From assembly GCA_951406725.2 (NCBI GenBank), contig OX597820.1:86800001-86864000 (forward strand): a stretch of DNA of 64,000 nt, in the 5' to 3' direction. The stretch comes from Octopus vulgaris (lineage: Eukaryota). Positions 1 to 64,000 of this stretch are shown here, one piece after another (positions within the stretch are counted from its first letter, which is position 1; each line of letters opens with the position of its first letter). The position numbers were made by a program, and so were the translations under genes. Under the pieces are notes generated by a model that saw nothing but the letters and a program-made list of their open reading frames with translations, ran no database searches and was not told the origin of the DNA.

Positions 1-60
1 TGCCATTTCATTCATCTATGATCAATGAAATAAATCATTCAAGTACTGGAATAAGATGTT

Positions 61-96
61 ACACTTTTATCTTAGCCAAAAAGGCTGAGAAGCAAT
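61..96 (-). pseudogene. 3'-truncated U2 snRNA fragment (first ~35 nt)
   Basis: Minus strand reads ATTGCTTCTCAGCCTTTTTGGCTAAGATAAAAGTGT versus the conserved U2 5' end ATCGCTTCTCGGCCTTTTGGCTAAGATCAAGTGT; similarity stops after ~35 nt. Confidence 0.75.
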
Positions 97-179
97 TGTT
101 CAGTTCGAAGTTATTAATGCTTTCTGCCAACCGCTATCATTTTACAAGAAATATTTACTTTGCCTTCAATTTGATTTAA

Positions 180-376
180 CTCTTTAGCATTCAAGCCAAA
201 CATATCAGGCCCAAATAGTCTACCTGTTTTATGTTTAAACAGGCCATCTCTATAATATCATTCTACAAATAAACAATCACATCATCAAAGTCTCAGAGCT
301 ACAATATAATACATGATTGATACAAAACAACGTGAATAAGCATTACATTTGATAGGGTAATCCGAACGCTAAAGGA
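180..376. mobile_element. piggyBac-like MITE (~200 bp)
   Basis: TTAA|CTCTTTAGCATTC ... GAACGCTAAAGGA|CTAA terminal inverted repeats; same family at 43524-43737 and ~54450-54631. Confidence 0.6.
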
Positions 377-559
377 CTAATTTGAATTGCTTACAGCATT
401 AAGTGTACCAGATATTATTGGGTCATGAATGAGACATACCAACAGCAAGAAATGAGCAGATTACAGAAAATAATCCTATTTACTGAACTCATTTTCGTAA
501 GTTTGTATTTAAAGATATCATTTTACGAACTCTCAAAATTAAAATACCAAAAATACAGA

Positions 560-975
560 TCTTTTATCTCATTTCGATCATTGGATTGCAGCCATTCTGG
601 GGCACCGCTTTGAAGGGCCTAGTTGAATAAATCGACCCCTGCGTACTTATTTTATCGTTTTCTTTTTGCCGAACCGCTAGTTTACAGAGACATAGACAAA
701 CCAACACCAGTTGTTGTCAAACGGTGATGAAGAACAAGCACAAAGATACAGAAATATGTTGTTCCAGATCGACAAAAGCCTTGTGGATGGACTTGGTAAG
801 CAGAAACTAAAAGAATCCTATCGTGTGAGTGTATGTATACGACAAGATTCTTTCAGTTTCTTTCTGCCAAGTCCACTCATAAGGTATTGGTTGAACCGGA
901 ACAATAGTAGAAGACACGCAGTAGAACTGAACCCAGAACTTTGTGGCTGGAAACCAAACTTCTTGCCACACACCC
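560..975 (-). mobile_element. tRNA-derived SINE, family A (diverged)
   Basis: Shares CCGAACCGCTA, GTTGTCAA, CCACTCA and GAACTGAACCCAGAAC blocks with the copy at 13934-14333. Confidence 0.7.
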
Positions 976-1431
976 AGAGTTATTTCTATTACAAAATGGT
1001 AAAGCATAACAGAATACAAGGATTCAAAGATACTGAACTGTTTATGGTAAAGTAAATTGTTTATAATGACTCTGTTGGTTTTTCCCAAGAGCATAAACTG
1101 TACAAGAGCATTGAAATTAATTGAGGAGTACCACAATCTGATGAAGACAGATTGCTTACGTTGAGCAAGAGATATCATCACTGAGATTGATCCGAAGAGA
1201 TAACTGGTACTTACTCTATAGATCTCGAGGAGATTTCAACTCAGAACATAGAACGGTGTAACTAAACGCCACAAGGTATTTTGCCTGATACTCTACCGAT
1301 TCTACCAATTTACCGTTCTATTCAAACGTATATTGAAACCGTATCATTGTACGTGGTTATGTGGCAACCACTTTTGATATACAAGGTTGATTATAAATGT
1401 AAGTAATTGTGTATTGTGGAGATAATTTCTG

Positions 1432-1830
1432 AGGCAGTGAGATGGCAGAATCGTTACTTCCGCAGCGGCCCGGTGTGCGATAGTCGGATCGTAAAACTAT
1501 TTAAAGTTTGATCATTTTTACCCCTCGGGGTCAATAAATCGACTTACCCCCGCCCCCGAAATTACTAACCTTGTACCAAAATTTCAAACCATTATTCTTT
1601 TTATTAGTAATAAGGCAGCGAGTTGGCAGAACCGTTAGCACCCCGGGCCAAATATAAGCGACATTCCATTCGTCTTCACGTTTTGAGTTCAAATCCCGAT
1701 GAAGTCGACTTCGCTTTTAACCTTTTGGGGTCGATAAAAATGTACTAGTCAAGCACCAGAGTGGCGGGGTTGATGTAATCGATTTACCTCATCCCTCGAA
1801 ATTGCTGGCCTTGTGTCAAAATTTGAAACT
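1432..1830 (+). mobile_element. Two tandem SINEs, family B (Meta-domain-like)
   Basis: Heads AGGCAG(T/C)GAG(A/T)TGGCAGAA at ~1432 and ~1613; central GTCGACTT..CCTTTTGGGGTCGATAAA block shared with 10921, 14794 and 16604. Confidence 0.65.
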
Positions 1831-1902
1831 TTTATGAGAATACTTTCTATAACCATATTTATTATACCAGGTGTAACAATATTTGACGTTTATGCATCAG
1901 GT

Positions 1903-1971
1903 GGATCCATAACTCAGTTAGCGCACCCGTCTATTGTTTTGAGGCTGAATGTTTGAATCTCGATAGATCCT
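1903..1971 (+). pseudogene. Decayed tRNA (Thr-like) pseudogene
   Basis: GGATCCATAACTCAGTTAGCGC...GAGG...TGTTTGAATCTC..TAGATCCT aligns with the tRNA-Thr at 10267-10340; D-arm deletion and no intact anticodon arm. Confidence 0.5.
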
Positions 1972-2370
1972 AGTGATTCATTTTACGCCTCTTTTATAAG
2001 GTTAGATGTGTATTTTCGCGATTTTTACTGTGAGATTAAATAAGACGTTATATTTTTAATTGGGAAACCAATTAAAGCGGTTTCAATAAACAGCTTTGTT
2101 TGCGGTAGCATGTTGTTGTCAAGAGACAATCAGGTGCAGCATTGTTGCCTACCTGCAGCAACACGCAATTGAAATTAAATTAAACGTAGTTGAAAGTAAA
2201 TATATAAAATAAGATGTTACTTCCTAGAAGACTGGTTCTATAGCTCTATTAATAGGAATAGCAATCAGTGAATTTAGGAAAAGATTTCTAGAGTCTTCGG
2301 AGTCTTTAGTGCGCGCGTGCGTAGGTGTGTGTGTGTGTGTGAAATTAGAACATAGTAACTCCAGAGATTA

Positions 2371-2635
2371 GTGGATGCGCGTGGCTTAGTGGTTAGGGTG
2401 TCAGTATCATGATCGTAAGATTGCGGTTTCGATTCCTGGACCGGGCGACGCGTTGTGTTCTTGAGCAAAACACTTCATTTAACGTTGCTCCAATCCACTC
2501 AGCTGGCAAAAATGAGTAACGCTGCGATGGACTGGCGTCCCATCCAGCTGGGGAACACATATGCCATTGAAACCGGGAAACCGGGCCCATGAGCCTGGCT
2601 AGGTTTTAAAAGGGCGCATTTATTTATTTATTTAA
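2371..2635 (+). mobile_element. tRNA-derived SINE, family C (CORE-like)
   Basis: A-box TGGCTTAGTGG, B-box GTTTCGATTCC, CORE-like GTGTTCTTGAGCAAAACACTT, (ATTT)n tail. Confidence 0.75.
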
Positions 2636-3189
2636 CTCCAGAGTTTAAGTGCTTTAAACATGTTCATCATACGTTTACCCACTTAGAAATAAAATAATGT
2701 TTTCTTATAGTGACACAAAGCCTCACAGGTTTTGGTAGAAGGATTTACGCGATGAAATTAACTGTAGTGTATAACGAGTATTGATCGACCTTAGAAGAGT
2801 ATAATGCAAATTGAATACTGCGGAACTTGAACTCAGAAGGTAAAGAGAAATTTTTAAAAATTGCTTTACGTCAACAATTGTTTCTTTATGTGTACCACAT
2901 GAAGCAGTTCTTCTTAACAACAATAGTTGATAGGTAAGTTAAATGCCACTGATAAATATTAAGAAACGCAAAATCTATTCGCACACTTCCGTCTAATAAT
3001 TAACAGTTGTTGAGGATCTTTTCTATTTGGTTTCACGTTTTGAAATTTTGAAATTAAGTAATAATTTTCAAATTTGGTATATTGATGTAATTTTTCATGC
3101 TGAAACTAATGTTCTTATTCCCCATTTCCAGAAAAAAAATACTTTTAAAATGTTCATCCTTGTCAGGTGTCGCACTATGCGATGCTGTG

Positions 3190-3505
3190 GTCATCACGAT
3201 GTATTGCCACCTTCTCCTGTCCTCTACCCATGGACAGCTAAGAATAAAGACAATCCTGTGGTTGCGATGTCTTTCAACCAAGAAGTGGGTGGTCTGCCTC
3301 TTTTACGTCTGCCGTTTACCTTGCCAGTTATGATGTTTCGCCGAAGTGTCATCTCGCAACTGAGCTTTTCTAGTACCCAGCTGTTCGTCCTTCTCTCCGT
3401 CCATGATACTCTAAGGATTCTGCGGTAACACCACATTTCAAAAGCGCTCACTCTTTTCTCATCTACCTTCAACATTGTCCACGACTCGCAGTCGTACGTC
3501 GCAAA
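3190..3505 (-). mobile_element. RTE-clade LINE 3' fragment
   Basis: ORF 3224..3475 has AFEMWCYRRILRVSWTERRTN and GKVNGRRKRGRPPTSW, typical of the RTE ORF C-terminus. Confidence 0.85.
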
Positions 3506-4621
3506 GACTCATCTGTAAAAACGTTACAGCTATTTGAAGTTTGATCATTTTTACCCAATCAGAAAACAGGATTTGGAAGCTGGCATTTTGTGCATGATGA
3601 CATTACGACAAAACATTCAGCGATGGAATTTTAATAAGTTTTAATAAATAAAGTCATGTGAAATGTTGGGATTGGCATGTAATGCGAAAAATTATCAAAA
3701 ACTGAAAAAATTGAAACTGAACGTTCTGGCAGAATCGTTAGCACGCTGAACAACAAAACAAAAGAAAAGCTGTAATTCAATTCATGTAACGATCGAACTG
3801 TAAGAAAAGGCAGCTAAATTTTCTCCAAAAGATCACCCTAACGTCATAAAATGAGGAAGGGCATACTAAATTATGGTAGCCCTAAATAACTCTAAAATTG
3901 TGGGCGTTCGGCATTAGATTAGAATACTCCTTTTGATCATAGGTCTGCCCGATCAACTGCATCCTCTTCGGTTTTCATAAACGAAAGGTTACATGTATTA
4001 GTAGCAGGTAGGTAAGTAGAATACACAACGACTTGGCTTGTTACTTTAGTGTCCGTGGTTTTTTTGATCGGATAAAATTACCTAAAATTTGCAAACTTTA
4101 AAAGTTATTAACTTTTATTCATTAATTTAAGGTAAAAATGAATTCCATTTCCATAATTAGCGTACAAAGCCACATCAATACACCAAATTTGAAATCAATT
4201 GGGACAAAATTGAAGGAATTGAAAACCTGAAAGCCAAACAGAAAAATGTCTGTGACTTATCCATGGATTTTATATGATTTTATATGTTTATTAAGCATTT
4301 TCTATATGAATACCGTTCGATGAATTGTACCTGTAATTCCAGTCTTTTCACACTATGTCGCTGCCTCAGAAATACATTAACAGTATGTGAGTTTGAAGTA
4401 TGCAAAGCCTCTTTCACCTTAATTTAATTACGACGATCCATTAATAACGCTTTATATAATTTTTATTTACAAATGTATTCATAAACAATATGAGTAGATA
4501 TTTTTGTTATTTTTGTAAAAGTCGCAACAGACAATTAGTTTGCAATATTTCTTCCAGCCCCCCCCCCCCTTCCTCAAAAAATCAGGGATTGTGACACTAT
4601 TAGAAAGGATTATTGTCATTA

Positions 4622-5010
4622 AGGCGGCAAGTTTCTAGAATCGTTAGCAGGTCGGACAAAATGCTTAGCGATCTTCCGTTCGTCTTTTCGTCGAAGTCGA
4701 CTTTGCCGTTCATCTATTTGGGGACGATAAAATAAGTATTAGTTGAGCACTGAAGTCGATGTAATCAACTTGTCTCCTCCTACGAGATTTCTGGCCTTAT
4801 GCCTTTAGTAGAAAGGATTATTAAGACGGTGAGCTTGTAGAATTGTTGGCAAGCCAGACAAAATTCTTTGCAGCATTTCTCCCGGCTTTAAGTTTTCAAT
4901 TCAAATGCTACCGAGATCGACTTTGCCTTCATCCTCCCAAAGTCGAAAAAAATAAGTACCGGGTGAGTACTGAGGTGTCCCAAAATTTCAGGTCTTGTGC
5001 CTATAGGAGA
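4622..5010 (+). mobile_element. Two tandem family B SINEs
   Basis: AGGCGGCAAG..AGAATCGTTAGC and AGACGGTGAGCT..AGAATTGTT heads, each followed by the CGACTTTGCC.TTCATC block. Confidence 0.6.
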
Positions 5011-5245
5011 AAGAAAGAATTATTATCATCATTGTTTATAAGTATAAGTGCGGTTTATTACAGAAACGCCAGAGCTTTGTGATATTTGTTCCAGAACTGA
5101 GTTCAAATACTGCTAAGATCGTTTACCTTTTGTTCTTCTGGGGTTTGAAAAATTGAAATATTAGTCAAGTACTAGTATCAGTTTAATCAGTTAATTCTTC
5201 CCCACCCACCGAAATTTGTGGTCTTGTGCCTATAATTCCATAACT

Positions 5246-6070
5246 AGGCGTGGTTGGGTGGTAAGAAGTGTGCTTTCCAACTACATAGTTCTGGTTTCAG
5301 TTCCACTAGATGGTACTTTGGGCAAATGTCTTCAACGAATCTTTTCTATTAGGCTGCCACTTTTCAATTTCTTCAATTTTCTGTTCCAATTGATTTCATA
5401 TTTGGTGTAATTATGTAGTATTGTACGCTAATCATTGACATGAAATTTATTTTCGCTATAAATCAATAAATAAAGAGTTAATATCTTTTAAATTTTGCAA
5501 ATTTGGAGTAATTTTACACAATCGTAAGCCGCAAATACATTCATATCAAAACACGTGCTATTTTCAGTATGCTGACAACTCATGCAGTTACGCACAAAAT
5601 GACAGCTTCCAAATTCTGTTTTTTTTTTTTTATTGGGTAAAAATTATCAAATTTTAAGCCTCAATAACTTTTTTTTTTTTTTTTCTGGAAAAAGTTAATT
5701 ATTTCCTGAGATTCAGCATGGAAAATTACATCAATACACCAAATTTTAAAATTTTCACTAAACTTTGAAATTTCCACAGGTGCTGCCAAACAGAAAAGAT
5801 CCGTTTTCTACTGTAGCCTCGGCCCAACCAAAGCATTGTGAATGGATTTGGTAGACGGAAAGTGAAAGTAACCCGTCGCATATATACCGCTTGATAACCG
5901 ATGTTGATTTGTTTACATCCTCGTAACGTTAGCGGTTCGGCAAAAGAGACCGGTAGAATGTGTACTAGACTTTAAAAAAAAAATTAGAGCTGTAGTCGAT
6001 CTGTTCAACTAAACCCTTCAAGACGGTGCCCCAGCATGGCCACACTCCAATGACTGAAACTAATGAAAGC
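5246..6070 (+). mobile_element. Family A SINE interrupted by a MITE
   Basis: Head at 5246-5335; SINE sequence resumes at TTCTACTGTAGCCTCGG ~5806 and runs to the ATGACTGAAAC tail. Confidence 0.7.
5335..5804. mobile_element. Non-autonomous DNA transposon (MITE) nested in a SINE
   Basis: Terminal inverted repeats ACGAATCTTTTCTATTAGGCTGC / GCTGCCAAACAGAAAAGATCCGT; related sequence at ~3510-3600 and ~4060-4250. Confidence 0.6.
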
Positions 6071-6689
6071 ATAAGAGATATATGAGTGTGTGCGCACGTG
6101 TTTGAGAAGGTACCACCTCCACACACACACATACACACACACACACACACTGCCATTAGAGAATCACTCAAACCGTCTTATTCCATTATTGCACTTTTTT
6201 TTTTCTTTTCGCCCTCGTAATAACTACAGCTCCCGATCTCTCTCTTTCTTTCCCTCTTCTCTCTAAAATATTCCTAATAGCTAATAATCCAATGAACAAT
6301 GTTAAACAAACATTCTTCTCGTTGTCTTCATCCACTTCTAACTTAATCTGTCATTAAAAAAAAAATGAAAGACAATTTAAAAGAAATACTATAATACAGT
6401 AATAATAATATATTATTATGTCTTTTACTGTAGTTTTTTAATAAATATTTAGAACATGTTAACCCCCTTTGTTTGAACAATTGCTAACTCTTTTTCCTAT
6501 AACACATTAACCACTTTACAGTATTATAAAATTATTTTGCATCACTTCTTTTATTTTTTGTGTTATAGTGATTACATTCTTTCTTTTTGTTTTCCTTTTC
6601 GTTTTTTTTAATCGTATTTTTCAGTGTCTAAATATTTCTGAATATTTCTTTGTATACAAGAGGTAGATTATGCAAAGCAACGTATGAAT

Positions 6690-6954
6690 ACATACATGCA
6701 TATGTGTGTGTGTGTGTGTGTGTATGAATGTATATATGTATATACATATGTATGTATATATGTATATACATATGTATGTATATATGTATATACATATGTA
6801 TGTATATATGTATGCATGTATATATGATATGTATGTAAAGGAACATGAATGTGTGTGTGTAGAAGTGTGTGAAATATATGCACATATATGCATGTAGCAA
6901 GTACTATGTATATATGTATGTATCTATGTATGTATGTTTGCATGTATGTATAGA

Positions 6955-7001
<47 letters not shown>

Positions 7002-7011
7002 AACGTTTGAA

Positions 7012-7047
<36 letters not shown>

Positions 7048-7057
7048 AACGTTTGAA

Positions 7058-7099
<42 letters not shown>

Positions 7100-7172
7100 A
7101 ACGTTTGAATGAATATATATATATATATACATATACTACACATATCATTTATATACATATGTATACATATAT
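6690..7172. repeat. Compound (TG)n/(TA)n microsatellite with three AGGAACGTTTGAATGA cores
   Basis: Directly visible; accounts for the YI/HT-rich ORFs. Confidence 0.95.
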
Positions 7173-9912
7173 AGATTGTTAACGTAAATACATACTCGTA
7201 AATACACAGAATATTTGTAATAAAATTTAAATGCTAACAGAAATATTGGAAGACGGAAATTTACATACTTCTCTCAAAGGCTCACTGACATCCAAATATG
7301 TTCTCATTCAATGTAAACCTTTACACACTCACAGATGCATACCTTGAAACATTGATAAAAGACACGTATACGAGCTCATATTGTCACACACGCCCACATC
7401 TACCGCACTGGCATTCTCGTAAACATTACACAAACACATTCTCACTCTTTTGGAAAGCAATAGCTTAATAAAACATTTTATCTGTAACGGATGAAAACAA
7501 AGAAAATCAAAAACCTCGACAATACAAAGGCAACAACAATTACAGCATCAGCAACAGCAACAACAACAACTTCAAGAAGAACGTGGAATATGTTGAAGAA
7601 TGTGCTTGAGTTAAAGAGTGTTTTGTGCCAAAGAAGGTTGCTGCCAAACTGCCAGAAATCAAAGAGGATTAAAACATTTAATGGATGATTCTGCGATGAT
7701 TTTATGAACAAACGACATATTGCAGAGATTCCCTAAAAAGGTCTTACTGACCGACCGACCGACCAACCAACCAACCAACCAGCCGATCATCAAATAATCG
7801 GAACACATGACTTTCACGGGTAACAACTGGGTGTGATTGGCTCTTTGTGCGCGCGCGTGTGTGTGTGCTGTTCTGTTTCATGAATGTGTAGTAGTAGTAG
7901 TAGTAGTAGTAGTTGGTGGGGGGTGGGGGGGTAGTGGTAGTGGTGCTACTGTTGCTGCTGATGCTGATGATGATGATTGTTCGATTGCTTCCAAGCATGT
8001 TGCAACAATAACCATCTCGTCTTTTTGTTCAAACACATTATACATCGAGGACTAATACAATCGATTGACAGAATAATTTAGAGCGCTCGGCACATGATTT
8101 TCGGTGCTTATTCCGGTTCCCATGTTCGGAGATGGAGTCCCGCTGTGGGGTCAACTTTGTATTCTATTCTTCGGTGATTTATTAAATATAGTACCTGTCA
8201 AGTACTAAAATCGACTGCCCGCTCCACATTTCTGTATCCTTCTCTACTTTTCTCCCCCATCCCTCCCATCCTTCCCTTTCTCTCACGCCATGTACCTATC
8301 TATCTATCTGTTGTGGAAAAGTTGTGAGGCACAGCATACAGTAAACTTTCTACTCTAAGACAACCACTTCCACTCTATCAGGGTGGAAAAATGAGATCGA
8401 CGGGGCTCTGGCGAAAAGGGCATATGATGATGATGATGATGATGATGTTAATGACGAGAATGATGATGTTGATGATGATGGTGGTGGTGGTGCTGGTGCT
8501 GGTACTGGTGGTGGTTCTTAATTATTATTATTGAATGAGAGAGTAGTGCAAGCCATCAAAGTGACACGGGTAAAACATACGAAGCCCATGACTACCCGTC
8601 TGGTCCACCGTGACTACCCGTCTGATAAGGGTACACGAGGCACATGCATCACAATCATATGTGCGCGATATGGTGATTTCAGATCAAGATAAACAGCGCG
8701 TACCCTTTCAGGTGGGGCCCAGTTAGAGTTTTCTTTAGGTCGAGAAGCCCATCCTGCTCAAAAGATCTTTGAATAAGGTTTGTTTGAAGATGATGAACGA
8801 AACACCCATGTTTCCAAATGTGAATTATCCAAACTTCTAAGAATTCCTTTCAACACACGGCTATGATGCTCCTCCACTACCTCTACTCGTGATAAGAGAT
8901 GCTCATATCGTCAGCTAACAAGAGACATGCTCAACTAGCTATGGTCAAACAACTGACAAGCAAATCTGTGGCATTGAGGAAAATATTTGTTATATCTCAT
9001 CTTTTATACCAAGACAAAACATGTACATGATAACGCTTCCAATCAATTAAGATCAGAAGCCATGAGAGTCAGTGCCTGGTACTGTATTAGGGCACTATAA
9101 TTTTTTCATTGTTGTTGTTGTTGATATTTTCTCTTTATCATAGGTTTTGTAGGAGCTCCTGGAGTCTTGCATGCGTAGTGGGCTTACTACCTGCATCCTA
9201 TGGTACCATGCTATTCGTTCTTTTCAGCTAATACTTTCCTGATTATGATCATTAAAGTACGACGACCTCCACAATAACCAGACTTCAATTTGATTTTCTG
9301 TTCCTAAGTTAATTAGAAACATAGATTGACGTGCTACTCATAAACCTTCTCGGTAGTTCAATTATTTGGTGAAAAAAATACCACCAAAGCAACTTAAACC
9401 GTCCAAAGGACGGGTGCGTTTGCTAGTTAAATATAGAATATACACAGTATCTAAGGGAATATATAGCTATTTCGTGTAGCTGCTGTTATACTACACCTCA
9501 TTAATGACTTGTCAGTGAATATTTTATATTTAAATAAAATTTCAGTATTGTCTTCTCTGCCCGCGTATCACATGTGATACAAAGGACACATTTACTCGGA
9601 GTCTAAGCATCATATATGACACACATTGGCAATTTTTTTCAACCATTAGTGCATCTTGAGACTTATAAAAAGAAAGCATTATTTTATTCAAGGGATACTT
9701 AAATGAAAATAAGCATGGACGTTTAGGACAAAATGCTGTGAACAGGGAAAACGTTAATGATTTTTTTCTCATGAAAGGTATAATTTTAGTTAGCAGGCTT
9801 CGCAAATGTGCGAGCCCATTTTACTTTTCATATAACGAAAGATCTTATGTATCTTCACAGTTTATTATATGATAATGAAAATTGATAATTGGAGAGGAAA
9901 AAAACTAGGTTG

Positions 9913-9986
9913 AGACTCCAGAGAGATTCGAACACTCGACCTCCAGTTTACTAGACTGGCGCTCTAACCAACTGAGCTATGGAGCC
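9913..9986 (-). tRNA. tRNA-Thr (anticodon AGT)
   Basis: 74 nt GGCTCCATAGCTCAGTTGGTTAGAGCG CCAGT-CT-AGT-AA-ACTGG AGGTCGAGTGTTCGAATCTCTC TGGAGTCT; cloverleaf with a G2-U71 wobble; T7 terminator at 9898-9904 on minus. Confidence 0.93.
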
Positions 9987-10266
9987 ACATACCTTTTAGT
10001 CACATATTTAGACTTTATAAAGATTAAATGTTTATCCCTAACAATCTGAAAATGGCTTCAATAATTTTCATTATAATACGTGATTATTTCCTTCGTATCG
10101 ACAACCGCAAAACTTTCTTGACAAGTTTGTATTTAGAAATATAACCATTTACGATTTCTATCAGTTAAAAGAGGGAAAATTCGTAATTAAACACAGAAGA
10201 GATATTATTTCAGTACGGAGGTGACATAACTTTAGTGAAATTGTTAAAAGTATAACAAAAATAATA

Positions 10267-10340
10267 AGGCTCCAGAGAGATTCGAACACTCGACCTCCAG
10301 TTTACTAGACTGGCGCTCTAACCAACTGAGCTATGGAGCC
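10267..10340 (-). tRNA. tRNA-Thr (anticodon AGT)
   Basis: Same as 9913-9986 except a perfect acceptor stem GGCTCCA/TGGAGCC; T5 terminator at 10257-10261 on minus. Confidence 0.95.
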
Positions 10341-10704
10341 ACTTGCGCCAGCAGCTCCATACTTAAAGATAAAATAATCGGTTTGCACTTAACACAATAG
10401 ATATGGCTTTAGAAAGTATCTTCACAATACATGATTAGTCATAATAATGAATACTGTACCATGAGAGACTATCACACATCAGCATATAATGATACAGTTT
10501 ATACGGCTGAATAGGACGCTAAATCGGTGGAGTCTGTAGAGCATCAAACAAAATCCCTTGTGGTAGTTAGTTACACTACTTTATGTTCCGAGTTGAAATT
10601 TCACCGCGGTTTATAAAATAAATATCAGTCAGCTACTTTGATCGATCTCAGTGACGATGTCTCTTGCTGATATATGTGACCTTCAGTCTGTATCAGATCA
10701 AACT

Positions 10705-11447
10705 GTGAAGGTACGTGGCTTAATGGTTAGGAGTATTCGGTTCATAATCGCATGGTCGTGAGTTCGATTCTTGGTTGCGCATTGTGTTCTTGAGCAAGAC
10801 ACTCTATTTCACGTCGTTCCAGTCCAATCAGCTAGCAGAAATGAGTACTTCCTGTATTTGTCACATTCTGTGTCACGCTGAATCTCCCTGAGAACTACGT
10901 TAAAGGTATGCGTGTTAGTAAGGTGGCGAGCTGGCAGAAACGTTAGCACGTCGGGCGAAATGCTTAGCAGTATTTCGTCTGCCGTTACGCTCTGAGTTCA
11001 AATTCCGCCGAAGTCGACTTTGCCTTTCATCCTTTCGGGGTCGATTAAATAAGTACCAGTTACGCACTGGGGTCGATATACTCGACTTAATCCGTTTGTT
11101 TGTCCTTGTTTGTCCACTCTGTGTTTAGCCCCTTGTGGGTAGTAAAGAAATAGGTATTTCGTCTGCAATTACGTTCTGAGTTCAAATTCCGCCGAGGTCG
11201 ACTTTGCCTTTCATCCTTTCGGGGTCGATTAAATAAGTACCAGTTACGCACTGAGGTCGATATAATCGACTTAATCCGTTTGTCTGTCCTTGTTTGTCAC
11301 CTCTGTGTGTAGCCCCTTGTGGGTAGTAAAGAAATAGGTATGCGTGTTAGTGGAGTGCTCAGCCACTTGCACGTTAGATTCAAGGTGCAGGCTGTTCTGT
11401 TGATCGGATCAACTGGAACCCTCCTCATAGTAATCGATGGAGTGCCA
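10705..11447 (+). mobile_element. Family C SINE split by a nested family B insertion
   Basis: Head TGTGAAGGTACGTGGCTTAATGGTTAGG; body resumes after 11351; homologous in reverse to 17971-18291. Confidence 0.75.
10920..11335 (+). mobile_element. Family B SINE with duplicated body and 16-bp TSD
   Basis: TSD AGGTATGCGTGTTAGT at 10904-10919 and 11336-11351; the body starting GTATTTCGTCTG is present twice. Confidence 0.85.
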
Positions 11448-11654
11448 CCTATCAGATCAACTAATTTACTCCTCAAATAAGTTAATACTCTTACACCGTT
11501 GTATACTCTTGTGAAGAACTAACTACGTTGCCACTGATTATTTACCCCATTCTAAACACTGGGCCTTTGTGTCTAGTCAAAAGCAAACCAAATCTTGATT
11601 GAATACGAAATATTGATCACTTATTTTGTAAATATTTCTGAAATATTTCCTTTT

Positions 11655-11803
11655 TGGCGTGACTGTGTGATAAGAAGCTTACTTCCCAACTACATGGGTC
11701 TGGGTTCGGTTCCACTGCGAGGCACCTTGGGTAAGTATCTTCTACTATTGCGTCAGACCTACCAAAGCCTTGTGAGTGAATCTGGTGGACGGAAACTCTG
11801 TGT

Positions 11804-11841
<38 letters not shown>

Positions 11842-12042
11842 TTGTGTTTGTCTCTCACTGTCGCTTGACAACCGGTGCTGGCTTGTTTACGTCGCTGTAA
11901 CTTAGCGGTTCCGCATAAGAGACCGATGGCGTAAAATCTCAGGCTTACAAAAAAAGTACTGGCGTCGATTTGTTCGACTTTACCCTTCGATGCGGTGCCC
12001 CAGCATGGCTGCAGCTCAGCCTCTGAAACAAGTAAAAGATAA
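11655..12042 (+). mobile_element. Family A SINE with internal (TG)n
   Basis: Head GGCGTGACTGTGTGATAAGAAGCTT, GGTTCGGTTCC box, tail CTGAAACAAGTAAAAGATAA. Confidence 0.8.
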
Positions 12043-12296
12043 GAGATGACCCAGACTTCACTAGGGGACTGAAGCTGGAGATAGTACCCCCAACTTACAT
12101 TGAACAAATTACTTCCTGAATGTCAAAAGAATCTTTGAGTCTCGCCATGCTGTTGACAATCAGTTAATTTGTGCTTAGAGAAAGAATGCACCCACTAAAA
12201 TACCTAAGTCCAGGTAATTAACTCTTAGGAGACGAGAGGGACGATCCATCAGTCGAAAAGTCGAATGACGAAGAAGACTGTACGCCATATACCCAC

Positions 12297-12367
12297 GTGC
12301 ATATGGCATAGTGGTTAAAAGCGCGGACTACTAACCCCAAGATTCCGAGTTCGATTCCAGCCAGTGA

Positions 12368-12433
<66 letters not shown>

Positions 12434-12595
12434 TAATAACAACAACATCGAAAAATACCTTAGGAATGAGAACCCAGGTTCGAAATTTCCCCAAGACACC
12501 TGATGAAGGCTGGAGGGTATATCAGCCGAAACGTTGTGTTAACAACAAACAAGATAAGGACAAATATCAGTCAATTGTAAATAATATAAATAAGA
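12297..12595 (+). mobile_element. tRNA-headed SINE-like element with (AAT)n spacer and Penelope-type hammerhead tail
   Basis: A-box TGGCATAGTGG 12304-12314, B-box GTTCGATTCC 12349-12358, (AAT)n ~12372-12437, hammerhead motif 12495-12540. Confidence 0.65.
12495..12540 (+). ncRNA. Minimal type I hammerhead ribozyme motif
   Basis: Stem I GACAC/GTGTT, core CTGATGA, stem II GGCTG/CAGCC, GAAA, palindromic ACGT stem III, GUU cleavage triplet; the architecture described for Penelope-like elements. Confidence 0.7.
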
Positions 12596-13717
12596 CTGTA
12601 TTAGTTCATTCAATTTCCTACAAGAATATATATAATTTTGACATATGTAAAGTAATTACTTTTTTGGTGGGGCTTGTGAAAAGACCTTTATCCTTTCGTG
12701 TCGACAAAATAACTACCAGTTGAAGACTGAGGTCGATGTAATCGATTTACCCACTTCCCCGAAAATTGCTGGCTTTATGCCAAAATTTGAGACCAATATT
12801 TGTTCTGTGAGTGAAAGCCTAGACCTTCCAAACTCTTCAGTCCTGCTGTTAAGTATAGACTAACATACATAAAGTAATGGTCGAAAGAGAATGTTTAATT
12901 AATTAAGATTATATTCCCAATCAGTAAACAATCCTTAGTAATTCTTATAAAAATGAGGTTCCGCGCCTAAAGGGTTAAGGTGCCAATCAAACGCTGGAGT
13001 TTGATTCTGCCATCATGTCTGTGTGCACCACCACCCTAAAAATTGTTACCCTCTGCCTTAAAGAAGAAATCATATTTATAAGTAGCGTTTTTATTACCAA
13101 ACATAGATAATAATTACATATATAACACGTATGTATATGATACATATATAATACAAAACCACATTAAAATAAAAATTCCAAGCAGAAGAAAACACAAGAA
13201 ATAGTTCACTGACAAGTCCCGATATTTAAGGATTTTTTCGTTTGGCTACGAAAGTAGTGATCTCCACCCCATTTACCGTGGCTAATTATGGAGAAAAGAG
13301 TTGCTGTAGTTACACACTTTTTTATCTTCTTGGATTAAATGCCGCAGAGGTCAACATTTGCCTTTCACCTCTCTAAAATCGATAGACCAATAAGTTAATA
13401 TATTGGAATTGGAATGGATTAAAATATTATATAGGCCTATTCATTTTTATCCAAGGAAAACTATAAATCGAAATGTTTGTTATTTTTTTGTTTGTTTTAG
13501 TTTTTCTTTTTTTATATCCGTTATCATCTTCTTTTATCTTCTACCTGTTTCAGCTATTGGACTGCGGCCAAGCAGTAGCACTGCTTTGAAGGATTTATTT
13601 GAACAAATACTAACACACGCAGACACGCACACGCGCAAACACGCACACACATACGCACACACACACACACACGCACGCACACATGCACGCACACATGCAC
13701 ACACACATGAGTATATT

Positions 13718-13910
13718 CACGAAGGGGTGCTGAAAAGCTCCTGGCTTTGGGTAAAAGAAAATACAGGAGGATCAGTTAATTATGATTTTATGCAACATAT
13801 TCCCCTCTCAAATTCATACACTAATTGCAGCCATCTTTCTTTTTTTTTCCTAAGCCCTGTAAAAGAACTCGGAAGGTTGGACCTCCAGCCAGGCCTTTCG
13901 CAACACCCTT
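13718..13910. mobile_element. mariner-like MITE
   Basis: Imperfect inverted ends CACGAAGGGGTGCTGAAAAG / CTTTCGCAACACCCTT. Confidence 0.45.
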
Positions 13911-13933
13911 AAAATATTTATACATATATACCC

Positions 13934-14333
13934 TTTACTCTTTTACTCTTTTACTTGTTTCAGTCATTTGACTGCGGCCATGCTGCAGCACCACCTTTAG
14001 TCGAGCAACTCGATCCCGGGACTTATTCTTTGTAAGCCCAGTACTTATTCTATCGGTCTATTTTGCCGAACCGCTAAGTAACGGGGAGATAAACACACAA
14101 GCATCGGTTGTCAAGCAATGCTAGAGGGACAAACACAGACGCACATACATATATATATATACATATATACGACGGGCTTCTTTCAGTTTCCGTCTACCAA
14201 ATCCACTCACAAGGCTTTGGTCGGCCCGAGGCTATAGTAGAAGACACTTGCCCAAGGTGCCACGCAGTGGGACTGAACCCGGAACCATGTGGTTGGTAAA
14301 CAAGCTACTTACCACACAGCCACTCCTGCGCCT
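13934..14333 (-). mobile_element. Family A SINE, full length
   Basis: Minus-strand head AGGCGCAGGAGTGGCTGTGTGGTAAG...GGTTCAGTCCC, internal (TA)n, (AAAAGAGT)n tail. Confidence 0.9.
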
Positions 14334-14793
14334 ATATTTTGCCAGAGAATTTGACAAGATTAAAATCACCTGTCACAGGCTTAAATATGTTGGTATGCGG
14401 ATATCTGCTTTTCTCTCTGCCGATAGATGAAGTCTTCTGAACATCTCTTGTTTCTCGCTCTATGAAATATTTTGTATTGTTGGAATCATTTGTATTACTT
14501 TTTACTGACACGGAGCACCACGGATTTTATATTGAAGAATATTTTCATCGATTCCATTACTTGATTTAGTTATTTCATCGATCCTAGTAATTTATTGATT
14601 TTTATTAATTCTACAACAGTGAAAAGCGATGTCAGAGATTCAAAAGCAAAAGTCATTTAGTATAATACTTTCTCAACGTTTCAAAAGTTCGCTGACTTTC
14701 TTATCGTTCCATATGACACCATTCGTATGAAACTAATAATTACACCATCCCTAGCAACATCTCTTCCATTTCGTTCAATATTTGCTCTCTGAA

Positions 14794-15093
14794 AGGTGAC
14801 GAGCTGGCAGAAACGTTAGCACGCTGGGCGAAATGCGTAGCCGTATTTCGTCTGCCGTTACGTTCTGAGTTCAAACTCCGCCGAGGTCGGCTTTACCTTT
14901 CATCTTTTCGGGATAGATAAATTAAGTACCAGTTACGCACTGGGGTCGATGTAATCGACTTAATCCATTTGTCTGTCCTTGTTTGTCCTCTCTGTGTTTA
15001 GCCCCAGGTATTTCGTCTGCCGTTACGTTTTGAGTTCAAATTCCACCGAGGTCGACTTTGCCTTTCATCCTTTCGGGGTTGATAAATTAAGTA
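14794..15093 (+). mobile_element. Family B SINE with partial second body
   Basis: Near-identical to 10921-11150; the body restarts at GGTATTTCGTCTGCCG ~15007. Confidence 0.85.
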
Positions 15094-15849
15094 CACGAAA
15101 CAGTGTATTCGCTTAACACGTTAGAAATAGCAACTAATCTCCAAAATATCACCCCTACTATGCTTATAAAGGATGGAACCTATTTATACATGTTAATGAT
15201 ATCTTGCTTACGTGAGAGCAGAAACGAAAAAGGGCTGTGGATCGGCAGAATTCTGAGAACCTAACCGTATTTCTTCTTTCACTTTATTGTTTGAGATCAA
15301 ATCCTGCCGATACCAACTTTGTTTTCATTATTTTGAGCCAATGAAATATAGAACCAATCATGTGCTCCCCTTTAGAATCGCTGGCTTCATGCCTAAATCA
15401 GAAATCATTATTTCTGAAACAAGGATATCATGATCACGGTCTGAACGTCATTCAAGGTTAAAAAACACCTATTCTATCGGATTCACTTCTCTGTTGACCC
15501 TCGAGTTGTCTTCAAAATTAAAAATAAAAAGCAGAAAAATGTGATCATGTGAACACATTTTTATATTTCTCACCACCAAAAGTCTATTTTAACACCGTTT
15601 GTATTCACCGTGCATTTAACGATATAAATATTTATCTAGCCGCCCATCTGCCCATTGTGGTAGAACCTGCGAAGATCATGGGCGTTGTCCCCTCTACATT
15701 AGATTAATGTATATCGAAAGTTATAATTATGGTCTCATAAGTTATTTATAAAAATGTGAAGAAGGCTGAAATCAGCAAGAAAGAAAAACAGGTCAAAACT
15801 GTTTAATTTTAAAATCGTTAAATCTATATCACTTCTTTCTTTTAAGCAA

Positions 15850-16150
15850 TCAGAGATACAAGTGCCCAGCCCTTCCTCTTGTTCCAACGTTTTTCAGCTA
15901 GCAACATAAGAATCGATGATCAGCTTGGTCAAATGCTTTGACGAAATCAAGGTATACGCAATCAACTCTTGCTCCAAATAGAACAATCTTCGGAATTTGA
16001 TTTTACAGCTGTGGAAATATTCTATAAGTGTTGGGAACTTAGGATGATATGTGACTGGCCCTCTTTCCACAGCAGGTTAAATTACTTCAAAGAAATGGTG
16101 ATGATTGTTAAAATCAACCAAAAACATCAAAGAACTAAGCATTCGTTTAA
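15850..16150 (-). mobile_element. Decayed LINE reverse-transcriptase fragment (CR1/L2-like)
   Basis: Minus strand ~15957-15928 encodes VYLDFVKAFD, the RT motif (I/V)YLDFxKAFD; the surrounding frame is broken. Confidence 0.5.
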
Positions 16151-16194
16151 TTCGTTTTAATTTAAAGTAAATATATGGCATGAAATATCCGAGT

Positions 16195-16268
16195 AGCTCC
16201 ATAGCTCAGTTGGTTAGCGCGCCACTCTAGTAAACTGGACGTTGGCAGTTCGACTCTCTATAGAGCCT
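16195..16268 (+). pseudogene. Degenerate tRNA-Thr(AGT)
   Basis: 74 nt AGCTCCATAGCTCAGTTGGTTAGCGCGCCACTCT-AGT-AAACTGG...GTTCGACTC...GAGCCT; A and B boxes kept, mismatches in the acceptor, anticodon and T stems. Confidence 0.75.
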
Positions 16269-16603
16269 TAGTTATCAAGTCGATTTTACTGGGGTTTTTT
16301 TTTTTTTTTGCTAAAAGTAATGAATTGATAGACCGTGATTTGGTGGGAACAAGGACAGCTTGGTGAATAGGGATAAAAAAGAAAATTAAAATGCTGATGT
16401 CAGTATAGTAAGAGCTCTAGTCTACTGATTGATTTCATGCCCTTGGATGATAGATAATTTATTGGTGGTAACAGGCATCGGCTCCTTGAGAGTCAAAAAT
16501 GGTCATCAGAGAATTTCTACGACTTGATTAGTTCCAATATCTGGCCTCTTAATTAAGAGCCCCCATTATGTTGCTAGGAAGTTTGGCTATTCCAAAACTC
16601 CAA

Positions 16604-16985
16604 AGGTGATGAGTTGACAGAATTGTTAGCACGCTGGGCGAAATGCGTAGCCGTATTTCGTCTGGCGTTACGTTCTGAGTTCAAATTCTGCCGAGGTCGA
16701 CTTTACCTTTCATCCTTTCGGGGTCGATAAATTAAGTACCAGTTGCGTACTGGGGTCGATGTAATCGACTGTCCCTCTCCCCAAAAGTTTCGGGCCTTGT
16801 GCCTAGAGCAGAAAAGAATCATTAGCACGCCAAACAAAATGCTAGGCAGCGTATCTTCTGGCTTTACGCTTTCAGTTCAAATTCCACGTGATCGACTTTG
16901 CCTTTCATCCTTTTGAAATTGTCAAATAAGTACCAGTCGAGTACTGCTGTCCCAAAATTTCAGGATTTGCGCTTGTTATAAAAAG
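16604..16985 (+). mobile_element. Family B SINE plus tandem partial copy
   Basis: AGGTGATGAGTTGACAGAATTGTTAGCACG head; second AGAATCATTAGCACG at ~16815. Confidence 0.75.
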
Positions 16986-17020
16986 GACTGTTATACTCCA
17001 CAAGTATGTCTTCAGTTATA

Positions 17021-17185
<165 letters not shown>

Positions 17186-17440
17186 AAATTCTTATCTAAG
17201 TACTGAATGGAATCAACCAAATATCATTTGCGGTTGCATGTATTTGAATTCCATCAAACACTCAAGGCCTCAAATTTGTGGAAAGGATTTAGTCGATTAA
17301 AATTGACCCCAGTATATGTGACTGATACTTTATTGTTTAACTTCAAAGGGATGAAAGACAAAACTGAACTTTGCGAGATTTCACAAAACCTTATATCCGA
17401 TGTGCTCATACCCCTCTCAAACTGCTGCAGTCACATAGAT

Positions 17441-17709
17441 CAATGGTCCCAAATCTTTATTCGCACCGCATACCGGTTTCATGCAAGACAATTTTTTTAC
17501 GGGCCAGGAGCTCACCTGTATAACAAAACATAATAAAGCGCATAATATATAATTTAATTATTACATGTTAACACATTTATATGATATATATGATACACGC
17601 ATAATACAAAAACATCCAACAGACTGTGATAATCAAAAAAACTTTTAATCTGTTCTTTCTCTGTGACCCGGTACTAAATGATCCACGGCTCGGTGGCTGG
17701 GGATACCTA
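17441..17709. mobile_element. hAT-like MITE
   Basis: Imperfect ends CAATGGTCCCAAA / GGCTGGGGATACCT resembling Charlie/Buster termini. Confidence 0.4.
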
Positions 17710-17970
17710 AGACAGGGGACAAAAAGTTATTCATAGATGCTACACCAAAATATTCTAGGTTGCTTAGCCACAAGAAATGAAGTGGTGAATGATATTAAAT
17801 ATATGTTTATAATATTTTATTTGTCGGCTAAATGATTATAGCATTGGACTCGTTCCTGCGTTTTGACACATAGATATCGCAATTCGATCATACTCGAAAA
17901 CCCAAGTGTTATCCAATGAACTGCTGCTGTTCATGTGATAGCTCAGTAACTCGTCTAGACTTTCCATAAA

Positions 17971-18291
17971 GACTCCGCCGGTTACGACGACGAGGGTCCC
18001 AGATGATACGATCAATGGAACAGCTTGCTCGTGAAATTAACGTGCAAATGGCTGAGCATTCCACAGACACGTGTACCCTTAACGTAGTTCTCGGGGATAA
18101 TCAGCGTGACACAGAGAGTGACAAGGCTGACCCTTTGAAATACAAGTACAACTCATTTTTGCCAGCTGAGTGGACTGGAGCAACGTGAAATAAAGTGTCT
18201 TGCTCAAGGGCACAACGCGTCGCCGGGAATCGAACTCACAACCTTACGATCATGAGCCGAATGCCCTAACCACTAAGCCACGCGCCCTCAC
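17971..18291 (-). mobile_element. Family C SINE with 14-bp TSD
   Basis: TSD AGACTTTCCATAAA at 17957-17970 and 18292-18305; minus-strand head GTGAGGGCGCGTGGCTTAGTGGTTAGG...GTTCGATTCCC. Confidence 0.9.
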
Positions 18292-18724
18292 AGACTTTCC
18301 ATAAACACTGCCTATAAATACAGTCAAATTTGCCGCCAACTTTGTAAAGTGTCGCAAACGTTTCCTACTCTCGCCATATTCAGAGTATCTCGAGTCGAGT
18401 TGGCGTACACTCTCCTAAGAAGTGTTTTCACAGCTTATATCCGATGTGCTCATACCCCTCTCAAACTGCTGCAGTAATGATGGAAGAAGACACACCACGG
18501 CACCTGAATATGTATTTGATATGTAAAAATTATCGCAAATGTTCAGTTTCTAATAAAGTAGTGTCATATTAGGCTGTTTCATTTGAATGTTTGAAGTAAT
18601 TGTATTGCATGAGTATCTTTTCTATTAATTTCCTTTGTTACATGATCATACAAGACAGAGTTAACCGTGATATGATGCAAAAAGAGAATATACTAGCCTT
18701 CATGTTTCACGGCATGTTGCGCTA

Positions 18725-18948
18725 CTCTTTTATTTGTTTCAGTCATTTGACTGCGGCCATGCTAGAGCACCGCCTTTAGTTGAACAAATCAACAAGACTC
18801 ATTCTTTGTAAGACTAGTATTTATTTCTATGGGTCACTTTTGCCGAACCGCTAAGTTACGGAAACATAAACACACCAGCATCGCTGTTAAGCGACGGTGG
18901 GGGACAAACACGCACACACAACCCCCCCCACACACACACATACATACA

Positions 18949-18982
<34 letters not shown>

Positions 18983-18987
18983 CATAT

Positions 18988-19047
<60 letters not shown>

Positions 19048-19199
19048 GACAGGTTGCTTTCAATTTCCGTCTACCAAATCCATTCACTAGGTTTTGGTCG
19101 GCCCGAGCCTATAGTAGAAAACATTTGCCCAAGATGCCACGCAGTGGAACTGAACCCGGAACCGTGTGGTTAGTAAGCAAGCTACTTACCACACAGCCA
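18725..19199 (-). mobile_element. Family A SINE with expanded internal microsatellite
   Basis: Collinear with 13934-14333. Confidence 0.85.
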
Positions 19200-19678
19200 G
19201 TAATATTTTTTTCTATTCCAGTATATTACTGTGACTTCTTTAATCGTCTCTTGAACAAAGATAAAAGTGGTGACACGAATAGACGAGTAGAATGAAACAA
19301 AAATGCTGTACAGTTATCCGTTGGAGTTATTGTTATTTAGCCGAGGTTAGACCAGACAATAAAACATTTGATCACAAGAATTGCAGCTATGACCCTTCCA
19401 GGTCTTTGTCTTGTATGATTTCAGTTTCCGTCGACTAAACCCACTGATAAGGCTTAAAGCGATCCAGAAGATGACATTTACCCGAGGTTCCACGCAGTAG
19501 GACTCAACCCAAAACCACATGATTTGATAAAACATTTTTTAACTACACACAGACACACACACAACGTGTATATAGTTTGCTGTTCCGTTGTAGGTAGTAG
19601 CAACCAAAATATTACTCGATCTAATGAGAGATGTTACTTAATATACACTATTTAAATGAGAGCTCTCATTTAAACACT

Positions 19679-19751
<73 letters not shown>

Positions 19752-20599
19752 TATATATATCGTAATAGCGCTGTTTTCAGTTATAACAGCGTTAAAAATA
19801 AACGGTAATACGAACCAATAACCAAAGAGTGAGTTACTTCCCTTGTTTATTTAAGAGTTGCTTCCCCTACATAAATTATTGGTATTTTTACTGTGAAGTC
19901 GCATTATCCTGACAATAACGATTTTGAAAGAAAGGAAAAAAGCGGTTGATACTCCCTTTGAAGGGGACTTGATTCACATACATGCCGCTTCTGCGTGTCT
20001 CTGTTACATATTACACTACATATTTAATACACCCCTATTTCAGTGGTGCATATTTAGGGAGGGGGAAAGGGTTTTAGCACATTAAAGTGTGTAGTATAAA
20101 CTTAATTTTGCTAACAGGATGCTAAAGAAGAGATCTGAGGAAGATATGGTTGCTATATCTAGCTGGTCAAGCAACCACATAGAAGTTCATTTATTGGCTC
20201 ATACTATCCTAGCATATGTGCTACAGGTGACCAAAATAACATAGGAATATTTCTCCATATGACAATTGATAAATATCCCCAATATCAAGTGCAATGATAC
20301 TTATTGAGATACTGAGCAATTTTCAGTGTCTTCTGGTTGAAAGTCAGTGAAATATCTACATCCGGAAATGAATTCAGAAACTGAAACTGGCATTCTGAAG
20401 TTATAGTCATTCATTCTGGGAGTATTTTCATTACTAGTACTGCAATGCATCACTGGCAAATAAGAAAAAAAATGTAGTAGCTTTCAACAGCCAAAACCAC
20501 CAGTCTGTAAATAGGAACCCCACAAGGGTAAATTTAACCATCATCTAACAAGCTTGCTGTCAGCTACAGATCTAATAAGCATTGCTGTCTTAAAGCATA

Positions 20600-21245
20600 G
20601 TAACAGAAAGAGAATAAGCCTAGATGGAATGTAGTTTTCAATTATACCAGGATAAGGTACCACTGATGCCTACTTCTTAAGAAAACAACGAGGAAAGTAC
20701 TTAGCTAAGAGTAAACCATTATACCCAACATTTGTTGATCTGGAGGCCTTTCACAGGGTTCTATGCTTTATAGTTTCATAGTTATTAAGAAAAGTGGAGA
20801 TGAATGATTTGTGAGAGGTGAGCAAGTCATGTACAGAGATGATGACAGTAAAATGAAATTCAGACAGTGAGTAAATTAAGGAACTTAGTATGCAGGTAGG
20901 TGTCTATTGGGGCTTGGTTCTCAGGCCTTAGTGTTTGTTGCAGTTTAACAGGTTGTAAGAAAGGTGCTTAAAACCAGTTGACCATGGAACTCCTGTATGC
21001 CAATGGCCTTGTTCTTACACAACAATCAGTCAAAGATTTAGAGAAGAAACTGCAAATATGGAAGTAAAACCTAGAATGAAGAGATCTGCAAGTAGGTCTG
21101 AAAAAGATAAAAGTTTTAATCAGCAAAACAGAAATCAGGCCTCTGCTGTCATTCAGAAAAGAAGCAGATAGGAATTGCACATGGTGTTCCCAATGCAAAC
21201 TGCATTGCACAAGAGGTGTAATAATAAGACCTTAGGTAAGCTGAG
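20600..21245 (+). mobile_element. Decayed RTE-like LINE RT fragment
   Basis: Remnants such as KYLAKSKPLYPTFVDLE(K)AF and PWxLLYA(D/N), broken by stops and frameshifts. Confidence 0.5.
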
Positions 21246-21559
21246 AAAAAAGGACATAGAGAGAGAGAGAGAGAGAGTAATAGGAATAGAACTTAACATT
21301 GTCCACCTCAAGTACTGTCTATATATTCATAATTATCAACAGAGGAGTCTAGTGTAATCCATAGGCAGGAGAGGTGCAGCTGAAGTGTAGGAAGTCCAGT
21401 AGAAGTTTGTGGGTGATGAGAGGAGACAGGTAGAATCCATAGAAGTGTAGAATCAGTGAAAGTTCGTGGGTGATGAGAGGAGACAGGATCAACTGGTGTG
21501 ACCACATGAGCCCTCTTCTCCTAGCTCTCCTATGTGACCCTTCTGTCCAGCATTCGCCA

Positions 21560-21735
21560 TGATAGATCATTCTTTATTTTCTCTCCTTGTTTCTCTTTGT
21601 GTTCCTTTCTGTGGAAGAGCGTAGGCTCAAAATGTTAAAGACTTTTTCACTTCCCGAGCGTTAAACTAAAACATCTGTTTGTTGTCTACACCACCTGTCT
21701 TTGTCTTTTGTTTTTTTTTGTGAATTCACCCCCTG
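21560..21735 (+). mobile_element. Penelope-like terminal fragment with degenerate hammerhead
   Basis: CTTT CTGTGGA A GAGC-GTAG-GCTC AAAA TGTT AAAG at 21605-21640; stems intact, catalytic core altered. Confidence 0.45.
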
Positions 21736-22145
21736 TATATATAATTATATATATAAGGCTTGGCTTCATGCTCTTGCTTGATGAGGCTGGGGTCATTCCA
21801 AGTTAGTAGTCCCAGAGATATCATCATGCATAGAACCAACCAGGTCCACCAGTACTTTCCATCACTGGTGGTCCTGCATCCTCCAAGGTGATGTCAAGCA
21901 TCTGGAGATCTTCCCCAATTGTGTCCAGCCATCTGGTATGGGGCCTGCCACAAGGCCTCTTCCAGCCCACAGTTGCTAGAATGAATGAAACTAAAGCCCT
22001 GGTAATGATGCTTGGTTACCAATGTCATGGTGGTTGCTTGTTGGTATGTGTTGTATTGTAGAAGACCATCATTGTGTGGTCTAGCTGGCTGCATGTATAA
22101 TAAATGAAGCAACTCACAAAATTTTAACTTTTAACATATTTATTG

Positions 22146-22543
22146 CTGGAGTGGCTGTGTGGTAAGTAGCTTGCTTACCAGCCACATGGTTCCAGGTTCA
22201 GTCCCACTGCATGGCACCTTAGGCAAGTGTCTTCTACTATAGCCGACCAAAGCCTTGTGAGTGGATTTGGCAAACAGAAACTGAAAGAGGCCCGTCGTTT
22301 ATATGTATATACATATATATGTAAGTGTGTGTGTGTGTATATGTGTCTGTGTTTGTTCCCCCCAACATCGCTTGACAACTGATGTTGGTAAGTTTACATC
22401 CCCATAACTTAGCAGTTCAGCAAAAGAGACCAATAGAATAAGTACTAGGCTTACAAAGAATAAGTCCTGGAGTCGATTTGCTTGATTAAAAGTGGTGCTC
22501 CAGTATGGCTAGTGTCAAATGACTGAAACAAGTAAAAGAGTAA
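22146..22543 (+). mobile_element. Family A SINE
   Basis: Reverse-complement homolog of 13934-14333. Confidence 0.88.
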
Positions 22544-22625
22544 GGACATGAAAAATGCTGGTAATATAACTGCTAACTGGGAGACAAGAATCATGCAGTC
22601 TCTGCAGAAAGTTTGCTATGGTACA

Positions 22626-23023
22626 TCTTTATATATATAAAAGTAAGGTTGTGTGCTGTCTGTCTCCTACGATTCAGATTCCTAACTACTCCCACATTTT
22701 GCGGTGCAGTTTAACCAAAACCGGATGTCTTATAGTCGTGATTCATATCAAGCCCTTCTGGATATTAGCGCGCGTCTACGATGAGTCTACGATTTAAAAA
22801 AAATTTACCATCAATTTTTCCCATTTTAATGCATTTTTGGCATATATAAGGGAAGTAACTCTCTAAAAATATATTAAATCTCAGAACGTAAAAAGCTACA
22901 GTAACATTCCCCCCCCCCTTTGTGGTTAGCCATATTGAGATGGCTATTATACTTTACATCTCTAAAAATGCTTATATAGTTATTTCCCTTACAAACCCGA
23001 GCAACGCCGGGCGATACTGCTAG
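22626..23023 (+). mobile_element. Non-autonomous Helitron
   Basis: A|TC 5' end, subterminal hairpin CCCGAGCAACGCCGGG at 22996-23011, CTAG|T 3' end, no TSD; homologous to 40552-41037. Confidence 0.85.
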
Positions 23024-23145
23024 TTGTATCTAAAATTGTTTCTTGCTCAAGGTGATCTGTCTGAGTGCCTAAGGTGATCAGCTTAAGTGTCTGAAATTGT
23101 CTGGTCTTAGCAGCCTGCTAAGGCCATCTGGTTGAAATATATATA

Positions 23146-23361
23146 CTCTTTTACTCTTTTACTTGTTTCAGTCATTTGACTGTGACCATACTGGAGCACC
23201 ACCTTTAGTCGAGCAAATCTTCGACTTATTCATTGTAAGCCTAGTACTTATTCTATCGGTCTCTTTTGCCGAACCACTAAGTTACGGGGACGTAAACTCA
23301 CCAGCATCGGTTGTCAAGAGATGTTGGGAAGACAGACACACAAACATATACACACACATAC

Positions 23362-23412
<51 letters not shown>

Positions 23413-23653
23413 TTATATAGATTATTTATATCTTAAAAATATTGATTATATTTTAGGTTTTGAAACCACCTGAAGAATGTCTCATAGAAGTGCTGACACG
23501 AAACGATCGTAAAGAAAAATGTCTCATAGAAGTGCTGACACAAAACGATTGTAGTGGTTATTTTAATTATATTTAATTTATATAAAAATTTTTATGTATT
23601 GGCTTAAGTCTTTCTTTGTTTGATTTGCATAATAGTAGTTTTGTCTCTAATTA

Positions 23654-23699
<46 letters not shown>

Positions 23700-23853
23700 T
23701 CTTTCAGTTTCTGTCTACCAAATCCACTCACAAGGCTTTGGTCGGCCCGAGGCTATAGTAGAAGACACTTGCCCAAGGTGCCACGCAGTGGGACTGAACC
23801 CAGAACCATGTGGTTCGTAAGCAAGCTACTTACCACACAGCCACTCCTGCACC
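23146..23853 (-). mobile_element. Family A SINE with a Penelope-like insertion in its (TA)n tract
   Basis: SINE halves at 23146-23360 and 23695-23853 flank a ~250-bp AT-rich insert bounded by (TA)n. Confidence 0.8.
23464..23559 (+). ncRNA. Type I hammerhead ribozyme motif with internal duplication
   Basis: AACCAC CTGAAGA A TGTC..GACA C GAAA CGATCG TA; the stem II/III block is duplicated; closing GTGGTT at 23554-23559. Confidence 0.55.
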
Positions 23854-26095
23854 TACATCTTTTATCTATATATATACATCTTGTTTCAGCCATTAGGTTG
23901 TGGCTATGCTGAGGTACTGCCTTGAAGATTTTTCAAGTCAAATGAATCAACACCAGTGCTTTTTTTTTTTAAGCCTGATACTTATTCTACCAGTTTTTAT
24001 TTTTTATTTTTACCAAACTGCTGAGTTACAGGGACATAAACACACCAACACTGGTTATCAAGCAATGGTACAGAACAAATATAGACACAAAGACAAACAC
24101 ACACACATACATATATACACATATAACTGTATACATACAAGGGCTTCTTTCAGTTTCCATCTGCCAAATCCACTCATAAGACTTTGTTCAGATAGGAGAC
24201 ACTTGTCCAAAGTGCTATACCACACAACCACAAGGTTCAGTCACCACTGCATGGTTAAGAAGTTCCCTTTCCACTAACTTGTGGTTTTAGGTTCAGTCCC
24301 ACTGCATGGCACCTTGGGCATATCTTCTATTGTAACCTATGGTCAACCAAAGCTTTCTATGTGGATATGGAAAAGAAAAATTGAAGAAACCTGGCTTACA
24401 TATACCATAGTACAGAAATATTGATTACTTAAAATCTAAAAATAATCAATATTTCATTACAATAATTCTTACCATTTATTTATTTACTTATTTATTCTAA
24501 ATTTACAGATTGGAAATTTTTAATAACCAAGTTATAATAATAGTTTTTTAAAAAAAAGATTTAGAGAGAGTTTTCTACAAAAGAAGGCTGAAATGGAATT
24601 AACGAGAAATGCTGAAAGAAAATGGAAGGCTGAAAACAAGAGCTTTTTACAGGAAATTGGAGATACTTGGCTACGTTTTCTACCAAATTAGTAATTTTCT
24701 TCTCAATTTATATTTAAAAAATATAGTTAGATTGTATATGCAGGCAAACCTAGAAATTGGCAAGATTAAATATCTATCAAATATAATATTTATATTAAAT
24801 ATTTATGAATATTTTTAATTTTTATAAATATATTCATAATATTTATAGATATATTCATAATATTTATTTATAAATTTTCATGAAATAATTCAACATATTG
24901 CTAATAAATACAATTGAATAATGGAAATTTATACAGTTTTTTCCCCATGTGTAATATTTAGATATAATTATTCAAGTAATTATGCCTATTCTATTTACAT
25001 TTTAGAAGGGAAATGAAGAAAGAGAAGGGAAAAGAAGGAAAGATAATTAAAAATGGAGATTTGTTAAAAAATTAGAAAGAAAATAGGTAAAATCTAGTAA
25101 GAAATAATAAGAAGTAATAGAAATAATCTTGCTAATATTTCAAGACATGGAAACAGTAATTTTTAAGTTGAAACCAGAGACAATACAAGAAAGTTTAATG
25201 AGAAAGATCATACCAACATCCTTGAAATAATTTTAATGTTCATTTTTTCAGGCTTTTATAGGCAGGACCAAATTTGTTGAAGCAGATTTTTCCAACCTTC
25301 ACCAGTTTTCAAGTAAGGTAATATTTCCCCCATGACCATCCATGTTTTCACAGAATATTGGAAACAAAGGACACTGCTAGCACTATGGTAACAGCCATTT
25401 ACAATTAACAGGTGATGTCAAGGCGAAGACACATTAATATACATACACACGCATGCGCACACACACATGTACACATACATACATGCATGCACATGCACGC
25501 ACACACACACACACATACATACATACAACAGGGTTATTTCAGTGTCAGCCCAAGGCTATAGTAGAAGCTACTTGCCGAAGGTATCATGGGGACTGAACCC
25601 AGAACCAAGTGGTTAAAAGCAAACTTCTTACCACACAACAACAATTGTGCCTCAATTTTATTTTTATTATGGCTTCACAAAATATAGACAGGCATCAGCT
25701 GCTACTTGTTTTGTGGAGCCTCTGATAATGGTGAAGGGAAAAGGTCAAAGAAACTATGAATCATGACTTATCTTCAGATCAAGGACCAGGTCTAAATATT
25801 TACAAAGTCCCTAAGAACTTGGTGGTGCTGAACTTGGTGGTGCTCGATGATTAGATTGAGTCTTGTAAACTGCTTCATTGGACTTGTACTCCAGCCACAT
25901 AGCTAGTCAAGAAATAAACAAGCTGACCATTAGGAAATCTCTGGCATCTCAACATTACATGACTTCTCTTATCCAAGTATCCAGAAATTTGAAAACGCTG
26001 TTCAAATAAGAGACCTCAAAGCAATATTTTGAAAATAAGATTATTAAATTTCAGTCAGTTAAAAGTTACCAGCATGTGTGTGTGTGTGTGTGTGT

Positions 26096-26137
<42 letters not shown>

Positions 26138-26439
26138 AAGAAGTTTGCTTCCCAACCACTTGGTTCTGGATTCAGTCTCACTTTGTGGCACCTTGGGCAA
26201 ATGTCTTCTACTATAGCCCTGGGCCAACCAAAGTCTTATGAGTAGATTTGGTAGATGGAAACTGAAGGAGGAAAGAGGAAAAACAGGAAAGTCCAAAGGG
26301 AAAGAAGGATGAAAAATTGCCAACAGTCCATGTGTGGTTACATTGCTGAAGTGAGCGGAAGTAGGAGGAAGAGTGTGAAGATGGTTGGTTGGTGAGTGTA
26401 TGTGTATGTGTGTGAAGATGGATGGTCGATTGTATGCAT

Positions 26440-26800
26440 GTGTGTGTGTATCTGTGTGTGTGGTGTGTGTATGGTAGCATGTGTGCATGTGGTGGTAACT
26501 GTGTGTGTGCTTGTGATTGTGTGAGTAGTCTGTGTGTGTGGTGTGTGTATGGTAGCATGTGTGCATGTGATGGTAACTGTGTGTGTGCTTGTGATTGTGT
26601 GAGTAGTCTGTGTGTGTGTGTGTATGTGTGTGTGGTGTGTGTATGGTAGCATGTGTGCATGTGGTGGTAACTGTGTGTGTGCTTGTGATTGTGTGAGTAG
26701 TCTGTGTGTGTGTATGTGTGTGTGGTGTGTGTATGGTAGCATGTGTGTGTGCTTGTGATTGTGTGAGTAGTCTGTGTGTGTGTGTATGTGTGTGTGGTAG
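26440..26800. repeat. TG-rich minisatellite (~80-90 bp units)
   Basis: GTATGGTAGCATGTGTG...GCTTGTGATTGTGTGAGTAGTCTG repeated four times. Confidence 0.9.
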
Positions 26801-27033
26801 GATCTGTGTGAGTGCGTCTTAATGTTGCTCTGAGAGGTCAGCAGCTATAGTGACAGGTGTGTGGATGGGTGGGTGTGTGTGTTTGCATGTGTGCATTGAC
26901 GGAAGGGTCAATATTGAGTCAGAGGCAGTGTGAAGGGTGTGTGTAGGCTGTGTGTTGGCATGTGTGCATAGACTGAGTGGGAATGTATGTATGTGTGTGT
27001 GTGCACATGTGTATGAGTGTGTGTGTGTCTCTC

Positions 27034-27074
<41 letters not shown>

Positions 27075-27075
27075 G

Positions 27076-27116
<41 letters not shown>

Positions 27117-27459
27117 ACATGTGAGTGTATGGGGGGGAATGTCTATGCATGTGTGAGAATCTGTGTGGAAGTGTATGTACATGCTTGTGTGCATGTGTGT
27201 GTGCATTGTATGTGTTATGTGTGTGGAGATATATGTGCGTGATCATGTGTGTGTGTATGCGTGCATGCAGAAGAGAGGGGTGAGGTGGAGTGTGAGGTGC
27301 GTTAGTGTAGCTAAGGATGTGGGCATGCATGTGTGTGTGGTGTGTGTGTACATGTGCATGTGCATGTGTGTGTAGTGTGTGTTACAGGAATATAAAAATA
27401 ATATAAATATATAATGAAAAATAAAAATTAGTAATAACAAAATAAATGAGAAAGATTAT

Positions 27460-27672
27460 TCTTTTATTCTTTTACTTGTTTTAGTCATTTGACTGCGGCC
27501 ATGTTGGAGCACTGCCTTTATTTGAATGAATTGATCCCAGAACTTATTCTTTGTAAGCCTAGCACTTATTCTATTAGTCTCTTTTGCTGAACTGCTAAGT
27601 TACAGAGGCGTAAACACACCAACATTGGTTGTCAAGCAATGGTGGAGGGACAAATGCAGACACAGTAAACAT

Positions 27673-27733
<61 letters not shown>

Positions 27734-27880
27734 ATGAGTGTTTTTCAGTTTCCATCTACCAAATCCACTCACAAGGCTTTGGTTGGCCCAAAGCTATAGT
27801 AGAAGACACTTGCCCAAGGTGCTACGCAGTGGGATTGAACCCAGAACCATATGGTTGGGAAGCAAACTTTTTACCACAGC
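27460..27880 (-). mobile_element. Family A SINE
   Basis: Collinear with 13934-14333. Confidence 0.85.
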
Positions 27881-28029
27881 AAAAAAAAAATCAGTAACAG
27901 AAACAAATAAAAATAATTAAAATAAAATAAAAAATAATAAAATAAAAGATTAAAAAAATAAATGAATAAAAATAAGATAGAATAAAATATTTCTTTTAAA
28001 GAGGGGTGTGGGGCAAGTCACTGAGAGGC

Positions 28030-28320
28030 AAGAGTTATGTTGAGTCCGAAAGGGTATTAGTGCATAGAGTGAAAAGGTAATGCTGTTCCAGGCGAAGTCT
28101 AGAATTGGTGGATCCATGGTGTAGGGCAACTCTGATGATAGTGAGGTCTGGGGTGGAGTGGTTGGCCAAGCAAAAATGATAGGCGATGAGGGTGTTCTTA
28201 CATAGGGGAACATCTAATAGGTGTTCGGTGAACCAGTCAGCTAGCCAGTGGCCCGTCTGACCAATGTAAAGTTTATTGCAAAGATTGCACATGATACTGT
28301 AAATGAGGCTAGGAGTTCCT
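28030..28320 (-). mobile_element. Penelope-like element GIY-YIG endonuclease fragment
   Basis: LIYSIMCNLCNKLYIGQTGHWLADWFTEHL...IAYHF...RLRLEQ: GIY-YIG with CxxC and downstream His residues typical of PLEs. Confidence 0.8.
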
Positions 28321-28865
28321 AATGAGGAGGGTGTGCTGGTTGGATCCAGCGAAGGAGGTGGTGCTGATGATATGTGTGTGTGTGTATACATATTAATATA
28401 ATCTTTTAATATCAACTTTCTATGCTGACATGGGTAGGATGGTTTGACAGGAAACTGACAAGCTGCTGGGCTGTGTCAAGTTCCACTATCATCTTTGGCA
28501 TGGTTTCTATGGCTTCCTAATGCAAACAACTTTACACGTGTACTGGGTACTTTTTCCATACTACCAATAAGAGTTTATCTTGTAACTTGCCAGACAAACA
28601 AGAATAAACAAAAAAAAAGAAATGGGAAACGCTGCCACCACTAAGAGGAACTATTTGGAAAACGGAAGGTGACAGTGGGTAGCTGAATGCCAGTTGTTGA
28701 AAGGCTAAAGTATGATAGAGGGACAAGCACAAGTGTCTTACTAAAGAGAAGATACAGGGCTGAAGGAGATAAGAGGAAGGTAGGGACGTGGTACTAAAGT
28801 GGACTGAAAGAACAAGGTGAGCATCAGAGAGGATGCAGACAATGGGTCATGGGAGGAGATGAGAG

Positions 28866-28897
<32 letters not shown>

Positions 28898-29199
28898 TCT
28901 CTCTTTTTATTCTTCAAAACGTAATGGTTATGACAGTTCCATTTTTCTTAACAAGGTTCTTTACATTTTTATTGAATCATGAAATGGCAAGTTTATGGAG
29001 CTACAAGGGTTGGAGAGTAGAGGATAGAAAAGACAATGTTCTTAGCACACTCGCCTTCTCCACATTCACAGATGGTTACGCCAGTCTTGTAGTCCTATCT
29101 GACCAGACCCATTTTTGGTTATCCCATTCTCATTCTCAGGTGGCTCAGTGTCATTCACTTAAGCAATGATGCTTCTGAACCAGAATGGAGATCTTCAGT

Positions 29200-30470
29200 A
29201 GGGATATTTCCATGTCAGTTGCAGGCAGTTCACTCTCAAATTGTTCAGTCCAAATCTAGGGTCTGGTCTCTTCCCAAGATGTAGTTAAGGGCTGGGCATG
29301 ACTGAAGAAGCATTTTTTTTTACTGCAGTCATTGATATCTGTGGAGAAGTTAAGATTTATCGCTAGTAGCCCTTGTCATCTCAATTCAACTCTGGCCACT
29401 TCTTATCTGATATTAACAGGAGCAGCAATGCCATTGAGGAGGTGTGGGTTGCTTATGCTGATGGGATTCATGCAGCTAGTGATTAGGTGGCAGGGGTTGT
29501 TTAATGCTGGGTCAAGTTTTTTAGGTTGATTTCTCCCACACAGAACACATACTCTGTAAAGGAAGAGTACAAGGTCAAAGCAGCAGATCTAATTGCCCCC
29601 TCATTTAGGTGTTTTTAAGGAACCAACTTTTAATTTGATGTTTTTGACATGCTCCTCCAAGGAGAGTGTGGTCCAAGGTTACTTCAAAGTAATCAAAGTA
29701 GGTAGTGTTCCCATGATATTCCAGACCATTTGATGTTAAGAAGTCAGCTACTTTCACTTTTCCTGAAATGGAATGAGCACATTTGAGTTTTTGAGGATTG
29801 GTATGTAGGTGGTATGTTCATAATAAAGGAGTAGATCATATAGGTCTGATTTGAGATTTGCTTCCACTGCTTTAAATGTACCCTTTTCAGATATATATTA
29901 GCGACAGAGGCAGTATTAGTATTTACCTGCACTTAAGCATGGATGTTCTGTTAGAACAAACTATACTGTGGTAGTTACCATGAGATCATATTGGCTTTTT
30001 GATCCAAAATGTACTCTTGTTTATATCACTAGCAATGAGATAAACCCATGCCATCTTCAACACCGAGACTGCCAGATTGTGTGATTTCAACCTTGTTTAG
30101 TCTTGTCAATGACGGACACCCAACAAAGATACACTTATCTTTTAGGAACATTCCAATGAGGTCTGTAAGCACCAGGTCTTTTGTCAACTCCCAAGACACT
30201 TTTCAAATGGAGGCAGTGATTCATAGTCATACGTGGCAGACAGATCGATAAAAACAGCTCCTGTTATCAGTCCTTTTGAAGACCCAACCTCAATATGCCG
30301 AATGAGATTCAGAAGTTGACTTGTAGATCTGTCAGGTTGAAATCCAGCTTGTTGAGAAATGATGGCTGGTTCAACAGCAGAAGCACACCTGTTAAGAATC
30401 AGATACTCATAGCAGAAAGGTTGGATGGAAGTTCTTTGAAGATACTCCAATATCCGTTTCATTGATGGTT
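29200..30470 (-). mobile_element. Decayed RTE/RTEX-like LINE RT region
   Basis: ORF 30184..30474 has QQAGF...ITGAVFIDLSATYD (RT motifs); further remnants at lower coordinates are frameshifted. Confidence 0.7.
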
Positions 30471-30517
30471 GCAAGGTGCAATATTTTTACCTTTGTGATA
30501 TAGTCACGAAACTAAAT

Positions 30518-31470
30518 CATCATCATCATCATCATTTAACGTCTGCTTTTCATGCCAGCATGGGTTGGACGATTTGACTGAGGACTGGCGAACCAGGCTC
30601 CAATCTGATCTGGCAGAGTTTCTACAGCTGGATGCCTTTCCTAACGCCAACCACTCCGAGAGTGTAGTGGGTACTTTTACGTGCCACCGACACGAGAGCC
30701 ACTGAGGCAGTACTGGCAACGGCCACGCTCAAATGGTGTTTTTTACATGCCACCTGCACGGGAGCCAGTCCAGCGGCATTGGCAATGACCTTGCTCGAAT
30801 GTTTTTTCATGTGCCACCAGAACAAGTGCCAGTAAGGCGATGCTGGTAATGATCATGTTTGAATGGTGCTTTTTACGTGCCACCAGCATGAAAGCCAGTT
30901 TGCTGCTCTGGCAACAATCATGCACAGATGGTGCTCTTAGCGCTCCACTAGCACAGATGCCAGTCATCGAATTTGATTTCAATTTAACTTGCCTCAACAG
31001 GCCTTCGCAAGCAGAGTTTAGTGTCCAATGAAGGAAAGGTACACATAAGTGGGTTGGCTACACCCCTGGCTTAGGTCACGAGGTTATGGTCTCTCTTGGC
31101 TTGCTGGGTCTTCTCAAGCACAACATATTGATTTGAATAAGTTATTACATCAATGGAAATCGTAGCTGTGATACCAGTGCCGGTGGCACATAAGACAACC
31201 ATCCGAACGTGGCCATTGCCAGCGCCGCCCCGACTGCCTCCGTGGCAGTGGCACGTAAAAAGCACCATCCGATCGTGGCCGTTTGCCAGCCTCGTCTAGC
31301 TCGTAAAAAGCACCCACTACACTCATGGAGTGGTTGGGCATCCAGCCGTAGAAACATTGCCAGATCAGACTGGGCCTGGTGCAGCCTCCTGGCTTCCCAG
31401 ACACCAGTTGAACCGTCCAACCCATGCCAGCATGGAAAGCGGATGCTAAACGATGATGATGATGATGATT
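30518..31470. mobile_element. Two oppositely oriented family D SINE-like segments with (GAT)n tails and internal GGCACGTAAAA repeats
   Basis: 30518-30700 is the reverse complement of 31300-31470; same family at 56330-56540, 61880-62415 and 63225-63403. Confidence 0.75.
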
Positions 31471-31479
31471 ACAAGGAAA

Positions 31480-32481
31480 CAGAAAACTCTTGTTGATTGT
31501 AAATCATTTGTCACTAACTTCATTTCGAAATTGGTGCTGTATAAGACTAACATTTCAAAACATCAATTTCCTTAATTCCCACAACTTGATTCTTTAAAAG
31601 ATCAATTGATTGATGAGGATTTAACTACATATCGCAACTATTACAATCATTGCATGATGGCATGGTGGAGCGATTTCAAGATGTTATTGCACTGAATATT
31701 CCAAACTGGTATAGCAATCCATTTGAGGTCGATGCAGTTGATGCGAGGATGATGATCAGGATGAATTGATAGAATTACAAAATGACAATGATGCCACACT
31801 GTGATATTACTGTAATGGCAAAGGTTTGTGGTACCATCAAAGTATATTGAATTCTTACTCCCAATCTGTAGAAACGTCTGAAATTACTTTTGCTTGCCTT
31901 CCCTACCTCGTATCTGGTTGAATCTGGTTTTAACCATGTTGGAACTTTACTTTCCCATAAAAGAATTGGACTGGATGTAACACAACAAGGAGACTTGCAG
32001 CTAAAGTTGACAAATTTGAAACCGAATGTATTTGCACTAGCTGCATCGCACCAGACACATGGTTCTCATTAAAAAGTTGTACTCTTTTCCTTTATAATTC
32101 AATCATTAATTATTTTTGCATCGGTAGTTCTGGTCAATAGTTCATTTGGGGAAAATAAAACCAAGTGTAAAAGAAAGCGCAAGTTTATTAAAGTTAATCT
32201 GTCTGCATAATATAGAGTTAATGTTAGAATTTTATTCACACTAATGGCAAAACTAAACCCACAATAAGGGATTTGTAAACAACTGCATATTTAGTCCAAA
32301 CGGCACTAACCGGGCAACGAATATACGACATAGTGTGTGTGTGTGAAATGATACAAGGGGGTTCTCCTAGGGTTAGGGAGAGTTGTGTCAAGATTTTTTA
32401 AACAGATGGGCGATGGAGCATTTTTTTTGGCTGATAGGTGGGTGATATTGCAATTTGGCATGAAAAGTTTGGGAAACACTG
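31480..32481 (+). mobile_element. hAT (Buster/Charlie, ZBED8/SCAND3-like) transposon 3' remnant
   Basis: LAFPTSYLVESGF...GDLQLKLTNLKP...HQTHGSH C-terminus; terminal AAGTTTGGGAAACACTG (reverse complement CAGTGTTTCCCAAAC). Confidence 0.8.
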
Positions 32482-32744
32482 GTATAGATGAATATGTGTG
32501 TGTATAATTTTTACTCAAAGTTTCATTATCACTGGTAGCTACTCCGTTCCAAAGTGCTGATCAGTATAGATATAGCTTTAAATAAAAATTGTTCAGCACT
32601 ACTTGCTTAATTGTATACACTAACATTTCTCAAGAAGATAGTTAATATTATCATGACGAGGTGAAAGGGATATCTTACATATTAAAACTGAAAACGTCTG
32701 TGTGTGTGTGTATCGGTATGTCCGCATTTTGCACTAAAACGGCT

Positions 32745-33299
32745 TGTAGTGACGTTATACAACAGTGCGCGCGCGCAACGTCATTTTCAGTGTGCGGGTG
32801 CGGGACGTCCTTCTTCAGTGTGCGTGTACGGGGTTGGAGCCTTCTGGAAAGGCAGAAGATAAGTGCCCTCTCGGAAATGCACGAAGACTGAAGAAGGAAT
32901 TGCTGATGTGGCATTAGCTGATAGGCGAGGGACAGCGTTCCCTTAACAAGGGCACAGAGAGACACGCATAGCAGCAGAAGCAGAACGCCTTCATACGAAA
33001 TTGTGGCAGACCTATTTTCTCCGCTGTCTCTGGACGCTAAGATTTGACCTGCTCTGTTTTGCTGCTGAACTTGTTGTAAGATTCTTACAAGTGTTAAAGT
33101 TCAGCCTTGCCACACCAGAACCAAGTGGATACCAATATACCACCTTACTTCTTTCTGTGAATAAGAAAATAAAGAATATATATATTTTAAGGTTGCGTTC
33201 GTGTTCCTTGACTGGTAGATTCTGGAAATTAAAGAACGGAAATTGTGTTGCACCTGGGTTGCACCCCAAAAGTGTAAGAAGCAACGAGTTCCCGTTACA
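32745..33299 (+). repeat. 5' LTR
   Basis: TGTAGT...GTTACA, 555 bp; direct repeat of 37813-38367. Confidence 0.97.
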
Positions 33300-33300
33300 G

Positions 33301-33312
33301 TGGTGACCCCGA
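33301..33312 (+). other. Primer-binding site for tRNA-Trp
   Basis: TGGTGACCCCGA is complementary to the tRNA-Trp 3' end TCGGGGTCA-CCA, 1 nt after the LTR. Confidence 0.9.
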
Positions 33313-33714
33313 GTTCTGGTCATAGACCAGAGAACACTCAACAAAGATCTAGTTTCTACCGAGTCTGAACCACAATCAACCTGCACAGTCATCATCTTTC
33401 AACAATTTGTTTCCAGTCGCCTCAAACAGTTTCAGCTATTTCATCTTAGCACACACGCACGAAAAAGAAAAAAAAAATTTTTTTTCGTTTAAGACGCGAC
33501 GAAGGTTGGTAAAAAAAAAAAAAAAATTATTCTCTGTGCACACAGTACAAAAAAAAAAACCATTTTTTTTGTAAATTGCACATATAAAAAATTTTATTGG
33601 TTCAATTGCTGGTCTTTCTTTTTCCCTTTTTCCTTGTTGCGTCTGTTCAACGTTGATTCGTTGTCAGTTTACCTTTCCTTTGACAGAATCATCTAAAAGT
33701 TAAAAGCTATAAAA

Positions 33715-34443
33715 ATGTCTCTAACATCATTACCTAATTTCACAGGTGATGCCACACTGTGGTTTGCGCAGCTAGAGGCACAATTTTGTGCACATAATGT
33801 TTCTTCTCAGTAGCAGTTGCAAATCCTGTATGGTTGTATGCCTCCTCAACTTGCAACTACTGCCAGAGATCTTATCACAGATCCTGGCCCAGACGCCACT
33901 TATGCGTCTGTTAAATTAGAAGTGGAGAAGAGGAACACTAGAAGCGAGGAAAGTCGCTTCAATGAATTAATGGCGGATGGGGAGTTGGGAGATAGGACTC
34001 CTTCTGAATTTTTGAGAAGACTAAGAGAGTTGAGCGGTAAAGCTGCAGACGCTCCTCTCCTTCGAAAAAAATTTTTTTCAAGGTTGCCCGCCTATATACA
34101 AACTGTTTTGGCAACCGCTTTAGAGTCCAATACCGTGGACCATATAGCAACAATGGCAGATAAAATGGTTGAATTTGCCGTTCAACCATCGTCACGGTCT
34201 GCTTGTGTCTGCTCACAAGCTTCTTCAGCCTCATTTGAGGGACTTTCTAAACAAATAGAAAGTCTCACCAAAAGGATGGACGCGATGGCAAGCGATGGCA
34301 AGCGATTTTCAAGATCGCGGAGTCGCAGTCGTTCATCGTCACGTTCCACACAGTCAAAGTCCGGACTGTGTTGGTATCACTCCAATTTTGGAGAGAAAGC
34401 ACATAAGTGCATACAGCCATGCACCTATAAACCTTTAAACTAG
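33715..34443 (+). pseudogene. gag: gag with premature stop
   Basis: ATG 33715 MSLTSLPNFTGDATLWFAQLEAQF, in-frame TAG at 33811-33813, continues into ORF 33817..34443 ending in RS repeats and CWYH-x9-C-x3-C. Confidence 0.9.
34434..34440 (+). promoter_or_regulatory. -1 ribosomal frameshift slippery heptamer T TTA AAC
   Basis: Directly before the gag TAG; the -1 frame (CTA GCT TCG GAG AAT TTG) is open into pol. Confidence 0.8.
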
Positions 34444-37400
34444 CTTCGGAGAATTTGAGCACGTCAACTTCCTCCACATCATTTTCTAGTTATCGTGCAT
34501 TTTTCGTCAAGGATCAAGTGTCGAAGAAAAACTTCATGGTGGACACTGGTTCTTGTTGCAGCATTTGGCCTCTGCGTCTCACAACCGACAGGCCAAAACG
34601 ATCTAATGTTACATTGCACGCTATTGATTCGTCACCAATAGCCACATTCGGTCAGATCTCTTTACGCCTTAACATTAATCTTCGTCGAGATTTTCAATGG
34701 GTTTTTATCATTGCTGACATTCAGCATCCTATTTTAGGTGCGGATTTTCTAAGTAATTTTGAATTATTGGTAGATGTCAGACGTCGGAGACTAGTCGATA
34801 GTTCGACTACACTCTCCACGCCGACCAGAGAATCTACCGATTCAGCTCTTAGCCCGACATTTTTTGTTTCTACATCTGGAGACGTTTTTCACTCTCTTTT
34901 GTCCTCTTTTCCAGAGCTACTTGATGTTACCTTTAAAGTGGCAAAGCCATTACACTCGACACAACATTTTATTACAACTACTGGGCCGCCTGTTTTTTCG
35001 CGCCCACGGCGTCTTGCACCTGACCGTCTTAAAACGGCTAGGGCTGAGTTTGAGCATATGCTCCAGTTTGGTCTGATACGCCCATCCACCAGTCCATGGG
35101 CATCACCCCTTCATTTAGTTCGAAAAGGGGATACAGATTTTCGCCCGGTGGGAGATTATCGGCGTCTAAATTCTGTGACGATTCCGGACATATATCCAAT
35201 AAGGAATCTCAATGACTTTTCAGCAAATCTTCATGGCTGTACCATTTTTTCTAAGGTTGACCTCATACGTGCTTATCATCAAATACCGGTCAACCCAGAC
35301 GATGTTCCTAAAACGGCAATTACCACTCCTTTTGGCTGTTTCGAGTTTTTGTATATGAGTTTTGGTTTGCGGAACGCTACTAGTACGTTCCAACGTTTTA
35401 TAGATGAAGTTGTTCGTGGACTTGATTTTGTTTTCGCGTATGTCGATATTCTCATCGCAAGTGATACGCATGAGAATCATCTCCGGCACTTGTCTCAGCT
35501 TTTTCAGCGTCTTCGCGACTATGGTGTTCGCATTAATCCAGACAAGTGTGTTTTTGGGCAACCATCTCTTGATTTTCTCGGTCATTATATTGATTCGAGT
35601 GGAATCAAACCACTCTCGTCTAAAGTCGATGCTATTCAGCGCATCGCACCACCCTCTTCTTTGCGTCAACTTCGCCATTTTTGGGGTATAGTTAATTTCT
35701 ATCGACGTTTCATAAATCGGTGTGCGGACAAGTTGTTTCTTTTAACGCAGATGCTAAAGGGCAATTCTAAAAAGGACGCCCGCCTTACTCTTTCAGCTGA
35801 AGCACTGTCTGCCTTAGAGTTAGTTAAAAAGGAACTAGCTTCAGTCCCTGTTTTAGCACATCCGGCTCCTGATGCTCCACTTACTTTATCTGTGGACGCA
35901 TCAGATTCTGCAGTTGGCGCTGTTTTGCAGCACACCGTAGAGGGTGAAGCTAAACCTTTGGCTTTCTTTTCTTGCCAGCTAAAGCCAGCTGAACGCAGAT
36001 ATAGTACTTTTGATCGAGAGTTACTAGCGATCTATCTGTCAGTTCGGCATTTTCAGCACCAGCTCGAGGGACGAGAGTTTGTGATTTATACTGATCACAA
36101 GCCCCTTACTTTTGCACTATCTTCTAAAACGGATAAACTCTCTCCTCGTGCTTTCTGTCACCTGGACTATATTTCTCAATTTACAAGTGATATTAGGCAT
36201 GTGCCAGGGAAGGAGAACGTCCCAGCTGATGCTCTCTCTAGACTCCCTGTCAATTCCATTTCCTCTCCTGCAGCAATTGACTTAACTGCTATTTCGCAGG
36301 ATCAACCACCTTTAGAGGAGTTGGATTTAACTTCGCCTAAGTTTATTAACTGTAAGTTTGCCTACCGACCGCTCCCTTCAGCAGAAGGCTCTATTCTTTG
36401 TGACGTCTCTACCGGTTCACCTAGACCATTAGTACCTGAGAAACATCAACGTTCTGTGTTTGATGCTCTTCATTCACTGTCACATCCAGGTATCTCTGCC
36501 ACAGTAAAGCTTGTTACTGCTCGGTTCTTCTGGCCCAATATGCGACGATCAATTACCTCTTGGGCACGCTCTTGTTTGAGGTGCCAGAGTGCTAAGGTCC
36601 ATAGACACGTTCGTGCTCCACTTGGACAGTTTTCTTCTCCTGAAGCCCGTTTTCGCCATGTCCACCTTGATTTGGTTGGACCATGGCCTGTGAGTCGCGG
36701 GTTCTCATATATTTTAACTTGTATTGATCGTTTTTCACGTTGGCCGGAAGCTATTCCCATAACAGACATTTCTGCTGAAACTGTTGCGAAAGCTTTCGTG
36801 TCTAATTGGATTTCTAGGTATGGTGTACCGTCCAGTTTAACCACAGATCGTGGTCGACAATTCGAGTCTGCTTTGTTTCGTGAGTTATCACGAATCCTGG
36901 GGATGCATCATATACGCACCACTAGTTACCACCCCGCTTCTAATGGGATGGTGGAGCGTTTCCCCAGGCAACTTAAGGCCGCGTTGCGTGCCTCACCGAA
37001 TCCACAGTCGTGGACTGAATTTCTACCTATCGTCTTGCTTGGATGTCGGACTGCGATTAAAGCAGACCTTGGTTTTTCGTCTGCCGAGCTCTTGTATGGT
37101 ACCACACTGGCATTGCCTGGTACGATGTTGGTGCCAGACAAGTCACTGTCTCTTAATTTAGAGTCTTATGTTGCTCGACTACGCAGATATTTTTCTGCCC
37201 TTCCTCCTATGGACCCTCGACACCAAAATCCTCCTTCTGGTGTGCCATCAGATCTTAATTCTTGGACGCATGTTTTTGTACGTGATGATTCTGTCAAAGG
37301 ACCTCTTGTTACTCTTTACAAAGGACCTTTTCGTGTGATTTCCCGCACGCCGAAGGTATTCAAAATTGACATTAACGGTCGTTCGGAGACCGTCTCCGTA

Positions 37401-37601
37401 GATCGCCTTAAAAGGGCATATTTTGAGGTGTCCACATCTTTTGATGACCCCACGGCCACAACCATCGTTGAACCATTCACACATGCACCTACCACAACAC
37501 AACCTTCGTCGTCGCAGCCCGCCTCGAACAAATCTTATGTTACGAGGTCAGGCAGAACTGTTCACTGGCCAAAAAAACTTTCAAAAACTATTTATATTTG
37601 A
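34440..37601 (+). CDS. pol: pol polyprotein (protease, RT, RNase H, integrase); RT probably inactive
   Basis: VDTGS protease; RT with YVD-I instead of YVDDI; RNase H VDAS/ELLA/TDHKPL; integrase HHCC, D-D-E and GPF motif. Confidence 0.93.
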
Positions 37602-37799
37602 CATTCTCAATTGTGGCAGTTACAATACTTATTGAACTTTGTTCATTTGAGTATTTTTTCTTTTTTTCCTTTTGGTGCATTCTTGTTTATATTGTAAATT
37701 CTGCCTTGATTTGTCATATTGTGTGCTATTTTGGTGATATGGTATCCACCTTGAGTTTTAAAGTCACTACAAGGAATTTTGTTTCGTGCTTCTGCACTC

Positions 37800-37808
37800 G
37801 AGGGGGAG
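37800..37808 (+). other. Polypurine tract
   Basis: GAGGGGGAG just upstream of the 3' LTR. Confidence 0.8.
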
Positions 37809-37812
37809 CTTT

Positions 37813-38367
37813 TTTAGTGACATTATACAACAGTGCGCGCGCGCAACGTCATTTTCAGTGTGCGGGTGCGGGACGTCCTTCTTCAGTGTGCGTGTGCGGA
37901 GTTGGAGCCTTCTGGAAAGGCAGAAGGGAAGTGCCCTCTCGGAAATGCGCGAAGACTGAAGAAGGAATTGCTGATGTGGCATTAGCTGATAGACGAGGGA
38001 CAGCGTTCCCTTAACAAGGGCACAGAGAGACACGCATAGCAGCAGAAGCAGAACGCCTTCATACGAAATTGTGGCAGACCTATTTTCTCCGCTGTCTCTG
38101 GACGCTAAGATTTGACCTGCTCTGTTTTGCTGCTGAACTTGTTGTAAGATTCTTACAAGTGTTAAAGTTCAGCCTTGCCACACCAGAACCAAGTGGATAC
38201 CAATATACCACCTTACTTCTTTCTGTGAATAAGAAAATAAAGAATATATATTTTTTAAGGTTGCGTTCGTGTTCCTTGACTGGTAGATTCTGGAAATTAA
38301 AGAACGGAAATTGTGTTGCACCTGGGTTGCACCCCAAAAGTGTAAGAAGCAACGAGTTCCCGTTACA
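37813..38367 (+). repeat. 3' LTR
   Basis: TTTAGT (TG mutated to TT)...GTTACA followed by TSD GGCT. Confidence 0.97.
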
Positions 38368-40551
38368 GGCTCAACCGATTTTTCTTAAACTTCACACGCA
38401 CATTGCTTATGTATCTGGGGAGGTTTTAAGTATAAATTGATTTCGAAAAAATGTTCGGGTAAACGGCGAGAGGAATAACATTTGGGATTGAATGAAGGAT
38501 GTGAGTAAAATTTTTAATCTTCCAAGGGAAATAACCCATTCCATCCTGGAAATAACCGAATCATTTTCGGTATGCTTATTTCTTAGTATTTGAACTATTT
38601 TAGTTATTTTCTCAATTTATCCAATATAACGCTTAAACAAGTAAATAGTATTCTCCTAAACAATAGATCCACTTATTTCGGCTAGTGACTTAATCACGAA
38701 TATACCACCACAATCGCTGCTGAGGCTAATATTCTCTGGGAACGCACAAAAGCTTTTTTCAGTTATTTACTTTGAATTATTATCCCATATCTGATTAGCC
38801 TGTTATTACGTAATGTTTCGCGATTTTAGTAAACATACCTTATTAGTATTTCCTCCTAAAATCTAAATACTCTAGGAACGTATTAAAGCCCTTTTAGGGG
38901 CTACTTTATTTAAATTCTTACTATAGGGTAATTAATTTCATGTTATTACATAACTGACTTCACAATTTGGGTATTCATAACTTATTGGGAATTTCTAAAA
39001 ACAAGATCCTTTGTAAGACAGTGCGTTTTAAGGGCTACATACTTTGCATTGTTGTTACTGGATTAGCGAAACAATTATGAGAAGGGAACCAAAAGATAAG
39101 CCCGCTTTCCCGGGTATGTCAGCTACTATAAATACATGTTTACTATAGCTTCAGGCCGACAAAAACTTTGTGAGTGGATTTCGTACTCGGAAATTGTGTG
39201 CGTGTCTTGTGTTTGTACCCCCACCATTGCTTGACAACTGATGTTGCTGTGTTTACATTCCCGTAACTTAGCGGTTTGGTAAAAGTCACTGACAGAATGA
39301 GTCCTAGGCTTACAAAGAATAAATTCTGTGGTTGACTTCTTCGACCAACGGTGGTGCTCCAGCATGGCCGCAGTCACATGACTGAAACAAGTAAAACAAT
39401 AAAAACCTATGCCATTTTAATCCCGAGCAAGGCCGGGTATCTCTGCTAGTATTTGTTAAAACGAAAAGTGTGTTGATAACTCGCTGTTTTACTTTACACA
39501 CGTTACAATGAACTTCCAGCTATAAAGATTGGATTAGATCCTTCGGTATAGGTACACACTTGACTTTGTTTACATTTCTGAAGATAAGAGAAATCCTTTT
39601 CTCCCACCCCTAACCCCCCATATATAAAAAAAACACTTTCTTGAAATGTATCCGGTACTTATATCGAAGTTACGCCATTGGATTATATACACACACATCC
39701 ATTTAAGCATATAAGTGAATTTAGACTTCTTTTATAAAATTTTTAACACTGATTTCTCGGTAAATGTGACTTTCGCGGTATAATTTAAATAACGGGGATT
39801 GTATAAAAATATTTTCCTAAAATACGAAACGAAAACAAATGTTAGCACCGCTTAGAAATTTCTATTGGCTCTTATCTTGTATTATTTCACCATTTAAAGA
39901 TTTTTAACGTTGTTTCCAAATGAATACCAAGTTACATAAATGGAGTTTTTTCCGCTTACAGAAACTAAAGATAACCATTTAAATTATTATATCTTCATTT
40001 ATTGTGACTTTTAAATTATTATATCTCCATTTAATGTGACTTTTAAACAGTCCTTTTCCGATTCCAAGACCTACCTTGGCGGTATGAGAATCTGGACTAA
40101 AGAGGGGAGATAACAACGTCATGACCAGAAAGTAAATACTTTCATTTCGTTTCGTTTTTTTTTTTAAGTTAATCATTATGCTTTTACACATTCCCCATTG
40201 TTAGTGAAGTTTGTTTTATTATTCGTGTGTATACTATATCAACTGCCTCTTGTTCTTCAACTCTAGGTTCACGACGATACAGCAAACTTAAGACGAAAGC
40301 CATTCCAGTGGTGACCATCTCTCATTTTCCGCTTTCACTTTTTTTATTTTTATTTTTACAGCAGTTATTTCTAGCATATCAAAATACCACGTAGACTCTC
40401 TTCTCTCACATCCAACCCAATCAGGAATACAAATACCACCAGAACAAAATAAAGAAACTGATGTGGATTGAATATGATGCTATTTACTTTTGTAGACGTA
40501 ACGTAATAACGTATCAATATAACGGTCTGGATCCAACTCCTTTATATATTA

Positions 40552-41037
40552 CTAGCAGTATCGCCCGGGAAATAACTATATAAGCATTTTTAGAGAGTTA
40601 CTTCCCTTATAAATTCGGGCTTTCTTAGCCATTTTTGTTTTGGTGTCTTCAAGCCATGAAGTCGTTGTTCTAAAAGAACGCTGGTTTCCTTCACAACGCA
40701 TTACGACGTTGATTTCTTTACACTCCCTTCCCCACAGCTTCACGAGGGAGGGAAGGGGGAGAAGCAAACAGGTGCAGCTGTGAGCGTGGACGCCAACTCC
40801 GCCGCCATCGACATACGATGCATTTTATGCATTAAAATGGAATAAAAAATGATGTTAAATTATTTTTAAAATCGTAGACTCATCGTTGACGCGCGCTAAT
40901 AGTCAGACGGGCTCGATATGAATCACGACTATAAGATACCCGAATTTGGTTAAACTGCACCGCAAAATGTGGGAGGAGTTAGGAATCTAAATCGAAGGGG
41001 ACAGACACTCACACAACTAGAGTTTTATATATAGAGA
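40552..41037 (-). mobile_element. Non-autonomous Helitron
   Basis: Minus strand A|TCTCTATATATAAAAC ... CCCGGGCGATACTGCTAG|T; shares the ATTCCTAACT...TCGTGATTCATATC...GATGAGTCTACGATTT block with 22626-23023. Confidence 0.85.
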
Positions 41038-42157
41038 TTTGGTCGTAAAAGAATTATACTAATCAACGCCAAATCAAGAATGAAAGGTTAAGTGGACTCT
41101 GGAGGGTTTTCAACTAATAACTTTGATGCCATGCACTCACTTGCCACTTTGTTCTCGGTTATTTGTCGTTCAGACTCCATTTAACCGGCATCTTTCAGTA
41201 ATGTTCGATATGATAGATATGAAATTTGTTATTTGAAGTTAAAAAAAAAAAAAGGAAAACAGGCGACGTGGAAGGATGACTTTATAATTACTCTTTGTAC
41301 TGAGATTGTCTTTGTATATAGCAGATTATTTTGAAATAACTAAATATTTCACTAGCCGACATCAAAACAAGGTATAAGAATCTGGACTAAATAGGGGAGA
41401 TAACAACGTCATGACCAGAAAAATGTTTTTTCTTTAATCCTTTGATAAACAGCTATCAAAGAACGGTTTGGGTGAAATACGATTAATATATGCATGCATA
41501 TAAATACGGTTGGATTTAGAAAGTGAAAAAAAATAGTACTTAACATGTTGTGCGAAGAATATATATTTTATCTTTAAAGCAGAAATCGCTTTAAAAAAAG
41601 TACTATGGCCTTGAGTTTCATGGGTAGTAGTTCGAAAAGTTTGATGTACACGAAAGGGAAGCAATTTCTAGGTTATTTTCCGTTTCAAAAATAAAATAGA
41701 TTGTGTGTGATGTAGTTTTTCAGTACACTGGTATATGGTGCATCAAACCACATCTGCTTTTGCTTCCATATAATTCTTTCTTTCTTCTGAACAAAATTTA
41801 AATGTTCAAAACCATCTCATGGCAATTTGTTCACCCTTTTCCAATCCTCACAGCCCCACATATTGAGAAACACTGACCTATGGTCTATTTCGGACATAAA
41901 CTTACATAAATCCTCTTCACAATGTTCATTTACCATTTTGTGTTATTTCTCAGGTAACTGCTCTGATTTGTCTGTTTCAAGTTTGGCCAATTCTTTCAAC
42001 CTCTTTGGATACATTGGGTTTTCCAATCCAAGTAGTTTAGTACCGCTTCTTTGTAACAAATTTTACCCAGGATTTCTTTCTTGTAGTAAGGCCAGACTGA
42101 AGTTTGTTAATACAGATGAGATCCTACCATACATTAAGTAATTAAAACTTCTTATAA

Positions 42158-42800
42158 GGTGCAGGTGTGACTGTGGTAAAGAGCTTGCTTCCCATCCACA
42201 CTGTCCAAGGTTCAGTCCCTGTGTGTGGCACATTAGGCAAGCGCCTTTTACTATAGTCTTAGGTGAACCAAAGCCTTGTGAATGGATTTGGTAGACAGAA
42301 ACTGAAAGAAACCTACCATGTGTGTATATAGACAAAAGCATCCCTAATCTTGCAGGCTCATAAGTGCTGGTGCCACGTGAAAAACACCCATACCAGTGCT
42401 GTGTAAGAGCACCCAGTACACTCTATAAAGTGGTCGGCATCAGGAAGGGTATCCAGCCATAGGAACCATGCTGAAACAGACATGGAGCTAGAACAGCCCT
42501 TCATCTGGTCAGCTTGCCAAACCATCCAACCCATGCTAACATGGAAAACAGATTTTAAATGATGATAGATAGATAGATAACTGTGTGACTAGTCTGAGTC
42601 TGTCCCCCATCACTACTTGATAACAAGTGTTGGTGTATTTACATCCCCCCGAAACTTAGTGGTTCAGCAAGAGATTGATAGAATAAGCACCAGGCTTTAA
42701 AAAATAAGTACTGGGGTCAATTCATTTGACTAAAAGTTCTTCAAGGTGGTGTCCTAGAAGGCTGTAGTCTAATGATTGAAACAAGTAAAAGATAAAAGAC
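42158..42800 (+). mobile_element. Family A SINE with internal family D segment
   Basis: Head AGGTGCAGGTGTGACTGTGGTAA; family D block ~42365-42570; tail GAAACAAGTAAAAGATAAAAGA. Confidence 0.7.
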
Positions 42801-43523
42801 ATCCATTCACATTTGTATACCCTCTTTTCCTCATTCACTTGTATGGGTGTTTGCATTTGTGTAAAAGGAAAGGTAACAGCTTTACATTACTCTTAGTTAG
42901 CACTTTGTATAGAGTCCTTGAAGTTTAGCATAGTCTTAATCTTTAGTTGCAATGAAGGAAACTTGGAATCATCCACAAGGGTATAGGTTTGTGATAACAT
43001 TTTGTGCTGTCATCAATATATATTACAAGGCAGTGGTGCCAAACTCATAAGGTGTTCCTGATGTCACATCATTCCATGATTTATTCTTATTCACATATTA
43101 AATGTATAACCAAAACTCCAAGAAAATAACAGCTTATTCCCATGTCTTTATCCATATATTCTGTCCGTTCCTAATTTATTTTGACTTTCCAAATAAGAAA
43201 ACAAAATTTTCTTCCCAAGAATCCAGTTTCCTTAGTCTTTTCCTGTCACATCTGGTAATTGTCTTCAAATTAAGGATTGTCAAAAAGCTTGTTGTAATAT
43301 TCTTGTCTTTTCTTTAAGCCATTGAAGATATACATTAATTGCTGGTGATTTACTCACTATAAAATGTTAAATTTCTTAATTACCATTTCTCTCATACTAA
43401 TGTAATTCACAGGGTATTCTAATTTTGTTATTGTCTGAGTAAGGAATATAACTGAAATCCTCATTATTAAATAGAAATTTGCAAGTATGTTAAGCTTTGT
43501 TCACCATCCTCTAATTTCTTTAA

Positions 43524-43737
43524 CTCTTTAGCATTTAAATTGGCCATATCCAACTCAAATATTCTACCTGTTTTATGCTCAAACTGGCCAGATCTAACCT
43601 TTCGCACCTACTCTACAATGCATTCTAAAAATATACAATCACATCACCAAAATCTCAAAGCTATCAGATAATGGTAATTAATTCAAAACAATGAATAAAT
43701 AAGCATTACATTTGAGAGTAATCTGAATGCTAGAGGG
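43524..43737. mobile_element. piggyBac-like MITE
   Basis: TTAA|CTCTTTAGCATT ... AATGCTAGAGGG|TTAA. Confidence 0.75.
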
Positions 43738-43949
43738 TTAAAGGTAAATTATTCTGATACACATAAAGGTCACCTATTTTTTTCTTAATTATTGATTTAA
43801 CTTGCATAAATTCCTATATTAATTTTGGATTCTTAATTACTGTTAGAACTGTCTCATAACTTTTTCTGGGTCTGTTCTATTTGATACTATGTTATGCTGA
43901 ATTGCCTTAAAGTTTTAGTCTGGCTGTGTGATAACTTGGTGTTTTCTAG

Positions 43950-44071
43950 TACAAGGGGTGTATGAAAAGTTCTGAGCTTTGAAGTCTTGTACCTTCATCA
44001 GAAGTCTTGTACCATGTTGTTTTTTTTTGGTTTTTTTTTTTAGGGTCAAGACTTTTCATACACCCCTCATA
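43950..44071. mobile_element. mariner-like MITE
   Basis: TACAAGGGGTGTATGAAAAGT / ACTTTTCATACACCCCTCATA inverted ends with TA flanks. Confidence 0.7.
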
Positions 44072-47000
44072 TAGCCATGGGCTGACCAAAACATTATTAG
44101 TGGATTTGGTAGATAGAAACAGAAAGGAATCCATTGTGTGTAAGTGTTTGTTTGTTTGTTTTCTTGTTTTGACCTTATGGTAGATATAAATGAGCATCAC
44201 CATCATAGCAGCTATGTCAATGGTTTCCAATCTTCAATGGAAACATGTCCCGCTACAGGGAAATATCATCTTGTTACAAGACTAGTGATAGGGAGGGCAA
44301 ATGAGTGTTGAAGAATAAAAAACATGAAAAATTCTGTCTCACCCATGCAAACATGGACATTAAAATGATGATGCTGTCTTCTTTCTGGGTTTCTTGATAC
44401 ATTAGCTATTTGTTATTTCTATCAGGGATTTCCAGAGGTTTGATTGGTACATTTTCACTTTCTTTATCTACCATCTAACAGAAAACCAATTGTTAATTAC
44501 ATTTTATCAGTCCTGATCCTGACATCATGCTCTCTCTACTATTCACCTACATGAGTATTACTTTTGATTCTGTGGCACCATGACCTTTCTCTTTCTAGTA
44601 TCATTCCATCCACCCATAATTACTGCTTGTGTAGCTCTATATCTCCTCTTACACAACCCATCCTACTGCCTTCTTTTTAAGTGACTCGTGCACCCAATTA
44701 CTGTTTTCTTCCTACCATCCCATTCTCTGTAACATTGTTTTAAGTTTCTCCACCTGCACTCTGATAAACTTATCCAATCACATGTAGTTCAACCACTCAG
44801 CGCCTCAACTAAGGCACCACTCTTTCTTTTGTCACCTTCTCTAACAGGTTAGCTCTTTAATCTTGGGACCCCACCAGTACTGAAACCACATAATAATGCA
44901 CTCAATATATGCTTTAAAGTGGTTGGCACTAGGAAGAGCATTCAGCTACAGAAATCATGCCGAAAATGAAACATTGGTCCAAGAATGTATCCAATGAGCT
45001 ATCAAACTGGCCAACCAGTATGCCAGTAAGGGAAAGCTGATATTAAATGATGATGATTATCACATGCATTAGTAGAAGGCAAATATTTTGTTGATCCACT
45101 CAAAATATAACTTACAAATCTTCCATCTTTTGATATATTCTAAACTATGCAATAATTAAAAAAAAAGTCTTTATACACTATTCCCAACCTTTCCAAGGGG
45201 ACATGAATGATCAACTTCATATATATCAGCTGTATTTGTGAATATCAAATGGTCCTATTTGGTGAAATGGTTTGTTGATATATTGATACAATGGCTGTCC
45301 TTTTATTAATCTAAAACCATCTCTAGGGATTCTATCAGTGAGACAAAGTGTATCTATATGTGCAGTTTTTGACAAAGTTATTTTCTTTTCTGGAAGACAG
45401 GCACTTGGTCATGCATGCAAGTCTCCCTTCTCCATGCCACCAATGTTGTCCAAAGGAAAGCCCCATCCCCACCCTTATTACCTACCTTAGAAGACTACTG
45501 CTTGACACTAATATCATCTTGGGCATTGTCAGAGTGCAAAGGACCCTAACAGATACTATAAGACATACTGACTGACACTAACAGTTCACTGTCCAGTGAT
45601 ATTTCAAAAACAATAATTTTGAAGAAAATTTACCATGTTAGGTGGGTAGCACTCATATAGTACACCCAGAATAATATACACCCTGCTGAACACCTTATCC
45701 AGTCATTTTACCTCCAAGCACAAATGCCAGTGACATGATAAAAAAAGCACTCAGTCCAGCTGTAAAATGGTTGTTGAAAGGAATAGAACCCAACCAACAA
45801 GAAAAAAAAAACCATGACGTACACAACAGACAGCTGGTTTTACCTGCTGCATGTGTCAGATAATAAAGTAGCCAGTTTACTGTGTTGTAACTGACTTGTC
45901 TGATCCATGCCAACATGGAAGAAAAGACATAGTGTGATGATTCATGTTCGCACTACAGTTTCTGCTAATGATAACATTCACTTACATTAATTTCTTACGC
46001 TGGCACAAAACCAATTAACAAAAGACAGTTGGCTCACTACTACTTATAGAATGCAATGTGGATTCCCATGAGACTAATGTACAAGGTAGCTATATCTTCA
46101 TAAGATTAATAACACAATACCAAAGGTAAAGAATTGTATGACAGCATCAATTCTTGCTGTAGGGTGATCAAATAATAGTGTTTTCTATGATCTAGCTAAA
46201 AATTAACACTTGACTTATTTTAGACAAATAATGAATACTAAGTTATCGAATGATAAACACATTATTTGGGTAAGGAAAGAGCAACAGGCCAATTGATTAG
46301 TACTGAAAACCATACACTCATCATATTGCTTTGTTTTAAATTGGAGCTTAATTATGTAATAGGATTTACATACATTGGAAGTTTGTTCAAAATTAGATCA
46401 TATCAACTTCAGCAGATGACTGACCACAGCAACATTTAAACTAAGATTATAGAGACAAAACTTCACACCAACATCCAAGCTGTTGGCCACTCTGTAGTTT
46501 CAGCTATTTCAACATTCATTAACATGACAAGTAGTTAATATATTCAGCATGATAGAAAAGCTAAAACAATAATGAAAGTACAAGCTGCTGTACACTGAAA
46601 TATTTTTTATGTGCAATGCTATGGAGTTCCTGATGGGAATGATTTAATTACAATAGCATTCAGAAGTCATAATTGCTACTTTTCCAATACAGACATATGC
46701 ACACTATCAATTTTATTTCATTGTTCTTTTATTACAGCTAATAATATCAAAGTGTTATGTTACACATATCTAACAAGTAGTTCGTTGATACTCTAAAATA
46801 ACCCCAGCAGTATCTACAAGAGAATTTAATTAAAATAGTAAATTGGAATGTTATGTACCCCAGCATTCGTGTGTGGTGTAAGAAACTATAAATTGGACAC
46901 TGAAAACAAAATTAATAAAGCTGAAAGGAGTATTGATCAATCATTATCCTGTTTCAACCCATGACATAGGATAAAACATGGATGTGCTGGATTAGGGAAG

Positions 47001-47489
47001 GGTTAAAGAAGAGGAGACAGACAGAGTTTTGTGTGATTTCCCAATAAATGGGTATAAGCCCAACAAACCAAGAAAGCAAAAATCACAGCACACTCAAGAT
47101 AATTTTTCATTTCTGAGGGAAGTGTATTTAGGTGTGAGCAAATAGGCACAGAAAAGGTACCATATGCTTGCATATATGTATGCATGAAAAAATGTAGGAT
47201 ATCAGTGAGTGAGAGACAACGAGAAAGAGTGTGTGTGTGTGTATGTGCATGCAACACACATGCATATGTATATATATATATATGACATGGTGGTAGTCAA
47301 TCTTCTGCTTGAACTAAGAAAACTGTGGCTGCAGGTTTTCGTATGTTGTTGATATTTGTGAGTCATAATTCCTAACTGTCCCCCACATGGCTATAATGAT
47401 TGTGGCAGAATTTGAACTCACAACGCCCAGAACAGATACTACAATGCTCTTTCAAGGCAAACCATACTTCAGTGGGATTTGAATTCAAG

Positions 47490-47880
47490 ACATAGCCAAT
47501 TTGCCAATATAAACTCTGAGCACCTTTTCAAACTCCACCCATCTAACACCCGTGGACATATTTACAAAGTCAGAAAACAGCACAGCTCCCATGACTTCAG
47601 GAAACATTTTTTCACGCTGAGAGTTGCTGAAGCATGGAACAAACTGCTGGCATCAGTTGTTAGTTGTCGGAGGACTGCATCCTTCAAAACTTCCATGCTT
47701 TCTGAGATTCGCCAACACTACACCTGATTTTCTCCCCTCCATACACACGCAAGCATGTATCTGACTCATGCATTGTTCACTTTCCAGACATTTTTACATT
47801 ACTGCATGTACTTTATATGCACTTTCTGACAAGTTGTGGTGCACCTGAGCACTGTATACAATAATTTTATAATTATTATT
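47490..47880 (+). mobile_element. CR1-group LINE 3' end
   Basis: TRGHIYKVRKQHSSHDFRKHFFTLRVAEAWNKL C-terminal motif, then a 3' UTR and (ATT)n tail. Confidence 0.8.
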
Positions 47881-48657
47881 ATATAATATGCATGCATTGC
47901 ATTTATACACCTAAAGTTATATGCATGTTGTGTAGGGAACGGGGCTGTAACAAGAGACAATTCATTGATAGTGAATGGCAAGGACAGAATGGGAAGACCT
48001 AGTCGACCATCCCCAAAAACATATTCAAAAATTAAGAAATCATTGAAGAAAAGACTTTATATTTTTTATTAATATTATCATTACTATTAGTAGTAGTAGT
48101 AGCAGTAGTATGTAATAGTAACAGTAGTAGTAATAGTATTTGATGAAGATTAGATAATACTGTGCCGTAATAACATTGAAGAGGAAAGGGTTGGTTGGAT
48201 AAGGGGGAAGAGATAGGATGGTTATCAAGACAAAAAAAATAAAAAATAAGTGTGGTTTAAAATTGAAACATGAAATCATGAAATAGGGTGGTGGTGATGG
48301 ATGGGGTGGGTGAAGGAATGTGTTATGTGAGTGTGTGTATGCACCACGGATGCATGTTTGCAAATGTGATTAGAAAGTTGTATTAGTTGTTGTTATGACA
48401 CAGTAAAATGTACATTTAGCCTATCAGAAACGTAAAAAAAATACAAGATGATAAATGACACGGTGTACTGTACTTTTAGAGTTAGTAGTTGTTGCAGTTT
48501 CGTTCTTTCAGTTGTTGTTAAGGTCTTTCTTTTGTTTTTCTCTTCATAATAGATAATAGTAAAAACCAAACTTGTTCTTGTTGGTGGTGGTATTGTTACT
48601 GTTATAAGCAGAGGTGAGAACAAAAAAAAAAAAATTGGGGGGAATCTGGGCTTTCCA

Positions 48658-48789
<132 letters not shown>

Positions 48790-50057
48790 CTAGAAGGAAA
48801 AAAAATAAGTTTACATAAATTCTTTAGTAACGATTTTTTTTTTTTTGAATGATTTCATGTTTTTGCTGTTCTTTTTATTGTATTCAGTCCCCACTACGCC
48901 AACTGCTTCACAGACATGTCATTTACTCGTGGTCTCCTCCTACTCAACTGCCACCATGACTACAAGCAATAGGAAACTGAGTGGAGGTGTTAAGAAAGTA
49001 AAGCAGGGAGCAGCAGATGTGGACCTGATAGTACAAACATTGCAGCCCTTAAACATTACTGTTCAGTAAGAGTATATGTTACTGTGAGTGAACGGGTTTT
49101 TTGCAGTACCATATCCTGCCAATCAGTAGGTCCTTTATCCAGTCTAGTAGTACAAGATCAATGTAAATAACCTATAATTAACAAATCACTTGACACCTCT
49201 ACCAAAGCTCTTGAAACCATAGGTATCTTGCTATTTATTTTTAAAATCAAAATATTGACATTTTATAACGTTTTAGTAATTTAAGTTCAAACACTTGCAG
49301 TACACCATCCAACATTTTTATGATGAATTTTTGTTCTAATAACCTTTTATAAAATTAAATAAGCTTCAGATTAAATAGTAATTCTAAATTTGAAGAATTT
49401 TCAAAGGAAAAGTGACATAAAATTTTTATGCCAGCTTTTTCATACAACCATGGATTGAATAGTGAGACGTTTTTTTTAGTTGAATTCTCTTTTGATGCTA
49501 ACCCCTTTTAGTTACCGCCTTAAGACATACAAGGATATGGTGTACCTATTCTAAAATCCAAGATAAACACAGTAAAACTGGCTTTTAGAATGAAGCTTAA
49601 CACATAGATCTTTTGATTTTCTATTGAAAACAACTGAATAGTATTTCAAAAAAGAATACCCAATCAATCTTCAAACAAATCCCATTAATTATTTCAGTAT
49701 TCTGATTATTCCAATTCCAGTCTTCCATAGAATAATGGAGGCTAATTACACAAACCAATAGGTAATTTGTTGTCAGGACGTTCTTTACCTGATTTGAAGT
49801 TTATTTATTTATTTATATATTTAATTCTTTGATATGCTGAATCAAAGAATGGAAACAAGATACCCAAACCTAACAATCATCAGTGGGTGATCAACTAAGA
49901 TGATCAACTGAGCTCATGATCTTCCTGAGGAGGCTCAGCACTGAAGATAATTATCCTAATGAAAATTCACGGGAAATTAGACATTAAACAATGATGTAAT
50001 TTTACTGCAGAAATTTTAAGATTTTTACTAGTTCTTCAGTAGAACTCTCTCTCTCTA

Positions 50058-50253
50058 TTACTCTTTTACTTGTTTCAGTCATTTGACTGCGGCCATGCTG
50101 GAGCACCGCCTTTAATCGAGCAACTCGACCCCGGGACTTATTTTTTGTAAGCCCAGTACTTATTCTATTGGTCTCTTTTGCCAAACCCCTAAGTGACAGG
50201 GACATAAACACACCAGCATCGGTTGTCAAGCAATGCTAGTGGGACAAACACAG

Positions 50254-50290
<37 letters not shown>

Positions 50291-50470
50291 CATACACATA
50301 TATATATATATACATACACATATATACATATACACACATATATATCATCATCATCATCATTTAGCATCCGTTTTCCATGCTAGCATGGGTTGGACGGTCC
50401 AACTGGGGTCTGTGAAGCCGGGGCGGCGCCGGCAACGACCACGATCGGATGATTCGCTTAACCACAGCTG
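50058..50470 (-). mobile_element. Family A SINE 3' half plus family D tail, intronic
   Basis: TTACTCTTTTACTTGTTTCAGTCATTTGACTGCGG... then (CAT)n TTAGCATCCGTTTTCCATGCTAGCATGGG. Confidence 0.8.
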
Positions 50471-50823
50471 CAATTTCCACTGATGTTGATCAACATATAT
50501 ATATATATACACACACATACACATATATACACGTATAGAAACATTCTGGTTTCGAAGAAAAACAATTTCTATGTTTGTATCTTATGCCTCATTCCTCATA
50601 AGCTGTTTTACTGAAAACAGAGGAAACATCTTTTTCGTTAGCCTTTGTTATTTACAAACTTTTACATACCCAAAAGAAATTTAGGCAGTTTTTTTCTCTA
50701 TTTTGCCAAGCATAAATAGATATAAGTTATATAATTTGATTTTACAAGTAACTATATTTCAAATATCCAACTTCAATTAATTAAAATTGTGTAATTTCAA
50801 TTAACCTACAAGGTGACTATGAG

Positions 50824-50906
<83 letters not shown>

Positions 50907-51630
50907 CATAAAGATTTCTTCTATAAAGTCCTTTACTACATTTTGTTATTCCAGCTAAAAGAGATGGAAAGTAATCTAAATTCAATAATTTAATTGAAAT
51001 ACAGGGATGTATTTAAGACAGAAATATAGTAACAGAATCAATGAAAATATCAATTTTTTCATTTTGTTTATTACTCCATGGATTGGATGAAGACTGATCT
51101 GAGGTAGTATATTACAGTCAGATCAGAAATTCTTTCTGTTGCCAACCCTTACCAGTTTTTCAAATAAAAGATTTTCAAAAAATTATTCCACTGGTCTTTG
51201 AAAAGGCAAAGCAGCTTGCCATGTTAAGAGAAAATGAGAATATCACACACCATTGCAAGCAGGCTGTGACAAAGATACAGAATGTCGACATTCACACATA
51301 CATGAACATAGTCTATCAGTCTCTTTTGACAAATCACTAAGTTATGGGGATGTAAAACCGTCAACACCAGTTATCAAGCAGTAGTGAGGGACAAACAAAG
51401 ATATGCATACATACACACATATATATATATACACACACACAAACACACAAAAACAAAATTCCATAGTTTCTGCCCACCAATTTCACTTACAAAGCACTTG
51501 CCAGCTCAAGGTTAAAAAAGACATTTGCCTAAGGTGTTACTCAAACCCACATGGTTACAAAGTGAACTCTGTATCCACACACCCATGAAGTATTTACTAT
51601 ATAAAGATCAAACCAAAATGGAATACTCAC

Positions 51631-51734
51631 CTTTCCACAGCCAGGTACATCAATGCCTTTGATGGGACGAGGTATTTCAAGACTACGTACAATACCATAT
51701 TTACCGCACTCCTCTTTGACATCTTCAACAATAT
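51631..51734 (-). CDS. U2AF2: U2AF65 exon (104 bp)
   Basis: tttcttttgcag|AT ... AAG|gtgagt; (D)IVEDVKEECGKYGIVRSLEIPRPIKGIDVPGCGK; phases 1 and 0 fit the neighbouring exons. Confidence 0.96.
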
Positions 51735-52588
51735 CTGCAAAAGAAATATTTTTTCCAATTACATACGCAAACCCAATATCAATAGTTCTGACATTAATAT
51801 ATAAAATATATTCAATAATAATTTGAGACTTCTAATATATAAAGAATAGAGGGCATAGATGACTAAATCAATTTCAGTATACAACTGGTAGTCAACACTC
51901 CAAAAAGACATGTTCTCTGAACTGAACTGAGTGAGAGAGAACAAACACCTTTGTGCAATCCAACTTATACACAATTATACTGTCAGGATCCAATCAAAAC
52001 TGTTTTGGTTTAATTTCTCTAAGTCTTGAAATGTCACATCAACAAAGAATCTTACTTCTTCTGGAAAAGACACCCATCCCACCACCAACATTCATTTCTG
52101 CTCTTTTCAGTCTATTCTCTGTATCCATTACCCATGTCTTACCCCCATAAATTATGGTACTTCACATATAAGCAGCAAATACCTTTCCCTATATTTTCAG
52201 AAACACCTCCTCATTAGTACACTATTCATTTCTCATTCTAGCCACCATAACTAAGTCCAATCTATGTTCTCCATGCCAAAATAATTTTAAGGTAAAGACA
52301 TCTTTTATTTTCATGTCATTTCAAAGAGTCAGTTCAACATTCCATCCAGCTGTAAATCCATATATACACAGTTTACCCCTGGAAGTAGGTTCCCTTCACA
52401 ACACTACACTTTCTATAAACCATTTAAGTGCATGTTATGAATTTATATTTTCATGAATTAAAATGTAAGCATATAAATTGTCGAGATAAATATATACACA
52501 ACATAGTTAACAACCTAAGCCACAGTGAAGTGGCTGTAATGTCATAAAAATTTCTAGCTAAACATAGACAAGCAAAAAGTTTAGACTA

Positions 52589-52759
<171 letters not shown>

Positions 52760-52945
52760 CTACAAATAAAAATAATTAAGATTGTGTTGAAATTTTAACA
52801 ACATAAATAAGGATAATAAAAGGACAAACACCAAATACCAATGCAGCTATACACACACAATATCTATATGATAACGCTCTTTGAATCAAATATGTTACAA
52901 AGACAATATTGTATAGCTTGTATCTCAACTTTTACAGCAGTTATA

Positions 52946-54182
52946 CAGGGTGAGGAAGCAAAACTTTGAATATTTTGGAAACCTTTATTGTTCATATATC
53001 CCTGAGCATAAATACTAAAATATTATTTTCTATTTCAGGGTAGAGGTATACAGAGTTAATTTAAACAGAAGTTCTAATCATAGGATCTAGCATGTCCACT
53101 CAAGAAGCCAAGAGACAATTTGATGTAATGCTGAGACTGCTGGGGCCTCTGTGAGCACTGTCTACGTTAAGAAATGAATGCTGGATATGGGGAGCATCAA
53201 GAGAAAGTGAGGAAGTGAAGGCACAAACATAACATGGAATAATGCATTTCTTAAATCTCTCAAAGCCAAAATTTTGAAAGACCAAAGAACATCCATGAGA
53301 AAACTGTCCATGGAGATGAAAGTTGATCCAAAGACCATCAGAAGTGTTGCACACACTGATTTACAGTTGAGGTCATATATGAGGACCCCAAGACACCTAC
53401 TGACTCATGCAATGAAAGCCAAAAGCATGAAAGGACCAAAAAGAATGTTGCAATACCTGAAGCACAATGAACAAACTGTCAAAATATTTTCAGATGAAAA
53501 ACTTTTTACCATTGATGCTGTTTTAAACCATCACAATGATGATACATTGCTAAGTCACCTTCTGAAGTAAAAGGCGTATTTAGGACCAAGCACCCAACTC
53601 AAGTCATGATACTCAGAGTCATGATGTCTGATGGAACAAAGATGCCCTGCTATTTTTTCAAATCTAGAGAAAAGGTGTTGGTTGAAGTTTATTATTAAGT
53701 CTTGAGATATAAGGTTTTGCCTTGGCTCAAGTCTAACTACTCCAATGGTAATTATGTGTGGACACAATATGGTGTTCCTGCACATAGTGAAGAAAGTGCA
53801 GAAATTCTGCAAAGACAACTTCGCTGACTTTTGGCCTGCCAACTTCTGGCCTTCTTCCAACCAAGACTTGAACCCCCTGGACTATGCCGTATGGGGCAAA
53901 ATGGAGCACTCTACCAACAGAACTTCACATCAAAGTGTTGGTCATCTTAAGCAAGTCCTGAGGGAAGAGTGGGACATGTCAGTACTTCATCATGAAGAGT
54001 TGTGATGCCTTCAGGCAGCATGTGAAGGCTGTGAAGGACAATGAAAGTGGACACATTGAAGAAATTGTCTCTTTATACTCCAATAAACTTGTGTTAAAAT
54101 TATACATCAGGTTGCTAGTTGTTGTAAAATAAACAATTTGGTGAATTATCTATTATTTTCTAAGATTTGGTTCCCCACCCAG
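52946..54182 (+). mobile_element. Tc1/mariner transposon, maT/DD37D-like, decayed, in a U2AF2 intron
   Basis: TA|CAGGGTGAGGAAGCAAAACTT ... AAGATTTGGTTCCCCACCCAG|TA; transposase remnants IFSDEKLFTID and WPSSNQDLNPLDYAVW in different frames. Confidence 0.88.
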
Positions 54183-55364
54183 TACAACCAATTGCAAACA
54201 AGCCTGCACACATTCGTTCAATCTGCAAGACAACCAATTCTTTCTAAAGCTCGAAAATTTTTAATCATAAATCAGTTTTATCACTAGCAACACAACAACC
54301 ACTGCCGTTAATTACAATCTCAATTCTGAAATCACTCATTTCATTTGGAAAATCACACGGTACAGGATACAATGATATGTGATGAAATACAAAAGTTATT
54401 TATACATACCAATACAGAGATTAAAATGTATTAAAAAATTCCTCTTAATTTTTCACTCAAATTGTTTTGAATTAATCAAGCACTATCCTATAGATTTGAG
54501 ATTTCAATGATGTAATTGTTTATTTTTAGAATGTCAATGTAGGTTAAGTGTGAGAGGCTAGATATCAGCCATTTGAATATAAAATATGTAGAATATTTGG
54601 GCCGGATATGACCGGTTTAAACACCAAAGGGTTAAGGAGTGAAGGGTCTGAAGCAAAATCTTAACCATCAAGCTAAATCTTTAAGTTATAAATGTGTGTG
54701 TGTGTGTGGGGGGGGGGCTATTATTTCTAAAGATTGTGAAGATTTTACAACATCTATTCAAGAGTAAGATCTATTTTCCTGATGCTACTGAAGAACATTA
54801 TCCCTAAAAATTAACTACCAGAAATGTCAACAGTGACAATTATAGATTTGCCATACTGCATTATGTACTATTTAATGTCAGTTGGTATTGTTTTCCTGCA
54901 TTCAACATTAATTGGATTGCACTACAGTAACTGTATGTATAACAGTATGTGTATGAAGAGCTCAATAATTTTTTCTAATGTCAACTTCTAGAACCAATTA
55001 GAATCATGCAACAATCCCTACAGAATGTGAAATGTAAAAAGATTAATGGCCAAATTTAACAACCATGAATATTTGACTATTAATTCTTAAACAATGATCA
55101 ACAAGGGCTTACCAACCATGATCTCTCAATATTCCTTTCCATAAAGCTAGTTTATATGTTTAATGGTTTGTGTTATATTTGATTAAACACAGAAATATAC
55201 AGGTGAAAAATACCTGGTGGTCTGACTTCAGCAAAAGATAGACTGAATTAACTGCTCTGCAGATCAAAGCGTTCTGATATCATCAAGAATATAACTTAAG
55301 GAGAAAAAGCTGACTCATTCACATGGCAATCAATAAAATAATTTCTATTGTTAAATGACAATTA

Positions 55365-55607
<243 letters not shown>

Positions 55608-56144
55608 TTAAAAATATGAAAACACTTTATAATAAAAGTGTTTTGTTAACTTTTGATTATTTTAAAACTGACAAGTCTATAATGAGCAGTAGTATATGTT
55701 ATGAACAGAGTACAACTTGTAATGAGATCCCAGATATCAATTACAAGGTGACTATCTTCACATATCTGACTTACACTGAAATTCAATAATAATTACCATC
55801 GTGTGTCGTCAAAAATGCCAAAACTCTTAATAATAATAGAAAATGGCAGATCAAAGCAATGAGAGAAATCATTGCTAAATGTCAGCAATCGAGTAAATAT
55901 ATGTATATATACACAGAAATGAATCACTTGAAGCACATGGATCAGATAGATTTTGTATGGTATATCTTTCCTGACAACTTTTACTTATTTTCCATAAATA
56001 TTTCACCAGACCCATACATACATGTTTACTGAACAGATTTGAAACAAAGAACACCCTTGCATGACAATGACACAGTAAAAAAAATAAACACATATGTATA
56101 TTAAGCACACACATATTATATATATATACGGTACTTGTATACAT

Positions 56145-56175
<31 letters not shown>

Positions 56176-56866
56176 CATACATACATATATATGCTGGTCT
56201 TCTTTCAGGGTCTGTCTTACCAAATCTATTCTCAAGGCTTTGGTTAGTCCTAAGATATAGTGGAAGACACCCAAGGTGCCTATCCACAGGTTTAAAAGTT
56301 TGTGTACACATTTATATATATATACATACATATCACGTAAAAAGCACCAACCAATCATGGCCGTTGTCAGCCTCCCGTGGCACGTAAAAAGAGGAGTGGT
56401 TGGCGTTAGGAAGGGCATCCAGCTGTAGAAACACTGCCAGATCAGATTGGAGCCTGGTGCAGCCATCTGGTTTGCCAGACCTCAGTCAAATCGCCCAACC
56501 CATGCTAGCATGGAAAGCAGACGTTAAACAATGATGATGATGTGTGTGTGCCTCCAAAACTGATAAAGTAATAGTAAATATAATTTATGACAAAAATTTA
56601 CTATTTTATTTTGATAAAAATACCAGTGACTTCAGAACAAAACCTTTAACTAGTTTGCTTGCATTAGCATCACTGACTTTCACACACTCCCACTAAGTTG
56701 TTTAAATCTCTCTCTACCAGCATGACTGACATAATATAAACAAAACAGAAATACTTGTTTTTAATCATAAACATTGTATGCAGTCTTGGACACGTTACTA
56801 CCTTCCAATGGCAAAAATATGGTAATTTAGTATAAGAATGATAACTGAATGTAGAGTTTAACACTA

Positions 56867-57100
<234 letters not shown>

Positions 57101-60100
57101 TCAGAGGCACCCCAAATGTTCTATCTCACCACCCTCTACATTATCACTACCCGACCTTAGCTTAAAAAAAAAAAAAAAAAAAAAAGGTAATAATCTAAAG
57201 GTAACGTCCTGCAACAAGTATGCAGGCACTTCATCCCAAAATCCTTCACTGGAAGCAACAGAGCTTAACCAACAAAACAAGAAATGTCAGTCTACACATG
57301 CTCAGTTCAACCTTTAGTTTTGTCTATATGAAGAACACGTTTTGCATATATCAAAAACAGCAGCAATTAAGAAGAAATATTTCTTTAATTTAGCACAAAG
57401 CCCCAAAGCAAGACCACAACTAGGATGTTATGGCATTGAAGTAAGAGAATCAATTCCAGCAGGGTTTTGAAACCAATTTCTGGACAGAGCTCAGCAGAAA
57501 CTAAATGCTCCACAGTATTAAATATTTGCATTCAGGTAAGAAAAGTGAAATCGAAAATTCTTTAGTTTATACTTTCCCGGAGGAGTGTTACTTGAATATG
57601 ACCACATCTGGGAAAAGAAACAGTCAAAAATATATGCAGAGAACTTACCACTGCATCACAGCACCTGAGCACTGATCAAAATCCCCTTAAGTACTCTTGT
57701 ACTGGTTTCAGGGTCTTGGCTCTGCCCATGCCAAAGTACAGTAACATTTTCTCTCTGTACACCATTAAGTATAGAATACAAGTGCATATTTAAGTTGCAA
57801 TTGCGTGCTAGGGTGCACATACTTGCAAGTACATAAATATATCACAATAACCAATTTAAAATATTCCATAAAAAGCAAAATTTTTTTTTCAAATTTGGTT
57901 TTGATATTTAGTTTAAAAAAAAGGGGGGTGTTGGTGGACAAAATTTTGAAGGCCATTTAATAAAGGAAAATGACAAAAAGAAAAATGTAGGGAAGGTGGT
58001 ATCAGCAGAATTGAAGAGTAAAATAACCTAATCTTCAAAATGATGGAAAACATGTTTGTCTATGCGCATGCTTTTGTTTTCCTAGCATTTATAACCTTAG
58101 AAGCTGCAATCTGGTCACATAATATTGGAAACAAAAATAAGTGATATTACACTATGAAAAAATAGCAGGGAAGGTTATCTGTATGTGCAATGGGAAGAGG
58201 GATTTGGGGGGAAAAAATTGGAAATATAAATTTCATTCGGAAGGGGGAAGGTGAAGTCATATATGAAACAAGCACAGTATACTTACTGAATATCCACCTC
58301 CCCAAACATACAACAGGATGAAAGGATAAGTTCACCACAACAGGATTTATCTCAGAAGATGTGAGGGTTGGGGAAGAAACAAAATATGTGAATGCTATTC
58401 AGTTGGAAACTCGACTGATTCTAATAAATCATTATTCAGCAACTAATTAGGTGTCACACTGGTACAAGACATAAGAACACAGATTTGTAGGAAAACAGTT
58501 TAACTGATCAACCCAGTTAAAACAAACCATGGTAAAATTTGAACTCAGCATCACTGAATTCCACAATGCACATTATCCAGTACCACCATTTCAGACATTA
58601 AACTTCAATAAGAATAATAATTTCTAATAATAAGACACATGGTCACCTATTTGAAAGTAGCAGTTGGTCAATTCAATCAAGTCATATACTTGACTGTCAC
58701 TTGACCCTGGAGGGATGAAAGGAAAAGTTTAATCACCAAATGAGTGAAACTAGTATTAATGTTACTGCCACTCCATCACTATACTCTGATTAATAATTCT
58801 TAGTAGAGGTACAAGGCCACAAATTGTGAGGCACTGAAATAAATCAATCCTCATAAGGACAGAAGGTAAAGCTGACTCAAGCAGGATTTTTAACCCAAAA
58901 TAATATCAATTTTTTTTTTTTTTTTTTTGAATAACAAAATAATTAAAATTTCTTTTACGAAATGAAACTCTGCGGAATTAAATCATTGCTACTATTTTCC
59001 TTACCCACCCACAACCCACTTTTTGGACACTATGCATTTCTTGTAACAATACCAGAAGGAATTTATTCCCAAAAGACTGCTTTAGATTATCCAATCCAGC
59101 TCTCTTTCCTTTTTGCACCAATTCCAACAACTTATAATGAAAAAGTAAAAAGCAAGAAGCTACAATGCACATGCCTTTTGGGGGGCTCCTGAGTAATACA
59201 CAAGATACATGAAAAAAGAGGTTTCAACATGAAATCCCAAGTAAACTTCAGACAGCAAAGCAAACAATTATTTCTTTTAATGCAAATGGAAAAATAGCCA
59301 AATCAGATAATTTATATCTTGTTCTGAATTTACAGGAACACCAGTGGTGGTGTAATAATAATGGTCTTTTATTGATACAAAGCCATATATTTGGTGGGAG
59401 AGGGTGCAGAGCCAAAACAAACCAACAACATTGACTAGTACTTTCCCACAAGAACAGAAAATAAAGTTGACCATGGCAGGATATAAATTCTGAATGTAAA
59501 AAGCAAATATCAAAGCACTGACCCTCACAATTCTGCCACACTAGTGCTACTCAATACTAACCTTACAAATCAGGTAACCAATATAAGCAATTCAAACAGT
59601 TCCAGTACATTACTGGTACATATATCAATGTTCTTCCTTACAAGGAATGAAAAGTGATGTTACCATTGACAGAATTTAAATTCCATCCAAAGTTAGTCAA
59701 ATACATTAAGTCCTGCACCACCAACACTGAAAGATGGTTATGCAGGTACATGATACTTATGATTTAGAGGACTGGGAAAGGAACAATGATATAGTTATCA
59801 TATTACCACCATTACACACACAGACATGAATGAAAATCAAATAAGAGGAACTTGTGTAAATGTATTGAAATTCATTTTTCAAAACATACACACTGTACAC
59901 AATCTCTAAAACAAGTACAAACAACCCAGTAAGGAAAAAATTTGTATCTGATACAAATAGCATATAACTATCAATCAAATCACATCCCTACAGCCCTAAG
60001 AAAAAGTGTGATACTTTATCACATTAGGAAAAAAGTTTGATAGTAGTTGGCAAGGGGCTAAACAACAGCCACCAAATACAGAGGAAGCAGTTTATTATAA

Positions 60101-60499
60101 TTGTATTATAATCATGGATAATATTTACAAAGAGTTATTATACAAATTAGTCCCCAAAATTTTAATTGAATTTAAGATTCACTTAGAATCAAAGCTCTGG
60201 ACATTGTTGTCATATACTTCACCATACAACCATTACTGTTATCTAAGTTAACAAAGACACTACCAGATTCATCTTTCTAGCACAAGGAGTCAATCAGTCT
60301 TGTATCCTATTATCAAACACCAATACAACCACCACTGACAAGATCAAAGTAGCAGGAACACTAATGACTGAGAAGTGACAGGTGTATCATAAAAATGGAA
60401 TCATGCATTGGTGATGGGAATGGAGGTGCTGCTGTGGTAGTGTGTGTTTAAGTGTGTATATCTATCTATCATATATATATATATATATATATACATATT

Positions 60500-60845
60500 C
60501 TTTTGTTTCAGTCATTTGACTGCAGCCATGCTGGAGCACTGCCTTTAGTCAAACAAATCAACCACAGGACTTATTCTTTATTTGCCTAGTTCTTATTCCA
60601 TCAGTCTCTTTCGGTGAACTGCCAAGTCACGGGGATGTAAACACACCAACACCAGTTGTCAAGCGATGGTAGGGAGGGACACACACACACATACATATAT
60701 AAATATATATATATATGAATATACATACTCACAACGGGCTTCTTTCAGTTTCCATCTACCAAATCCACTGACAAAAGTTTGTTTGGCCCGAGGCTATAGT
60801 AGAAGACACTTGCCCAAGGTACCACACAGTGGGACTGAACCTGGT
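60500..60845 (-). mobile_element. Family A SINE
   Basis: Collinear with 13934-14280. Confidence 0.8.
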
Positions 60846-61159
60846 GCAGAATGGCTGAATGGTTAAGAACATGGATTCACAGTCATGAGACTCCTGATTT
60901 ATTGCTTCTAGCAACATGAAAAAAATATTTTCTAGAACTTTGAGTCAACTAATACCTTGCATATGAAACTGGATGGAGAGAAACTGTATAGAGGAACACT
61001 GGCTGGATTGTACCAATAATTCAAATGGTAGTCTTGTCACAGTGTCAACTGGTTCTCCCCAAATTACTTTTATGGAATACATGGTAATTAAAGAGCAAGT
61101 TAGTTAGCTTACTGAACAACTGGATAGCCATTGCTGAGCATAGATCCATCCCTATCACT

Positions 61160-61202
61160 ACATATACACACACATACACATTATTCATATCATATACATA
61201 CA

Positions 61203-61236
<34 letters not shown>

Positions 61237-61787
61237 CATACATATATACATACATACATATATACATACACATATACATACACATATACATATACATACA
61301 CATATATATACATATATATACATACACATATACATACACATATACATACACATATACATACATATATATATACATACACATATACATACATATATATATA
61401 TACATACATATATATATACACATACATACATACACACATATATATATATACACACATATATATATACACATACACATATATATACACATACACATATATA
61501 TACACATACACATATATATACACATACACATATATATACACATACACATATATATACACATACACATATATATACACATACACATATATATACATATACA
61601 CATATATACATATATACATATACACATATATATACATATACACATATATACATATATATACATATATATACATATATACATACACATATATATATACACA
61701 TATACACATACACATATATATATACACACATATACATATATATATATATATATACATACACATATATATATACACATTTATATACAC
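61160..61787. repeat. Compound (TA)/(CA) microsatellite
   Basis: Directly visible. Confidence 0.95.
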
Positions 61788-61885
61788 TGAGACCTATGGA
61801 AGTATGCTGTGCGTGAGAAGACCCGGCAAGACCAGTGAGAACAATCAAAATCAAATCATATATCAGAAAGCAGGGGTTAAGTGAC

Positions 61886-62415
61886 CCATCCGTTCGTGTC
61901 CGCTGTCAGCCTCGTCTGGCACCCGTGTCGGTGATACATAAAAGCACCATTCGCTCGTGGCCGTTTGCCAGCTCTGCCTGGCCCCCATGTCGGTGGCACA
62001 TAAAAGCACCATCCGTTCGTGTTTGTTGCCAGCCTCGCCTGGCCCCGTGCCGGTGACACGTAAAAGCACCATCCGTTCGTGGCCGTTTGCCAGCTCTGTC
62101 TGGCCCCGTGTCGGTGGCACGTAAAAGCACCATCCGTACGTGTCCGTTGCCAGCATCGCCTGGCCCCGTGCCGGTGACACGTAAAAGCACCATCCGTTCG
62201 TGGCCGTTCGCCAACTCTGTCTGGCACCTGTGCAGGTGGCACGTAAAAAACACCCACTACACTCGCGGAGTGGTTGGCGTTAGGAAGGGCATCCAGCCGT
62301 AGAAACACTGCCAGATCTGACTGGGCCTGACGAAGCCTTCCAGCTTCACAGACCCCAGTTGACCCGTCCAACCCATGCTAGCATGGAAAGCGGACGCTAA
62401 ATGATGATGATGATG
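61886..62415 (+). mobile_element. Family D SINE-like element with six ~60-bp tandem units and (GAT)n tail
   Basis: Units start at 61886, 61947, 62009, 62069, 62130 and 62190; then CACCCACTACACTC...GGACGCTAAATGATGATG. Confidence 0.8.
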
Positions 62416-63220
62416 ACATATATATATACACACATATATATACATACATACACATATATATACATACATACACATATATATACATACACATATATATACA
62501 TACACATATATATATATACATACACATATATATATACATACACATATATATATACACACATATATACATATACATACACACATATATACATACACATACA
62601 CATATATACATACACATATATATATATACATACACATATATATATATACATACACATATATATATATACATACACATATATATACATACACATATATATA
62701 TATACATACACATATATATATACATACACATATATATATATACATACACATATATATACATACATACACATATATATACATACATACACATATATATACA
62801 TACACATATATATACATACATACACATATATATACATACACATATATATACACACATATATATATATACACACATATATATATATACACACATATATATA
62901 TATACACACATATATATATATACACACATATATATATATACACACATATATACATACACATATATATATATACATACACATATATATATATACATACACA
63001 TATATATACACACATATATATATATACACATATATATATATACACACATATATACATATACATACACATATATACATACACATATATATATATATACATA
63101 CACATATATATATACATACATACACATATATATATACATACATATATATATACATACACATATATATATACATACACATATATATATACATACATATATA
63201 TATAGATACATATATATATG
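62416..63220. repeat. Compound (TA)/(CA) microsatellite
   Basis: Directly visible. Confidence 0.95.
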
Positions 63221-63224
63221 TGCG

Positions 63225-63403
63225 GGTGGCACGTAAAAAGCACCCACTACACTTGCGGAATGGTTGGCGTTAGGAAGGGCATCCAGCCGTAGAAACACTG
63301 CCAGATCAGACTGGGCCTGATGCAGCCTTCTGGCTTCACAGACCCCAGTTGAACCGTCCAACCCATGATAGCATGGAAAACAGACGCTAAATGATGATGA
63401 TGA
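63225..63403 (+). mobile_element. Family D SINE 3' part
   Basis: Close direct repeat of 62235-62415. Confidence 0.8.
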
Positions 63404-64000
63404 TACATATATATACACACACATAAATGGTTACCCAAACCATACACAAGAATCTGCTCCATCATAAACAGTACCATGTGTTCACAGTCTTAAGTCCAGA
63501 TTTTGCTCCAAGCTCTGGTTTTATAGCTGCTTGGTAGTTAAACTATCCTCCAAAACCACCACCTAATAAGGAGGGGGAGTGATCCTGTTTTTACAGACTT
63601 TTCTGTTAATTCATGTAAATGAGTTCACAAAGATCATTCAATGATCTCATTTATACTGTCAGCAGATGTATTGTTTCTCACCACTACAATTGTAATACCA
63701 AGTAGTCACTGATATGTCTGAATAAAAGACCCCTCATTGTTTAAGTATAGGATGCCTTTTACAATAGATCTGCTTAATTAGGGTTAAACATTCAACATTG
63801 TCACCTCCTACACTAGGGTAGACCTGATAAGTTTATAACAGACATTAGAAAGGGCATCCAACCATAGAAACCAAGCCAAAACAGACAGGAGCTGCACCAA
63901 CCAATGCAATCTACACACAGTCCTTGTTATATTAACTCATGCAGAATTGAGATAGTACAAAAACTAAAAACTGCAAAGCATTTCATTGAGTGCTCTGCTG

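Follow-up and report, generated by a model that had tools for sequence, protein, structure and literature searches.

The tRNA-headed, hammerhead-bearing unit analyzed here lies in a window of 64,000 nucleotides from Octopus vulgaris (the whole stretch of DNA that was studied) and is almost certainly a solo pseudo-LTR (pLTR) of an endonuclease-bearing Penelope/Poseidon element. The pLTR of a Penelope-like element (PLE) is in itself of a known kind; the unusual part is the presence of a tRNA-derived promoter in the pLTR of an autonomous-type PLE. We consider it probable that such solo copies are made when the reverse transcriptase (RT) starts inside the open reading frame (ORF) of the element and runs off the end of a transcript whose start the tRNA-type A/B-box promoter determines. 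The sequence-only reading had taken the unit for a separate Pol III SINE fused to a ribozyme, which is wrong, the unit being the pLTR of the autonomous element itself. Our literature search, which covered titles, openings of abstracts and accessible passages, found no description of a tRNA-derived promoter in a PLE pLTR; supplements or Repbase may already list the family.

Table 1. Coordinates, in the window, of the parts and boundaries of the solo pLTR copy and of a second PLE remnant
Feature	Position	Strand	Basis or remark
9-nt target-site duplication, 5' copy	12274..12282	.	sequence; first 2 nt may be microhomology
Target-site duplication, 3' copy	12592..12600	.	sequence
Inverted stub of the head start	12283..12294	-	short; remnant of the family-typical head-to-head arm
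tRNA-derived head of the PLE pLTR	12291..12371	+	5'-end pile-up; tRNA-Arg best match
Pol III type-2 A box	12304..12314	+	sequence
Pol III type-2 B box	12348..12358	+	sequence
(AAT)n/(AAC)n tract within the pLTR	12372..12447	+	length varies among copies
Codons 1-43 of the Penelope/Poseidon ORF, from ATG 12466	12466..12593	+	open frame; tandem copies; P0004 peptide
Minimal type I hammerhead in the ORF	12495..12540	+	cleavage predicted after 12535 (GUU)
Insertion 3' end, nearer of two family end sites	12580..12593	+	family homology stops at 12593
GIY-YIG remnant from another PLE family, of greater age	28030..28320	-	no match to the hammerhead-unit family

Several parts of the window copy were as first described: the A and B boxes, at tRNA-gene spacing and matching what we take to be the consensus of a Pol III type-2 promoter; the long (AAT)n spacer, whose run itself covers 12372-12439; and the lack of a TTTT between promoter and ribozyme, the first T4 after the head being at 12636. 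Missed at that stage were the 9-nt duplication flanking the insertion, the inverted stub at its 5' side and the frame, which is open from its ATG through the ribozyme. The optional 30-nt tail is absent from this copy, whose 3' end is the nearer of the family's two end sites. Its transcription would likely start at about 12290-12297, and 12580-12593 would be the RT initiation site.

The assignment to a PLE rests on the copies found in the genome (2.8 Gb, 227 contigs). Head and tail form one mobile unit, as had been supposed: they are linked in 29 of 30 loci of the head search (the window's own included) and, where A-box loci were sampled by position, in 28 of 30. In long copies an RT-GIY-YIG ORF stops about 30 nt before the head, and among 30 ORF-anchored loci the head lies downstream in 25 and the ribozyme in 23. 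The unit thus lies at the 3' end of these copies, and it is present again at the 5' end, continuing there into the ORF. Since the tail is seen running straight into the ORF at the ORF 5' end (L216, L224 and L234), the tail is the ORF start. One locus (L242) is a pLTR-ORF-pLTR arrangement of about 2.7 kb, and another (L408) a complete head-tail-full ORF-head unit. The suggestion that a Penelope RT mobilises the unit holds.

In natural copies the frame through the ribozyme is open for up to 227 aa. An 847-aa PLE homologue from another source (P0004), 55% identical over RT-EN, begins with the same ribozyme-coded peptide, and is one among the 120 homologues listed; a homologue search with the N-terminal frame itself gave no matches. 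A natural 569-aa frame (L238) matches RVT_1 at E=2.7e-6, just under the cut-off, and has 2,980 homologues, of which those listed carry PF00078/PF26215 and a few PF01541. GIY-YIG-like and DKG motifs were identified in the ORF by eye. We take the clade to be Poseidon from its motifs rather than from a tree. The family shows a single ORF with RT plus a GIY-YIG endonuclease at the C terminus, partial tandems forming pLTRs (L242, L243, L384, L408), an inverted copy, truncated at its 5' side, next to the 5' end (in 54 of the 95 copies sampled by position), an optional tail of 30-40 nt defining two 3' ends, and a minimal hammerhead in the pLTR, as expected of endonuclease-bearing Penelope/Poseidon elements; for PLE structure we refer to the accessible text of PMC8557442. 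It shares with tRNA-derived SINEs a tRNA-derived A/B-box head at the 5' end. An independent non-coding family that has only its 3' tail in common with a partner is not what was found, since the autonomous element contains the entire unit, its head too, and no frequent variant is confined to short copies.

Among host tRNAs (30 fetched loci; Arg, Ala, Thr, Cys, Lys and Glu compared), the head aligns best with tRNA-Arg, with a score of 59 against a shuffle maximum of 43. It retains both boxes and their spacing without a cloverleaf. ARAGORN did not call it as a tRNA, and Rfam at E<=10 on the window returned neither a tRNA nor a hammerhead match at the unit.

The full hammerhead consensus claimed at first was found again element by element in the window: stem I (12495-99/12536-40) has 5 bp, CUGAUGA (12500-06) is followed by an extra A (12507), stem II pairs 12508-13 with 12522-27, GAAA occupies 12528-31, and there are a palindromic CG (12532-33) and a GUU triplet with the predicted cut after 12535. 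Chance alone would give 0.02 occurrences of this core pattern in the window, and there is one. The ribozyme was rightly recognized as of the minimal Penelope type, its features agreeing with those in the accessible text of PMC4209133. Among 243 unselected copies the hammerhead is fully intact in 47; divergence is 3.8% in the core and 4.6% elsewhere, that is, the core decays like its flanks, and the stems show nearly no covariation (0-4 compensatory changes per pair). Such neutral decay and scant covariation are expected for dead copies of a few masters and are mute on ribozyme activity. Because dispersed copies decay neutrally, the intact ribozyme of the window copy is not special. The sole subfamily-level change in the core, at the tolerated N7 position (53/243), is linked to a second variant.

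The distribution of copy numbers along the element was analyzed with exact 20-mers. They gave 1,013 matches for the ORF end, 4,670 for the A box 40 nt further on and 9,518 for the ribozyme core, whose reversed control had 0; a 20-mer in the ORF just past the tail had 93. Calibration by the fractions of exact matches in small samples (23/53 for the ORF end, 37/97 for the A box, 27/87 for the ribozyme) leads to genome-wide estimates of ~2,300 ORF ends, ~12,200 heads and ~30,700 ribozyme arms, with a 5.2-fold cliff at the head start over about 40 nt. The 5' ends fall at the same place. In 44 of 56 arms they lie 3-14 nt before the A box (mode 14 nt, 13/56), a 12-nt span for which 5.9% would be expected from the truncation rate within the head; 4 arms stop slightly further upstream, and the other 8 extend into the ORF. 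For a secondary peak (7/56) we considered trimming by RNase P at tRNA position 1 but rejected it, because the acceptor stem, as read from the sequence, cannot form. Nine of the 91 ORF-start sites (93 matches genome-wide) reach the head in sense: 6 stop at the head start, 2 inside the head, and 1 continues into an upstream ORF.

A second sample was made of 95 ribozyme-bearing arms at 90 loci, chosen by exact 20-mer in the first 22 Mb of contig C1. They comprise 25 arms that start at the head start, 12 that start inside the head, 28 for which no head was found, 21 that start inside the tail, 7 that extend into the ORF and 2 that end in the 3' UTR. An inverted arm adjoins 54 of the 95, and 23 of the 27 head-complete copies. 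The 3' ends form two classes, situated 55-85 nt past the predicted cut; their proportions are similar in a set of head-start copies (near site 51, far site 42, other 11) and in ORF-linked copies (19, 13 and 7, respectively). The 104 head-start and 39 ORF-linked units carry the same subfamily variants, with divergences of 0.049 and 0.053; no variant at a frequency of at least 12% is private to short copies. At some sites variant proportions differ between the two classes (p down to 0.002, in a biased sample). From these comparisons of sequence we read the short copies as probable by-products of autonomous masters.

Other arrangements were observed among the copies. Many of the ORF-start copies at L321-L350 consist of short ORF pieces followed by tail sequence again, which suggests that the template was jumped or that additional priming sites lie 70-250 nt deeper in the ORF. 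At L007, L027, L111, L160, L209 and L210, headless tails abut other repeats at the (AAT)n 3' ends of the latter, which may reflect targeting of AAT or microhomology. At L126 a segment of ~150 nt (ORF end plus 3' UTR) is present in five extra tandem copies just before the head.

Under the mechanism we favor, the RNA of the element would begin at the head and be ordered head, AAT tract, ATG, ribozyme, ORF. The PLE protein would nick AT-rich DNA and prime ~125 or ~155 nt into the ORF, and the RT would run off where the tRNA-derived promoter had fixed the beginning of the transcript. A SINE-like copy of ~300 nt would then result from priming in the upstream repeat, long 5'-truncated copies from priming in the downstream repeat, and head-to-head pairs from priming on both strands. 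A precedent exists in Poseidon_Ac, for which in vitro RT initiation at two internal ORF sites produces the optional tail, according to the accessible text of PMC11167929. The stops at the head start, also in copies that continue into the ORF, are the trace expected of a transcript starting there. A point against this explanation is that junctions could be drawn to the head start by the mini-palindrome present there.

It is unlikely that solo pLTRs became Pol III source genes of their own and spread in trans as a Penelope-mobilised SINE with a PLE parent. Head-start copies do outnumber ORF-linked ones by about 4:1 (25 vs 7 of the 95), their boxes are intact with no T4 in the unit, so that the window copy could be transcribed as far as the T4 downstream of it, the differing variant proportions point the same way, and non-autonomous PLE derivatives are known (accessible text of bioRxiv 10.64898/2026.07.22.740005 and PMC8557442). 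Yet no frequent variant is private to short copies, both subfamilies yield both classes at the same age, and head-start ends are also seen on copies continuing into the ORF. Moreover, Poseidon_Ac needs ORF sequence past its priming site (172 nt vs 111-118; PMC11167929, in its accessible part), a sequence that solo copies would lack. Less credible still is an account in which the head is a relic left by an inserted SINE, either a Pol II promoter or host read-through supplies the RNA, and the pile-up of ends marks a hot spot of template switching or fold-back at the palindrome. An inverted arm does abut 18 of 30 A-box arms as well as most head-complete copies, the palindrome supplies microhomology at many junctions, and the internal promoter of D. 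virilis Penelope is described, in the accessible text of PMC2377424, as resembling TATA-less LINE promoters. Against this, 6 of 7 non-inverted, non-ORF A-box arms stop at the head start too, as do four loci without an inverted arm (L327, L331, L380, L405); both boxes and their spacing are kept though ARAGORN and Rfam see no cloverleaf, and the sense strand has no shared T4.

The idea that self-cleavage sets the RNA end, also put forward in the sequence-only reading, is not borne out, and a retrozyme-like linear or circular monomer appears very improbable. The complete motif, with its single subfamily-level core change at a tolerated position, speaks for it, as do tandem arrays of tail plus ORF start at three loci; but copies run 55-85 nt beyond the cut, so self-cleavage does not set the copy end. 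The 21 tail-truncated copies have scattered 5' ends; as this sample was picked by a 20-mer lying upstream of the cut, ends at the cut itself could not appear in it. RNA-seq reads cross the cut site, and ribozyme mutants of Poseidon_Ac still insert (PMC11167929, accessible text). The octopus ribozyme would be nearly silent as a monomer, any action being as a dimer or protein-aided, and its cleavage would remove the start codon from the ORF and not define the copied unit.

We therefore return to the promoter-set start, and to the polymerase that would use it. As most copies start at the tRNA-type promoter, the RNA of the element is likely made from that promoter, with transcription probably starting at the tRNA-like head. 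On the sense strand no TTTT site is present in more than 6% of 233 covering segments. The trimmed family frames contain 54 T4 runs, against 122 under synonymous shuffling, and 30 further long copies, at loci partly the same, have a mean of 0.46 T4/kb. This deficit is essentially that of one source sequence, for which ~3.7 runs are expected and the chance of none is ~0.025. Runs of G4 and A5 likewise fall short (ratios 0.41 and 0.66) and T4 is equally low in a CRE-like LINE control (0.67/kb), while the other PLE family, with a higher T content, has 6.5 T4/kb. A second Poseidon family was sought as a T4 control and none was obtained, all 30 fetched matches belonging to the family of the window. 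In three RNA-seq runs of one study, whose library may be unstranded, there was no strand bias and no pile-up of read beginnings or ends at the head or the cut. Reads span the cut site, a fraction of 0.91-0.92 run on into unrelated sequence, and depth tracks copy number; the signal looks like passive host read-through.

What speaks against Pol III is that its RNA is without a normal cap and poly(A). It has also been argued, in the accessible part of PMC10886601, that autonomous elements must use Pol II. The polymerase of the octopus element may possibly be Pol III, with about an even chance, which is the least certain step of the whole reading. A fuller version is possible, though somewhat less likely than not: an autonomous PLE would have captured a tRNA-Arg-like promoter, Pol III would make the whole 2.7-kb RNA, TTTT terminators would have been purged from the ORF, and internal priming near the 5' end would yield ~10,000 SINE-like copies.

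The window holds other elements of note. Its GIY-YIG remnant had been proposed as the PLE partner of the unit, a role we reject since neither blastn nor tblastx matches it to the family. Relatives of the remnant are 73-85% identical, and two loci of its family carry a different hammerhead with no A/B boxes upstream. A second family of minimal hammerheads, with T-rich flanks and no upstream A/B boxes, was seen elsewhere in the genome at L068, L160, L277, L279 and L455; two of its copies are those at loci of the remnant's family. ARAGORN identifies two tRNA-Thr(AGT) genes on the reverse strand of the window (9912-9986 and 10267-10340). Two tandem copies of a 184-nt repeat (94% matches) lie at 10970-11341, and presumably resemble a CORE-type SINE body. 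OR1 and OR2 are cited as CORE-SINEs.

These results correct an easy misannotation, as ~12,000 'tRNA SINE' heads of this genome are PLE terminal repeats. On the genomic side, the set of copies supports internal RT initiation, and it points to where transcription of a PLE likely begins, a position known for very few families. If Pol III does read the full ORF, the question arises of how translation proceeds on an RNA that has no cap and carries a ribozyme 70 nt past the start codon. Reading of the full ORF by Pol III would moreover offer a route to the birth of a SINE inside an autonomous element, and would contradict the need of autonomous retroelements for Pol II, as stated in the accessible text of PMC10886601.

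The closest known system is compared on the accessible text of PMC11167929. Poseidon_Ac of the green anole likewise has an ORF with RT and C-terminal GIY-YIG, a pLTR hammerhead that overlaps the ORF start, two insertion 3' ends in the ORF that define an optional tail, and AT-rich targets. The octopus unit differs in that its pLTR opens with an A/B-box segment of tRNA origin and an AAT tract, with 5' ends piling up at it, and in that the whole ribozyme core is downstream of the ATG; the accessible text describes no tRNA-like part for Poseidon_Ac. With the minimal type I hammerheads of metazoan PLEs, as far as PMC4209133 is accessible, it shares an extra nucleotide between 9 and 10.1, the G10.1-C11.1 pair, a palindromic 15.2-16.2, a short helix I and an occurrence mostly as solo or opposite-strand pairs; it is set apart from the motifs given there by the GUU triplet, the Pol III-type promoter upstream and a helix II of 6 bp vs 7-8 bp in schistosome motifs.

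The Schistosoma Sm-alpha/Sj-alpha retroposons also have a Pol III-type promoter followed by a hammerhead, but are non-coding repeats cleaved out of multimers (PMC6765202, accessible text), whereas the octopus unit belongs to an autonomous element, of which it makes up the terminal repeat and the ORF start, and does not end at the cut. Head-to-tail repeats with RNA cut from ribozyme to ribozyme, typical of retrozymes and Sm-alpha, are not the organization of the octopus family; arrays occur at 3 loci among the 91 ORF-start sites. Animal non-LTR retrozymes likewise derive from PLE pLTRs and carry a type I hammerhead (accessible text of bioRxiv 10.64898/2026.07.22.740005), while octopus copies are dispersed or head-to-head rather than head-to-tail, apart from these three small arrays. 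The latter are L396 (G000:C24:27708284-27710829), L402 (C29:8136572-8138667) and L407 (C29:24779115-24781210); their units of ~250-280 nt consist of the tail and the first 70-120 nt of ORF beyond it, with a ribozyme region in each, and they are retrozyme-like tandems that apparently arose from the octopus PLE. Finally, TRIMp3 elements (Cassandra, Helenus, Ajax) also bear a Pol III promoter derived from a small RNA in their terminal repeat; following the accessible part of PMC10886601, these are non-autonomous LTR elements, whereas the octopus family is an autonomous-type PLE with an ORF of ~2.5 kb downstream of its promoter.
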